Below are positions 1 to 64,000 of a DNA stretch of 64,000 nt, piece after piece (the first letter of the stretch is position 1; every line of letters begins with the position of its first letter). The notes below the pieces were generated by a model that had not been told where the DNA came from, searched no databases, and worked only from the letters and a program-made list of their open reading frames with translations. The position numbers and the translations under genes are program-made. Origin of the DNA: an uncultured Nitrospiraceae bacterium (GTDB lineage: Bacteria > Nitrospirota > Thermodesulfovibrionia > Thermodesulfovibrionales > Dissulfurispiraceae); NCBI GenBank assembly GCA_963727805.1, contig CAVSHF010000003.1:2304001-2368000 (forward strand), read 5' to 3'.

Positions 1-217
1 TCATACTCTGCCGACGGGAGGTACCGCCCGGTTTTCATCACCTCTCGGCGTATACGATTTTATCAAAAGAACTAGCCTTCTCCAATTCAATCCGAATGGG
101 TTTGTGCAACTGGCCGATGCCGTCGAATCCCTTGCCGATGCAGAAGGGCTCGAGGCGCATGCTAAAACCATTCGCGTCAGAAGGGATGAGATTTTAGAAC
201 GGTCAGGCAAGCGTTAA
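1..217 (+). CDS. hisD: Histidinol dehydrogenase, C-terminal part (gene starts before window)
   Basis: Frame +2, translated by hand (absent from the ORF track): HTLPTGGTARFSSPLGVYDFIKR...AEGLEAHA, the HisD C-terminal signature; stop TAA at 215-217. Confidence 0.9.
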   Translation, partial: HTLPTGGTARFSSPLGVYDFIKRTSLLQFNPNGFVQLADAVESLADAEGLEAHAKTIRVRRDEILERSGKR

Positions 218-254
218 CCCGGCTCAGGGGAATGATGGAAGACCGAGAGGGAAT

Positions 255-569
255 TCAGCCCTTCATTAGCTTTTCTATGAAAATGAAGCTACCGCAAGGA
301 GGGCCTGAGCGGTCTTCACGGTAATCGCAGCCGTCGATACGGAAATCGCACCTGCTGCATACTAGCCCAAAGAGGGTTTCATCATCGAGTGGGACCTGCT
401 TCTTTATTCCTTCAGACCTGTCGATAAGGCGGTTGAAGTGCTCTAATTCCTTGAGGGTAAAATTGTCGATCAGCAGCTGGTAACCGCCGCACTGGATCTC
501 TTCCTTTCCTTCTTTGAAAAAGTTGCAAAAACCTTTGCAAATGATCTCGCTATATATTCTTTCCTTCAT
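255..569 (-). CDS. Cys-rich hypothetical protein
   Basis: ATG at 569 overlaps the cutA stop (ATGA); contains CxxxC, CGG, CxxCxFxxDGC and PPCG motifs. Confidence 0.6.
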   Translation of the reverse strand: MKERIYSEIICKGFCNFFKEGKEEIQCGGYQLLIDNFTLKELEHFNRLIDRSEGIKKQVPLDDETLFGLVCSRCDFRIDGCDYREDRSGPPCGSFIFIEKLMKG

Positions 570-889
570 TCGTTTTGTTTCGTAGTTTCCCTGAGCCATG
601 CCAGATACTCCTCGGAGCCATCAACGACTGGTAGGACGATGATCTCAGGCACGGCGTAGGGATGGAGCTCTTTCACCCTAGTTTTAAGGGAGCTGAATAG
701 CTCGGGCCGCGTCTTGACGATCATGAGTAGCTCTCTTTCGTCCTCGATTTTTCCTCGCCAGGAATAGATTGACCGAATGTCCTTTATGATGTTGACGCAG
801 GCGGCGAGGCGTTCTTTGACAAGCGCTTTAGCAATCTTCGCCGCCTCTTCCTCGCTTGGCGCAGTGATGTAGACAACCAAGGCTTCCAT
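566..889 (-). CDS. cutA: Divalent-cation tolerance protein CutA
   Basis: LAACVNI, SIYSW, HPYxVPEI motifs; 107 aa. Confidence 0.92.
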   Translation of the reverse strand: MEALVVYITAPSEEEAAKIAKALVKERLAACVNIIKDIRSIYSWRGKIEDERELLMIVKTRPELFSSLKTRVKELHPYAVPEIIVLPVVDGSEEYLAWLRETTKQNE

Positions 890-931
890 TAATTAGCTCT
901 TTTTCACATTGCTCAAATTTACGACGTAAAC

Positions 932-2059
932 TTAGAACAGTGGAACACCCTTTTCAAGGATGTTTGCCTTTGTCCCACCTGCCGCGATGAGGGTAACCGT
1001 CGGTTTGAAAAAAACGAAATCCTGATGAAAAGGTGTCTTTATCTTTCCGCCGAAGGAGCTGTTGTCGCCGAGAGCTATATGGATAGTTCCGAGGATCTTT
1101 TCAGATTCGAGTATATTGTCTGGCCTCTTTGCCCGAGGGTTAGTGCCTATCCCCAACTCTGCGATGTTCCGGTTCCCCTCATTTTCAGCGAGCTTTGATC
1201 TCAGGTAGTCCGCAAATGGTTCGCGGCCTGCAATGTTGACGACTTCTCCATTTTCGATTGTGAGAGCGATCGGCTCGGTTAGTTCACGCATCGGCGCCCA
1301 ATCGAGGACCAGCGTGCCCTCAGCGGTGCCTTCGAGCGGCGCGAGAAATACCTCGCCAGCCGGTAGATTTCCGAAAGCCCCTTTCTTCGTAAGAATTCCC
1401 GTGTCCGAAAGCGCTTTTCTTCCTTCTTTGGACAGTCGCAAATGGGTACCGTTCGGAGACGTAATGCCGATAGTGACGGCCTGATTGACAGTTTTTTCGA
1501 GAGCCCTTGTTCTTTTTGCGAGGGCCTTCCAGTCGACGTGCATTGAGCCTTCGAACATCGATACATCAAAGAGCGGCATACTTGCATAACGGCAGCCGCA
1601 GATCCTAGTCAGGAAATCCCTGAACCGAGTATGGCTTGTCGAGTAATTCGAAAGGGCGATGACAGCGTCGACTGCTTCAGGCTTGGATTTTTTCAATATA
1701 TCCTCAATACCCTTGAGGTCGGTATCAGAAAGTTCTTTTTTGAGAAGCGGATCCATAATGCTTTTCTTCCGCAGTTTATTTACAAAGGTCTTTCCGAAGG
1801 CTACTTCCCAAAGTTCCAGCGGAGGCTCCGTCCCGTGGCTGCCCGTGGCCTGATACTCTTCATAGATAATTTTCTTTGTGAAGGACCTGCCTATCTCTGC
1901 AGTCAAGAGGGAAATGTACCTGAGACCGTCCCTTCTACAGGCGTCCCCAGCATCAACGCTCTCGGAAGGAGAAGTCAGGTCAGTAAAGACGAGCACCTTT
2001 TCGCCAGCCTTTATGCCGAGATTTGTGCGGTAGATAGAACGTATCGTATCAAGAATCAT
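932..2059 (-). CDS. M29-type (thermophilic metalloprotease) aminopeptidase
   Basis: GNLPAGEVFLAP, IAELGIGTN, ESEKILGTIHIALGDN motifs. Confidence 0.8.
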   Translation of the reverse strand: MILDTIRSIYRTNLGIKAGEKVLVFTDLTSPSESVDAGDACRRDGLRYISLLTAEIGRSFTKKIIYEEYQATGSHGTEPPLELWEVAFGKTFVNKLRKKSIMDPLLKKELSDTDLKGIEDILKKSKPEAVDAVIALSNYSTSHTRFRDFLTRICGCRYASMPLFDVSMFEGSMHVDWKALAKRTRALEKTVNQAVTIGITSPNGTHLRLSKEGRKALSDTGILTKKGAFGNLPAGEVFLAPLEGTAEGTLVLDWAPMRELTEPIALTIENGEVVNIAGREPFADYLRSKLAENEGNRNIAELGIGTNPRAKRPDNILESEKILGTIHIALGDNSSFGGKIKTPFHQDFVFFKPTVTLIAAGGTKANILEKGVPLF

Positions 2060-2138
2060 GTCTTAAGTTTAGCAAGAACAAAGATTTTTTGTAAGGTGAT
2101 ACTTTACTGCCAAGGCTAGGCAAAAAAACCCGACTGTT

Positions 2139-3572
2139 TTATGCGAAAACGAGTTCCATCTGCGCCGTCTTTTCCCTGGGGAAGAGAATCGGGTACTTGT
2201 TGTCGAAACAAGCTGTGCAGTAATCCTCCGGATGGGGAATGATGCCTCTCAGTCCGCTGATGCTCAGATAGGCAAGGGAGTCGGCTGTAATGTATTTTCT
2301 GATTTCTTCAACAAGATGGCTCGAAGCGATAAGCTCTTGGCGGGTGGGGGTGTCGATGCCGTAGAAACAGGGGCCGATGGTGGGCGGGGAGCTTATGCGC
2401 ATATGCACTTCTTTCGCTCCTCCCACCTCACGTATCATCTTGATGATCTTCTTGGAGGTGGTGCCCCTGACGATCGAATCGTCAACGACAACGACTCGTT
2501 TGCCCTGAAGTAGGTCGCGTACGGGATTCAACTTTATCTTGACGCCGAAATGCCTGATGCTCTGTTTTGGCTCGATGAAAGTCCTGCCGACATAGTGGTT
2601 TCTTATTAGGCCGAAGTCAAAGGGGATACCACTGTGTTCCGCATATCCGATAGCGGCGGGGACGCCCGAGTCCGGTACCGGAATCACGATGTCGGCATCG
2701 ACGGGAGAATCCTTAGCGAGTTGCCTTCCAAAACTCTTCCGGATGGTATTGACGCATGTGTTGTTAAAAATATAACTGTCAGGCCTTGAAAAGTAGATAA
2801 ACTCGAAAACACAAAACGCTTTCCGTGAGCTTTTCAATGCCCCTACGGACCTTAACCCGTTTTCGTTGATGATTACCATTTCACCCGGCTCAACATCCCT
2901 GATAAATTTGGCGTCGATGATATCAAAAGCGCAGGTTTCTGAAGCCACCACGTAGGCGCCGTCAACCTTTCCGATAGAAAGGGGCCTAACGCCGTAAGGA
3001 TCACGGAAAGCGATCATTTCGTTTTCCCTCAAGAAAAGAAGACTGTACGCTCCTCTCATATCTTTGAGAGCTTCAGTAATACGCTCATGAGGGTCGTCGC
3101 TCTTCGAACGTGCAATCATGTGCAGAATGACTTCGCTGTCCGATGATGATTGGAAAATGGCCCCTTCCATTTCGAGTTGGGCACGCATCTGCTCTGCATT
3201 GACAAGATTGCCGTTATGCGCCACTGCTATGGAACCGAGGGCGTAATTCGCTAGAAGTGGCTGGACATTTTTGAGGACGCTGCTTCCGGCAGTAGAGTAT
3301 CGATTATGACCAATAGCAACATGCCCAGGTAGCCGCTTAAGCCTCTTTTCGCTGAATATTTCTGAAACAAGACCCATCGCTTTTTCGAGGTGGATGTTTT
3401 TTCCATCCGAAGAGCATATGCCAGCTCCTTCTTGCCCGCGGTGTTGTAGGGCATAAAGTCCCAAATAGGCGAGGTTAGCAGCTTCAGGATGTCCGAAGAC
3501 ACCGAAAATACCGCACTCCTCATGGATATCATGAAAGGGCGGCTTTGTAGAGCAACTGTTATGATTTCCCAT
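2139..3572 (-). CDS. purF: Amidophosphoribosyltransferase (start uncertain)
   Basis: EECGIFG N-terminal nucleophile, LQHRGQE, PRPP-binding [12 protein letters not shown]. Confidence 0.95.
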
Positions 3573-3691
3573 TGGGTCGATGGCTCTTTTTAAAAAGGAG
3601 AATGATTCTGCAGCACACGATGAGTTAAGAGTGTAAACTCGCTTCATGCTGCTCGTTTACTCCAGTTATGTACTTATTCTAACATAAACTA

Positions 3692-5752
3692 GTGAATGAA
3701 TTTAAACTCAGGACAGATTTCACACCAAAGGGAGACCAGCCCAGGGCGATAGCCGAGCTGACCGAAGGACTCATCGGGGGTGGCAAGCACCAGGTGCTTC
3801 TCGGCGTTACCGGGTCCGGAAAGACCTTCACAATTGCCAATGTTGTGAAAAACGTGAACAAGCCGACAGTTGTCATCGCCCACAACAAGGCACTGGCAGC
3901 TCAACTCTATGGCGAATTCCGTGAGCTCTTCCCCGACAATGCCGTTGAATTCTTCGTGAGCTATTACGACTACTATCAGCCCGAGGCCTACCTCCCCGCC
4001 ACAGATACCTACATCGAGAAAGACTCGATGATCAACGACGATATCGACCGATTGAGGCACTCAGCTACCATGTCGATACTCGAACGTCAAGATGTCATCG
4101 TAGTAGCCTCGGTATCATGCATTTACGGGATCGGTTCACCCGAGGACTATCTCAATATGCATATTATCGTCGAAGAGGGAATGCGAACAACACGAGATGC
4201 ATTCCTGAAAAAGCTCGTCGAGATACTCTATGTCCGGACAGATATGGAATTCAAACGGGGGAGCTTCAGGGTGCGGGGTGATATCGTCGAGATCTTTCCC
4301 GCCTTCTCGCTTGATCGGGCCGTAAGGATCGAATTCTTCGGAGACGACATCGATGCGATCTACGAATTTGACTCACTCACCGGCACAAAGCTGAAAAGAG
4401 CGGGAAAACTCATACTCTACCCCAACAGCCACTGGATAACGCCGCAGCACAAGATAGAAAAGGCCATCGCTTCAATCCTTCAGGAAATGGAAGATCGCGC
4501 GCGCTGGTTTAGAAATAATGGGGAGCTTGCCTTTTCACAGCGGATCGAACAGAGGACGAGATTCGACATGGAGATGCTGAAGGAATTCGGCTTTTGCCAT
4601 GGTATCGAGAATTATTCGCGCCATTTGAGCGGGAGATTGCCCGGAGAGCCGCCTTTCACGCTGCTCGATTACCTCATCAGCGGTCCTTCAAAGGGTGATT
4701 ACCTCATGGTCATCGACGAGGCTCACGCCACGGTCCCGCAGATCGGTGGCATGTACCACGGCGACCGGTCCCGCAAGCAGACCCTTATAGATTATGGGTT
4801 CCGACTACCCTCCGCCCTTGACAATAGACCTCTTCAATTTGACGAATTTGAGCACAGGGTGAATCGGGCCATTTATGTTTCCGCAACCCCGGGACCCTAT
4901 GAACTGAACAAGGCGCAGGGCAGAATCATCGAGCAAGTAATCCGGCCTACCGGTCTCATGGACCCTAAGATGGTTATCAGGTCTACGGCCGGACAAGTAG
5001 ATGACCTGCTGGGAGAGATCAGGAAGAGGGCCGAAAAAGCAGAGCGTGTGCTCGTCACAACACTCACAAAAAAGATGGCCGAAGACCTGACCGATTATTA
5101 TGTTGAACTCGGCGTGAGGGCGCGGTATCTCCATTCCGATATTGACACGCTCGAACGGATTGCAATATTGAGAGATTTGAGACTCGGGGAGTTCGACGTC
5201 CTCATTGGTGTTAACTTGTTGAGGGAGGGTCTCGATCTTCCTGAGGTTTCACTCGTTGCGATATTCGATGCGGACAAGGAGGGGTTCCTCCGCTCCGAAC
5301 GGTCATTGATTCAGACATCAGGCCGCGCTGCACGAAACGTGAACGGAGAAGTCATACTTTATGCTGATACAATGACAAATTCAATAAGAAAGGCGATGGC
5401 CGAGACTGAACGGCGCCGGGAGATCCAGGAAGCCTACAACACAAAAATGGGTATAACACCTGAAACCGTGAAGAGCCAGATAAAAGATATCCTCGGATCA
5501 ATCTATGAAGCCGATTACCTTACCCCAGAGATCCTTACAGAGGAATCTGCCGAATATGATCTGACGGAACAAAGTGTCATAGGACTCGAAGCGGAGATGA
5601 AAAAGGCGGCTAAAGGGCTTGATTTCGAGCGGGCCGCAGAGATCAGGGACAAGATAAAAGTAATTAGGGATAAGATGCTTCAGTTGGGGGTAAAAGAAAA
5701 AGGCTCTGAAAAAGCTGCAGCGAAGAGGATATCTAGGAGAAAGAAGCAGTAG
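3692..5752 (+). CDS. uvrB: Excinuclease ABC subunit B
   Basis: [18 protein letters not shown], helicase motifs, C-terminal UVR domain. Confidence 0.97.
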
Positions 5753-6293
5753 ACAGCAAGCCTTCTTTTATCTACGGCGAGTTTGACAACATGATCGTAT
5801 CAATCACTCGGCTCTCTTCGTGACTGCCTCAGTGTCTCTTTCTGATGAGAATTTAAAAAAGGACATGGCGCCCACCCTGAAAGCATTGCTTGACAGAGTC
5901 ATGCATTTGCATGGAGTAAGCCATGAGTGAAGCACAGCAGAGAATTACAGCAGGAGATTCAGTCAAGGCAAGGAGATCGGTCTAATCGCCCAAGAGAAGA
6001 AGGTTGTTCTCTCTGAACTTTTTTTGCCGATATCGTAGGCACGGCCCATACCTATGATAAGATAGTTCCAGTCCGGGTTGAGATGATAAAGGGACAGGAG
6101 TTTTTTATCAGGAACCCGGGAAGGCAGAATACTGACAAAGAAGCCTGCATTATGAGACCAGAGAACGCATTTGACTTAATAGACAAACGAATCGCGTTAA
6201 TTAATCATCCATCAAATACCATCATATTGAAATACGAGAATCTTGAAAAAGACAGAGAGATACAAATGTCCCCTTGCGTCTTGGAATCTTTCT

Positions 6294-7346
6294 TCAGGAA
6301 GGACTCCCTATATACTCATTGATCATGCCGACTTCAAACCTCGAGCACGATAGCACGTTCTTTACGAAGTCAAATATCTGGTGCCGCACTTCGGGAGTCA
6401 CGTCGGGATAGAATACGGGGTTAGCAACCACGACACCGCGAAACGCATAGAATGGTGCAATCACCTCGAGCAGTTCCTCATCGCTCGTTGCTTGCAGGTA
6501 TTCATCAAAAAAGAGTTGCAGACCTGCGAGATAAGCTCCCCTTATAACACCGTGATACCGAAGGGAGAAAAAGATATAGTTGATCGTGAGTGCGGAGATA
6601 TCATCCGCCGGCTCGCCCCAAGGACCGCGACTCCTGTCAAGGAGGACTAAATCGTGGTCGTTCCGGAACCAGATGTTGCCGGGATGAAAGTCGCCATGGA
6701 CCATTGAAAGGCGATATTCTTTTCCCCTAAGCTGCGCCCGCCAGTCGATGCACATCTTTTCGATTTCCGCCATTTCGGAGCTGCTTATGGTACCGTCAGG
6801 ATAGGCATCGAAAACCCCCATCAGGCATTCTCCGTGACCTATTGTATCTCTTATCTTCCTCAGGTAGAGTGACTTAGACTCTTTTTTCTCGGCGTGTATG
6901 CGGCCGAGATAGGATGCCATTGCCTTTATCTTTGACTTGTCTACGTCGTCAAGATTTTCCTTGTCCCGAAAACGTTCAAGGTCTTTGAAGTAGTCAGTCC
7001 CCTCGGCCCGTTCCATAAGGAGATAGTATTCCTTTCCTCCGCCGATGGACTTCACCTCGCCTCCGTCAAGTTCGGCAAGAACATCAAGGGCCCGAACATG
7101 CTCCGGTAGTTTTTTATATTCGTCAAGATCAAGAAGAAAGACCCCGGCGCGGTCAGAAGGATAATCATGCCCCAGCCCTATCGGAAAGAGCGTCTTAACG
7201 ACATATGAGTTGCAACCCTTGGGAGTGGTCAAATTAATGAGAAAGCCCGAGCCCTGGACCCCAGAGCCGAGCTTGCTGATATCGATAGCAGAGACATCGG
7301 GAAAGGTCGTCCGCAGGTATGCCTTTAGTGCTTCTTCATTAATCAT
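6294..7346 (-). CDS. Aminoglycoside-phosphotransferase-like kinase
   Basis: Brenner motif HGDFHPGNI; LGSGVQG N-terminal loop. Confidence 0.75.
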   Translation of the reverse strand: MINEEALKAYLRTTFPDVSAIDISKLGSGVQGSGFLINLTTPKGCNSYVVKTLFPIGLGHDYPSDRAGVFLLDLDEYKKLPEHVRALDVLAELDGGEVKSIGGGKEYYLLMERAEGTDYFKDLERFRDKENLDDVDKSKIKAMASYLGRIHAEKKESKSLYLRKIRDTIGHGECLMGVFDAYPDGTISSSEMAEIEKMCIDWRAQLRGKEYRLSMVHGDFHPGNIWFRNDHDLVLLDRSRGPWGEPADDISALTINYIFFSLRYHGVIRGAYLAGLQLFFDEYLQATSDEELLEVIAPFYAFRGVVVANPVFYPDVTPEVRHQIFDFVKNVLSCSRFEVGMINEYIGSPS

Positions 7347-7366
7347 TCTATTATGATAATATCTAT

Positions 7367-8299
7367 TTAAAGCCTTTCCCCGAAATTAGCTCTGAATCTC
7401 TCTCTGAAATCAGCATAGGTAAAGTGATGTTCCTGGGTGCCGTATTCCTCAATCGCATAAGTCGCGGCGACGGCGCCTATTTTTGAGGCTGTCTCAATAT
7501 CTCTCCCAGTGACCAGCCCTTTGAGAAGTCCTGCTCTATAGGCGTCTCCGGCGCCGGTAGGATCAAGAACATCACGGGCCTTTGCAGCAGGGATAGTGAT
7601 TTCTTGTCCGGTTGTACTGATAATAGAGCCCTGTTCTCCAAGAGTCGTTATAATTATTTTTGTGAGTCCAAGCAGCTCTTTTCTATCCTTACCGGTCATC
7701 TTCAAGATCAGTTCAAGTTCATAGTCATTCGAGATCAGGATTGTCGAGCCGCTGATCCATTCAATCAGGTCTTTCCCATCCCAGGCAGTCAGGGACTGGC
7801 CAGGATCGCAGATGCAGTCGATACCATTGGCCTTATAAAACTTCGCATATTCGATCATGTCGCCAAGGTTTCCCGGTGCGATCAGTCCGATAGCCTTCTC
7901 TGTCATGCGCGGGAATCTATATTCCGACCGATATTTCATCGCCCCGGGATTAAATCCGGTAATCTGGTTGTCGGCCTTGTCTGTGGTAATGTATGCGCCT
8001 GCGGTAAACTCTTCTTGAATGATCTTGATACCCTCAGTGCCTATGTCGTTAACCTCCAGCCACTGGTAGTAATTAGCATGGTCCTTTCCGATAGTCGCAA
8101 GGATTGTCGAATTCTCGCCGAGGAGTCGCAGCGAGTAGGCGATGTTCCCTGCCGTGCCTCCGTATTTCTCCTGCATCCCGCTGACGGTAAAGCAGACATT
8201 TAGGATGTGAATTTTGTCCGGTAGAATATGGTCAGAAAAAAAACCGGGAAAGTCCATGATGCGGTCGTATGCGAGCGAGCCGGAGATGTAAATATTCAT
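7367..8299 (-). CDS. PfkB-family carbohydrate/nucleoside kinase (adenosine-kinase-like)
   Basis: GGTAGNIAY and DPTGAGDAYRAG PfkB signatures. Confidence 0.88.
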   Translation of the reverse strand: MNIYISGSLAYDRIMDFPGFFSDHILPDKIHILNVCFTVSGMQEKYGGTAGNIAYSLRLLGENSTILATIGKDHANYYQWLEVNDIGTEGIKIIQEEFTAGAYITTDKADNQITGFNPGAMKYRSEYRFPRMTEKAIGLIAPGNLGDMIEYAKFYKANGIDCICDPGQSLTAWDGKDLIEWISGSTILISNDYELELILKMTGKDRKELLGLTKIIITTLGEQGSIISTTGQEITIPAAKARDVLDPTGAGDAYRAGLLKGLVTGRDIETASKIGAVAATYAIEEYGTQEHHFTYADFRERFRANFGERL

Positions 8300-10083
8300 A
8301 CAGTATTCCTCTCTTTAAGATGTTCTATAATGGATGCCGCGATCTTCGCATTGAATCCCTTTAACTTCACGATATCCTCAGGCGAAGCCTTTCTGATATT
8401 TTCAATACTGCTAAAATGTCTCAGGAGTTCGAGTCTCCTCTTCTTGCCGATGCCTGGGACCTTTTCGAGAAGGGATTCGGTAAACCGTTTATCCCTCAGC
8501 TTCCGGTGGAAGGTAATGACAAAACGGTGGACTTCGTCCCGTAGTTTTTTCAGCAGTAATGATGATCTATTTCTATCCTCTAGGTCAATGACTCCTCCAT
8601 CTATGAGGAACGCTCGGTCGGGTTTTTTCGCGACACCCAGGATATCGGTAGCGATACCGATATCCTGCAACGCTTTACGCGCAATCTCAAGCTGTCCTTT
8701 ACCACCGTCGATCACGATGAGGTCAGGCACTCTTCCCTCAAGGTTCCTGAAGGTCCTCAAGATGGTTTCATAAAGCATAGAATAATCGTCCATACCCGCC
8801 ACCCACTTGATACGCACGTGCCGGTAAAGATCTTTTCTGAAATCCCCCCGTTCCCACCAAATCAGGGCGCCGACCGATTCGCTCCCGAAGAGGGTTGATA
8901 CATCGAAGGCGCCGATAGACTCCGGCGGCTTGCTGAGATTGAAGCGGTCCGCTAGTTCGATTATGAACTCCGCTTTATGAGTCTTTCTTTTTGCACCCAA
9001 ATGGAAACGGGCATTCTCGGTCGCCATCCTGAGGAGTTCAAGCTTTTTACCCTCTCTCGGCACAACTATTTTGACCCGCATGTTCTTTCTGCTTTTGAGC
9101 CAGGAAAGAAGAGAGGCTTTATCGGCGGGAATGACCTGTGTCAGAATAGTCGCGGCGGGAAGGATTTCTTTTGAGTAGAAGAGTTCAATGAAGCTCCTCA
9201 TAATCTCCGCATCTCCGGTATTGAGCTGATTGTCGATGAAGAAGTCCTTTGCGCCAATCATCATGCCATTTCTAATAAACAGAATATGAATCGCCGCATC
9301 GCCGCTACTGTCGGTTTCATCTTTGTAAAAACCGATCACATCGAGGTCGCCGAGTTCGGGGGCTATAATCTTCTGGGACTCGAAGGCCTTCCTGAGCCGT
9401 GAGATGCTGTCTCTCACCTGCGCGGCCTCTTCATACCTCATCCCTGAGGAATAGCGCTGCATTTTTTTTTCAAGCTGCCCAATAAGCCCTTTCTTTTCGC
9501 CTTTGAGGAACAGGACGATATCGTTCACCATCTTCATATACTCTTCGGTGCCAACCTTGCGCCCGCAGGGAGCGCAGCAGCGCTTCATCTGGTACTGGAT
9601 GCAGGGTTTTCGAGATTTTTCAAGGAGGTGGTCGCACGTCCTAATGGGAAAATTCTTCCGTATGAAGCCGAGTGCCTCCCACATCGCCTGAGCCGGAATG
9701 TAAGGCCCGAAATAGAGATTGCCGTCCCTCGTAATCTTTCTGACGACCACTACACGCGGCCATTGCTCGGTTATGGTCACTTTAAGATATGGATAGTTCT
9801 TGTCGTCCCTCAGGACAATATTGAATTTGGGCTTATATTGTTTTATTAGGTTCGCTTCAAGTATCCATGCCTCAAGTTCATTATCCGTCGCAATGTAAGA
9901 GAAGTCCTTGATCTCGCTCACCATTGCGGCCTTCCTCGCATCGAGCTTGGAAGAGCCCTGGAAATAACTTCTCAGCCGGTTCTTTAGGTTCTTCGCCTTG
10001 CCGACATAAATCACCCTCTCACCGGAGGCCTTAAACAAGTACACGCCGGGATTTTGAGGCACTTGTGTCAGATCGACAGTCAT
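8296..10083 (-). CDS. uvrC: Excinuclease ABC subunit C
   Basis: GIY-YIG domain (PGVYLF...YVGKAKNL), DGGKGQ, HhH C-terminus; start moved to ATG 10083. Confidence 0.96.
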   Translation of the reverse strand: MTVDLTQVPQNPGVYLFKASGERVIYVGKAKNLKNRLRSYFQGSSKLDARKAAMVSEIKDFSYIATDNELEAWILEANLIKQYKPKFNIVLRDDKNYPYLKVTITEQWPRVVVVRKITRDGNLYFGPYIPAQAMWEALGFIRKNFPIRTCDHLLEKSRKPCIQYQMKRCCAPCGRKVGTEEYMKMVNDIVLFLKGEKKGLIGQLEKKMQRYSSGMRYEEAAQVRDSISRLRKAFESQKIIAPELGDLDVIGFYKDETDSSGDAAIHILFIRNGMMIGAKDFFIDNQLNTGDAEIMRSFIELFYSKEILPAATILTQVIPADKASLLSWLKSRKNMRVKIVVPREGKKLELLRMATENARFHLGAKRKTHKAEFIIELADRFNLSKPPESIGAFDVSTLFGSESVGALIWWERGDFRKDLYRHVRIKWVAGMDDYSMLYETILRTFRNLEGRVPDLIVIDGGKGQLEIARKALQDIGIATDILGVAKKPDRAFLIDGGVIDLEDRNRSSLLLKKLRDEVHRFVITFHRKLRDKRFTESLLEKVPGIGKKRRLELLRHFSSIENIRKASPEDIVKLKGFNAKIAASIIEHLKERNTV

Positions 10084-10150
10084 ATCATAAATATACCACA
10101 CCAACAGCAGCAGACTCTCCAATACCTTATTGCAGCTGCTATAATATGAA

Positions 10151-11944
10151 ATGCGGTTGCCAGGATGGTTCAAGGTCACGATTCTCTTTCTCTTCATGAT
10201 TGCGATAGGGGGGACAGGAGGATATGTCTATGCGCTCTTTTCCGATCTTCCCGACATCCGCAAGCTCGAAAGTTATGCCCCTCTCGAATCATCGGTCGTC
10301 TATTCATCCGACGGGAAGGTCATTGCGGAGTTCTATCTCGAAAGACGGACGTACATCCCCTACTACAAGATCCCATTGAAAGTGAAGCAGGCCTTTGTCG
10401 CCATCGAGGACCAGCGCTTTTATTCGCACCATGGCATTGACTTCTTAGGGATCCTGCGGGCTGTCTACAAGGACATCAGGGCTCAAGGGGTTGTCGAGGG
10501 AGGCAGCACCATCACGCAGCAACTAGCCAAGATGGTTTTTTTCAAGCCTGAGAAGAGTGTGAAGAGGAAGATCAAGGAAGCCATTATTTCGGCCCAGATA
10601 GAGAAACGATATACAAAAGACGAAATACTCGGGATGTATCTGAATCAGGCCTATTTCGGCACAAGGGCATACGGCATAGATGCTGCCGCCCGCACCTATT
10701 TCGGTAAACCGGTCGATGAGCTGTCAATCGCCGAGATGGCGATGATCGCAGGACTCCAGAAGGCGCCAACTTCTTATTCTCCCTTCAGAAAACCTGAAAA
10801 GGCCCACACAAGAAGAAACCTCGTTTTGAACAATATGCTCGATAACGGCTTTATCACCCAGGAAGAGTATGAAAAAGCCAAGGGTGCTCCATTGCCCGCT
10901 AAACCCTTCTTCCGCAAATTCGAAGCGCCCTATTTCGTAGAATCGCTCAGGCAGCAGCTCGAAGAACGATACAGCGATCTCTATACCGCGGGGTACAAAA
11001 TCAATTCGACCATCGATTTCACGATGCAGAAGACCGCCGAGGAGGCGGTATTAAACGGCATCAAGGCATTAGATCAGAGGGAAAAACGGGGTGCCCAAGC
11101 CGCCCTGATCGCCATCGATCTCAGAGACGGCCATATTAAGGCACTCGTCGGAGGCAACGATTTCTGGGAGACCCAGTTCAACAGGGTAACCATGGCGATA
11201 AGACAGCCGGGCTCAGCATTCAAACCTTTTGTCTATGCTACGGCTCTCGAAAAAGGAATGACCGGAGAGAGCAAAATACTCGACGGACCGATATCGTTTC
11301 CGGGTGCAGTACATGGGAAGCCTTGGTCACCAAAAAACTATGATGGAAAGTACCACGGATATGTACCTTTGACAACAGCCATCGCTCTTTCATTGAACAC
11401 TGCAACGGTTAGGCTCGCTAACCAAATCGGCATCAAGGATGTCATCGACGTTGCCCAGAGATGCGGAATAAAAAGTACTATAGCCCCGTATCTTTCCGCT
11501 GCACTCGGGGCTGCTGATGTCACGCCGATGGAGATCACCACCGCCTATATGACCTTTGCAACGGGGAAAAGGACCAAGCCGGTTTATTACGATAAGATCC
11601 TGAGCCGTGATGGCTTTGTACTTTCAGAAGGAGATTCGTCTTCCGAAGATGTTTTTTCAGAGGAGACAGTGATGCAGATGAAGAATCTCCTCAGGGGTGT
11701 CGTCGAGCATGGGACCGCAATGAAGGCAAAGGAGATACCGAGGATGGTCTATGGGAAAACCGGCACGACGAATGATTTCTCTGATGCTTGGTTTATAGGG
11801 TTCGATGACTCCCTTGTGGTCGGAGTATGGGTGGGAAGGGACAACCATGTTCCCATAGGCAATAAAGAGACCGGCGCAAGGGCGGCACTGCCGATCTGGA
11901 TGGAGTTCATGCAGAAGATCGACAAGTATTCGGGGTATAAATAA
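10151..11944 (+). CDS. Penicillin-binding protein 1A family (transglycosylase + transpeptidase)
   Basis: EDQRF, GGSTITQQLAK, SAFK, SLN, KTG motifs; N-terminal TM segment. Confidence 0.93.
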   Translation: MRLPGWFKVTILFLFMIAIGGTGGYVYALFSDLPDIRKLESYAPLESSVVYSSDGKVIAEFYLERRTYIPYYKIPLKVKQAFVAIEDQRFYSHHGIDFLGILRAVYKDIRAQGVVEGGSTITQQLAKMVFFKPEKSVKRKIKEAIISAQIEKRYTKDEILGMYLNQAYFGTRAYGIDAAARTYFGKPVDELSIAEMAMIAGLQKAPTSYSPFRKPEKAHTRRNLVLNNMLDNGFITQEEYEKAKGAPLPAKPFFRKFEAPYFVESLRQQLEERYSDLYTAGYKINSTIDFTMQKTAEEAVLNGIKALDQREKRGAQAALIAIDLRDGHIKALVGGNDFWETQFNRVTMAIRQPGSAFKPFVYATALEKGMTGESKILDGPISFPGAVHGKPWSPKNYDGKYHGYVPLTTAIALSLNTATVRLANQIGIKDVIDVAQRCGIKSTIAPYLSAALGAADVTPMEITTAYMTFATGKRTKPVYYDKILSRDGFVLSEGDSSSEDVFSEETVMQMKNLLRGVVEHGTAMKAKEIPRMVYGKTGTTNDFSDAWFIGFDDSLVVGVWVGRDNHVPIGNKETGARAALPIWMEFMQKIDKYSGYK

Positions 11945-11966
11945 TCGGGTAGAGAGCGGGAAGTTT

Positions 11967-12635
11967 ATGACCACCGAGAAACAGGCCTCCCCTCAAAAAC
12001 ATCTTACGCTCAGGACGATATACGAAAAGCTTTATGCGTTTTACGGTCCCCAATACTGGTGGCCAGGAGATACTCCTTTCGAAATGACCGTCGGCGCTAT
12101 ACTTACCCAGAACACTAATTGGGCCAATGTTGAAAAGGCCATCGATAATCTCAAAGTGCATGACGTTATGAATTCACGGGCACTTCACAAACTACCGCTC
12201 CAAACGCTCGCCGCTTTGATCCGTCCTTCCGGGTATTACAACATCAAGGCTAAGAGAATTAGGGCCTTCCTTAACTTCCTCTTCGAAAAGTATGGGGGCA
12301 GCGTGGGGCGCATGAAAACTGATGAGACGAGAACACTTAGGAAGGAACTTCTCGCAATTAATGGAATCGGTCCGGAGACGGCAGATTCGATCCTCCTCTA
12401 TGCACTTGAAAAGCCAGTATTTGTTATCGATGCGTACACTAGGAGGATCTTCTCTCGCCACGACATTATCGACGCAAATGTGCGCTATGATGAATACCAG
12501 GATTTCTTTCACTGCGAACTCGACCAGGACGTACATCTCTTTAATGAATACCATGCGCTTCTGGTGAGAGTAGGAAAAGAATACTGCAGGACGGAGCGCC
12601 GGTGCGAGAGGTGTCCTCTTTCAGTACTTCAATAA
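11967..12635 (+). CDS. Endonuclease III-related HhH-GPD DNA glycosylase
   Basis: GAILTQNTNW, GIGPETADSILLYA, C-terminal Cys cluster. Confidence 0.88.
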   Translation: MTTEKQASPQKHLTLRTIYEKLYAFYGPQYWWPGDTPFEMTVGAILTQNTNWANVEKAIDNLKVHDVMNSRALHKLPLQTLAALIRPSGYYNIKAKRIRAFLNFLFEKYGGSVGRMKTDETRTLRKELLAINGIGPETADSILLYALEKPVFVIDAYTRRIFSRHDIIDANVRYDEYQDFFHCELDQDVHLFNEYHALLVRVGKEYCRTERRCERCPLSVLQ

Positions 12636-12876
12636 ATATATAACCTTCAAATGTTTTATCATTGCTGCTGAGCGCAGCAGCCGCTATACTTTACCTATGT
12701 TTAAAGAAGTCCTTACTAAAGTTAATGAATACTCAAACTCGGAAGTAGCGACGCGCTGCACTGTCGCCTTTGCCCTTTCGTATGTATTAGCGATGGCCTG
12801 ATGAGTAGCAACATTGGGCATGGCAACTGTGTGTGAAATGATAGCAAATAAAATATAATGATAGTGAGAGAATAAT

Positions 12877-14511
12877 ATGAAGGCATCCGATCTTTTCGTC
12901 AGACAACTTGAAGAGGAAGGCGTTGATTACATCTTCGGCCTGCCCGGAGAGGAAAACCTCGACTTCCTCGAATCCCTGCGCACCTCCTCTATCAAGGTGA
13001 TCATTACACGTCATGAACAGTCAGCCGCGTTCATGGCTGCTACTTACGGAAGACTCACGGGAAAGGCCGGAGTCTGTTTTTCGACTCTCGGACCAGGGGC
13101 ATTGAATCTTGTTACCGGTGTGGCCCACGCGCAGCTCATCGGCGCGCCATTCGTTTCGATTTCCGGACAGAAAGCGCTCAGGGAGAATTGGCAGGCTCGT
13201 TTCCAACTCATCAATATTGTGGAAGTCATGGAGCCTATCACAAAGGAATCGGTCTCGGTTGTGGACCCTGGCACTATTCCCACGATTGTGCGCAACGCAT
13301 TCAGGGTAGCACAATCTGAGCGGCCCGGTGCCGTGCATATTGAGTTGCCGGAGGATGTCGCCGAGAGCCACACCGATGCACAGGTGCAGAAGCCCGGATA
13401 CATTCGAAGACCGATACCCGATTCCAAAGCCATCGCCCGTGCCGCCGAGATGGTCAATGGATCAAAGCACCCCCTGATTATCCTTTCATCCGGGGCAAAC
13501 CGGAATATGATCAACCGACAGCTGACGCAATTTATCGAAAAGACCGGAATCTATGCCGTGCATACACAAATGGGCAAGGGTGTTTTGAGCGATGAATCGG
13601 AACACAGCCTTTTCGCCACCGGCATCCACCGCCATGACTACGTGAATTGCGGTATCGACCGGGCCGATGTGATCATCACGATTGGGTACAATATCGTCGA
13701 ATATCCGCCTTACATCTGGAACGCCAATCTTGAGAAGAAAATCATCAATATCGACTTCGCCGAAGCAGAAGTTGACAAATATTATAATCCCGACATCGAA
13801 ATTATCGGAGATATTCACTCTTCCCTGAGACATCTGGGGGAGATGATCACCCCGAGAAAAGATGATGTAACATTTAAAGCTGTGCGAGAATTCCTGAACC
13901 GCAAGCTATTACTTGATGTCAAAAATCAGTATCCGGTGACCCCTCAGGAAGTTGTGCAGCATGTGCGTGAGGCGCTGGCGCATGAGGACATTCTGACGCT
14001 CGATAATGGGATTTACAAGTTGTGGTTTTCACGGCTCTACAGGACTTACAAACCCAATACGTTTCTGGTGGACAATGCACTCGCGGCGATGGGCGCGGGA
14101 CTTCCCGCCGCTATCATGGCCAAGATGCTCAAACCTGATCGTAACGTCCTGGCTGTAGTTGGGGATGGCGGGTTCATGATGAATTCCCAGGAAATAGAGA
14201 CAGCCCTGAGATACAATGTCCCTGTTGTTATCCTGCTCCTGAACGACAACGCATTTGGTTTTATTAAGTGGAAACAACTGTGCAAGGGATATCCGAGTTT
14301 CGCCCTCGATTATTCGAATCCCGACTTCATGAAGTATGCGGAAAGCTTTGGGGCAGTCGGTATGAAAGTAAAGAAAGGAGACGATATTTCACAACTCTTG
14401 CGCAGAGCGTTTTTGCTGAAGAAACCGGTCCTCATCGAATGTCCGATCGATTATTCTGTCAACTTCGAAACCTTTTCCGGAGAACTTGAGAATATCGTCT
14501 GCGAGTGCTGA
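12877..14511 (+). CDS. Acetolactate synthase large subunit-like TPP enzyme
   Basis: FGLPGEEN, RHEQSAAFMA, GDGG...NDN TPP-binding motif; no small subunit adjacent. Confidence 0.88.
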   Translation: MKASDLFVRQLEEEGVDYIFGLPGEENLDFLESLRTSSIKVIITRHEQSAAFMAATYGRLTGKAGVCFSTLGPGALNLVTGVAHAQLIGAPFVSISGQKALRENWQARFQLINIVEVMEPITKESVSVVDPGTIPTIVRNAFRVAQSERPGAVHIELPEDVAESHTDAQVQKPGYIRRPIPDSKAIARAAEMVNGSKHPLIILSSGANRNMINRQLTQFIEKTGIYAVHTQMGKGVLSDESEHSLFATGIHRHDYVNCGIDRADVIITIGYNIVEYPPYIWNANLEKKIINIDFAEAEVDKYYNPDIEIIGDIHSSLRHLGEMITPRKDDVTFKAVREFLNRKLLLDVKNQYPVTPQEVVQHVREALAHEDILTLDNGIYKLWFSRLYRTYKPNTFLVDNALAAMGAGLPAAIMAKMLKPDRNVLAVVGDGGFMMNSQEIETALRYNVPVVILLLNDNAFGFIKWKQLCKGYPSFALDYSNPDFMKYAESFGAVGMKVKKGDDISQLLRRAFLLKKPVLIECPIDYSVNFETFSGELENIVCEC

Positions 14512-14614
14512 GCATCTGGAACTTTGCAGATGGTCCATGGAAGATAATGAACGGAGGCACCAGAATGCATGATAGCATAGAAACCCTAGAACACTCGTTC
14601 GGTGTCATTGATAC

Positions 14615-14815
14615 ATGATTACTGACGATGACTACAAGAAGGTTTTCGTGTTGGCGACCGCGGTCTTGGGGAATAAAACTAAGGCCAGAAAATGGCTCTC
14701 GGCAGGCCAATTCGCACTTGGTGGTATAGCCCCCCTCGACTTCATGGAAACCCCGGAAGGCTCTCAGGAAGTTTACAAGCTCCTTGGTCGTATCGATGAC
14801 GGGGCGCTTCTGTGA
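14615..14815 (+). CDS. Xre/MbcA/ParS-type antitoxin C-terminal domain protein (DUF2384-like)
   Basis: A..VLG....A..WL......LGG..PLD...T.EG...V..LLGRI..G pattern. Confidence 0.75.
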   Translation: MITDDDYKKVFVLATAVLGNKTKARKWLSAGQFALGGIAPLDFMETPEGSQEVYKLLGRIDDGALL

Positions 14816-14961
14816 AAACGTGCATATAAATCGGATTCATCACGTCTCTTGAGCATTCTGTTCATAAAACAGCACGAAATTATGCAGCAGAGCAGAATTC
14901 CCCGCCTTGCATCGCAGCTTGTAGACGCGTAGGATATAAGAAGAGGAAATGGATAAAATCA

Positions 14962-15504
14962 ATGATCTTGTGCAAGTTTTTTGGAAAATGCATATTTCTC
15001 GCCACTATCATAATGCTGCTTTCTGGCTGTCCCTATTATTCAGAGGTCCCTATCGACCGGAGTGAACTCGCATATATCGATAAGGAACTGATCGGAAATT
15101 GGCTCTATAAAAACACTGATCAGAAGGAATCGGAGATTGTAACTATTTCTCCGTTCAATGAACGCGAGCTTCTGATCATTATCCGGGACGAAGGTAAATG
15201 TGCGTATGATTTTTACAGGGCCTTTGTTAGCGTAGTGGACGGCGAAAAGTTCCTCAATGTTCAGGAGATCAAGTCGTCAAATGAGAAGCGATCCTGGGTG
15301 TTCGTTAACTATAGGATATCCTCTGGTGAATTGACAATCAGGATTGTCGAAGACAAGCTTTTCAAAGATAAAATTGCATCTTCTTCAGCACTGATGGACT
15401 TCTTAAACTCCAACGTCGAAAACAGGGACCTCTACGGCAGCGACGGCGTAAAAGTCCTGAAATTCGTTAGAGAAGTCGTGCCGCACCCCCCCCCTGAAAA
15501 ATAA
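14962..15504 (+). CDS. Putative lipoprotein
   Basis: Hydrophobic signal with lipobox LSGC. Confidence 0.65.
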   Translation: MILCKFFGKCIFLATIIMLLSGCPYYSEVPIDRSELAYIDKELIGNWLYKNTDQKESEIVTISPFNERELLIIIRDEGKCAYDFYRAFVSVVDGEKFLNVQEIKSSNEKRSWVFVNYRISSGELTIRIVEDKLFKDKIASSSALMDFLNSNVENRDLYGSDGVKVLKFVREVVPHPPPEK

Positions 15505-15511
15505 AGCTATT

Positions 15512-16108
15512 ATGCCAGACGATACAAAAGCAGAAGTTGAGGAGCACATCGATGAAACGGGCGCTGTATATTATGTCGACAGATTCGAGCGCCTGCTTGC
15601 GGTATCGGATTTTGATTATGGCGATCACTATAAGATGAGTTGCGAGGCTTGTGAGAAATATGGAAAGAATCTTGCATGCCCCCCCTTTAGCCCCTCGTTT
15701 TTTAGCTACATAGATAACGCTCCGGTGGCCAAGGTTATCTGCCTGAGAGTCCCGCAGGAATATTTCAACCATTTGCCGTCAGAGGAAAGATATCACGCCT
15801 GTTTCAGAAAGGCGAGAAGTCTTCTCGTAGGGATATTACTAGATTATCGAAAAAAAGGATATGCGGTAGCAGGCTCTGGTGCTTGTCTGGCATGTGAGAT
15901 CTGTGCAGCAGAGGACGAGGCAGACTGCCGGCAATGCAGACAACCCGACAAGCTCATTTACAGCCTCGAATCGATGGGAGTCAATGTGATTGCGTTAGTT
16001 AAGAAAAGTTTCGATATCGACCTTGAGTGGAATTCTGATGAGCAATTTGCTGATTTTGTTGATGCTGTCGGTGCCGTATTTTTTAATGGCGACGAAATGA
16101 TAGCCTAG
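15512..16108 (+). CDS. DUF2284-like metal-binding protein
   Basis: CxxCxxYGxNxxCPP, GxCxxCxxC and SLESMGVNV motifs. Confidence 0.75.
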   Translation: MPDDTKAEVEEHIDETGAVYYVDRFERLLAVSDFDYGDHYKMSCEACEKYGKNLACPPFSPSFFSYIDNAPVAKVICLRVPQEYFNHLPSEERYHACFRKARSLLVGILLDYRKKGYAVAGSGACLACEICAAEDEADCRQCRQPDKLIYSLESMGVNVIALVKKSFDIDLEWNSDEQFADFVDAVGAVFFNGDEMIA

Positions 16109-16314
16109 AATCATCTTGCTTGCCAGAGCGACAATGGCACTCTGAGGTTCAGCTGGACGCAGACCAATCACTGTCTGGGAGCCCTGATAGAGGCTGCACC
16201 TTTTTATTTTAGATTGACAGTGGCTTTCGAGGACCCCATTGCTCATCCAGAACGGCCAGACAGAGAGCTTTGCAGGGCGGTTATGATCATCCATCTTTCA
16301 AGAGGAGAAAACTC

Positions 16315-17247
16315 ATGAGCAAGATAGCAGTGTCTCTGATAATGATCCTTTACTGGTGTTCGCTGGCCGCGGCCGGAATCGTCAATGTCGAATTCAACTT
16401 TACGCCTTTTGTTGGGGACCCTATAAAGGCAGATCATGTTGAAACAGTACCCGGCAAGGCGTCGGTTTATATCAACAACGTTCTGGTGGCTGAAAAAGAG
16501 GTGGACAAAACAGAGGTTCCCGTCCTTTTTGAGGAACGCGAAATCGCGGCGTCAGTATGGTTACCGGTAAGATCTCTAGGCCCGGCATTGCGCAAGGGGA
16601 AAAACAGGATCCGCATCAAATTCGAGCCTACTGATTCCAAAGTACCGTACTATGCGCAGCTTCGTTGGGCGTCAGTGACGGACCGGGTTACGAGGACGGA
16701 AGATGACTCGGGGCACGTGCATGAGACCAATCAAAGCAGCGAGGGGGTGGATGAAAAGAAAGCTACGGGTCGTGTCGAATTCGAACGTGAGTTCGTCGCG
16801 GATTTCGCAGCCGATCTGCCTTGGCATCATTATCCCCCTGTAACAACCCTCGGTGATGAGGACAGGAAAGTTCTTGCGAAGCTAGTACAGGAGCGAGTAG
16901 AGATTTTTAAACCAAACTTTGCCGGAGCATACCAAATAGTGAAGAGCAAATCGGACATCGACCCGGCCGAGATCAAAAAAACCAGGTGTCTCGACAAGGG
17001 CTATGCAGCTGGAGTTCGGGTCGCCGCCCATCCTTCCGATGAACTCGATTTTGTCGTGACCGGAAATCCAGAAATTGTTATTCAAGGCAAAGCAGGAAGT
17101 CTCCACTATCCGCTTGATCCGAAAGCATTTGACCGGATTGAAGGCGATGATGTGCAAATGTGTGTTGTCATGGTCTTATCCATTCTCTACCCACCGAGTC
17201 TCGTGGTCGTGCACGACGCTGCCGGGAAATGGGCAGTGGTCTATTGA
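16315..17247 (+). CDS. Secreted hypothetical protein
   Basis: AGGAG RBS before ATG 16315; signal-peptide-like N-terminus; 310-aa ORF. Confidence 0.65.
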   Translation: MSKIAVSLIMILYWCSLAAAGIVNVEFNFTPFVGDPIKADHVETVPGKASVYINNVLVAEKEVDKTEVPVLFEEREIAASVWLPVRSLGPALRKGKNRIRIKFEPTDSKVPYYAQLRWASVTDRVTRTEDDSGHVHETNQSSEGVDEKKATGRVEFEREFVADFAADLPWHHYPPVTTLGDEDRKVLAKLVQERVEIFKPNFAGAYQIVKSKSDIDPAEIKKTRCLDKGYAAGVRVAAHPSDELDFVVTGNPEIVIQGKAGSLHYPLDPKAFDRIEGDDVQMCVVMVLSILYPPSLVVVHDAAGKWAVVY

Positions 17248-17382
17248 CAATGGTGGCCATCGTGGTTATTCCCATAACGATCATACAAATAGAGAGAGGG
17301 AGCTATAAACATACCGGAGCGAAGCGATGCTGTGGTTCCTGAACCCTCAGAGGATTAGGCAGGTAATTTAAATCAATGTATC

Positions 17383-17896
17383 TCAGAGCACCTCGACGGG
17401 ATGGACGGCGGTCTTGCCAATCCCATCTTTAATATGATGCCTGCAACTCGTTCCAGGAGCGGTAATGATGGTCGTATCATCGGCTTCGCGTACGGAAGGG
17501 AACAGGGCCAATTCTCCTATTTTCATGGAAATATCATAATGCTCTGCCTCATAACCGAAGGAACCCGCCATGCCGCAACACCCGGAGTTGATCTCTTCGA
17601 CTGTATATCGTTCAGGCAGGGTTTTTTGTCATATATTTCGACACATCAACAACAATTCCGCTCCCTACACATTGTCCAGCAAGCGACGTGCCCGCAGTGC
17701 GGGGAATTAGCGAAACCTTTTCAGCATGCGCAAAGCGGACAAGTTTTTTAAAGTCCTCGGTATTCTCCGGCCCTGCCACGGCCAATGGCATTTCGCGGTA
17801 GACGGAAGCATCCGTGGAATAGAGAATTCGAGTGGCCTTATCATAAAACAGATCACCTTCAAGAGATTTTTCTAAGTCAATAAGTTTGTTTTCCAT
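17383..17896 (-). pseudogene. FAD-linked/Fe-S oxidoreductase (GlcD/GlcF-fusion, D-lactate dehydrogenase-like) with large internal deletion
   Basis: N-terminus (LYSTDASVY, RTAGTSLAGQ) abuts, out of frame near 17620, the extreme C-terminus (SGCCGMAGSFGYE...GTSCRHHI...HPVEVL). Confidence 0.85.
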
Positions 17897-17909
17897 GCCA
17901 ACATCGCGT

Positions 17910-19181
17910 TTAATCATTGATGAAAGGAACCGTCAGGCTACCCTGGGGCATAAGGATGATAGTCGGGGACGGTCCAACTATCTCGAATGCCAGCTTAAGG
18001 GCTTCATCCATATCTCTGGCTGGTGTGAATAACAGCATTCTCGCCAAATCCGGGTCCAGCATTGAGACCAGAATGAAGCGGGCCTTTTTCATCAAACGGG
18101 TTACCGCATAGGCTTTATGCGCTCCTATCTGGAAGCTATCCTGCAGCCTTCTGGCGACGCAATCCGCAGTCCTGCAATCTCGCATGGTTTGCTCATATAA
18201 GGCTGACCCAGAACCTTCACAACACTCACCCAGAATGATCACGATGCCACCTTCGCGCACTGCACACCAGGCATTGTCCATAGTCTTCTGGAGCTGATAG
18301 ATGTTGATGTCCTTCGGATATCCCCCGCAGCCAGCGATTACTATATCAGCTCTTTTATCAAGCGCGGTGCTGTAAACGCTTTCGACAAACTTACAAGCTT
18401 CGAGATGTGCGGTTATATAATCCCCTGCAAAAACCTGCAGGAGTTCATACTTTTCATTCAGCACTACATTCAGCAGGAATGAAGGCCGGCACATTTCTGC
18501 CCCTTCGATCTGGTCTTCATAAACCGGGTTACCCAGGAGCTTGCCGATTACGGCATTAGGATCCATCATGAAACTGTGGTTATGCCTTATTGTTTCATAG
18601 GAAGCCACACCGGGGAAGAGAGCCTTTCGACCACCGCCAAACCCGGCAAAAAAGTGATGAACAACACTGCCTGTGCAAATGACGTGATCGGTTTTGGCCA
18701 CCAGGTTATGGAAGGCAACCCTGGTCCCCCGTGAGGTCGTACCGAAATAAATAAACTGGCTGTCATCTTTGGAATCAATGTTATGCATCTGCAACCGCCG
18801 CGCAACATTTTCCCCTACTGCCTCGATCATTTCCTTCTCGGTCATGGCGCGATGTGTACCCAAGGCAAAGATAATCTGCATGTCATTGTCGCTCACACCT
18901 GCTTCATTCAGCTCTTCCATAAGGATCGGAATAAACAAATCGCTTTGGGCTACACGCGTCGGGTCATTAACGATGAAGGTAACAGTTTGGCCGGGCTTCA
19001 CTATCTCCCGAAGCGGACGGGAACCTATGGGATTCCGAATAGCCTCTCGGATGGTGGTAGTCGGGTCGGCAAGAGGAGGATACTCGTTAATTCTTAGTTC
19101 AGAGATAACCAGAGAGGGATCCAGACTAAAACGCATCTCGCCCTTTCCGTAGTGCATGGAATAGACATTCTTTGCAGTCAT
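17910..19181 (-). CDS. larA: Nickel-pincer-dependent lactate racemase family protein
   Basis: NDPTR, ALGTHR, HHFFAGFGGGRK, GGYPKDINIYQ, IGAHKA motifs. Confidence 0.88.
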   Translation of the reverse strand: MTAKNVYSMHYGKGEMRFSLDPSLVISELRINEYPPLADPTTTIREAIRNPIGSRPLREIVKPGQTVTFIVNDPTRVAQSDLFIPILMEELNEAGVSDNDMQIIFALGTHRAMTEKEMIEAVGENVARRLQMHNIDSKDDSQFIYFGTTSRGTRVAFHNLVAKTDHVICTGSVVHHFFAGFGGGRKALFPGVASYETIRHNHSFMMDPNAVIGKLLGNPVYEDQIEGAEMCRPSFLLNVVLNEKYELLQVFAGDYITAHLEACKFVESVYSTALDKRADIVIAGCGGYPKDINIYQLQKTMDNAWCAVREGGIVIILGECCEGSGSALYEQTMRDCRTADCVARRLQDSFQIGAHKAYAVTRLMKKARFILVSMLDPDLARMLLFTPARDMDEALKLAFEIVGPSPTIILMPQGSLTVPFIND

Positions 19182-19356
19182 CTTGTCGTTCCCTTCCCCA
19201 CAATTAAAGTTGCGATTATCAATGGTCCCCTATTAGCAGTCAGATAATATGCCCCGTAAATACCCGGGATTGAAATATCACTTGAGCTCGAACTTGTCGC
19301 CCAGTCTAACGAAAAAACGAATTTTAAGTAAAGAGCCTCCACCAAAAGTAGAACTA

Positions 19357-19380
19357 CTTATACTTATACTTATACTTATG
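19357..19380. repeat. Short hexamer tandem repeat (CTTATA)n
   Basis: cttata tacttatact tatacttatg, about four copies. Confidence 0.6.
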
Positions 19381-19391
19381 CTTTTGTTTGC

Positions 19392-19638
19392 TCATGTTAC
19401 CTCAACATTCGTCGCTTTCATCGTGTGATAGATAGTCACCTTAGAACCTACCTTGAGATTGCCGTTTATCTTAGTATCCTTATCACGGACGATGCCCTAA
19501 TTCTCTATTCCTTATCTGAACAGGGATGATTTCATCCCTATCCTCAATAACAGTCCTTTGACTTGATCAGTTTTTGAACTTGCAAATGTAAACGAAACGA
19601 ATTAAAAAAATGAACCCCGAAAATACAAGGTGTCTCAT
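19392..19638 (-). pseudogene. Decayed small exported protein
   Basis: Signal-like start, then KTDQVKG...RDKDTKINGNLKVGSKVTIYHTMKATNVEVT broken by frameshifts and stops; resembles small OB-fold-like periplasmic proteins (from memory). Confidence 0.5.
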
Positions 19639-19931
19639 TGTTACCCCATGTATCTCAATAGTAGTTCTCTCGGAGCACTCAAGGCAAACACCTAATTATT
19701 GCCATTTTTCATCATATGATTTGATTTTCTATACGTGACTCCTTCCACCTTCATTTTATCTTCAGGAGTACTACAGAGTGTCCCATTTATGTTCGTATGT
19801 CCGATTCGAAACTAAACCAGCAGGTTTTTTTTGAACATGTAAAACTATATCAACGTTGTGACCCCAGTCAACAAGAAGACAGAGTGCAGTTGGGAATTGT
19901 ATCTTGCCCCTGCATGCTTTCAGCCGCTCTT

Positions 19932-20876
19932 TCAGATCCTCAACTTCTTTTGCTTCTCCTGATATCTTATCCTTCTGTCGAGTCTGGCGATGCCTTCCTC
20001 CCGCGCTGCACTCACAGCCGCCTCATATTCGCCATGGGTGATTTTTCTGTCCAAAGAAGGGTATTTACTGGTGCTACCGCATGGGCTGTATTGATCCATG
20101 ATATTCACATAGGTTTTTGAGGAGATTTCTCTGGCAATGAAACGCATTATCTTCCTCGTATCCGCCACTCCTGACGGCATAACCAAATGCCGCAGCAAAA
20201 TCCCCCTTGAAGCGACACCATTTTCATCAATGGTGAGATCACCAACCTGCCGATGCATTTCCTTTATAGCTTCTTTTGCTCTTTCAGGATAATCCGGAGC
20301 CATTAAATACTCACTCGCCATTTCTGGGTCCAAGAATTTGAAATCAGGTAAATAAATATCGAAAATCCCATCTAGGAATTTAATGCTTTCTACCGCGTCG
20401 TAGCCGCTACTATTGTATACAAGGGGGACATTCAAGCCGCCCTTAATCGCGCAGGGCAATGCATTGAGGATTTGAGGGATTACATGGGTAGGTGTAACAA
20501 AATTTATGTTATGGCACCCCTGCCTCTGAAGGTGGAGCATCATGCCGGCAAGGTTTTGCGAGGTCACTCGGCTTCCTTTGCCCAAATGGCTGATTTCCCA
20601 ATTTTGACAGAATACACAGAGAAGATTACAGTTTGTGATAAAGATGGTCCCGGAACCATGCGTACCTGCCAGAGGATCCTCTTCTCCAAAATGAGGGCCG
20701 TAGCTTGAAACCATGGCAAATTGGCCGGTACGACAAGTCCCCTTTTCATCCTCGATCCTGTTAACTTCACATTCACGAGGACAGAGGCGGCAATTCTCTA
20801 GTAATCTGTTAGCTTTGTTTATGCTATTAGCCAGTTTCCCAGTGCGGTGTGCCTCTATGTAGGATGGTATAAACAA
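19932..20876 (-). CDS. PflX-like radical SAM protein
   Basis: CxLCPRxC N-terminus, HFGEE, CNLLCVFCQN (CxxxCxxC). Confidence 0.85.
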   Translation of the reverse strand: MFIPSYIEAHRTGKLANSINKANRLLENCRLCPRECEVNRIEDEKGTCRTGQFAMVSSYGPHFGEEDPLAGTHGSGTIFITNCNLLCVFCQNWEISHLGKGSRVTSQNLAGMMLHLQRQGCHNINFVTPTHVIPQILNALPCAIKGGLNVPLVYNSSGYDAVESIKFLDGIFDIYLPDFKFLDPEMASEYLMAPDYPERAKEAIKEMHRQVGDLTIDENGVASRGILLRHLVMPSGVADTRKIMRFIAREISSKTYVNIMDQYSPCGSTSKYPSLDRKITHGEYEAAVSAAREEGIARLDRRIRYQEKQKKLRI

Positions 20877-21678
20877 ACTATGCCCCTTACCATTGGCAGA
20901 GGATCAACTGGATATCTCTATTATCCCTGAGCACTTCTGCCACGCAAACATGACGGGCGCCGGTGTGAGCAAGAGGCGAAAGATTTATTGTCAATGGACA
21001 AGGGCTGACCACTTTCGCTATCTTTCTTTAAAGTGTGCCGGGATGATTCGAAAATATGCAAGTCGTCTTAGGCCTTGAATGTAATAAAAACTCGTATATA
21101 CTGGTGAGCATCGGGAAGAGTATTACGAAAATCGAGCAGATGTCCATTAATTATAGTTCTCAAAATAAATTTCCCAGAGCGAGTTTTCTGGGCTATTTGT
21201 CCATTAATAAGAGCCATACAATATAACGCTGGGCAGATTCATCACTTCCGCCGGCAAATCTAAACGATATCCCGACTTAAATATACCCATATTTTTGTAT
21301 GGCTCTATTTTGTCTGCAATGAACTCTATGGTGACCATAGCTCTTTTCCGTTTTTGGGAGCTTCGCAGATGTTTCAGGCTTCCCTCTCGTTGCTGAGGGC
21401 TTGCTCACCACATCAGACACTTACTCCCTCACTCATCAGTGTTCCTATGGCTAGCCATAGAATAACATTGCAAGTTCGTCCTAATTAAATCATACTCCAT
21501 AAAAGACTGAAAATGAATCGGACTAAATCTAATTTTGTTGTCAGACTTGTCCTACAAGGCGTTGCATTGAGCAAAGACAAAATTAAATTCCCAGAGTGTA
21601 GTTGAAAACGCGTTCTTAAATCCTTAGTCTAAAATAGTGTCTGTAGTAACTGTTAAAGCAAATCCAATTTTATGCGAT

Positions 21679-22335
21679 TTACAGGATATCCGGTTTATCG
21701 CTCACGATCCCGTCTACACCTTTGGCTCTGTATGTTTCCACCTCGTCCTTTGAATTGATCGTCCATACTACTACCTTCAGATTATTCTTATGAGCTTCTC
21801 CTACATTTTTTGTATGAATGAATTTGTACAAGGGCAAGAGATATTGTGAGTGAAGCGCCATAGCCGAGGCAATAGGGTTCTTATGCCGGACATAAATCAA
21901 GCCGGTCTCGATGTCCTTGTCGAGTCTTCTAATTTCGGAAAGAGATGCTTCATGAAAAGAGACGATGATGATATAATCACGAAGCCTTGACTTTTTAATC
22001 TGCCTAAGGACTTCACTTTCATAGCCTTCCTTCTTCAATTCCACGAGGATCTTATCAACCTTTTTGTTGATGAATTCAAGGGTTTCCTGGAACGTAGGGA
22101 TTTTATCCCTTGTAAGTGCCTTCAAGTCCCTTAATAAAGAGCCCTCTGTAGGAATGTCCTGCCCGAAAACTCTCTTTAGATTGTCGTCATGACTTACGAC
22201 CAATCTATTGTCAGCTGTCTGTTGCAAATCTAATTCAATAGCATTCGCGCCAAGTTCGATCGCCTTTCTGAAACTTTCGATAGTATTCTCGGTTTCATAA
22301 GCCTTTGCCCCTCTATGTCCTACCTTCAAGAACAA
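21679..22335 (-). CDS. Glycerophosphodiester phosphodiesterase
   Basis: GHRGA, ENT, IELD, HDD, VWTIN, GIVSD motifs. Confidence 0.9.
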   Translation of the reverse strand: MFLKVGHRGAKAYETENTIESFRKAIELGANAIELDLQQTADNRLVVSHDDNLKRVFGQDIPTEGSLLRDLKALTRDKIPTFQETLEFINKKVDKILVELKKEGYESEVLRQIKKSRLRDYIIIVSFHEASLSEIRRLDKDIETGLIYVRHKNPIASAMALHSQYLLPLYKFIHTKNVGEAHKNNLKVVVWTINSKDEVETYRAKGVDGIVSDKPDIL

Positions 22336-22785
22336 TATCCTTCACCTGCTGAAGTGCTTGAATTTATACTTTTACCATTCTTGCAAGCGATATATATCAG
22401 CATATCCAATGAACAGGGCATCGTTCATAGTGTATCAATATGTTCATCCCAATTTCCCAAGGGATTTTACTTTTGATTAATAAACATTGTGTGGGATATT
22501 AAAGGAAGTTGTAAATAAGGGGAAAGGGTTTATACCTCGAAGATAATAAAGGGAATATTCAAGCAAATAACGGCTTTATTATCTCTTGACAACCCAAAAA
22601 GTTCAGTGTGATTTAAAGACTTCCAGAATGCAGCTTTGACGTACATTTATCCGGAAAATTAAAGAATTCTGAACGCTACTGGTTGCCTTGTAGATCTAAA
22701 AAGTGACGGAATGACAATTGCTAAATTGTGCTAGTCAATACAAATATTTATAACCGAAGTACCGATTCTAGTTTATTTGTTCAAT

Positions 22786-22948
22786 AAAAAAGTGGTGCTT
22801 GCTTCCTTTCTCTACTCAGCGGTTTGCAACATCTTGAGACATTCGACATGAGACTCTTTGTGTCTGACATCTTACGTCCTGCGACTTTACAACCATTCGC
22901 TGAGCTCTGAAAGGAGCAAGACCACCACTTGGTGAGCGTGTCCTCTTG
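22786..22948 (-). ncRNA. Candidate rod-shaped non-coding RNA (unclassified)
   Basis: Nested helices AAGUGGUG/CACCACUU, CUUGCU/AGCAAG, CCUUUC/GAAAGG, CUCAGCG/CGCUGAG, GACGU/AUGUC, AGAC/GUCU over 22790-22930; G-U pairs on the minus strand; promoter upstream; ends in U6. Confidence 0.65.
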
Positions 22949-22953
22949 ATTCA

Positions 22954-22982
22954 TTTATACACCCATTTCCGGTCATTGTCAA
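22954..22982 (-). promoter_or_regulatory. Sigma70-type promoter
   Basis: TTGACA (22982-22977), 17-bp spacer, TATAAA (22959-22954). Confidence 0.75.
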
Positions 22983-23033
22983 GTTAATTTTTATGCAACA
23001 GTTAATTTTTATGCAATGTTAATTTTTATGCAA
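22983..23033. repeat. Three exact 16-bp direct repeats GTTAATTTTTATGCAA
   Basis: Copies at 22983-22998, 23001-23016 and 23018-23033. Confidence 0.95.
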
Positions 23034-23183
23034 CCTTTTTAAAGGGAAAAGAACTCAGATTTAATCGACAAAATACCACAATTTATCGCAAATACAACTG
23101 TAATTGCCAAAAATATAGCCCGATTCCCAATATATACCTTCTCAAATTGCATCTGTATACATTATGGAAATTCCGGGCAGGTT

Positions 23184-25311
23184 TCCGGGTAGGAGCAGCG
23201 ATTGCTCGCCACTCCCCCCACAGACCCGGACGAGCCCGATTAAGGCATCCGGTTCGTCAGTAACAAGAGGCATACAGCCTCTGGCTAACTAAACGGATTC
23301 GACCCGTTTAGCGCATAACTTTGCTGACCTGCATGGTTTAGATATCATGGACTATTCGGGGCGACGGCAGTGGGAACAGCCGCTCCAGCTTTGGGAATTC
23401 ATCCTCCCAATTCATCGATCCCTTATTGCTGCGACGACTCAACCAGTAGTGCCACGCCTTCCGTACATGCCTGTAGACAAGCAGCAACTTACGGTAATTG
23501 CCTCTGATGCCGTAATATTGGTAGTGACCTTTTAACTTAAGGGTTAGAACACGACATTGTTCCTTAAGCGGCTCATGTCGGTGTTCCCGACACCACTCCC
23601 AAGCGCGCTTCATGGCCCGGCGCAGCCTTTTCTTGGCTGTTTGCCGCTTTACTATCCAGTACCCCCGCCGCGTCTTCGCCCAGTAGTGCGTAAAACCCAA
23701 AAAGTCAATGCTCCCATTTTCCTCAGGGTCGCTCTTGCCTTTTGGCCTTCCGAACCTAACCAGCTTCGTCTTTGTCGGGTGTATCGTTAGCCCGTACTGT
23801 TGGAGTCTCTCAGTCAGAACGGGCAATATCCATTGTGCATCAGATTCGTGTTCGCATCCGATTAGAAAGTCATCGGCAAAACGAATCAGAAAGCTCTGTC
23901 CCTTAATGCTGGGCTTCACTTCCTTGACATACCACTCATCCAGCACATGGTGTAGGAATATATTGGCCAGAATCGGCGATATGACTCCGCCCTGCGGCGT
24001 GCCCTTCTCTGGGTATGTCAGAGTTTCCCCTTCTATTACCCCGGCATTCAGCCATTTGCCGATTAGCCGTATTATTCCTCCATCGTTGACCCTTTGCCTG
24101 ATTATTTCCAACAGCCTGCCGTGATCGATATTATCGAAATAGCCTTTGACATCCGCATCCACTATCCAGCCGATGTTCCCTTTCACGCATTTCTGTTGAA
24201 GCTCGCTTAACGCCTGATGCTGGCTATGGCCGCGTCTGAAGCCGTGAGAGAAGGCGAAAAAGTCGCTCTCATACACTGCCTCAAGGAGCATCGCTACCGC
24301 ACGTTGAACTACTTTGTCTTCAAACGTCGGAAGTCCTAACGGCCTTTCCCCTCCGTCATCCTTAGGTATCCACACCCGGTTTACAGGCGGAGCATGATAC
24401 CGTCCTCCCTTGAGTCGTGTGTGCAGCTCCCGTAGATTTTCTTCGAGGTTTGATGCGTATTCTTCTGCTGTGACCCGGTCTATACCGGGCGCAGCGTCTT
24501 TTCGGGTCAGCCTGTAGGCTTCCCGCAAGAATTCCACATCTACGTGGTGCGCCAGCGTAGTGAACACCATCTCCGGATACCGGATGGCCTGCGCTGCAAT
24601 CCACCGAAGTTTCGTTGATACGGTTTGTGAGTTCGAAGCCTCTCCCATATTTCCTCTCGGTGAAACGTTATACCCGGCCTCGCCTTCCCTTCAGTGGGTC
24701 CCTTGGTCCTCGGTTCCCCACCTTCCCGGCCCGCTGGGGCCTTCGGTACTATGCTCGGCTAAGACTGCCTCATGTCCATCCCTAGTCTCTTCGTTTGTCA
24801 CTCGATTCCCGGTACCACGTTTGCTCTCTGTCTTCGTTCGTCGATGTGCGAGAGCCCTCACCGACGCCTGGGGCTTTTGTTCTTCCGGTCGCCCTCTTCC
24901 CTTCCGGTTCTCAACGTGGAGACATGCGGCCCTCCCAAGTTCCCGATCTATCCCTTTGAATGTATGCCCTGCTCTCAGACCCCGGTGGTGTTCTGATGCT
25001 CGCCATTGCGCATTCAGAACTGCTGTCTTCCAGTTGTCCGAGACTGTCGACTTTCCCTCCAATGCCCTGAAGGTTATCTTACTGACCACAATGTCAACGA
25101 TTTCGGGGCTCACTAACACGGCCTACATTCTCGCTACACCCAGCTCCGCACCTCCCCTCGCGAGGACGCACGCGGGTTCGCTTCCGACCTGTTGGCTAAG
25201 CTTTGGCCGGATGGGACTTGAGGTTTTCCGCCTCTCACCCATTGGATAGCAACAGCAAATTTCATCTCCTTTTCGCGAGATTCCCGATGCCTCGGATTTA
25301 CCTTGGCGCGA
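23184..25311 (-). mobile_element. Group II intron, apparently full length (class E-like)
   Basis: Domain V at 23255-23223 (GAACCGGAUGCC...GUCCGGGUC); domain VI ending CUACCCGGA; 5' end UCGCGCC; EBS1 region at 25040-25033 complementary to the 5' exon; RT ORF inside. 3' boundary uncertain by about 1 nt. Confidence 0.9.
23338..24648 (-). CDS. ltrA: Group II intron reverse transcriptase/maturase, no endonuclease domain
   Basis: RVWIPK, RPLGLPTFEDK, GTPQGG, RFADD, DFLGF and maturase X domain; 436 aa. Confidence 0.95.
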   Translation of the reverse strand: MGEASNSQTVSTKLRWIAAQAIRYPEMVFTTLAHHVDVEFLREAYRLTRKDAAPGIDRVTAEEYASNLEENLRELHTRLKGGRYHAPPVNRVWIPKDDGGERPLGLPTFEDKVVQRAVAMLLEAVYESDFFAFSHGFRRGHSQHQALSELQQKCVKGNIGWIVDADVKGYFDNIDHGRLLEIIRQRVNDGGIIRLIGKWLNAGVIEGETLTYPEKGTPQGGVISPILANIFLHHVLDEWYVKEVKPSIKGQSFLIRFADDFLIGCEHESDAQWILPVLTERLQQYGLTIHPTKTKLVRFGRPKGKSDPEENGSIDFLGFTHYWAKTRRGYWIVKRQTAKKRLRRAMKRAWEWCREHRHEPLKEQCRVLTLKLKGHYQYYGIRGNYRKLLLVYRHVRKAWHYWLSRRSNKGSMNWEDEFPKLERLFPLPSPRIVHDI

Positions 25312-25568
25312 CGGACAACCGTTCCGATTTAGAAACGGGGCAAGGTACTTGGATTATCTGGCTACATCTTCGTGGCGCAGTTGCGGTTCGGACGGTTGCT
25401 ATAACTTTGGGATAGCCTGACCACTGCGAAACATGAAGTGCCCGTGCACAGGGCGAGATGATGCAACTCGGTGTACATAGAGCTTCTTACGCCATTTCAG
25501 TTAGACCATCATGTCGACAGCCTCTTGAATCATTTTACTAAGACGGCCATAAGTAAGAATACATGATC

Positions 25569-25639
25569 GACATTCTACGATTTGATCGGGGAATCCAGAC
25601 CCATTTGCTATGGATACGGCGGTCAAACCGGAGTATGAC
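25569..25639. repeat. Degenerate REP/RPE-like palindromic element
   Basis: GACATTCTACGATTTGATCGGGGAATCCAG...TGGATACGGCGGTCAAACCGGAGTATGAC fits the GTCAT...ATCCA...TGGAT...ATGAC layout. Confidence 0.55.
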
Positions 25640-25743
25640 AAACTAGCGAACTATGCCGCCATACTAATGACCGTCTTCGTAGGTCACAGGAGCCACAATC
25701 TTCTCGGCTCCTGCAACGATGAAATGGGATTATTGGAGGGTCT

Positions 25744-25989
25744 TTATACGTATTTGTTGATTGACGGCTTAGCGGCCGTTGAGCCTTCCTGTTTTGTTGT
25801 TTCCGGCACTTTGCTGGTATCGATGTCTACCCCGACGGTGCCTTTTGTTTGTGGTGCAGTTGCCGTTTGTGATGATTGGCTGGCATGCTCATGCTTGTGT
25901 TTTTTGGCAGCCTTGTGTGTTGTTGTCGGGATGGTTGTTAGTGTTGTTCTTGGTTCTGTTGTAGAGTCTGTTACAGAATTAATAGCCAT
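25744..25989 (-). CDS. Small Thr/Lys-rich low-complexity hypothetical protein
   Basis: AAGGGGG RBS before ATG; 81 aa; directly downstream of the flagellar-rod-like gene. Confidence 0.55.
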   Translation of the reverse strand: MAINSVTDSTTEPRTTLTTIPTTTHKAAKKHKHEHASQSSQTATAPQTKGTVGVDIDTSKVPETTKQEGSTAAKPSINKYV

Positions 25990-26096
25990 AAATTCCCCCT
26001 TTTGCGATATTGTAAAGAGTTCTTACAAAAACTCGTAATGCTTATGCACAGAGTTTCAACTTACTGTGCCGATTTACACTTATGGTCACGACATCA

Positions 26097-26402
26097 CTAT
26101 ATTTTCAGATCAACCAAGCTCTTAATAACTTGATTGCCCGTCTGCATAGATTTGATATTTGCCTCAACCCCCATCTTCTCGATTATCATCTCAGTCATTT
26201 CCTGTGCAGGATCAACACCTGTATTCTGGCTTTGGCTCAAAGTCACCCTAACGCCACCGTTGGGATCCTCATTCATCACCGCAGTAGACGGCTTGAAATC
26301 ATTTGTTTGCATATTGGCAACATTGTTTGCCGTTACCGCCAACCCGACGCTGAAAGCGTTTATTCCACTACTTGCGCTGTTAGTGATGCTTCCGATAGGC
26401 AT
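26097..26402 (-). CDS. Short flagellar basal-body rod family protein (FlgC-like)
   Basis: TANNVANMQTNDFK N-terminal motif; VD...EMTEM...EANIK...DL C-terminal motif; GGAGG RBS; 101 aa. Confidence 0.75.
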   Translation of the reverse strand: MPIGSITNSASSGINAFSVGLAVTANNVANMQTNDFKPSTAVMNEDPNGGVRVTLSQSQNTGVDPAQEMTEMIIEKMGVEANIKSMQTGNQVIKSLVDLKI

Positions 26403-26558
26403 ATTTGACCCTCCATTCCCTATATCGACTAATAATTTCATTATCACAGAAATGCAATTATTTTCCAGTGCCATAGCACACAAAATGGGAACAATTTGCT
26501 TATTTAGTGACACACATCACCTGTATATTCGCGGAAAGCACAAAGCGCCACCAGCTAA

Positions 26559-28204
26559 CCCAGATAATTCATAAATAATCGGCAAAAAAATAGCCAACGT
26601 CCTTTGAACCTTGGTATTATTGAAGGTGCGAGCAACAAAAACCCAAGAAAGGACATTGGCTACTATGACAAAGTGTAACACAGAACAGCTTGGATTTTCA
26701 TTCCTGCGGAAGCGCAAACTGACGGTGGATTTTGGAGGCGGAGAGATCACATCTGACTCCGGACTTCTGCTTGTCAGGCAGGCCGATCAAGCATTGGGAC
26801 TCTTGAAAGGATTGGCGAGCTGCATCACAGACCGGCGGGATTGTCGGTACACAGATCATGACTTGTTGACTCTTCTGAGACAGCGAATATATCAGATAGT
26901 GGCAGGCTATGAAGACTGCAATGACGCGAACTTTCTGAGGAAAGATCCCGCATTGAAAGCAGCTTGCGGCAGGATGCCAAGCGACAAGGAACTGGGATCG
27001 CAGCCTACACTGTCGAGGTTGGAGAACACCGTAACCCAAGAAGATCTTTATCGGATGGGGCAGTGGTTTGTTGATCTGTATGTCCGTCGCAACCGGAAGC
27101 GTAAGCCAAAGCGAATCATCATTGATGTCGACGGCACCGACGATCCTACATATGGGGACCAACAGCTCACCTTTTTTCACGGCTACTATGATCAGTATAT
27201 GTATCATCCTTTGTTGGTCTATGATGCTGATACAGGAGAGATGATCACAGCAGTATTGAGGGCAGGCAATCGACACGCAAGTTATGGCGTGGTTTCAATC
27301 TTGAAGCGGATAGTGGCGAGGCTCCAGGCAGCGTTTCCCAATGCTGAGATCATCATACGAGGTGACGCGGGGTTTGCGATCCCGGCCTTATATGAGTACT
27401 GCGAGAAAGAAAAGCTGAGTTATGTAATCGGCCTTATTCGCAACGACGTACTGGAGCGAATGATCGAAAGACTTCTTGAGAAGGTACAATCTCTCCACGA
27501 AAAGACAGGACAGAAGCAACGACTCTTTGCAGAGGGTTTTTATCAGGCACAGAGCTGGGAAAAAGAACGCCGAGTAATCATGAAGGCCGAATGGCTGCCG
27601 CAGGGACCAAACCGTCGGTTTGTGGTGACGAATCTTTCTATGGAGGCCAAACAACTCTACGAGTTCTACACAGAGCGCGGTGGCACTTGCGAGGTGCGCA
27701 TTGATGAATTCAAAAACGGGCTGAAGGCGGATCGGTTAAGTTGCCATCGTTTTGCTGCCAATCAGTTCAGGCTTTTTCTGCACATGGCTGCATATTGGCT
27801 CGTACTGCGGCTCAGACAAGCGCTTGCTGAAACAGAGTTCTCATCGATGCAGATTCAGCAGCTCAGGACAAGGATCTTAAAGATCGGCGGCCAAGTAGTT
27901 CAGACAGCCAGACGGGTATGGTTCCGCCTGGCGAGCGGCTATCCTTGGAAAGACATCTTTGCCTTGGCATATCGACGACTTGCCGCTGATACCTGCTGAA
28001 ATTTCCCGAAGCCCAAAAGCACAGTAAAGTTCCAACGGGTGAAGTGCGCTCAAAACAGGGCTGCAGTGTCCCATACATCGTATTGCATGCGACCACAAGC
28101 CTCTCGTCACCTCAAAAAGTTGACTGACAATCCATTCTACCGTGCTCTCAGCGATGAAACAGCTTCAATTCGGCTCAGTTCTGAAAATTTATGAATTAAC
28201 TGGG
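26559..28204 (+). mobile_element. IS1380-family insertion sequence, intact
   Basis: Terminal IRs CCCAGATAATTCATAAAT / ATTTATGAATTAACTGGG; CTAA duplicated at 26555-26558 and 28205-28208. Confidence 0.93.
26665..27999 (+). CDS. IS1380-family DDE transposase
   Basis: FGGGEITSDSG, GYEDCND, SQPTLSRLEN, RGDAGF, RGGTCEVRIDEFK. Confidence 0.93.
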   Translation: MTKCNTEQLGFSFLRKRKLTVDFGGGEITSDSGLLLVRQADQALGLLKGLASCITDRRDCRYTDHDLLTLLRQRIYQIVAGYEDCNDANFLRKDPALKAACGRMPSDKELGSQPTLSRLENTVTQEDLYRMGQWFVDLYVRRNRKRKPKRIIIDVDGTDDPTYGDQQLTFFHGYYDQYMYHPLLVYDADTGEMITAVLRAGNRHASYGVVSILKRIVARLQAAFPNAEIIIRGDAGFAIPALYEYCEKEKLSYVIGLIRNDVLERMIERLLEKVQSLHEKTGQKQRLFAEGFYQAQSWEKERRVIMKAEWLPQGPNRRFVVTNLSMEAKQLYEFYTERGGTCEVRIDEFKNGLKADRLSCHRFAANQFRLFLHMAAYWLVLRLRQALAETEFSSMQIQQLRTRILKIGGQVVQTARRVWFRLASGYPWKDIFALAYRRLAADTC

Positions 28205-29062
28205 CTAAAACGATCGAGAACTCGGCACTCTCAATCTCACTTTATTTCACGATACTAATAAAGAGAAGAATATGGATAAAGGTAGCGATGACACCATAGT
28301 GACATGCAGTATCAGACTTCAAGACCTCAAGCAGTGGGAAATGAACGGCAAGGAGACTATACCGTTTTACCTTCACGCGGGAGATAGTGGCGGCTTGGTG
28401 TTCAATGATAAGCCGGAAATCGCATGCCAGTTGATAAGGATATACAATACGCAGAAGATTTCCTTTTACATAAAGCTCGTCTCCTTCCTCAACGCCGAGC
28501 GAGTCGCAGCTCGGATAGTTTCGGCACCGCTAGACGATGTGCTCGAGGTTCACGCCCAACTCTCGAACAATTATGCGCTGAGTCGGTTAAGGTCCTCAAA
28601 GCTAGTGGGGATCATCCCAACCTTTCTGGTGGTCACCGACAATCTCCATTCAGAAATGCGACTTGGTGGCTGCTACTCCGAGTTTCTTAAGTCAAATAGT
28701 CCACAAAGATAATGGGGCGTACACTGCAAGCCACTTGTGATACATTTTTTCGGGAATAAATACCTCCGGGGAAATATCCGCGGTAAAGGTTATCAGGTGA
28801 ATATAAGACTGAAGGAAATCACTTTATGAGACTAAAAAGACCTACGTGTAAATCGGCATCGAATTCTGACCCATCATCGGCGCCCGATGGCGACCCACTC
28901 ATTCATATGCTAAGAAGCTTAAGAACAATATGTTGCAACATTAGCAGGCGAGTCATAGATGAATGCCGATTTAAGCTAAAAGCGCATCAAATGGTCATGC
29001 CGATCAACAGGCAACATAGTAGTACCCATATAGAGGGCACCCATATAGAGGGCACGTGTCAA

Positions 29063-29440
29063 GAGAAAAAATATCCCTATCAAGAAAATCCTTCTTGTTT
29101 TTTTGTTTCAGTTATCATCGTCTATCACCAGTGCCGTTTTTTCTTTAAATAGTGTGTCAGCCTTCACTGCACCACGCACCCATCAGGATTAAGGTAATGC
29201 CCCAAAACATGTACTGCAAGGCAAAACCCTTTCCGCTCATATGCGGACCAGAAAACCTTCGGTACCGGGCCGGGTCCATTTGTTATATCTCAGATTGCAT
29301 GGTTATTAACCAACCCTCACTGGCTCCCGACGCGGACAGTAAAGACGTCGATAACTTTTATGTTACTGCAGGGGACGGGTTCCAATCAGGTGCTTGGCTT
29401 ATTTCCAACTACTCAGTAGGTTCATCGTCCCCTCCAGGTC
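29063..29440 (-). ncRNA. Putative bridge/seek RNA region of the IS1111 element (boundaries approximate)
   Basis: About 380 nt non-coding downstream of the transposase; stem/internal-loop/stem at 29432-29371 with loop segments matching the insertion flanks. Confidence 0.65.
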
Positions 29441-29441
29441 C

Positions 29442-30461
29442 TTATTGAAATGCTTTATCCGGCATAAATATAACCCCATCCCTCATTATGTAATACGCAG
29501 CTCGGGTCAACTTGTGCGCCAGAGCGTTATGTGCAATAGGAGCGTTTGTTTGTTTCAGCTTGCGCTGATAATATTTTTGTGCTTCGGCATCGTGGAACCG
29601 TGCATGGTCTGAAGCTTCAGAAAACGCCCATGCCAGATACTTATTGCCGTTCTTCCTGTTGCCGGTCCCTTTCTTTTTGTCATTACTAAACCTTCCTGCT
29701 GGGACTTTCCTGCAATATGAAGCGTAGTTACCCACAGTCCGGAATCGTTCGATAGAACCAGTTTCTAACATGATAGTAGATGCGAGGATCTTGCCTACCC
29801 CAGGCATGCTTAGAAGACGGTCATAGGGATGACTTAAATGTATCCTTCCATCAATGATGTCCTCCATCGCCTTGATCTGTCTGGTCATGAAGTCTATAGT
29901 TTCCTTGCTCACTTTACCCGCCAGTGCAAGATCCTCGTTGTCAGCAAACAGAGGACTTACTCTGTCCGTCATCAGAAACTTCACATCGTTTGACTTCAGT
30001 CTACTGCCCAGGTTCCGTGCCACAATGTTCTGCAGGCTTACGATGAGAGATGTCCTAAGTTTTACTAAATGTCCTCTCTTCCTCAACAGGTCCCTTATCG
30101 GCCGTTCTTCTTTTGGGTAAATGTACCCCTTAGGCAATATGCACAATCGAAGCATCTCGGCAAGCCAGAAGGCATCATGTTTGTCAGTAGAGTATTTCAG
30201 TCCAGCGTATTGCTGAGCTTTCATTACGTTGGCTAGATGCACCTGGTATCCCTCCTCCTTAAGTAGATCAACTAAAAAGTACCAGTTGTATGTCGACTCT
30301 ACAACAATCCCTTCAATGTCACCTTTGTATGGCCTGAGCGTTTCCTTGATTGTTGCCGGTTCATTAAGGATCTTCTTCTTGAAAATCCTCTTTCCAGTTT
30401 CATCGATGATTCCCACATACGAGTTGTTTGAATGTAAATCAAAACCTGCGTATAATCCCAT
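29442..30461 (-). CDS. IS110-family DEDD transposase/recombinase
   Basis: GFDLH, VVEST, TDKHDA motifs; SMPGVG and ASYC in the C-terminal domain; AGGAGG RBS. Confidence 0.93.
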   Translation of the reverse strand: MGLYAGFDLHSNNSYVGIIDETGKRIFKKKILNEPATIKETLRPYKGDIEGIVVESTYNWYFLVDLLKEEGYQVHLANVMKAQQYAGLKYSTDKHDAFWLAEMLRLCILPKGYIYPKEERPIRDLLRKRGHLVKLRTSLIVSLQNIVARNLGSRLKSNDVKFLMTDRVSPLFADNEDLALAGKVSKETIDFMTRQIKAMEDIIDGRIHLSHPYDRLLSMPGVGKILASTIMLETGSIERFRTVGNYASYCRKVPAGRFSNDKKKGTGNRKNGNKYLAWAFSEASDHARFHDAEAQKYYQRKLKQTNAPIAHNALAHKLTRAAYYIMRDGVIFMPDKAFQ

Positions 30462-30600
30462 ACGGCACCTCCTAAAGGTTAAGATTGGCGTCTTGCCTTT
30501 GAGCATATCAATATATGATATGCTCGGGAGGTGCCCTCTATATGATTATCAGGTGATGTGAAACACATCTTTATGAGTTACTGCGTTATAAAATTGAACT

Positions 30601-31287
30601 ATGAAGATATTCTGTATATTGATACTTTTTCTACTAATTGGTTGCATCGCACATGCCGATATGTATCAGAGCGTAGCCGATGATGGTACTGTCCTTTATT
30701 CGAATATTTCGAGATCCGGATCAAAAGCTGTCATGAAAGAAAAAGCTATCGCGCTAAGAGATAACGCTAAGACTGCCCAAAATAAGATTTATGGAATCGG
30801 CGCGTTTCATCGTGTTGCCGAAGAGAAGGCCATAAAACATAATATCGACCCTAGACTCGTACAGGCTGTCATTTCCGCCGAGTCTAACTGGAATCCCAAT
30901 GCCGTTTCTCAAAAAGGGGCCGTCGGAATGATGCAGTTGATGCCCAAAACAGCAAGAGACATGGGTGTCGGCAATCCACTTAATGCCGATGAGAACATCG
31001 AAGGCGGCGTAAAGTATCTCAGATACCTTCTCACCAAGTTCGGAGGCAATCTTGCTCTCGCACTTGCTGCATATAATGCAGGACCGTCGTTGGTCGAAAA
31101 AGTCGGAGGCATTCCATCGATTCCGGAAACTGTCAGATATGTGAGGCAGGTAATGAATGAATATTCCGGAGGGGGCCACACAGCTTGGGACACAAGTAGC
31201 GATAGTGCGAAAATACTTAGGGTTGTGCTTAAGGATGGAACGCTCCTTATTACTAACTCATACGATACTGCCCACTCTTACAAGTAA
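30601..31287 (+). CDS. Lytic transglycosylase (SLT domain), exported
   Basis: AESNWNPNAVSQKGAVGMMQLMP and AAYNAG motifs; signal peptide. Confidence 0.9.
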   Translation: MKIFCILILFLLIGCIAHADMYQSVADDGTVLYSNISRSGSKAVMKEKAIALRDNAKTAQNKIYGIGAFHRVAEEKAIKHNIDPRLVQAVISAESNWNPNAVSQKGAVGMMQLMPKTARDMGVGNPLNADENIEGGVKYLRYLLTKFGGNLALALAAYNAGPSLVEKVGGIPSIPETVRYVRQVMNEYSGGGHTAWDTSSDSAKILRVVLKDGTLLITNSYDTAHSYK

Positions 31288-31358
31288 CATATAATGCCCG
31301 CTAAAGAGGAACCAGACTGCCTGAGGCTGTCTGGCGAAGTGACTTCGTGACTTTCAGT

Positions 31359-31523
31359 CTAGGCTGCTGCCATCTTGTATACTATACCTACCGGTGGCTC
31401 ATGTGCAGGCGCAGCCGATATTTGCTGCGGCTCAACATCCTCTTCGTAATCGCAAAAACCATTGGAGCATTTCAAGAACGTAATCATGTTTACCATCATT
31501 CTGCCGCATGAAGGACATTTCAT
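31359..31523 (-). CDS. 54-aa zinc-ribbon microprotein (not in ORF track)
   Basis: GAGGAGG RBS; MKCPSCGRMMVNMITFLKCSNGFCDYEE...YKMAAA*. Confidence 0.7.
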   Translation of the reverse strand: MKCPSCGRMMVNMITFLKCSNGFCDYEEDVEPQQISAAPAHEPPVGIVYKMAAA

Positions 31524-31853
31524 AAGATCCTCCTCTGTTCTTATAGTGAGCTTATACGATAGTTTACTTGGAAAACATTACAGGAATATTTCGGCAACAT
31601 TAAATATTCGCGTCAAACGTTGGAAGTACATCTTGTAGTATTACTCTAAGAACGCTAATCGAAATTTTAGCCAGACATAGCATCTCTATGACTGTCAATA
31701 AAGTACCAGATTATTTTAGCTATCATCATACACGAGAATAGGTTACTTATGATGACTTTCACGTGTAAAGCGGAGCCAAAACTGAGAGGACTTGTCTCTC
31801 GGTTTCGGGAAGAAGTTGATACTGAACTCTTTGGAAACACCGCTCTGACAATC

Positions 31854-31895
31854 TGTCCGAACTAAATTGGAATAGTGTCCGAAGTAGATCGGAAT
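31854..31895. repeat. 22-bp-period imperfect direct repeat resembling IS21-family end repeats
   Basis: TGTCCGAACTAAATTGGAAT / TGTCCGAAGTAGATCGGAAT. Confidence 0.6.
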
Positions 31896-32173
31896 AATTA
31901 CCTCGCCGATAGAACTGAAGGATTATCAGAAAAACCACGCAATGATCTGCTAGTAGGGGGAATACGCAGCAATTAATTCAAATTATGCTGTAAGGACTTC
32001 TAAAAATAATTCCCTGTTTCTTAAGTACCGACGATGTAGATTTAAGCAACTCTGCAGAAGCTGACACCGCTTGAGAGTTCAAAGAGTTGTTTTCACAGAT
32101 AACCTTTCGAAAAATTATCGGACTATTTTGGGTAGGCTGTGTGAACAGGGTCGACAGTCCCTTGAATGCCGGA

Positions 32174-32851
32174 TTATGAGAATTTTATATAATTTTCCCA
32201 GACGAAAAGGACTTCCTTAGTTGCTTTAAGATCTCCTGCGCAATACCGCGCTATATCGATGTGCCGTCCGGACTGAAAAAGATTCTTCACGTCGCTCCCG
32301 GTGATGCCGTCCGCCTTGGGGCTCGGGATGCCGAATGTCCTGCACCACATATCGAGTGGAAATTTTCTCTTCGCCGCGCCGTAAAAAGTGAGCTGGTCGA
32401 AGAGGTCTATGTGGGTGCCGTTATTACTATAGCGATACGGCATCAGGTCCCGCGTCGGCTTTACCTTGTTAACTGCTGAGCGGACAATAATAAAAGGGCA
32501 GTCGAAGGCTCTCCCGTTGAACGTGACTATCTGGTCATATGCCTTGACAGTGTTCCAGAATTTTTCGAGGAGCTCTTTTTCGGTGCAGCATTCGAAGCGA
32601 ATGCCATGTTCTTCAAAGGGCAGAAGCTCTCCGCCGGGTGCTTGAAAATAGACAGCCCCTTTATTCGTATCGGGATTAAGCATACCAATGGCGACGATCT
32701 CGCCGGTGAGAGGGTACAAGGAGAGGGTCTCTTTGACCCTCTCCTCTTCTTCTTCGTTCTCAGCCCACTTTAAGAGGTATTCCCTGACTGCGGGATCAAG
32801 GGAATCGAAATCAGCTCCGACGGTTTCGATGTCGAAGATGACCCGACCCAT
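32174..32851 (-). CDS. PolB-like 3'-5' exonuclease (RNase H fold)
   Basis: FDIET, TFNGRAFDCP, HIDL and YCAGD (DEDDy) motifs. Confidence 0.85.
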   Translation of the reverse strand: MGRVIFDIETVGADFDSLDPAVREYLLKWAENEEEEERVKETLSLYPLTGEIVAIGMLNPDTNKGAVYFQAPGGELLPFEEHGIRFECCTEKELLEKFWNTVKAYDQIVTFNGRAFDCPFIIVRSAVNKVKPTRDLMPYRYSNNGTHIDLFDQLTFYGAAKRKFPLDMWCRTFGIPSPKADGITGSDVKNLFQSGRHIDIARYCAGDLKATKEVLFVWENYIKFS

Positions 32852-34149
32852 TATGCTGCCTTCTTCGAAATCTTTTCTATGACCTCCCAGGTTTTGAGTG
32901 CATCAATGGCCCTCTGAAGCTGCACGTCATCCTTCTCCTCAACCTCCAGGGGGACCTTGTCCTCGTCAGCAGGTGCCTGAATGTTCTTTTCGTTTTGGAG
33001 GTGGCCTTCCAGGTCTTTCTCCCTGATTACCGACATCCCCTTGCCGTCCTTTGCCTCGAGCTTGACGACAATGTCGGGGGTAATGCCGACATTCTGAATA
33101 CTCGTTCCATTCGGCGTATAATATTTTGCTGTAGTAAGGCGCAATCCCGATCCGTCGCTCAATGGGATAAGGGTTTGGACTGAGCCTTTGCCGAAGGTCT
33201 GGACCCCGACGATGATCGCTCTGTTCCAGTCCTTCAACGCCCCGGCAACAATTTCCGAAGCACTCGCGCTTCCCTGGTTCACCAGAACAACCATCGGCAA
33301 GTCGACATAAGAGGGCACTTCACCCTCGGTAAAGTACTCTATCTTGTCTCCGTCTCGCCCCTTAATGTAAACAACCAGTTTTTTGGTAGGCAGAAATTGT
33401 CCGGCTACGTCGACTGCACTGTTAAGCAGACCGCCCGGATCATTCCTAAGATCGAGAATAATGGACCTCATGCCCTTATCCTTCAGACTTTTGAGAGCTT
33501 TGGTAAGATCCTCAGCGGTCATCTCCTGGAACTGCGTGAGTTTGATATACCCGATATCATCCTTCAGCATCCTTGACTTCACACTCTTGATTTTGATGAT
33601 GTCCCGCACGATGGTAATGTCTTTTGGCTCAGTCCACCCTTCCCTGTATATGTTCAGGATAACAGGCTTTCCCTTGGCTCCACGCATCTTAGTGACAGCA
33701 TCCTGGATATTCATACTCTTTGTAGACTCGCCGTCAATCTTCAAAATCTTGTCGCCCGCCTTGAGACCCGCTTTGTAAGCCGGGGTGTCCTCTATTGGCG
33801 CGATGACCGTAAGAATGCTATCCTTGACTCCGATCTGGATCCCTAATCCGCCAAATTCACCCTTGGTCTCAACCTGGAATTCCTTGAAGGCCTCGGGACT
33901 CATATACCCGGAATGGGGATCAAGAGACGACAGCATACCTTTGATTGCTCCGCTTATGAGTTCCTTTGTCTTAACCTCATCCACATAATTCTTCTTGATG
34001 ACGTTGAGGACGTCGACGAAGGTCCTCAAATCTTCATACGTGCTCTGAGCGTTTACAATCTTGGTACTCATCACGCCGATAGCGATCGCAGCCAGAACAA
34101 CGCCAACCACGACAGCGCTAATTATCATCAGTCTTTTCTTCGAATGCAT
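32851..34149 (-). CDS. ctpA: S41 carboxyl-terminal processing protease
   Basis: LDPHS, PDZ domain, DLRNDPGG, SASASEIVAGAL, FGKGSVQ. Confidence 0.92.
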   Translation of the reverse strand: MHSKKRLMIISAVVVGVVLAAIAIGVMSTKIVNAQSTYEDLRTFVDVLNVIKKNYVDEVKTKELISGAIKGMLSSLDPHSGYMSPEAFKEFQVETKGEFGGLGIQIGVKDSILTVIAPIEDTPAYKAGLKAGDKILKIDGESTKSMNIQDAVTKMRGAKGKPVILNIYREGWTEPKDITIVRDIIKIKSVKSRMLKDDIGYIKLTQFQEMTAEDLTKALKSLKDKGMRSIILDLRNDPGGLLNSAVDVAGQFLPTKKLVVYIKGRDGDKIEYFTEGEVPSYVDLPMVVLVNQGSASASEIVAGALKDWNRAIIVGVQTFGKGSVQTLIPLSDGSGLRLTTAKYYTPNGTSIQNVGITPDIVVKLEAKDGKGMSVIREKDLEGHLQNEKNIQAPADEDKVPLEVEEKDDVQLQRAIDALKTWEVIEKISKKAA

Positions 34150-34154
34150 TTTAT

Positions 34155-35375
34155 TTATCCTCCGGATTTCCTCAGCCATTGCTGGGGGTCAAGCGGTTTG
34201 CCTTTATACCGTATTTCAAAATAGAGGCCACTTGCTCCCAAAGCAGTGGATTCGCCTACCTCTCCTATAGCCTCATTCTCTTTTATTATAGCGTCATTTG
34301 CCAAAAAAATCTTTGCGAGGTTCCCATAAAGGGTATGGTAACCACCGCCGTGACTTATAACAACGAGCTGACCGTACCCTTTGAATTCGGCCGCGTATAC
34401 GACCTTCCCCGCCGAAACAGCGGTTACCGTCGAACCCGTAGCGGTCCTGATATGAATACCGCTTCTGAAAACGGGGAGATTAAAGAGGGGATCAACCTGC
34501 GAGCCATACCTGATGGCGAGCTTTCCCCTCACCGGCCAAGGTAGATGGCCCCTCTGCCTAGTGAAAGCGCTGTCTTCTGGCAATTCCTCAGGCGCGGACT
34601 TTGCCCCCCTGGACCCTCTTTTCCTAGCGGGTTTTTCCATTTTTTCCGATTCCCGGATGATCCTCTGCAGCCTCTCAGAGTCTCCTTTCAATTCCTCGAT
34701 CATGCTCTGATAGGTATCCTTCTCTTTTCTGACGCTCGCCAGCAGCGTTTCTTTTTCCTTTTTCTTGGTCATCGTTGAATCTTCAAGCATCGCCAGATTG
34801 CGCTCTTCAGTCTTTAGGTTATTTAAGAGATCGCCGAGTTTTCGCTTCTTGTCCTTGATCCGCCCAAGCGCCTCACGATAGCTTTGAATGGAATCATTAT
34901 AGCGGTTCGATATTTCGCTGAGTGATCTCGAAATTCTTAATATCGTAGCCGGGTCCTCATCGCTGATCAGCATGAGAATTACCTCTTTTTCACTATTGAT
35001 CCTTTGAAGGGTCCGAAGTCTTGTTCTCAGGCGTTGCTTTTGAGACGCGATGCTCTTGGACTGCACGTTCATTTCTGATTCGAGGGCAGCAATGTTGCCT
35101 TTGAGCGATTTGATCTGGTTCTTCGTCGCGGTTATCTGGTCTTCCAGATCGTTCAGCTGGGAGTCGACCTTTCTTAGATCAGAGATGACCGACTTCTCGG
35201 TTCTCGTTGCCTCGGCAAGCTTTTTTTTCTGCTTCCTGATGTCACTCTGGACCTTCTTATATTCCTCGCGGGGACTCTGTGCAAATGCACACGCCCCCGG
35301 CACTGAAAGCAGCACGCCGAAGGTTACACAGAGAAGAATAAAATGAGAGAAAAATGCACCGTATTTTTTCCGCAT
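34155..35375 (-). CDS. envC: Murein hydrolase activator EnvC (coiled coil + degenerate M23 domain)
   Basis: Long coiled coil; LPWPVRG; YFEIR...DP; directly after ftsX. Confidence 0.85.
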   Translation of the reverse strand: MRKKYGAFFSHFILLCVTFGVLLSVPGACAFAQSPREEYKKVQSDIRKQKKKLAEATRTEKSVISDLRKVDSQLNDLEDQITATKNQIKSLKGNIAALESEMNVQSKSIASQKQRLRTRLRTLQRINSEKEVILMLISDEDPATILRISRSLSEISNRYNDSIQSYREALGRIKDKKRKLGDLLNNLKTEERNLAMLEDSTMTKKKEKETLLASVRKEKDTYQSMIEELKGDSERLQRIIRESEKMEKPARKRGSRGAKSAPEELPEDSAFTRQRGHLPWPVRGKLAIRYGSQVDPLFNLPVFRSGIHIRTATGSTVTAVSAGKVVYAAEFKGYGQLVVISHGGGYHTLYGNLAKIFLANDAIIKENEAIGEVGESTALGASGLYFEIRYKGKPLDPQQWLRKSGG

Positions 35376-35380
35376 CGCTC

Positions 35381-36259
35381 TTACAGTCTGAGTCTGCCGA
35401 CGGAAATGAGTGACCCCGCGATTCCCATCAATATTCCTGCGATGGGCATGAGGACAACGATTTCCACAGGCATGATCAGGGTCCTGAGTAAAGGCATGAA
35501 GGCGCTGAAGCTCGTCGTAAGAATAAAATAGAAGATGGCAGCCCCAAGCGTAGCAAAGAGCCCTCCAAGGAAGCCGATGACCCCTCCTTCGATAAGAAAG
35601 GGCGCACGGATAAAGCCCCCGGTTGCGCCGAGGAGCTTGATGATCTCTATCTCGCTCTTTCTGCGGTAGAAAAGGATCTTGACGGTGCTCGAGATCACGA
35701 AAAGCACTACAAAAATAATTATCCCAAGGATTATCAAGCTGAAGTTCTCGATGGAGGTTTTCAGAAGAGCGACCGTCTCTGCTATCTTCTCTTCGTAATA
35801 GATATCATCAACACCAGGCAACTTTCTGATGTCCGCCGATATGTTTTTTACGGAAGATCCGGTAACGCTCTCTTTTTTTAGTTTCAGTTCGATGGCCGCA
35901 GAGAGGGGATTCTCGTCAAGCCCTTCGATTACATTGCTCACATCCCTCAGGGTGCGTTTCAATTCAGTCAATGCCTGCTCCCTGGAAATATATTTCGCCC
36001 CTGCGACATACTCCTTGTTCCTCAGCTGGCTCATCACCTTCTGAATATCCTGCGGCTCGATACTGTCTTTGAGGTATACCACCATAGTGAATTTTTCGGG
36101 CAGTGTACGGGTAACAATATCCACGTTATAGATTGTAATGAGCGCCATGGCGCTTACTAGAAGACTTGCCGCAACGGTAAAGATCGAAAGCAGGTTGATC
36201 CATTTCTCCTTCATAAGACTCTGCAGCGCGGTCCTCGTCGAATAGGATATATGCTCCAT
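35381..36259 (-). CDS. ftsX: Cell division permease FtsX
   Basis: ENPL and EIEIIKLLGAT..FIRAPF motifs; four-TM pattern. Confidence 0.92.
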   Translation of the reverse strand: MEHISYSTRTALQSLMKEKWINLLSIFTVAASLLVSAMALITIYNVDIVTRTLPEKFTMVVYLKDSIEPQDIQKVMSQLRNKEYVAGAKYISREQALTELKRTLRDVSNVIEGLDENPLSAAIELKLKKESVTGSSVKNISADIRKLPGVDDIYYEEKIAETVALLKTSIENFSLIILGIIIFVVLFVISSTVKILFYRRKSEIEIIKLLGATGGFIRAPFLIEGGVIGFLGGLFATLGAAIFYFILTTSFSAFMPLLRTLIMPVEIVVLMPIAGILMGIAGSLISVGRLRL

Positions 36260-36921
36260 CAGCCGATCTCCTCTCCCAAAAGCACGCCGCTATCGAGTCG
36301 GATGACCCTTTTACCGGTATTTTTATAAAGGTCCCTATTGTGAGTGGCAATGAGTATCGTTGTGCCGTGAATGTTTGCCTCGTAAAACAACTTCGCAATA
36401 TGCCTGGCCGTATCGGGATCGAGGTTGCCTGTTGGCTCATCAGCCAAAAGCACGGAGGGCTCCGAAACCATTGCCCGCCCTATAACGACCCGCTGCTGTT
36501 CCCCGCCTGAAAGGGTAACGGGATAGTTGTCAGCCTTGTGTCGCAGGTGAATATTCTTTAGGGTCTCAAGGGCGAGACCTTTGATTTCCTTTTCTTTCCT
36601 TCCCCTCACTCGGAGAGCAAGGGCGATATTGTCATAAACAGTGAGATTATCCAGAAGCTTGAAATCCTGGAAGACGACCCCGATGCTCCGCCTGAGGAGG
36701 GGTATTTCAGAAGGCCTCAAATTACCGATGTGGAAGTCTCCAACCATGACTTCGCCTTCGTCAGGCAATTCAGCCGCGTAGAGGAGCTTGAGAAGTGTCG
36801 ATTTTCCAGCACCAGTAGCTCCGGTGAGAAAGACCATCTCCCCCTTCGAGACCGAGAGGTTTATGTTCTTAAGGACAGGCTGCTGATCATAATATTTCGT
36901 GACGTTCTGAAAAAATATCAT
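36259..36921 (-). CDS. ftsE: Cell division ATP-binding protein FtsE
   Basis: [34 protein letters not shown]. Confidence 0.93.
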
Positions 36922-37895
36922 TTCAAATTATCTTTGATTATATCCACCATGTTGCTACTAGTAAGGCCGTAGAGCTGCATCAGCTCCTTCGGAGAACCGG
37001 AGCAGCCGAAGGTATCCCGGACCCCAAGCTTCACGATCTTGATCGGATGATGTTCGGAAAGAAATTCCGAAACCGCGCTTCCGAGCCCGCCGATGATTGA
37101 ATGCTCTTCAGCGGTGAGGATGAACTTCGACTTTTCCGCCGCCGCGAGCAGCGCCTCGCTATCCAACGGTTTGATGGTCGACATGTTGATGACGCCCGCG
37201 TCGATCCCTTTCTTAGCAAGCATCTCTTGGGCTTCGAGCGAAGGAGCGACCATGATACCCGTGGCTACTATCGTGGCATCTTTGCCGATCGAATAGGTAT
37301 ACGCCTTCCCGATCCTGAACCTATAGCTTTCGGGCATTACCGGAGGCACCTTGGACCTGCCAAGCCTGACGTAGACCGGCCCTTCATATTCTGCAACAGC
37401 GTCGATCGCCTGCTTTGTCTCGAAGCCGTCGGCCGGGACGATCACGGTCATGCCCGGAAGGACACGCATGAGAGCAATATCCTCTAAGGCTTGGTGTGAC
37501 GCGCCGTCTTCGCCTACTGTGATACCACTGTGAGTTGCTACGAGCTTCACGTTGAGATGGGAGTAACACAACGTCTGCCTGATCTGCTCCCATGCCCTAC
37601 CGGTCTCGAAGACCGCGAAGGTCGATGCAAAGGGTATCTTGCCGGTAAGCGAAAGTCCGCCAGCCGTGCCGACCATGTCCTGCTCCGAAATCCCCATGTT
37701 GAAGAACCTATTGGGAAAGGCCTTTGAGAAGCCCTTTGTCTTAGTCGAGCCTGAGAGGTCCGCATCGAGCACGACGATATCTTTATTCCTTTTGCCGAGT
37801 TCCAGAAGTGCGGACCCATACGCGTCCCTAGTGGCGACGGCCTGCCCGGCAAAATCGGTCCTTTGTGTTTTCTGTTCCTGCTCTCTACTTCCCAT
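36918..37895 (-). CDS. Transketolase, C-terminal subunit
   Basis: DADL, GISEQ, GEDGASHQ, EEHSIIGGLGS. Confidence 0.92.
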   Translation of the reverse strand: MGSREQEQKTQRTDFAGQAVATRDAYGSALLELGKRNKDIVVLDADLSGSTKTKGFSKAFPNRFFNMGISEQDMVGTAGGLSLTGKIPFASTFAVFETGRAWEQIRQTLCYSHLNVKLVATHSGITVGEDGASHQALEDIALMRVLPGMTVIVPADGFETKQAIDAVAEYEGPVYVRLGRSKVPPVMPESYRFRIGKAYTYSIGKDATIVATGIMVAPSLEAQEMLAKKGIDAGVINMSTIKPLDSEALLAAAEKSKFILTAEEHSIIGGLGSAVSEFLSEHHPIKIVKLGVRDTFGCSGSPKELMQLYGLTSSNMVDIIKDNLK

Positions 37896-38727
37896 TTCCG
37901 CTCAGTTCCTTTATCGCGATTTCGAGTTCATCCTTTGTCGGAGTAATCCCATGGTACTCCACCTTGCCTTCGAAGAGAGAAACTCCCTTGCCTTTGACTG
38001 TCTTTGCGAGAATCATGCAAGGTTTTCCCTTTACCTTTTCTGCCTCATCGAGGGCATCGACAATGGCCTGCATGTCATGACCGTCCACAGGTATCGTATA
38101 CCAGCCGAAGGCCTTCCACTTATCGTTAACTGGCTCGATATTCATGACATCGCAGCATTTGCCGTCGATTTGCAGCCCGTTCAGGTCAACAAAACCGCAA
38201 AGATTGTCGAGGCCGTAATGGCTCGCCGTCATAGCCGCTTCCCAGACCTGGCCTTCCTGCGTCTCTCCATCGCCAAGTAGGCAATAGACCCGCGACGGGT
38301 TTTTGTCGAGACGGAGCCCAAGGGCGATGCCATTGGCAATGGACAATCCCTGGCCGAGTGAGCCTGTGGATATTTCCACTCCGTCGAGCAGTTTTGAAGA
38401 TGGATGACCCTGGAGCGGACAACCGACTCTTCTGAGTGAGTTCAGAAGGGATTTGTCAAAATAACCCGTAAGCGCAAGCGCGGCATAGAGTACGGGTGCC
38501 GCATGGCCTTTCGAAAGTATGAATCGATCTCTGCCCGACCAATACGAGTCATCGGGCCGGTGCTTCATTTTATAAAAATAGAGTGCTGTAACGATGTCGG
38601 CAGCCGAAAGAGAGCCACCGGTATGGCCGGAACCCGACTTTTCGAGCATCGTGAGGATCTCGATCCTTATCTCTCTCGCCCTCTCTTTGAGATACCCGAT
38701 ATCGCGTGAATTAAGTATCGCTTGCAT
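37885..38727 (-). CDS. Transketolase, N-terminal subunit
   Basis: SGHTGG, DRFILSKGH, TGSLGQG, GDGE. Confidence 0.93.
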   Translation of the reverse strand: MQAILNSRDIGYLKERAREIRIEILTMLEKSGSGHTGGSLSAADIVTALYFYKMKHRPDDSYWSGRDRFILSKGHAAPVLYAALALTGYFDKSLLNSLRRVGCPLQGHPSSKLLDGVEISTGSLGQGLSIANGIALGLRLDKNPSRVYCLLGDGETQEGQVWEAAMTASHYGLDNLCGFVDLNGLQIDGKCCDVMNIEPVNDKWKAFGWYTIPVDGHDMQAIVDALDEAEKVKGKPCMILAKTVKGKGVSLFEGKVEYHGITPTKDELEIAIKELSGNGK

Positions 38728-38812
38728 ATTAATCCTTTCTAGTAAATAATCGTTTTATTATATAACAAGCAATTCAAAAAATGCTGTGGTTCGGCGATAG
38801 GATGAAGCGATG

Positions 38813-38968
38813 GGGCAGCGGTGGATTACTTTAAGTGCGAGGGTTGGGTCTTCAGGGACAGAGCGAGAGCCCGAAACAATTATCCCTCGGGAGAGAATGT
38901 CTATTCATTCAAGATAAAAAATATGGTAATGGAGACTAATTCCTCGCACTTCAAATAACACGATGCCC
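38813..38968 (+). ncRNA. Candidate long imperfect hairpin RNA (strand tentative)
   Basis: GGGCA/UGCCC, AAGUGCGAGG/CCUCGCACUU, GUCUUCA/UGGAGAC, GACA/UGUC and CCCGA/UCGGG nested helices. Confidence 0.45.
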
Positions 38969-39002
38969 TCCCATTGGCAAGTCAATGAAGATGGATTAGA
39001 AT

Positions 39003-39821
39003 CTATCGCACATCGAGTGCGCTTATCATCTTTATGATGCGCAGGAGCTGTTCTACTTCATCGAGCCTGATCATATTAGGACCGTCACACTTAGCTCTAT
39101 CAGGGTCGGGATGGACCTCCATAAAAAAGCCGTCAACGCCCGCCGCTGCTGCAGCGCGCGCAAGGGGGACGGCGTATTCCCGCTGTCCTCCGGAGCAGCC
39201 TCCCTGGCCGCCAGGGAGCTGAAGGCTGTGGGTCACGTCGAAGATGACTGGATAGCCGAATGAGCGCATTATCGGGAAAGACCTGAAATCGACGACTAGA
39301 TTGTTGTAGCCGAACGTTGTGCCACGCTCGGTGAGCAGCAGCTTCTCATTGCCTGTTGAGATGAACTTCCCGATGATGTTTTGCACGTCCCAAGGTGCAA
39401 GAAATTGTCCCTTCTTTACGTTGACCGGCTTGCCCGTATTTGAAGCCGCGACGAGAAGGTCCGTCTGCCTACAGAGAAAGGCCGGTATCTGGATCACATC
39501 GAGGACTTCGGCGGCGGGCCGTATCTCCTCGATGGAATGGATATCTGAGATAACCGGGATATCGAACCTGCTTTTTACCTCGGCAAGCAATCTCAGGCCC
39601 CTCTCGAGGCCCGGCCCCCTGAAGGACGTCACAGATGTCCTGTTTGCCTTGTCGAATGAGCTCTTGAATATGAATGGAAGCCCGACTGACCCACAGATCT
39701 CCTTGAGCTTCTGGGCTGCCTGAAAGGTGATATCTTCGTTCTCGATGACGCAGGGGCCGGCAATAATCAATGGCGGATTATTGCCGCCGACCACGATATT
39801 TCGTATCTCAATTTCTCTCAC
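39003..39821 (-). CDS. kdsA: KDO8P synthase
   Basis: [32 protein letters not shown]. Confidence 0.96.
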
Positions 39822-39841
39822 GAAAACCTCGCTCTATTTCT

Positions 39842-40360
39842 TCAACCAAGCTCCGGCGTCGGTCTGTATCCACCGGCCGGGCGGCGCCTTTTGACGCCAT
39901 GAGTCAGCAAAAGATTTCTGCAACTTCGGCTCCGCATCCGAGCCAAGTTTATCCTTTTCAGCCTCTCCTCCATATCCTTAAAGCTAATCTTATTGTCCGG
40001 ATTTTGGTTCACGACGTCAACACCTCGCAGAAAGCCTCTCTTCACAAGGTATTCAGTGCTGCATCATGGATTTTTCCGCGGACGATAAAAACATCGTTTG
40101 CGAGCGTTGCCAGTATGCCTATGTGGCTGTATGGGTAATCTTTGAAAAAACTCAAAATACCCCGGTTCAATACGCCCATCATTCCTGAGCAGGTACCGAG
40201 AATTGAGATGTTCTGAATAGCCTCAACGCTGATCCGTTGTGACACGCCCTTCGTGTCGACAGAGTCTATATCCGGGACAAAGCGCGTCGGCTGACCGTAT
40301 TCCATTTCCAAACCCTTAATCGACCCCTGAATAATCCCGGTAATTTCCCCGAAGCGTGAT
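39842..40360 (-). pseudogene. Truncated, frameshifted C-terminal remnant of a large conserved envelope protein (YdbH/AsmA-like, tentative)
   Basis: FGEITGIIQGSIKGLEMEYGQP...YSHIGI...LANDVF...EYLVKRG...VVNQNPDNKISFKDMEERLKRI reads continuously across one frameshift near 40060; no N-terminal part. Confidence 0.6.
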
Positions 40361-41163
40361 AGTACCTATGACGATCCGTAACTTTCGGACTCCTGTTTCT
40401 CCGCTTTGTTCTGGACTAACCGCCGGAAGATTCCCGAGTGATTCCCGATGAAAAAAGTCGAATGAAAAGATTAATACAAGACATGCGAAAAGTAGTGGAA
40501 AGAATACTTTTCCTTGTGGATGCGACCTTTTTCGCTGCTCTATCATTTCTCTAAACAGTATATCACGCGAAAATATCACCCAGAGCACCCCGGGCCTGCC
40601 CATTATACAATGAAGAACTCTGAAACAACCGTCAATCGGCCTGCTTACACATTTCTTACTGTCTATGCACGGTATTGATCAGCTGCTACAGGCCACCCTC
40701 TCTCCCATCAGGAACCCATTAAAAATCTCATCGAAGAGAGGGCTGTAGCCATGAAGGTTCACAGTACTTGAAGATCGAAATGGGCAGTGTAGGCGACGGG
40801 CGCTGCTGCGCGTGAGCCCGTAATAAAGCCGTCTTCGGGTGGCTGGCGAAGCACTCCACATGCAGTCTTCTTGAATTCAGGGATTTCACCGATGAACAAA
40901 ATTCCGTGATGTAAGCGATCTCAACCGGTAGCAAGAATTGTCCGCCTCCTATCAAAGTTACATCTTAGATCGTTCAATGCGGGAAACGATATGGCCTCAT
41001 GGCAAGAAGGGACTGCCACGAACGGGAGACCTGTCACGCTGTGTATCTTCGTCATATCGAGCGCTATTTAAAGGTCATCCGCGGAAGTATCGCGGAGAGA
41101 CACCAAGCAAGCGTGCGGCAGGCCCCGGGCTGCGATATCAACCTCGACTTCGATCGGTGAGCG

Positions 41164-42087
41164 TCAATGCCGACAACATGCGCACTTAGTGCCCTGGATA
41201 GCATTCCTCTTTTCGAACCTCTCTTCTATGTCGCGGATAATCTGGTGCCGCGTCTTCCCCCACTGAGGCGCGATGAGGATCTCATCAGGAGATGTCGCAA
41301 AGAGCCGCTGCAGCACAATGTCGGGCGAAAGCCTCTCGACGAAGTCGACGAGAAAGTCGAGGTACTCCGCATACTCGAATGTATGAAACGGGTTGAGATG
41401 GTACTGCCCGGCAAGTACAGTATTCTTTATGACCTGAAGCTGATGAATCTTGAGGAACTCAAGCGGGAGCATCGAAAGCTCATCAGCCATAGCGAGCGTT
41501 TCATCCCGCGTCTCGGTAGGGAGGCCGACAATAATATGGGCGCCGATGTGGATACCCTTGCCCACGGTCAGTTTCAGTGCATCGAGAAAAGTCCGATAAT
41601 TATGCCCCCTGAGAATGTAGTCGAGGCTTTTATCATAGATCGACTGGAGGCCGTATTCAACGACGATGAAATGGTCTTTTGCTAGAGATTCAATGAGCGC
41701 GATCTTTTCAGTATCGACGCAATCGGGCCTAGTCCCGATGGCAAGCCCGAGTATCGAGGGCTCAGAAAGGGCTTCGCGATATAGTTTCTCAAGTTCATCA
41801 ACGGGTGCGTAAGTATTCGTGAATGGCTGAAAATAGACAAGGAATTTCCCGGCCTTATACCGCATCGAGAGGTAGCTTATTCCCTTTTTGATCTGGTCCC
41901 TAAGCGGGGTCTCGGGCTTGCACCCCGTAGGTCTGAAACTGTCATTGTTGCAATAGATGCACCCTGTAGTACCAACCGTCCCGTCCCTATTGGGGCATGT
42001 GAAGCCAGCGTCAACATTCACTTTGTAGACTCTAGCGCCGAACTTCTTCCTCAGATACGGCCCAAAGGCATTGAATCTGGAGCTCAT
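41164..42087 (-). CDS. TIGR01212/YhcC-family radical SAM protein
   Basis: AGFTCPNRDG...GCIYC, YFQPFTNTY, GTRPDC, LKIHQL. Confidence 0.9.
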   Translation of the reverse strand: MSSRFNAFGPYLRKKFGARVYKVNVDAGFTCPNRDGTVGTTGCIYCNNDSFRPTGCKPETPLRDQIKKGISYLSMRYKAGKFLVYFQPFTNTYAPVDELEKLYREALSEPSILGLAIGTRPDCVDTEKIALIESLAKDHFIVVEYGLQSIYDKSLDYILRGHNYRTFLDALKLTVGKGIHIGAHIIVGLPTETRDETLAMADELSMLPLEFLKIHQLQVIKNTVLAGQYHLNPFHTFEYAEYLDFLVDFVERLSPDIVLQRLFATSPDEILIAPQWGKTRHQIIRDIEERFEKRNAIQGTKCACCRH

Positions 42088-42170
42088 TTTTAATTATCGA
42101 TTTTTAGAATCCGTAATGTCAAATGGCCTCTGTTCTGATATACTATAAACAAAAAAATCAGGAGGATATC

Positions 42171-43526
42171 ATGGCTATCGTCGATTTAAAAAAGGTTGTC
42201 GAAGTCAAAGACGGCTCCCTTTTCATAAAGGACAAGACGGGTCTCAGGCACATAATGGATGGCCTCATTTACAGCGCCGTGTTTGAGCCCGATGAAGCAA
42301 AGAAACAAGGGCTCTTCATTCTTATCAAGGAGATCGCAAAGGCCGCAGGGGCTGTTCCCGCCTCCATCCAGAGTCTCTACGAAGAGATGGGAAGGAATTA
42401 CCCCGGGTTCACTGTGCCCGCCATCAACATTAGAGGTCTCACCTATGATGTTGCCCGTGTGATATTCAGAAAAGCCCTCGGAATGAAGGTCGGTCCCTTT
42501 ATCTTCGAGATCGCTCGTTCTGAGATTGGCTATACGAAACAGCGTCCCCTTGAATATTCGAGCGTCATCCTTGCCGCCGCCGTGAAGGAAGGCTATGCGG
42601 GCCCCGTCTTCATCCAAGGTGATCATTTCCAGGTTGTCAGAAAGAATTTCATGAGCGATCCTGAGCCTGAGGTAAATTATTTGAAGGGTCTGATAGCTGA
42701 AGCCATTGAGGCGGAATTTTACAACATCGATATCGATACCTCTACACTCGTAAATCTTGATCAGTTGACGCTGAAGGAGCAACAGAGGCCGAACTTTGAG
42801 ATGACATCAAAGTTGTCTGAGTATGTACGGCAGCTTCAGCCTGCGGGAGTCGAGATATCCATCGGCGGTGAGATTGGAGAGATCGGCAGCAAGAACAGCA
42901 ATCCCGACGAAGCACGGGCTTATCTCGACGGCATCAAAGAAATCTATAAGGGCGGCAAAGGGTTAAGCAAACTAAGCGTGCAGACCGGCACGAGTCACGG
43001 CGGTGTCGTTTTGCCCGATGGGACTCTTGCCAAGGTGAAGATCGATTTTGATACCCTCAGGCTCCTCTCCGACCTTGCGAGAAAAGAGTATGGCCTTTCG
43101 GGATGCGTGCAGCACGGAGCCTCGACCCTGCCCGATGAAGCTTTTAACATGTTCCCTGAGACGAGCACGTCGGAAGTACACCTTGCCACAGGTTTCCAGA
43201 ATATAATATATGACAGTACGTGCCTTCCCATCGCATTTCGGGAGGAAGTGTACAACTTCATCAAGACCGAATTCGCCAAAGAGAAGAAGGAGAGTCAGAC
43301 AGAAGAACAGTTTATATACAGCACCCGCAAGAAGGGCTTCGGTCTGATCAAGAAGAAATGGTGGGACCTGCCCGAAGATGTTAAACAGGGAATCATGAAG
43401 GAACTTGAAGACAAGTTCGGGTTCCTGTTCGAAAAGCTACGGGTCCGCAATACAGCGGACATCGTTGCACAAACCGTGAACCCCGTTGTAGTCAGGAAAT
43501 CTTTTGACACAACGCTTCTGAGGTAG
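42171..43526 (+). CDS. Class II fructose-bisphosphate aldolase (long type)
   Basis: VPAINIR, QGDH, GGEIGEIG, GTSHGG, QHGAS; AGGAGG RBS before 42171. Confidence 0.85.
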   Translation: MAIVDLKKVVEVKDGSLFIKDKTGLRHIMDGLIYSAVFEPDEAKKQGLFILIKEIAKAAGAVPASIQSLYEEMGRNYPGFTVPAINIRGLTYDVARVIFRKALGMKVGPFIFEIARSEIGYTKQRPLEYSSVILAAAVKEGYAGPVFIQGDHFQVVRKNFMSDPEPEVNYLKGLIAEAIEAEFYNIDIDTSTLVNLDQLTLKEQQRPNFEMTSKLSEYVRQLQPAGVEISIGGEIGEIGSKNSNPDEARAYLDGIKEIYKGGKGLSKLSVQTGTSHGGVVLPDGTLAKVKIDFDTLRLLSDLARKEYGLSGCVQHGASTLPDEAFNMFPETSTSEVHLATGFQNIIYDSTCLPIAFREEVYNFIKTEFAKEKKESQTEEQFIYSTRKKGFGLIKKKWWDLPEDVKQGIMKELEDKFGFLFEKLRVRNTADIVAQTVNPVVVRKSFDTTLLR

Positions 43527-43530
43527 GCCC

Positions 43531-44778
43531 ATGTCCGGGAAAATAAAGGATCTTGTTGGCATAATTGTTGGTGGCGGTCCGGCACCGGGCATTAACGGCG
43601 TTATCAGCGCTGCGACCATCGAGGCCGTTAATGAGGGCAAGCAGGTCGTAGGCATCATGGGCGGCTTTAAGTCCCTCTTTGAAGGCAATAAAGACTGCGT
43701 CATCCCCCTAGACATCGCCGCAGTATCGAGACTGCACACCGAGGGTGGCTCAATCTTGCGGACCTCCCGCGACTATCCGGACAAGGTCAAGGACAAGTTC
43801 AAAACCCTCATGTCGACTCTGAAACAGATCGGTATCAAGCACCTGATCACGATCGGCGGAGAAGGGACCCTCTTCATGGCGAACTGGATTGAAAAGGAGG
43901 CGAGAGGGACCATGAGCGTTGTCCATGTACCGAAGACTATCGACAACGACGTTCCGCTTCCTGGGGGTCAAACGACTTTCGGATACCAGACCGCTCGACA
44001 CTGGGGGGTTGCGATCGTTGAAAACATCATGGAGGATGCCAAGACAACCGGCAGGTGGTATTTCATAACCACTATGGGTCGTAATGCTGGCTATCTTGCA
44101 CTTGGGATCGGCAAATCCTCTGGCGCGACAGTTACCCTTATCGGTGAGGAGTTCAGGGGCATAGAGCATCCCCTTCAGAAGGCAGCTGACGTTCTTACCG
44201 GGGCAATCATCAAGCGGCTCGCGATGGGCAAAGATCACGGGGTAGCCATACTCGCCGAAGGTATTTGCGCGATCTGCCCCACCGAGGATCTGGCACTGTA
44301 CGAACATTGTGAACTCGATGAGACAGGCAGACTCAGGCTTTCAGACATCCAGCTCGGCAGAGTTTTGAAAAACTTTGTAAAAAAGAACTTGGACGAACTC
44401 GGGATATCGATAACAATTGTCGACAAGAGGATCGGCTACGAGCTGAGAGCGGCTGATCCGATCCCCTATGATGTTGAATATACAAGGGACCTCGGATACG
44501 GCGCCATCCGCTATCTGCTCAAGGGTGGGACCGGCTCGATGATCGTTTTTGACCAGGGGTACTTAAAACCCATCCCGTTCGTTGAATTGTTCGACTTCGC
44601 ATCGGGAAGGGTAAAAGTGAGAACCGTCGATACCACTTCCGAGAGTTTTGAAGTCGCCAGAAAGTACATGATCAGGCTCGAAAAAGAAGATTTCGAAGGA
44701 CTTAACCTCAAAAACCTCGCGAAAGTGACCAACCTCTCGCCGCAGGATTTTGCAAAACGGTTTGCTTACGTTGCTTAA
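43531..44778 (+). CDS. pfp: 6-phosphofructokinase, probably PPi-dependent
   Basis: GGGPAPGIN, PKTIDND, MGR, GYELRAA. Confidence 0.85.
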   Translation: MSGKIKDLVGIIVGGGPAPGINGVISAATIEAVNEGKQVVGIMGGFKSLFEGNKDCVIPLDIAAVSRLHTEGGSILRTSRDYPDKVKDKFKTLMSTLKQIGIKHLITIGGEGTLFMANWIEKEARGTMSVVHVPKTIDNDVPLPGGQTTFGYQTARHWGVAIVENIMEDAKTTGRWYFITTMGRNAGYLALGIGKSSGATVTLIGEEFRGIEHPLQKAADVLTGAIIKRLAMGKDHGVAILAEGICAICPTEDLALYEHCELDETGRLRLSDIQLGRVLKNFVKKNLDELGISITIVDKRIGYELRAADPIPYDVEYTRDLGYGAIRYLLKGGTGSMIVFDQGYLKPIPFVELFDFASGRVKVRTVDTTSESFEVARKYMIRLEKEDFEGLNLKNLAKVTNLSPQDFAKRFAYVA

Positions 44779-44780
44779 CT

Positions 44781-46832
44781 TTACCTCAAAAGTCTTGATG
44801 AGTTCAGAAAGACAAGAACATCAGGTATGATGTGGGCCACTGCCGCAGCGGTCGGCGAAAGGATACCAGTTGAGGCGAGCCCTATGCCTACCAGATTGAA
44901 GACTATCCCTAAGGCTAGATTCTGTCTGATAACGTTGAAGGTATTTCTTCCTATGGCAACAGCCTGGGGCACCTGCCTCCACTCATCACGCATGAGCGCT
45001 ATGTCGGAAGCCTCGATAGCCGCGTCCGAGCCGGCAGCGCCCATCGAGATGCCGACATGGGCAAGGGCGAGCGCCGGCGCGTCATTTATACCGTCTCCCA
45101 CCATTACCACTCGTTTGCCCTCCGAGACAAGACCCCGTATCCTCTCGACCTTGTCCTGCGGGAGTAAGCCGGCCATGACGTTCGTTATCCCCAGACGTGA
45201 AGCCACAATGCGTGCGGTCCTCAGGTTATCGCCTGTCATCATGACCGGCTCGTCGAAGCCGAGCGACTTCAGTCGACCGATAGCTTCAATAGTACCCTCT
45301 CTGATTACGTCTGCCACAGCGACAACGCCTACGACTGTGTCTTTGCCCGCGAGCATTAGGACCGTCTTGCCTTCCTCCTCCCGGGCACGACAGTATGCTT
45401 CCACGTCTGCGGATATTGAGATCTCCCGTTGCGCCATAAGCTCCCGATTGCCGAGTAACATCCTCGTTTTGTTGACTGTAGCGCGGACACCCAATCCCGG
45501 CAGTACACTGCTCTCATCAGGCTCCGGTATCTTCACTGCCTCACCTGCAGCCTCCTTCAATATCGCCCTGGCAACCGGATGCTCGGAATATTTCTCGATG
45601 GAAGAGGCCAGGGCGAGTACCTCTTCCCTGCCCACATCGCCAAATCCCTTTATGTCGGTCACCACAGGCTCTCCCAATGTAAGCGTGCCGGTCTTATCCA
45701 CAACGATAGTATCTACCTTTGCCAGGGCTTCGAGATAGCGGCCGCCCTTAATAATGATGCCTTGTCGTGCAGCCGTCCCCATGCTCGCAACTACCGCGAG
45801 TGGTGTCGCGACAGCAACGCTGCAGGGACATGCGACCACAATTACCGCTATGGCATTTCTGATTTCCCCAGTTATCGCATATGTTGCCGCAGCGATCAGG
45901 ATAATCGCTGGGGTGAAATATGATGCGAACCGGTCGGCGATCTTCTGCACCGGGGCCTTGGATGCCTCGGCTTCTTCCACGAGCCTGATAATCCTCGCAT
46001 ACGTCGTATCTTTCCCCGTGTGAAGCACCTTTATGAAGAGTAACCCCATCTGGTTGATAGTCGCCGCATAGACTGCATCTCCTTCTTTCTTTTCAACGGG
46101 GAAAGATTCTCCGGTTATTGGTGCCTCATTCACCGATCCTCTTCCGGAGACAATCACACCTTCGACAGGTATTTTCTCTCCTGGACGGACGACAACAAGT
46201 TCGCCCTTCTTCACCTCTTCGGCCGGCACCTCGATCTCTTCCTCTCCCCTTCGCACGCGCGCGGTCTTGGGGGTAAGGTTGATCAGTTCCTTGATAGCAC
46301 GTCTTGATTTCTCCATGGTGAAGGAATCGATATATTCGGATATCAGCATGAAGAATGCAATGATAGCCGCAGACCGGAACTCACCTATCGCCGTTGCAGT
46401 GGCGACCCCGAGGGCCATAAAGACCTCGGCGGTGATGTTCTTTTGCAAAAGGTCCTGTGCCGCATGTCTGAACAATGGATAACCGCCGATGATGATTGCA
46501 GCCACTGAAAAGAGATCGAACGCCGCTATGTTTGCGTTGAGACCTGCAAGGCCAAGCACGATGAGGAACAGGACAAAACCCATCCTCCAGAAAGGCGAAA
46601 TGCCCGGACTTTTTTCGGCACCCTCTCGCACGACACCGTATCCCAGTCTTTCGATGACTGTTTCAATCTGCTTCCGGAAAATTATAGAAGCATCGAAGGT
46701 GACATCGACCTTTTCAGCACCGAGATAGACGACAGCGGACTCGACACCCTTTTGCCTCAGGAGTGCCTTCTCTATCTTCTCAGCGCATGACGCGCAGTCG
46801 AGGCCTTTAACTGTGATAGTCACCCGCTGCAT
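44781..46832 (-). CDS. Heavy-metal P1B-type ATPase (CadA/ZntA-like)
   Basis: N-terminal CASC HMA domain, TGES, CPC, DKTGT, SEHP, GDGIND. Confidence 0.93.
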
Positions 46833-46843
46833 TTTTCTGTCCC

Positions 46844-47269
46844 CTAATTTTCCTTAGTATGAGTGCCGGGCAGACATGCATTTTCATTTACATGCCGCAG
46901 GCATTCGCTGATAAGGCTTGTGATGTGGTTGTCGTCAAGGGAATAAAAAACCATCTTGCCGGTCTTCCGGTACTTCACGAGCCGCATATTCCGCAGTATT
47001 CTCAATTGGTGCGATATTGCGGACTTAGTAGTATTCAGCAGTGCGGCGATATCGCACACGCAAAGTTCATCGATGGCAAGCGCCGAGATGATCTTCGTCC
47101 GTGTAACGTCTCCTAGTGCATTGAAGGTCTCCGCAACCTTTTTTAAGGCTGCTGCCGGCTCCATCTTCTTCATCACCGACGAAACCTTTTTGGGGTTTAT
47201 AGCCGAAACCTCGCAGACATATTCACCCTTGTCAAAAGCCTTGCCAGCTACCGTTTTTCCCTTTGCCAT
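46844..47269 (-). CDS. ArsR/SmtB/CadC metalloregulator
   Basis: [23 protein letters not shown]; start moved to ATG 47269. Confidence 0.92.
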
Positions 47270-47284
47270 ATTCACCCTCGCGAC

Positions 47285-47341
47285 GGTTGAATGGTTGCTC
47301 AACTGTTAATTTATGATATAAAAAATCGGGTTGACTGTCAA
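47285..47341 (-). promoter_or_regulatory. Promoter/operator of the ArsR-ATPase operon
   Basis: TTGACA-17 bp-TATCAT followed by imperfect palindrome GTTGAGCAACCATTCAAC. Confidence 0.65.
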
Positions 47342-47368
47342 GGCGTGCCCTGCAGGAAGGTGAAAAAC

Positions 47369-47398
47369 TTGACGCCCAAAACGTTTTTTTCGTATAGT
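47369..47398 (+). promoter_or_regulatory. tRNA promoter
   Basis: TTGACG-18 bp-TATAGT. Confidence 0.6.
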
Positions 47399-47415
47399 AC
47401 TAATCTGTTCTGTGA

Positions 47416-47491
<76 letters not shown>

Positions 47492-47500
47492 CGAAATTAG

Positions 47501-47532
47501 AAGGGCCGGGCTATATCGCCCGGTCTTTTTTT
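47501..47532 (+). terminator. Intrinsic terminator after tRNA
   Basis: GGCCGGGC...GCCCGGTC stem followed by T7. Confidence 0.75.
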
Positions 47533-47684
47533 GCAGCCGCATGCACGAACAGACGATCTGGCTGCTTACGCTCTACATGTCAATAACTATTACCCGCCCA
47601 TCGGGCATCCCTCGAAGGACCAGATGAAATAGAGTTGGACAGCTGACTTAAATCGCCTTCAATTATGCTATCATTTAAAGTAGC

Positions 47685-48149
47685 ATGAAGAAGTTTTTTG
47701 TTGTCCTGCTATCTGTGCTGATTGGGGTGCTGTTGGCGGCACAGGGGCTCGCTGCCACAACGGGACAGGTTTTCACTAATACGGATCTCGAAAAGTACAA
47801 GGCCGACGTAGATGGTTCCATAATTCCCCAAAAGGCGCAATCTGTCCCTCAAGTTCCTCAACGGGAGCGCCACATCTCAAAGGGGTCGGACGAAAAGCCT
47901 AAACAATACTGGTGCGCCAGGGGATCTTCCCGCCGTGCCAATGTTGATAAGGCAAGGGCAAGGGTTGAAGACGCTGAACAAAAACGCCCTGACCAGGATC
48001 CGGGGTCTTTTATCAAAAATAACCGCACGTCTGCTGAAAAGAAAGTGCGTTCAGCTAAGAAAGAGCTTTACAGAGCAGAACAGTTGCTGGCAGACCTGGA
48101 GCTGCAGGCCCGTAGGCAAAAAATTCCTCCGGGCTGGCTATGCCAGTAG
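47685..48149 (+). CDS. Exported hypothetical protein
   Basis: Signal peptide; VFTNTDLEKY; C-terminal helical region ending IPPGWL. Confidence 0.65.
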   Translation: MKKFFVVLLSVLIGVLLAAQGLAATTGQVFTNTDLEKYKADVDGSIIPQKAQSVPQVPQRERHISKGSDEKPKQYWCARGSSRRANVDKARARVEDAEQKRPDQDPGSFIKNNRTSAEKKVRSAKKELYRAEQLLADLELQARRQKIPPGWLCQ

Positions 48150-48181
48150 TCCAGCGTAAAAAAAACTAGCGATATCGCATC

Positions 48182-48652
48182 TCAGGATATATCCCGCAGA
48201 CGCGTGTGGAGGACCTGTGCTGTACCCTCCTTCATTCTAACAACGGCATCGACAGATGGTCCTACTTCATCAAGCTTCGGCTGGGCCTGTGCCGTTATGA
48301 GTATCTTGCCCGGAAAGCTTCGCTCTGAGATGAACTTTTTAATGGCCGCGACAAAATCCTCTGTCGCGCCGTCGAAATCATCAATCAGCAAGACCGTTTC
48401 AGCTGAAAGCGTTTTTGGCAGTTCATTCAGCTGGCCGACCACGGTGATGTCATCGTTATGTTGATACAATTCCTCGCCGGAAGATGCCCCCGCTGCATTT
48501 AAGTAGTAAGGTTTCCACAGGCCCTTCATCGCCCTGAGGGAAGAGACCGTCTTTCCGGTGCCCCGCCATCCCAGCAGCAGGATGATGGTGTGTGTCTTGA
48601 GAACGTTCCTCAGTATTTCTTCTTTGACGACAAAGGCTATCTCTCTATCCAT
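48182..48652 (-). CDS. Small P-loop NTPase-like protein
   Basis: GWRGTGKT Walker A and LLIDD Walker B; 156 aa. Confidence 0.65.
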   Translation of the reverse strand: MDREIAFVVKEEILRNVLKTHTIILLLGWRGTGKTVSSLRAMKGLWKPYYLNAAGASSGEELYQHNDDITVVGQLNELPKTLSAETVLLIDDFDGATEDFVAAIKKFISERSFPGKILITAQAQPKLDEVGPSVDAVVRMKEGTAQVLHTRLRDIS

Positions 48653-48674
48653 GTGGTCTGCGCTCCGGTCTGTT

Positions 48675-50222
48675 TCAGATTGTGTGCTTCTGCTTGATGG
48701 CGAGGACCGTCTGGTCGCGTAGCATGGTGAGATACTTCAACTCTTCGGCGGTTACCTTTTCGAACGCCGCACTGACCCCTTCGATATAGAAAAGGCCGAT
48801 AGGCTTCTTGTTGATGACGATGGGCAAAATAATAATAAAAATATTGTCGGTAATTTTTTTTGAATACCAGGAGGGCAGAAGAGCTTTGATATCCGGCGTT
48901 GTGATGTCCCTAATAACGAGATCAGTCGGCTTTGACATGGCCAGATTGAAGATGTCTTCGGGCTTGTCCAGAAAGAACTCGAACCATTGCCTGAGGACGG
49001 ACAAGTCTCCCCCGAAGCCGAATTTGATCTTCATCGCAAGCGTTTTCGAATCTCTCAAAAAGAAGAGGACCTTTGAGGTCCCCGAAAAGTTCAGGCCACG
49101 ATAGATCGTTTCGAGCGCGATCTTGATGACCTCATTCAGCGGATAATCGTTCAGGATCGCCGTGTTGATCTCGAGTACTGCCTTGGAGAAAACGGTATCA
49201 GGTGTTTTGTCATTTTCGGCATCGAGAATTCCCGCTATGGAACTGAGACCCGCTGTCATCTCGCCCGGTGGTTTTTCGAGGGCCGCTTCTTGTTTCGCGA
49301 CATTGTCCAATTGCGTCAGGTTGCGGTAAATCAAAAGTCCGGAAGTGTTCAAGTTGAACGTGTCGGCATATTCCGCCACCTCGGAAGCAACATCGCTTAT
49401 TAATTGCTTCAGATTTTCGATGCCGCCGAAATGGGTTTTATAGGTGTTCATCAGTTTCCTGAAGTGTTCTTCCTTATCTTTTGCCGGTGACGGAGATGCA
49501 ATGATTCCCGTAATCTCGTTCGAGAAGTTGGAGAGGCTGCACAGCCTCTCCAATTCGCCGGAATCCGCCTTAATCTCCGCAGGACGAATCTTTTTCATAG
49601 TAGTAACAATTTTCTTAGGGAAGTTCCAGGTTTCGGCGATCTCCTTGCCGATGGTTTCATATGAGGCGCCGAGTACGGACATTGCGGCGACTTCCTCGGT
49701 ATGCCCTTTTTCGACGCATAATCGCGCTATTTCGTCTATTTTCTCGGGCATATAGAAGGCCGTCATGATAGTTCCGAAGGTATGAAAAAGGGAACAGATA
49801 AAGGCCTCTTCAATATTTACACCGCTCGTTTCTTCTGCCAACTTCTGGGCAAGGGCTCCACTGCAGACCGCCCGGAGGAGAAGTTCCTGCACCTTGTCAG
49901 TCGACCTTCCGCCTAATTGATTGAAAAGGAGAAGGGTGACCGCGATATTGCGGATATTTTCAAACCCCAACAGCATTATGGCACGCGATATCGTGGTGAC
50001 CTCTCCGAACTGAAGGTACCCCACGCTGTTAACCAGCTTGAGAATTTTCATGGTCAGGGCGTAATCTTTCAGGATAACGTTCGACAGAGCGGAGGAGGAG
50101 CTGTCGTCGGAGGATTTGAGATCATTGAGCAGGGTGATAGTCTGTGACATGAGGGGGAAATCGCTGTGCTGACCGATCTTTGCTATAAGGATTTCTTTTA
50201 ATTCTTTTGCGTCGGATGCCAT
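48675..50222 (-). CDS. HDOD-domain protein with C-terminal GAF-like region
   Basis: ILKDYALTMKILKLVNS...TISRAIMLLG, LFHTFG, WNFP; start moved to 50222. Confidence 0.85.
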   Translation of the reverse strand: MASDAKELKEILIAKIGQHSDFPLMSQTITLLNDLKSSDDSSSSALSNVILKDYALTMKILKLVNSVGYLQFGEVTTISRAIMLLGFENIRNIAVTLLLFNQLGGRSTDKVQELLLRAVCSGALAQKLAEETSGVNIEEAFICSLFHTFGTIMTAFYMPEKIDEIARLCVEKGHTEEVAAMSVLGASYETIGKEIAETWNFPKKIVTTMKKIRPAEIKADSGELERLCSLSNFSNEITGIIASPSPAKDKEEHFRKLMNTYKTHFGGIENLKQLISDVASEVAEYADTFNLNTSGLLIYRNLTQLDNVAKQEAALEKPPGEMTAGLSSIAGILDAENDKTPDTVFSKAVLEINTAILNDYPLNEVIKIALETIYRGLNFSGTSKVLFFLRDSKTLAMKIKFGFGGDLSVLRQWFEFFLDKPEDIFNLAMSKPTDLVIRDITTPDIKALLPSWYSKKITDNIFIIILPIVINKKPIGLFYIEGVSAAFEKVTAEELKYLTMLRDQTVLAIKQKHTI

Positions 50223-50404
50223 CACCAAATCCCCTTCTTTGTTGCCGGCGGAGCAACTTTTAGTCCGTCGTATGTCCGATTTCCCTTGATTAAATCCCGC
50301 GCAATCAGTAATTATATAATAATACCATGCACCTTTAAAAAAAACGATTAAAGTTGCCACCATTGCTTCTATAATCGTTGAATATATTGTCTTCAGGAGT
50401 TGCC

Positions 50405-51511
50405 TTGTCACATCAAATATCTCAGTTGCCTCAACTGGTAATAAAGGGAAAGGCTCTAACATCGCCTATTATTCAGGGCGGAATGGGGGTCGGTGTTTCC
50501 CTGCATCCGCTTGCTGCCGCCGTTGCCCGCGAAGGCGGACTCGGGATCATATCGAGCGCCTGCCTCGACCGACTCGTATCGAAAAGGACCGGCAAACGAA
50601 TAGGCACCTATGAAGCCACGTACGAGGAAGTTTCGCTCTCAAAGAGTCTCGGGGGCCTTGCCGGCATCAATATTATGGTGGCCCTTGTGAAAGATTACGC
50701 AAATTCGGTGAAGGGTGCACTCGATGCGGGGGCAGATGCCATTATTTCTGGTGCAGGACTGCCGCTCTCTCTGCCTGCTATCCAAGATCCGAAAGAGACA
50801 GCCCTGATCCCGATAGTATCGTCCGCCAGGGCACTTGATATCATATGCAAAAAATGGGAGAAACTTGGGTACCGGCCCGATGCGGTCGTACTCGAAGGCC
50901 CGCTGGCCGGGGGCCATCTCGGCTTCAGAATAGACCAGATCGACCTCGATGCAAACAAGCTCGAAAATCTCCTGCCACCTGTGAAAGATATGGCCCGGAA
51001 ATATGGAGATATCCCGGTGATTGTAGCAGGCGGTATCTATACTCATGCAGATATCGTGAAATTTATCGCCCTTGGCGCCGACGGTGTGCAGATGGGAACC
51101 CGCTTCCTTGCAACCGAAGAGAGCAGCGCACCGGAAGAATATAAGCAGGCCGTCCTTGATGCAAAGGAGGAAGACATCGTCGTTGCCCACCGCCCGGGTT
51201 CGCCTTGTGGACTTCCATTCAGAGTGATAAAACAGTCGCCCATGTATCTGTCATCCCTTAAAGCGCTCAGATCTCCTAAATGCGACAAGGGATATGTGCT
51301 TCTCAAGGATTCCGAGGGGAAATTTACGCTCTGCCCTGCTAAAGTAGACAACAAAGATTATTTTTGCATCTGTAATGGACTGTTGAGTTCTGCAGGATAT
51401 AACCGCACTGAAGAAGAGCCCCTTTATACCGTCGGAACCAATGCCTCGCGGGTTGAGCAGATCTTGTCCGTGAAAGCTTTAATGAACGAGCTTGCCGGCA
51501 ATACCGATTAA
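50405..51511 (+). CDS. Nitronate monooxygenase/FabK-FabX-like flavoprotein
   Basis: IIQGGMGVG, SGAGLP, EGPLAGGH, GVQMGTRF, Cys cluster; TTG start after AGGAG. Confidence 0.85.
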   Translation: MSHQISQLPQLVIKGKALTSPIIQGGMGVGVSLHPLAAAVAREGGLGIISSACLDRLVSKRTGKRIGTYEATYEEVSLSKSLGGLAGINIMVALVKDYANSVKGALDAGADAIISGAGLPLSLPAIQDPKETALIPIVSSARALDIICKKWEKLGYRPDAVVLEGPLAGGHLGFRIDQIDLDANKLENLLPPVKDMARKYGDIPVIVAGGIYTHADIVKFIALGADGVQMGTRFLATEESSAPEEYKQAVLDAKEEDIVVAHRPGSPCGLPFRVIKQSPMYLSSLKALRSPKCDKGYVLLKDSEGKFTLCPAKVDNKDYFCICNGLLSSAGYNRTEEEPLYTVGTNASRVEQILSVKALMNELAGNTD

Positions 51512-51531
51512 TTTCGCCTCTTTCGAAGTAT

Positions 51532-51894
51532 ATGCCTATGGATAAACTAAAGGTTTTATTTCATATCAACGAAACCGAGAAATGGAAAGTTGTTCTCGGC
51601 AATATCTCCAACCTCATCAGTGACGTTGGAGAGGAAAATGTGGACATTGTCGTTGTCGCCAACAGTTTTGCTGTCTATGGCTATACCGATCCCGAAAAAC
51701 TCTCGGTCATTGAGCAGCTCTCTGTTGGAGGAGCGAAGTTCATCGCCTGCCGTAACTCGCTCAGAAATATGTGCCAGGAAGGGGTGGCCTGTGTCAAGGA
51801 AGAACTCCTGCCTCCCTTTATCGTTATAGTTCCCGCAGGTATTACGGAAATCATCAAAAGACAGAGAGACGGTTACGCGTACGTGAAGCCATAG
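51532..51894 (+). CDS. DsrE-family protein
   Basis: ACRNSL, VPAGITEII, GYAYVKP. Confidence 0.8.
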   Translation: MPMDKLKVLFHINETEKWKVVLGNISNLISDVGEENVDIVVVANSFAVYGYTDPEKLSVIEQLSVGGAKFIACRNSLRNMCQEGVACVKEELLPPFIVIVPAGITEIIKRQRDGYAYVKP

Positions 51895-51923
51895 CCGATT
51901 ACCAAAGGCGGAAGAACTCCAGG

Positions 51924-52361
51924 CTACTTTGTACTTTTAAAGTCCTTCGATATCCTGTCAAGAATGCCGTTGATGAATGCCGCCGATTCGGCGGTCGAAA
52001 ATCTCTTTGCGATTTCCAGCGCCTCGTTAATGCTGACAGCATCGGGGATATCGTCCCGAAAAAGGATTTCATAGACCGCGACCCTTATAATGTTCCTGTC
52101 GATGGCCGCCATCCTCAGAAGCTTCCATTTGTCAACAGCCTTCTGGATCAGCGGATTTATATCATCGAGATGCTTTATGACGCCTTTGATGAGGTCCTCC
52201 GCAAATTTCTTTACATCGGGATTGCTCTCGTCAGTACCCTTCCAGAACTCATCAAGACCCCGAAAAAGGTCGTACTTCTTTTGTGCTTCGGGCTCCAGGG
52301 CCACAAGGTCAATGCCATAAAGGAACTGCAGTGCATATTCCCGTGCTTTTCTTCTCTTCAT
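51924..52361 (-). CDS. nusB: Transcription antitermination factor NusB
   Basis: RRKAREYALQ, IDRNIIR, INEA, FINGILD. Confidence 0.95.
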   Translation of the reverse strand: MKRRKAREYALQFLYGIDLVALEPEAQKKYDLFRGLDEFWKGTDESNPDVKKFAEDLIKGVIKHLDDINPLIQKAVDKWKLLRMAAIDRNIIRVAVYEILFRDDIPDAVSINEALEIAKRFSTAESAAFINGILDRISKDFKSTK

Positions 52362-52368
52362 ATCTCCC

Positions 52369-52830
52369 TTAGAGTTGTTTTATAACCTGGGCCATTTCAA
52401 TGGCAGTCATGGCGGCATCCCAGCCTTTGTTGCCAGACTTTGAGCCTGCTCTTTCGACGGCCTGCTCTATTGTGTCAGAGGTAATAACTCCGAAAGCGAT
52501 CGGCACGCCCGTCTCGAGCGATGCTGAAGCAATCCCCTTGGAGACCTCAGCAGCAATGTAATCGAAATGGGGAGTGGCTCCGCGAATTACCGTCCCGAGA
52601 CAAATGACAGCATCGTACTTTCCGCCTGCAGCCATCTTCTTTGCAACCAAGGGAATCTCGAAAGAGCCTGGAACCTTCACAACCTCGATATCCTTTTCGA
52701 CGGCACCATGTCTGACTAGCCCGTCAACAGCACCGTCGAGAAGCTTCGAAGTGATAAAGTCATTGAACCTGCTAAGGACGATACCGAACTTTAGGTCCCT
52801 AGCCTGCAGTTTTCCTTCTATAACCTTCAT
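52369..52830 (-). CDS. ribH: 6,7-dimethyl-8-ribityllumazine synthase
   Basis: [29 protein letters not shown]. Confidence 0.96.
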
Positions 52831-52902
52831 AGCCGCCTCCTGATGATTTTTGTATATTGTATCACAACATCCCCATATCACAATTGAATGCTCACGCCGG
52901 GT

Positions 52903-54024
52903 TTAGTAAAACAACTCAAACCTTCTTGTCCTTATGTTTATCAGAATGCCTGCGGCAAGGAAGTTGCTGAGCAAAGACGTCCCTCCGTAGCTGAGAAAAG
53001 GAAGCGGTATCCCGACAACCGGCATCATGCCGAGTGTCATCCCGATATTGACGACGAAATAAACGAAGAACATGGCTGTTATCCCGATGGCCATCAGCCT
53101 TCCTACTTCATCCTTGGCCTTCGCAGCGGTGTCCAGACCTCGAAGGAAAAGGAGTAAATAAATGCCTAGCAGGCTCAGGCATCCGGCAAATCCCCACTCC
53201 TCCGAGAAAACGGCAAAGATAAAATCAGTGTGCTTTTCGGGGAGGAACCTGAGAGGACCTTGTGTGCCGTTCAAATAGCCTTTTCCAATAAGCTCACCAG
53301 ATCCAATAGCAATTTTCGATTGACTGATGTGATACCCGATGCCTGTGGGATCAACCTCCGGATCCATGAAAGCGATCAGGCGATTCTTCTGATAATCCTT
53401 CAGTCCGTCCCAGAATATATGACCCACAAACGGAATGGCAATAAGTCCGAAAAGAAGGGCAAGGACTATAATCTTTTGGCTGATCCCCTTTGAAATCGCG
53501 AGTACCGAAAAAAGCGCCAGCAGAAGGATAGCAGTCCCGAGGTCGGGCTGTTTAATCAGTAAAATGAGCGGAATCAACCCGAAGACGATCACGCCTCTCA
53601 GCGGTATCCTACCTGTGCTGTCTTTGCCGAGATTGGAGAGATAGGACGCGAAGGCGATAATAAATAATATCCTGAAAAACTCTGACGGCTGGAACGATAA
53701 CAAGCCGAGGTTGAGCCATCTTTGGGCGCCCATGCTTGTCTTGCCCAGAACAAGGACAACAAGCAGAAGGAGAATCCCGACACCATAGAGAGGATAGGAA
53801 AGCCGGTACAGCCAGATGTAATCAAACAAGGTAATGACAATGAGGGCGACGATACTCAATGCAAGCCAAATCAACTGCTTCATGTAGAAATCGGCCTGCC
53901 CCCCCATCCCTATCAGGGGTCTTGTGGCGCTGTAAATCGTCATCACTCCGATGAGCGTTAGCACAATAATAATTAGGAGTGTTATCCAGTCGAAATTTTT
54001 TATAAGTCTTCTATCTATCTGCAT
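52903..54024 (-). CDS. rodA: Rod shape-determining protein RodA
   Basis: GAQRW, QPSE, QPDLGT, PEKHTDFIF, SYGG. Confidence 0.95.
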   Translation of the reverse strand: MQIDRRLIKNFDWITLLIIIVLTLIGVMTIYSATRPLIGMGGQADFYMKQLIWLALSIVALIVITLFDYIWLYRLSYPLYGVGILLLLVVLVLGKTSMGAQRWLNLGLLSFQPSEFFRILFIIAFASYLSNLGKDSTGRIPLRGVIVFGLIPLILLIKQPDLGTAILLLALFSVLAISKGISQKIIVLALLFGLIAIPFVGHIFWDGLKDYQKNRLIAFMDPEVDPTGIGYHISQSKIAIGSGELIGKGYLNGTQGPLRFLPEKHTDFIFAVFSEEWGFAGCLSLLGIYLLLFLRGLDTAAKAKDEVGRLMAIGITAMFFVYFVVNIGMTLGMMPVVGIPLPFLSYGGTSLLSNFLAAGILINIRTRRFELFY

Positions 54025-55834
54025 TATCGCTTTCTTCCAAACCCGCTGCTTTTACTTTTGTAGTCCCGCCCTTTGCAGCAGCAATCTTTTCTTTGCCCTG
54101 GCCTTTGTTCAGAAAATAAGCCTCTATCGCCTTCTTGGCCATAGGGGCCGCAGCGGAGCCGCCGTGTCCTCCATGCTCAACAAAGACGGAAAGGGCAATC
54201 TCAGGATTGTCGATGGGAGCAACTGCGACAAACCAGGCATGGTCCATATACTTCTCGCCCGAGAGGCCCTTATTCTTTCCCACCACCTGCGCAGTGCCGG
54301 TCTTTCCCCCGATTTTCACAATCGTCGATTGTGCAACCCGTGCAGTACCTCCCTCCTCGTTCACAACCGCTGAAAGACCCTCTCTAAGGAGTTGCAAGGT
54401 TTCAGGTTTCAAATCGATCTTTGACCGCTGTTGTATATCCTTGGGGTCCTTGATCAAAGTGGGCTTTAGCACTCTTCCTCCGTTTGATATCGCGGCGGTC
54501 ATCAGTGCGAGCTGTATCGGTGTTACCGCAACATATCCCTGTCCGATGGCGGCATTCAGGGTTTCGCCGAGATACCAATCTTGTCCCCTCTTGGCCCGTT
54601 TCCATTCGGTGCTCGGGATCAGCCCCTGCCTTTCTTTCTGCAATCCCAAGCCGGTATCGGTGCCGAGTCCGAGTGCGGTGGCGTATTTATGTATTTTGTC
54701 AATCCCGAGCCTTCTTCCTACCTCATAAAAATAGACATCGCAGGATTCCCTGATAGCCTTGTGCAGAGAGACAAGGCCGTGGCCTCCATGTCTCCAACAC
54801 CCGAAGGTCCATTTGCCGTAGCTGATGCCCCCCGTGCAGTTGACCTTCGACTCGGGAGTGATAACACCCTCTTCAAGGCCAGCTACAGCCATTATGATTT
54901 TGAAAGTTGAGCCAGGTGGATACTGGCTCTGCAACGCCCTGTTCATCATCGGTTTGTGTTTGTCCTCGATCAAAGAGTTCCAGTCTTCAGAGGAGATTCC
55001 ATGGGCAAACTGGTTTGGATCGAATGAGGGCAGGCTCTCAAGTGCGAGAACCTCTCCCGTGTTGACCTTGAAGGCAACAAGCGCTCCTGCCTTTTCACCG
55101 AAAGCGTCTTCGACTGCCTTCTGCATTCCGATATCAATGCTGAGCGTTATGTCCTTGCCCTTTTCCGCAAGCTTCTCGTCTAAAAGCCTATGCTCCCTGC
55201 CGAGGGCGTCAACCTCTATGACTTTTCCCCCGGCTACGCCCCTGAGCTGGCTGTCATAAAGAGCCTCGACCCCCCACTGTCCAACGAGGGTATCAGGCGG
55301 AAGGTTGAGAAATTCAGGAGATTCAGATTGTGCTGGAGTCATCTTTCCTAGATAGCCTATGATATGGGCGCCCACCTTCCCAAAAGGATATGCTCTGCCA
55401 ACGTCTGTCTGGATATAAAGGCCGGGGAAGTCTGACCTCCGCGCCTCGAGGCGCGCAACCTCCTGGAAGCTTAGACCGTGCTTGAGCTCGATTGGAACAA
55501 AAGGGCTGTTGTCCTTTCTCGTCAATTTAGCCTCTATCTCCTGCTTTTCAAGGCCGACGAGGGATGAGAGGGTCTCGGTGTCTACGCCCTTCGCCGGATC
55601 GTACATAATGTAAACACTGTACATCGGGATATTCTTTACGAGAGGGATGCCGTTTCTGTCTAATATAATGCCGCGAGGCGCGGGCGTGCTCATTATCTTC
55701 AGCCTATTACCTTCCGACAGCTTGCGGTATTTGTCCCCTTCGAGCACCTGCAGCTGCATGAGGCGCAGGCACATAAGCACAAAGATGCCGGCAATAATGA
55801 AAACGCCTAATTGTATCTTTTTCCGCGTATCCAT
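54011..55834 (-). CDS. mrdA: Penicillin-binding protein 2
   Basis: APRG.ILDRNG, STFK, SCD, KTG; start moved to 55834. Confidence 0.95.
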   Translation of the reverse strand: MDTRKKIQLGVFIIAGIFVLMCLRLMQLQVLEGDKYRKLSEGNRLKIMSTPAPRGIILDRNGIPLVKNIPMYSVYIMYDPAKGVDTETLSSLVGLEKQEIEAKLTRKDNSPFVPIELKHGLSFQEVARLEARRSDFPGLYIQTDVGRAYPFGKVGAHIIGYLGKMTPAQSESPEFLNLPPDTLVGQWGVEALYDSQLRGVAGGKVIEVDALGREHRLLDEKLAEKGKDITLSIDIGMQKAVEDAFGEKAGALVAFKVNTGEVLALESLPSFDPNQFAHGISSEDWNSLIEDKHKPMMNRALQSQYPPGSTFKIIMAVAGLEEGVITPESKVNCTGGISYGKWTFGCWRHGGHGLVSLHKAIRESCDVYFYEVGRRLGIDKIHKYATALGLGTDTGLGLQKERQGLIPSTEWKRAKRGQDWYLGETLNAAIGQGYVAVTPIQLALMTAAISNGGRVLKPTLIKDPKDIQQRSKIDLKPETLQLLREGLSAVVNEEGGTARVAQSTIVKIGGKTGTAQVVGKNKGLSGEKYMDHAWFVAVAPIDNPEIALSVFVEHGGHGGSAAAPMAKKAIEAYFLNKGQGKEKIAAAKGGTTKVKAAGLEESDNADR

Positions 55835-56349
55835 AAGCGTCTCGGTGTGACAATATTTTGCCCTGGTTTGAGAACAAGGCCGATAGGGATATTCATAATA
55901 GCCTGGATGATTATGAGCTCGACTACAGCGGGACCGCCAATCGCCGTATTCGAAAAGAGCTGCCTTGCGGCAATAACAACAAGACCGTCCAATAGTGTAA
56001 AGACAGTAAGGACTACGCCACCGAGAACAGATTCCCACTGGAAAAAAATATCTCTATAGACAATGCTGCTCATGAATCCTACCAGCCCCTTGCTCAACAG
56101 ATTCGGACCTATGATTGAGCCGATCATAGCGTCTTCAATGAGTCCAACCCCCGCGCCAAAAAGAGTACTCCTGATCTCCGGGGTAACGTCATCGGAACCG
56201 GAAGCGGCCGGCTGATAGGAGGCGGTTCTAATACCGAAGACGTAAACAAGCGCTAGCGTAAGATTGAGCGGACAATCAAAAAGCGCAAGTTTTGGCTGTA
56301 GAAGAAGGACGAATGCGGTGAAGAAAACCCAGATAAATGATACCATCAC
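55807..56349 (-). CDS. mreD: Rod shape-determining protein MreD
   Basis: Hydrophobic ORF between mreC and mrdA with GLIED motif. Confidence 0.7.
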   Translation of the reverse strand: MMVSFIWVFFTAFVLLLQPKLALFDCPLNLTLALVYVFGIRTASYQPAASGSDDVTPEIRSTLFGAGVGLIEDAMIGSIIGPNLLSKGLVGFMSSIVYRDIFFQWESVLGGVVLTVFTLLDGLVVIAARQLFSNTAIGGPAVVELIIIQAIMNIPIGLVLKPGQNIVTPRRLWIRGKRYN

Positions 56350-57200
56350 TGTCCTCCCTTAGCGGGGGCTGCCGACTGGTCAGCAGCCAGGGGAGGTCTC
56401 TTGAATTCGGCAGATCGTCCAATAACCACTACCTCCTCGATTTTCGACGAGGACTGGAAGGGGACTACTTCTACGTACTGGAAGAACTCGACTCCTTCGG
56501 TCCGTACCTTTGCCACCCTGCCTACCGGTATTCCCTGCGGGAAGATACCGTCGAGTCCGGAGGTGATAACAATCTCCCCTTCCTTGATCGTTTCTTCCGT
56601 CGGTACGTATTTCAGGATGCAATACCGATGTCCGGTACCAGCGAGCACCCCTTCGTGCCGGCCCTCCTGAAGCCTGACCGCAACAGAAAAATTCGGATCG
56701 GTCAAGAGCATGATGTCAGCAAAATTATCTCTCACTGCGGACACCTTCCCTGCCAGTCCCTTTGGGGTAATCGCGGACATATCTTTCATGATCCCTTCGT
56801 TTTTCCCCTTATCGATGACAAGTGTATTCATAAACTTATCGTATCCGCGGGCGATAACGCGGGCTGCTATCCCGCTTCCCCGAATCTGACTCCTGAGATC
56901 GAGTAGCTCGTGAAGTCTCCTGTTTTCGCTAAGGATTTCCCCGTATCTCTGCCGCTCAGCCAGGCTGTTCCGCAGCTCGGCCTTGAGTTTCTTATTCTCA
57001 TCGGCGGTATTCATTACCTCATTTACCGCAGCGGATAGTGAGGACATTAGTCCATTCATAGCATCATATGGATAGGAAAGGGGTTTCAGGATCCCTGGCG
57101 CACCGTCATGCTGACGATAAATAGGCATCAAGACAAGGGCTGCGAGGACGAGGACTACAACGATAAGCAGCCTTTTTCTGGACCGAGACATTAACGACAT
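56346..57200 (-). CDS. mreC: Rod shape-determining protein MreC
   Basis: ENRRL, IDKG, TSGLDGIFPQGIPVG. Confidence 0.92.
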   Translation of the reverse strand: MSLMSRSRKRLLIVVVLVLAALVLMPIYRQHDGAPGILKPLSYPYDAMNGLMSSLSAAVNEVMNTADENKKLKAELRNSLAERQRYGEILSENRRLHELLDLRSQIRGSGIAARVIARGYDKFMNTLVIDKGKNEGIMKDMSAITPKGLAGKVSAVRDNFADIMLLTDPNFSVAVRLQEGRHEGVLAGTGHRYCILKYVPTEETIKEGEIVITSGLDGIFPQGIPVGRVAKVRTEGVEFFQYVEVVPFQSSSKIEEVVVIGRSAEFKRPPLAADQSAAPAKGGQ

Positions 57201-58231
57201 TAATTAGTGGCTATGGCGATTTTCTTGAGCAATTCCAACTTATCTAGCATAGCTCCGCATCCCCTTACGACCGCAGTGAGCGGATCGTCAGGAACGATAA
57301 CTGGAACTCCGGTATGCTCCCTGATCAGGATATCGAGCCCTTTGAGCAGTGCCCCTCCGCCGGCAAGCACGATACCGCGGTCAACGATGTCGGCAGCAAG
57401 CTCCGGAGGTGTATTTTCGAGAGTGACCTTGATCGTATCCAGGATCATGACAACGCTATCCTGAAGGGCCTCTCTGACCTCTTCTTCGGTGACATTGATC
57501 GCCTTCGGGATCCCCGAAATGAGGTCTCTTCCCTTCACTTCAATAGTCGGAATCTTCTCAGTAGGGTAAGCCGAGCCGCACTCGATCTTGATCATCTCGG
57601 CAGTCCTGTCCCCGATCATCAGATTGTATTTGCGCTTAATGTAAGCGATAATTGCCTCGTCCATCTTATCGCCACCAACCCGAACTGCCTTGCTGAAGAC
57701 GATCCCGTCCAGGGATATTATGGCAACGTCGGTCGTTCCTCCGCCGATATCAACTATCATGTTACCAAAAGGCTCTCCAACAGGAAGCCCGACGCCTAAT
57801 GCAGCGGCCATCGGTTCTTCTATCAGATAGACCTCCCGCGCCCCGGAGGCGTGGGCAGCATCCTTTACCGCTCGCTGTTCTACTTGGGTGATACCGGAAG
57901 GCACTCCGATGATCACGCGGGGAGAGATAAAGCTTTTCCGGTGATGCACCTTGGTGATGAAATATTTGAGCATCTCTTCCGTCGCGTCGAAATCAGCGAT
58001 AACGCCGTCTTTCATTGGACGGATCGTCATTATGTTAGCGGGGGTTTTTCCGACCATCTCCTTTGCCTCGAGTCCGACAGCGATCGGCTTCTTGTTGTCC
58101 CTGCGAACGACAACGACCGAAGGCTCACTGCAAATTATCCCTCTCCCCCTTACATAAACAAGTGTATTCGCAGTACCTAGATCTATGGCAAGATCATTCG
58201 AAAACATACCCATAATTTTATTGAAAAACAC
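57200..58231 (-). CDS. mreB: Rod shape-determining protein MreB
   Basis: IDLGTANT, DIGGGTT, GGGALL. Confidence 0.97.
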   Translation of the reverse strand: MFFNKIMGMFSNDLAIDLGTANTLVYVRGRGIICSEPSVVVVRRDNKKPIAVGLEAKEMVGKTPANIMTIRPMKDGVIADFDATEEMLKYFITKVHHRKSFISPRVIIGVPSGITQVEQRAVKDAAHASGAREVYLIEEPMAAALGVGLPVGEPFGNMIVDIGGGTTDVAIISLDGIVFSKAVRVGGDKMDEAIIAYIKRKYNLMIGDRTAEMIKIECGSAYPTEKIPTIEVKGRDLISGIPKAINVTEEEVREALQDSVVMILDTIKVTLENTPPELAADIVDRGIVLAGGGALLKGLDILIREHTGVPVIVPDDPLTAVVRGCGAMLDKLELLKKIAIATN

Positions 58232-58297
58232 AGAAACCTCCTCTTAACTACATTCCATCATTCTGAAAAATAAAGGTTATCGATAAGCAGCAAAAAC

Positions 58298-58702
58298 TTA
58301 GCCTTCAACAACCTTCGTGCCGGCAAGATCATCGCCGAGCCTCATGCCCTCACTGTTGCCGAGTGTCAGGAGGAATTCGAAGGTCAGGATGAGCACCGGA
58401 AAGATCCACCCGGCGAGTGGAATGTTGAAAAACAACATCGCCGCAGCGAATGGCGCATTCCGAATCATCGAGTCCCTGAAACTTCCCTGGGCCCCCGCCG
58501 AAGACGAAATGACGCGTAATCGCATTATCTTTTTACCGAGACTCCTGCCGTCAAAAAGACCATCGCCTATCAGCAAATAAGCCAGGCCGGCAAGAAAACC
58601 AACCTGGGGGACCGCCCTGACCGCAGCGGCAATGACGATAAAATCAAGCGCCTTTGCCATTGCTCTCAGCAGCAAACTTGCCTTCAACAGGCCTTCCGAC
58701 AT
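58298..58702 (-). CDS. RDD-family membrane protein
   Basis: R..A..LD, GRSLGK, IRN, RLGDDLAGTKV. Confidence 0.8.
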   Translation of the reverse strand: MSEGLLKASLLLRAMAKALDFIVIAAAVRAVPQVGFLAGLAYLLIGDGLFDGRSLGKKIMRLRVISSSAGAQGSFRDSMIRNAPFAAAMLFFNIPLAGWIFPVLILTFEFLLTLGNSEGMRLGDDLAGTKVVEG

Positions 58703-59065
58703 CTTTAATAGTAGCAGACTTCCCGTTGCTTTTTCAAGGAACTCCGTCAACTTAAGCCCATGATTTTATGTTGAAAATAGGAGGCAAGCGAAATACGCTC
58801 TGATCTTCCACAATCCGCAACTTCTCACAAATGAGATATACCTATGTACCCTCTATTTATGCTATACTTTCGTGAATTAACCATACTATAAATATATTAA
58901 CTGATAGCTCGGGGGCTTATAGTGATATGTGCAAGCCGATATACGGTTCTGTTCCACCTTGTTTTTTCCCTGTTTATAGCAATCCCTTCACTCTCCTTTA
59001 CAGGTCTCTTGCGGTTTCTATTGTATACTGAGATGCCTGTTCATACTACCGACTGAGCCTCCCCC

Positions 59066-59968
59066 ATGGGTTTTTTTGACAAATTAAAGTCCGGCCTTTC
59101 CAAAACCAGGAAAAGTCTTGTCGAGCGCGTCGAAACAATACTTCTGAACAGGACAATCGATGAATCCGTCATTGAGGAAATCGAAGAGATACTCATTTCC
59201 TCCGACGTCGGCACAGAGGCGACAGGACAGATTATCGGCATCCTCAAAGACAAGGTCCGCTCTGGAATAATAAGGGATGTCGCTAACGTCAAAGTAGCGA
59301 TCAAGGAAGAGATGACGGCAATGCTCGGTACTCCGCAGCCTCTTGTCCTTTCGGCTAAACCCTCGATAATCCTTACCATAGGAGTAAACGGCGTGGGCAA
59401 GACAACCACAATCGGGAAGCTTGCTTCGCGGTTCAGGGCAGAGGGGAAAAAAGTCATGATTGCTGCCGGGGATACCTTCAGGGCCGCCGCAATAGAGCAG
59501 CTCGACATCTGGGCTCAACGAACAGGAGCGGAAATCATAAAGCATCAGAGCGGCTCTGACCCCGCCGCCGTCGCCTTCGACGCAGTGGAAGCGGCGAAGC
59601 ACAGGGGTAGCGACGTCGTCATCATTGACACTGCAGGAAGGCTCCACACGAAGAGCCCACTCATGGACGAACTTAAAAAAATAAACCGCGTCATCAAGAA
59701 AGCTATTCCTGACGCCCCTCATGAGAAACTCCTCGTCATCGATGCGACCACAGGCCAGAACGCCCTTCGCCAGGCGAAGATTTTCGACGAGGCAATTGGC
59801 TTGACCGGTATCGCGCTCACTAAGCTCGACGGCACGGCAAAGGGTGGCATCATCTTTGCAATTCAGAAAGAGTTGAATATCCCAGTAAAGTTGATCGGCA
59901 TCGGCGAGGGAATCGAGGACCTGAGGGACTTCGATCCCCACGATTTCGTTGCCGCACTCTTTGAGTAA
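59066..59968 (+). CDS. ftsY: Signal recognition particle receptor FtsY
   Basis: GVNGVGKTT, DTFRAAA, DTAGR, TKLDGTAKGG. Confidence 0.96.
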   Translation: MGFFDKLKSGLSKTRKSLVERVETILLNRTIDESVIEEIEEILISSDVGTEATGQIIGILKDKVRSGIIRDVANVKVAIKEEMTAMLGTPQPLVLSAKPSIILTIGVNGVGKTTTIGKLASRFRAEGKKVMIAAGDTFRAAAIEQLDIWAQRTGAEIIKHQSGSDPAAVAFDAVEAAKHRGSDVVIIDTAGRLHTKSPLMDELKKINRVIKKAIPDAPHEKLLVIDATTGQNALRQAKIFDEAIGLTGIALTKLDGTAKGGIIFAIQKELNIPVKLIGIGEGIEDLRDFDPHDFVAALFE

Positions 59969-60073
59969 TAAAATCTGTAAGCTGAGGCCCTAAAGGGTCA
60001 GAATGTATTACTCGACAATCAGGAGTGCGTATACAGCGAGAGTTCAGACCCTGTTCTTTCCTTATTATCCGAA

Positions 60074-60739
60074 TTATCCGAAATTTCCCCTAGCTACATT
60101 CTTGCGCGTCAGGTCGATAATATCAGTGATACCGTATTCATCGAATTGGTCAAAGAGCACCTTGCTCCCGTCACGGATCTTCATCTTCATTTCATCTTCG
60201 TAGAGCGGCACGATGCTATAGAAGCGGATAGTTTTCTCATCGTTGATCCTTAACTCATGGAACTCCCTGGGCACAAGTATCGAGGGGAAAATTATTACTC
60301 CTGATAGTTGCGTGTTCGCGGCAAAGGGCCTTGGAGGATTGCCGTTCGGAATGGTATGTCCCCAACCCAACCAGGTGTCATATCTGTGCGGGAAACGTGC
60401 CAATATTTTCAGAAGACGGACAGGCCAGTACCAGTCCTCTGTCTTAAGACATTCCTGATCCAATTTCCACTCCCGGGGCAATACGACCATGAGCTCGATA
60501 TAGCGCGGCACTTTCGCATCAGGCGGGACCTTCATCGGAAAATCGCTCATCCCCGAGGTAACAAGGATGTTGAAAGGGTTCTCTGTTGTGGGTCTCACTT
60601 GATGGATGTCGATATGCACTGCATCAGACTGGATCTCCTGAAAGACCGCTGCTACTTTCCCGATATATCTTTCGATGTGCCCTGAGATCTCTTCGATACA
60701 GACGTCGCATCGAGTTGACTTGTTATCGGGGGCGTTCAT
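60074..60739 (-). CDS. Suppressor-of-fused (SUFU) domain protein
   Basis: HIDI, LVTSGMSD, GWGHTIPNG, VPLYEDEM. Confidence 0.82.
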   Translation of the reverse strand: MNAPDNKSTRCDVCIEEISGHIERYIGKVAAVFQEIQSDAVHIDIHQVRPTTENPFNILVTSGMSDFPMKVPPDAKVPRYIELMVVLPREWKLDQECLKTEDWYWPVRLLKILARFPHRYDTWLGWGHTIPNGNPPRPFAANTQLSGVIIFPSILVPREFHELRINDEKTIRFYSIVPLYEDEMKMKIRDGSKVLFDQFDEYGITDIIDLTRKNVARGNFG

Positions 60740-60744
60740 ACTGA

Positions 60745-61722
60745 TTACTGAACGGGTTGAGTGAAACTCCCGATCTTTTTGATCTTCTTATATCTTTCTT
60801 CGACCAATTTAGCGCAAGGCTTTCCGTGGAGTATTTCGAGAGTTTTAAGGAGGTATTCAGTTATCTTCTTCGCTACTGTTTCTGGTTCACGGTGGGCACC
60901 GCCCAAGGGCTCGGGAATGATATCATCGATGATCTTGAAGCTTTTTAGATCCGTCGCCGTGAGCTTCAGGGCCTCAGCCGCCCTCGAAAAGTCATCGGCA
61001 TTGAGCTCACCATTCTTGCGCCAAAGGATCGCCGCGCATCCTTCAGGGGAAATGACCGAATAGACAGAGTTTTCGAGCATGACGAGCCTGTCGGAAACGC
61101 TCAACCCGAGGGCACCACCACTGCCGCCCTCTCCGATGACGATGGAGACGATCGGTGTTTTTAGCCGCGCCATTTCCATAAGGTTCGTTGCGATGGCCTC
61201 GGCCTGTCCCCGTTCTTCTGCCCCGATGCCAGGATACGCGCCTGGCGTATCGATTAACGTTACCACAGGCTTTTTGAATCTTTCGGCGAGCTTCATAAGA
61301 CGGAGGGCTTTGCGATAGCCTTCGGGATTGGGCTGGCCAAAGTTCCGGTAGATACGATCCTTAGTACTTCTGCCTTTTTGATGGCCTATAATAACCATGG
61401 ATATCCCGCCAATCTTGCCAATACCCCCTACAATCGCAGGGTCATCACCAAACCTCCTGTCGCCATGGAGCTCGACAAAGTCCTCAACCATCATGTCGAT
61501 GTAATCAAGGGTATGGGGCCTCTCGGGATGTCGCGCTATCAAGGTTCTTTGCCATGGGGTTAGCGATGAGAATATTTCCGCCCGCAGGTCTTTGGTCTTC
61601 TTTTCGAGCTTCTTGATCTCGGGGCTTATGTCGAGTTCCTGGCCGTCGGACAGCCTCTTTAGTTCCTCGATCTTCGACTCGAGCTCTTCGAGTGGTTTCT
61701 CGAAGTCAAGATAATACGCCAT
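60745..61722 (-). CDS. accA: Acetyl-CoA carboxylase carboxyltransferase alpha subunit
   Basis: [28 protein letters not shown]. Confidence 0.97.
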
Positions 61723-61738
61723 TCATTTCTCCTGTCAT

Positions 61739-64000
61739 TTATGTGACCCTGACCCGTTCACCTGTCAGCCTTTCTACTTCCGCGGCAAAATTGCCGCATG
61801 GCTCAAGCTGAGAAACGATAATGATGCGGAAATCCTTCATAGTCAGTTTCAGTTCGAATGTACCATGTTCTTTTCCGTTTGCGGGGAGTGCAAGCAATCC
61901 CCTGATGCTCTTCAGCTTGTCAAGTGTGTCATTCCGATCGCCCTTTAATGATACCTCATACTTAAGCGCAATCTCCATCCCGGAGATGTCCTGGATCTCG
62001 CGTGCGATGAGCTTGGCCCCCTTGTCTGCCTTCGTCAGCTGCCCTCTGATCAGCATGACGCTGCCTTTTTTCAGCATCTCCGCATTTTTCCGATAGAGGT
62101 CCGAAAAAGTAAGGGCTTCAACACTGCCGGTTTCGTCTTCAAGAAGAATGTATGCGGTAATGCTCTTTTCTTTGGCGCGGGTTTTGATGTCGCTAATGAT
62201 GCCGGCTATGGTGATATCGGTCCTTTCCTCAAAATAACTCTTGCCATCGGCGGGCTGTTCTGAAGACTGCTCCTGTAGTTCGGAGATGGCGGATATCGGG
62301 GTCACGTTCATCTTCGAAAGGGTCTTCCGGTATCGTGTCATCGGGTGACCCGACAGGTAAAACCCGAGGGCCTCCTTTTCATAACCGAGAAGCGTGTTCT
62401 CATCCCAGGCCTGGGAGCTCTCCCGGGCAGGCTCCATGTCACCGAACAGGCCCGGTCCCTTGTCGACCGTCTTGCCCTGCAAAGCAAAGGCATCGATTGC
62501 CATTGCCCTTATATGCGCGGAGCTGAGGGAGTGGCAGATCCCGTCTCCCGGCGTTTTAGGCGACCGCCGGAAAAGAGAATCAAAGGCCCCTGCCTTGATT
62601 AGGCTTTCGACCACTTTCTTATTGACCTTCTTGTTGTCGATTCTCGCAAGGAAATTATCGAATGTTTCAAAGATGCCCTTTTCGCGTTCAGCAAGGATAA
62701 TCTCGATTGCAGCACCCCCCACCCCTTTCACTGCTTCGAGCCCGAACCTGACCGAGCTGCCATCTATCTTGAATTCGCGCTCGCTTTCGTTGATATCGGG
62801 TGGCAGCATAGCGATGTTCATGCCCCGGCATTCGTTGATGAGCTTGACGATCCTATCGGTGTCCCCCATGTCGGTGCTGAAGTTGGCCGTCATAAATTCC
62901 ACGGGATAATGGACCTTGAGATAGGCAGTCTGATAGGCAACATAGGCATAGGCAGCTGAGTGGGACTTGTTGAAGCCGTATTGAGCAAAGGGCTCCATCT
63001 TTTCGAAGAGTTCCTTGGCCTGCTTTTCGGCAATACCATTATTCTTCGCACCCGCGATGAAGTCCTCCTTCTGCTTCGCCATTTCTTCGGGTTTTTTCTT
63101 GCCCATAGCGCGTCGCAACAAATCGGCCTGCCCCATCGAGAAGCTGGCGATCTTGTTGGCGATCATCATGACCTGTTCCTGATAGAGGATGATGCCGTAA
63201 GTCTCGTCGAGTATCTCCTTCAATTGCGGAAGTTCGTAAGTGACCTCGGCTTCACCTTTTTTATTCTTGATGAAATCATCGATCCACCCCATAGGACCAG
63301 GTCGGTACAAGGCGACGAGAGCGATAAGGTCTTCGAACCGGTTCGGCAGCATCCTTACAAGGATGTCTCTCATACCAGCACTTTCGAGCTGGAATATGCC
63401 CGTTGTCTCGCCCGAGGTCAGGAACTTATATGTTGCCTCATCGTCAACGGGGATTTCGCAAAGAGCAATATCTCCACCCTGCTGTTTTATGAATTGTACG
63501 GTCTTGTCCATAATCGTGAGAGTCTTTAGTCCCAAAAAGTCGAACTTGAGAAGCCCCATGCTCTCAATTGACTTCATGTCGAACTGTGTAGTGACCACAT
63601 CTTCGGCAGGGTTCTTGTAGAGCGCGGTGAAATATGTGAGCGGCTCGGGAGCGATCACCACTCCCGCCGCGTGAGTCGAGGCGTGGCGTGAAAGCCCTTC
63701 GAGTCTCTTGGCAATGTCGATCATTTCCTTCATCTGAGGATTTGTATCATAAATCTCCCTCAACCTTGGCTCAACCTTAAGGGCGTCATCAAGGCACTTG
63801 ACCTCGGGGCCCACAGGAATGAGTTTGGCTATCTTGTCCACCTCGACATAGGGAATTTCCAGCACACGCCCCACATCCCTCACCGCCGCCTTGGAAGCCA
63901 TCGTCCCGAAGGTTATGATCTGAGCCACGTTGTCCTTGCCGTATTTGTCGGAGACGTAGGTTATAACCTCCTGGCGCCGGTCCTTGCAGAAGTCGACGTC
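61739..64000 (-). CDS. dnaE: DNA polymerase III alpha subunit (5' part outside window)
   Basis: Frame open to the window edge (DVDFC...); THAAGVVI, KFDFLGL, GFNKSH, OB fold. Confidence 0.97.
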   Translation of the reverse strand, partial: DVDFCKDRRQEVITYVSDKYGKDNVAQIITFGTMASKAAVRDVGRVLEIPYVEVDKIAKLIPVGPEVKCLDDALKVEPRLREIYDTNPQMKEMIDIAKRLEGLSRHASTHAAGVVIAPEPLTYFTALYKNPAEDVVTTQFDMKSIESMGLLKFDFLGLKTLTIMDKTVQFIKQQGGDIALCEIPVDDEATYKFLTSGETTGIFQLESAGMRDILVRMLPNRFEDLIALVALYRPGPMGWIDDFIKNKKGEAEVTYELPQLKEILDETYGIILYQEQVMMIANKIASFSMGQADLLRRAMGKKKPEEMAKQKEDFIAGAKNNGIAEKQAKELFEKMEPFAQYGFNKSHSAAYAYVAYQTAYLKVHYPVEFMTANFSTDMGDTDRIVKLINECRGMNIAMLPPDINESEREFKIDGSSVRFGLEAVKGVGGAAIEIILAEREKGIFETFDNFLARIDNKKVNKKVVESLIKAGAFDSLFRRSPKTPGDGICHSLSSAHIRAMAIDAFALQGKTVDKGPGLFGDMEPARESSQAWDENTLLGYEKEALGFYLSGHPMTRYRKTLSKMNVTPISAISELQEQSSEQPADGKSYFEERTDITIAGIISDIKTRAKEKSITAYILLEDETGSVEALTFSDLYRKNAEMLKKGSVMLIRGQLTKADKGAKLIAREIQDISGMEIALKYEVSLKGDRNDTLDKLKSIRGLLALPANGKEHGTFELKLTMKDFRIIIVSQLEPCGNFAAEVERLTGERVRVT

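Follow-up and report, generated by a model that had tools for sequence, protein, structure and literature searches.

To our knowledge, few bacterial RNAs act as protein decoys, namely, 6S RNA, Ms1, the CsrB-type RNAs, and a handful more. The CsrB-type decoys (CsrB, CsrC, and RsmX, RsmY, and RsmZ) have their own promoter and terminator, carry a short motif that is repeated a variable number of times, and occur as several paralogues per genome. In Y RNAs, including YrlA and YrlB, a bulged helix formed from both ends is combined with a variable distal domain and a U-tail. The RNAs of type III toxin-antitoxin systems (ToxI/AbiQ) consist of a promoter, tandem repeats, and a terminator, the ToxI units being pseudoknots of approximately 35 nt. 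One source describes 6S RNA (SsrS, RF00013) as a stand-alone rod of 160 to 200 nt with imperfect helices, closed by pairing of its 5' and 3' ends, and states that the central bubble with short flanking helices suffices for function (PMC8876501). In the Bacillus cereus group, two tandem 6S genes, ssrSA and ssrSB, are co-transcribed (PMC7726162).

The stretch analyzed here, referred to as the window, comprises 64,000 nucleotides from the genome of an uncultured Nitrospiraceae bacterium (G000). It harbors a predicted gene for a rod-shaped RNA, which is composed of the following elements:

22983..23033, minus strand: 16-nt A-rich element in three tandem copies, located upstream of the -35 hexamer (one copy at the paralogous locus)
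22977..22982, minus strand: -35 hexamer TTGACA
22954..22959, minus strand: -10 hexamer TATAAA, with a 17-nt spacer from the -35 hexamer
22931..22950, minus strand: predicted transcription start (likely the A at 22947) and 5' leader of about 20 nt
22945-22934, minus strand: small leader hairpin in the minimum free energy (MFE) fold
22909..22930, minus strand: 5' arm of the basal helix (GUGGUG, 2-nt bulge, CUUGCU, CCUUUC), with invariant columns in alignments A1 to A3
22814..22905, minus strand: second helix (CUCAGCG/CGCUGAG) and distal arm of about five degenerate 14- to 15-nt repeats that pair mutually, as judged from relatives, autocorrelation, and pair counts
22894-22886, 22885-22871, 22868-22855, 22854-22841, and 22840-22827, minus strand: repeat units of the window copy
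22792..22810, minus strand: 3' arm of the basal helix, ending AGCAAG CACCAC (alignments and MFE fold)
22786..22791, minus strand: U6 tract directly after the closing helix, a predicted intrinsic terminator formed by 5'-3' pairing

As the earlier note had stated from the letters, TTGACA and TATAAA point on the minus strand into an almost continuous imperfect duplex of 141 nt that runs into six U residues. The MFE rod spans 22930 to 22790 and contains helices of 8, 6, 6, 8 (7 plus one G-U), 6, 3, 6, 5, and 4 bp; the predicted transcript is about 160 nt long. Folding of the promoter strand yielded -65.6 kcal/mol (z -6.65; 0 of 200 shuffles as good), which was better than the opposite strand (-53.0 kcal/mol; z -3.55; 1 of 200 shuffles as good). 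The reported absence of a 6S-type central bubble was borne out, since the largest two-sided internal loop measures only 3 by 3. The element was also said to be more GC-rich than its surroundings; this applies to the flanks (48% versus 29% upstream and 34% downstream) but not to the window as a whole, whose mean is 49%. It remained unclassified: a search of Rfam 15 with the window rod returned no match, neither at the gathering score nor at an E value of 10 or less, and the rods of loci L175, L206, L132, and L210 had no Rfam match either. A generic promoter and terminator scan called neither element at the rod because its rules demand a T at the last -10 position and a loop of 3 to 8 nt; the long-range closing helix has no such loop and therefore fails the terminator rule. 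The expansion of the A-rich element is confined to the window copy.

Homologues were collected, as the earlier note had proposed, and a family set of 139 distinct near-full-length copies was obtained. Using a model built from 29 sequences (R1), members were found in 33 of 151 genomes of the window's order, which we infer to be Thermodesulfovibrionales; named carriers are assigned to Nitrospirota, Thermodesulfovibrionales, or Dissulfurispiraceae, apart from one labeled simply "bacterium". A broader model that includes the promoter (R2) matched 36 of the 151 genomes, adding only three, all of them weak, which were left out of the carrier count. When R1 was applied to a sample of the phylum, the 7 matching genomes out of 151 all fell inside the order, and a promoter-plus-arm pattern was absent from all 48 members of the class outside it. 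Among 61 related genomes, BLASTN detected the element in 16, although two of these matches were marginal. In metagenomes, 86 of 119 loci were true rods; the first collection pattern had been too loose, with at least 18 real rods among the 120 matches listed. Viral contigs contained no rod at 6 and 120 pattern loci (0/6 and 0/120), and phage and plasmid collections gave no relevant match. Carriers have from one to about seven copies, with up to 6 to 7 in G075, and a tree of rods placed old paralogous subfamilies side by side in single genomes. No description of the family was found in the full-text literature, where searches that included 12- to 14-nt family words returned unrelated papers only; subscription papers and supplementary motif lists, which lay outside this scope, may contain one. 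Judged by sequence, the rod represents a conserved, often multicopy family of predicted noncoding RNA genes that is uncatalogued in Rfam 15.

Promoter and 3' end are preserved throughout the family. TTGAC stood at the start of the match in 136 of 139 copies and a run of at least four U residues was present in 130; in a set of 68 copies, TTGAC[AT] was found upstream of all but one, which lies at a contig end. Among 67 distinct family promoters, 66 have TTGACA, the first two -10 positions are T in 60 and A in 59, and the last one is variable; the start region has a pyrimidine in 64 followed by an A in 63. Two other promoters of the same genome share the family's spacer signature. One precedes a short degenerate rod look-alike situated after a leuA-like gene (G000:C5:1077433-1077560, plus strand) and also carries TTGACA. 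Of 146 intergenic TTGAC promoters, the other (G000:C3:429628-429670, plus strand; L217) matches the rod spacer signature best, and AGTCTCAA comes after it; from sequence resemblance, we take it to be a cydAB promoter, followed by an Rrf2-like gene.

The predicted pairs are maintained by compensatory changes. In alignment A2 (29 sequences), 88% of cells were paired, compared with 38 to 45% in slid controls, and 21 of 50 pairs showed double changes, a number that relatedness among the sequences inflates; shuffles gave 11.4 +/- 1.7 such pairs, and 0 of 500 reached the observed value. In the more diverse alignment A3 (50 sequences), 30 of 38 pairs had double changes, subject to the same inflation. 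The basal helix with its 2-nt bulge is the most conserved part and nearly invariant (94% paired in A2; double changes in 14 of its 17 pairs in A3). Conservation of at least 90% was also seen at 11 of 37 unpaired positions, including the bulged G as well as A, CA, and G residues in loops. The promoter strand folded better than its complement in 58 of 60 rods tested out of 122, with a median z of -6.7. Judged from these alignments, the structure of the rod is under selection.

Expression data for the rod are limited to metatranscriptome contigs. Of 24 runs listed, which had small word shares, five were used. Contigs lying over the rod in close relatives came from wetland, peat, and freshwater samples. 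For the relative L005, contig depth over the rod was 195 in X1 (flanks, 12 to 34) and 442 in X3, and X2 was flat; contig depth cannot rank genes. A single X11 contig stops at 22782, beside the U-tract. Because such contigs lack strand, ends, and level and may derive from DNA, the argument for transcription comes from promoter conservation only. Independent transcription, as proposed in the earlier note, nevertheless agrees with the fact that many unrelated loci, whose neighbors are randomly oriented, have kept the promoter, the structure, and the U-tail.

In its distal arm, the rod carries self-complementary repeats of 14 to 15 nt with the consensus GUCUCARGAYGUAAA, arranged in an array whose length varies. 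The repeats are plain in L132, L174, L175, L178, and L180 and degenerate in the window copy. Across 122 rods, autocorrelation reached 0.34, 0.30, and 0.29 at lags 14, 15, and 16 against a background of 0.26 +/- 0.004, with peaks at lags 14 to 16, 22 to 23, and 29 to 30. Since the first ten bases of the unit are self-complementary around CA, two units pair into two helices of 4 bp each, the first followed by a CA/CA loop and the second by a GUAAA/GUAAA loop. The number of repeats changes by whole units: L175, with 9 repeats, equals L174, with 7, plus a 29-nt duplication, and a rod is still predicted for both. Rod length ranges from 99 to 180 nt, and one subfamily terminates instead in a GAGAY-GAUUA-GUCUC hairpin.

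This layout is shared with the CsrB-type decoys, and some rod repeats read CAGGAYG. However, A and G are about equally frequent at the GGA-type core position in 66 repeat units, so that about half of the cores are AGA rather than GGA, and the motifs pair within the rod instead of lying in hairpin loops. CsrA itself is missing from 25 of the 33 carriers. The RNA might nonetheless serve, by CsrB-like logic, to trap a protein that binds RNA sequence-specifically and is unconnected with RNA polymerase, e.g., a small RRM protein, in which case the 6S-like gene described below would be a fellow traveler in accessory regions. The repeated motif, its variable number, and the several paralogues per genome agree with this, as does the presence of RRM genes in 31 of 33 rod-positive genomes versus 68 of 118 others; an RRM gene is the immediate upstream neighbor at 2 of 62 rod loci and also occurs in the vicinity of one 6S-like locus. 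The RRM association is a weak lead, as it tracks phylogeny and was chosen after the fact. CsrA is absent from G000 and present in 8 of 33 carriers versus 63 of 118 other genomes, the repeat cores are mostly paired in predicted folds, and 5' untranslated regions (UTRs) show no motif enrichment. We consider such an unrelated binder unlikely. In G000, the repeat was not enriched in intergenic DNA, 5' UTRs, or sequences before start codons and therefore offers no target set that would indicate a binder. An mRNA target motif was dropped as a candidate because no enrichment was found. As for a DNA operator, a spacer palindrome did not outperform shuffled columns, insertion sequence (IS) ends accounted for most of the excess of GAGAC-N5-GTCTC in intergenic DNA (6 of 7), and GTCT-N2-AGAC was not enriched.

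The resemblance to Y RNA concerns the conserved bulged end helix, the variable distal domain, and the U-tail. The rod differs in having neither an Rfam match nor a conserved neighbor, and no TROVE/Ro60 gene was found in G000, the one genome searched for it. The symmetric internal loops with C-A mismatches and the GNRA-like apical loop resemble those of bacterial small SRP RNA (RF00169); however, the rod has no RF00169 match and is patchy and multicopy, and the true SRP gene resides at G000:C3:560469-560566 (75.5 bits). Putative likenesses to the anticodon loops of tRNA-Tyr, to loop E and boxB, and to NsrR half-sites were also considered.

With type III toxin-antitoxin RNAs, the rod has promoter, tandem repeats, and terminator in common, but it forms a long-range rod, its repeats are less than half as long as the pseudoknot units of ToxI, and no toxin gene lies downstream; nor was a toxin open reading frame (ORF) found inside or antisense to it. 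The same logic could operate in trans if a toxin or phage nuclease from another locus cleaved or bound the repeats, in which case the RNA would be an antitoxin or nuclease decoy. Besides the layout, the patchy distribution and shifting locus fit this, with several copies near IS elements, restriction-type genes, or tRNAs. No downstream ORF recurs, however, downstream genes are more often convergent, and neither viral copies nor phage matches were found; we regard this explanation as improbable.

The rod lacks a conserved reading frame, as indels break the frame, and a closed AUG-initiated ORF of at least 15 amino acids (aa) occurs in just 15 of 68 copies. This bears on a base-pairing small RNA or a type I toxin-antitoxin component, for which the separate promoter, the U-tail, the sibling copies, and a short AUG-started frame in the window copy could be cited. 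Almost no single-stranded seed is available, however, neither a promoter nor a flank is conserved on the opposite strand, and complementarity of the rod arms to the apical strand of the 6S-like RNA was not significant (P = 0.05 to 0.23), with no compensation visible by eye. Of all explanations weighed, we give this one very little credence.

The genomic surroundings of the window copy include two further features:

22783..23095, minus strand: segment common to a second genomic copy at G000:C3:2399648-2399925 (BLASTN)
23165-25331, minus strand: group II intron with a 436-aa reverse transcriptase (RT), one of three near-identical genomic copies

The second copy in G000 is 98% identical and lies 73 kb away. 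The duplicated segment includes about 100 bp of upstream sequence and ends at the U-tract; neither a target duplication nor a remnant of the upstream methyltransferase was found at its ends. The copy at C3:2399.6k has the same neighbors as in G003 and other congeners, and the window copy is likely its recent duplicate. The group II intron lies about 235 nt from the rod, and its other genomic copies sit elsewhere. No RT cluster was present among 515 neighbor ORFs and only the window rod is near an RT, which agrees with the earlier note's view that no functional link to the RT is apparent: the intron beside the rod is incidental. A retron msr-msd or other RT-associated RNA was discarded, as no RT gene is conserved next to the rod. 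The exon sequences flanking the three intron sites are alike. The window also contains two IS elements (26556-28207 and 29039-30555), with three and two near-identical genomic copies, respectively.

A mobile promoter-hairpin-terminator cassette, selfish or neutral and devoid of RNA function (MITE/REP-like), would account for the shifting locus, the recent duplicate, and the inverted terminal arms with A/T tails. Many copies with target duplications had been named earlier as the mark of a MITE; G000 has just two full copies in 3.9 Mb and shows no target duplication, and a MITE was rejected. In addition, the conserved promoter lies outside the inverted arms, compensatory changes extend across families, old paralogous subfamilies coexist in one genome, and the rod has kept its position within genus g1 and part of g9. 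A functionless cassette is therefore highly improbable.

Beyond local synteny and very common domains, no protein neighbor recurred at 62 loci or, in a separate comparison, among 515 neighbor ORFs. Among 37 metagenomic loci scored, the downstream gene was randomly oriented (21 opposite, 16 same), and a cis-acting attenuator or riboswitch was dismissed in view of this inconsistent same-strand gene. Kinship with the locus of a 44-aa protein and attenuator was rejected too, as the hairpin is different and no motif was shared by eye; that protein and its paralogue (G000:C3, about 1621600-1621730, and 1617928-1618263) presumably resemble DUF2292-type small proteins. The random orientation of its neighbors agrees with the earlier designation of the rod as stand-alone. 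This designation has to be qualified in one respect, since its gene is recurrently linked to that of a second RNA. In the window, the arrangement is as follows:

21312..21477, minus strand: non-canonical 6S-like RNA with closing stem, central bubble, and 6S-type apical stem (fold z -3.07; 127.8 bits with model R3)
21679..22335, minus strand: GDPD gene between both RNA genes (Pfam GDPD E value, 1.5e-37), a neighbor that is not recurrent

G000 has three 6S-like paralogues (window 21312-21477; C3:991593-991757; C3:108872-109035). The paralogues of the window gene scored 29.8 and 14.5 bits with RF00013, below the cut-off of 46.4, and a canonical 6S gene is present elsewhere in the genome (82.3 bits). 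Upstream of two of these genes lies the same palindrome-like element (window about 21520-21557).

Applying the 6S-like model R3 at a threshold of at least 70 bits, we detected this RNA in 44 of 151 genomes of the order, with up to eight matches in G075; 16 genomes with 48 to 60 bits were excluded from the count. It was present in 23 of 33 rod-positive versus 21 of 118 other genomes (Fisher P = 4e-8, which is overstated because kin are not independent), leaving 10 carriers with no match at this threshold. Both genes lay within 3.1 kb of each other in 7 of the 23 genomes having both and were not adjacent in the other 16, which are draft assemblies. The distance was 1.3 kb in G000, 85 and 468 nt in G075, and 3.0 kb in G154, where the genes converge. 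In G101, G136, G155, and G167, the gap measures 8 to 9 nt, with no second promoter and a U-tract of 4 to 5 nt; rod and 6S-like RNA are fused in these four genomes behind a single predicted promoter. Of 99 rod loci scanned, 12 had both RNAs, some being near-copies. On the rod tree, 10 of the 12 adjacent copies belong to one subclade (support 90/87), so independent events are few; the window and G154 copies fall outside, and adjacency requires at least four gains or losses. The linkage could in part reflect insertion hot spots common to both genes because several of the loci are rich in mobile and accessory genes, and an unrelated 73-aa ORF was likewise found at three such loci (L255:917-1135, plus strand; L176:429-647 and L333:189-407, minus strand). 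This ORF, which is usually followed by one of about 96 aa, matched strongly in 9 of 151 genomes, all of which have the 6S-like RNA; G000 does not have it. Neither ORF has a Pfam match, the 73-aa ORF has no Atlas match, and no rod adjoined it in 10 loci checked.

Two other observations concern the 6S-like genes. At L474:1-987 (G170), a sigma70 paralogue and an RRM gene are located directly beside one. Furthermore, G000 contains an uncatalogued family of multi-hairpin RNAs of about 235 nt, here called X (C3:177212-177445, plus strand; C4:30496-30730 and C3:108627-108860, minus strand; loci L218, L214, and L026). It has no Rfam match; two of its three copies stand behind a rod-type promoter and 5' hairpin, and one follows directly after a 6S-like gene.

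With 6S RNA, the rod shares its overall shape with imperfect helices, closure by 5'-3' pairing, and the tandem co-transcription predicted at fused loci. It differs in that it lacks a central bubble, an RF00013 score, and detectable homology, its distal arm consists of tandem repeats of variable number, and it is patchy, canonical 6S being a separate gene. It could still be a 6S paralogue of tandem-duplication origin that has diverged strongly, no longer has the central bubble, and binds a sigma70-family holoenzyme with no release by product RNA (pRNA). Similar length, the self-terminating layout, and three group 1/2-like sigma70 genes in G000 are compatible with this origin, as is the tandem or fused arrangement, which resembles the B. 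cereus group pair (PMC7726162). In the best local alignments, moreover, the arms of the rod map collinearly onto both strands of the apical stem of the 6S-like RNA. That arm similarity is not significant (P = 0.22 to 0.84), however, and the same applies to shared k-mers (P = 0.05 to 1.0) and global alignment (mean z, -0.3 to 0.7); no hidden Markov model (HMM) cross-hit was obtained, R3 did not match rods, and RF00013 matched neither rod locus of G000, where canonical 6S is already encoded elsewhere. In 39 of 40 copies, the shorter side of two-sided loops was 6 nt or less, and the helix at the position of the 6S bubble covaries in part, whereas the bubble is the core of 6S function (PMC8876501). 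We judge descent from 6S RNA to be quite unlikely.

Taken together, we tentatively favor the reading that the rod is a multi-site protein decoy acting alongside the linked 6S-like RNA, to which we assign a rough probability of 0.4. Among the roles suggested in the earlier note (protein decoy, antitoxin, or RNase III substrate), protein decoy fits best, and a cis-acting antitoxin is at odds with the lack of a toxin ORF and of a conserved frame. Within the decoy reading, that some protein is bound has somewhat better than even odds, and a tie to RNA polymerase or 6S biology somewhat worse than even; the transcription machinery is a possible target because the rod is likely to form one module with the 6S-like RNA. 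A sigma70-type promoter would drive the transcript, which the closing helix and U-tract would terminate, and the resulting rod would be stable and abundant. At fused loci, a single precursor would carry both RNAs. Repeat pairs would provide a recurring module of two-fold symmetry, suited to a dimeric or DNA-type binder, whose symmetric loops may serve as protein sites; repeat number and gene copy number would then set the trapping capacity. It is conceivable, if doubtful, that the two RNAs form a module that shuts down or redirects transcription, the 6S-like RNA mimicking an open promoter and the rod mimicking closed duplex DNA with tunable symmetric sites that trap a second component, such as a sigma factor, the C-terminal domain of the alpha subunit (alpha-CTD), or a DNA-binding regulator.

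The family fails the membership tests for the known decoy RNAs tested here, and its build is unusual in that self-pairing tandem repeats lengthen the rod in whole units. Its genes are linked to those of non-canonical 6S paralogues. The rod and the 6S-like RNA are small and lend themselves to in vitro synthesis, so that RNA polymerase binding and the identity of a partner are directly testable, and the family alignments and models are ready for Rfam-type curation. If true, the two-RNA module would mean that the bacterial transcription apparatus is targeted by a new class of decoy RNA.
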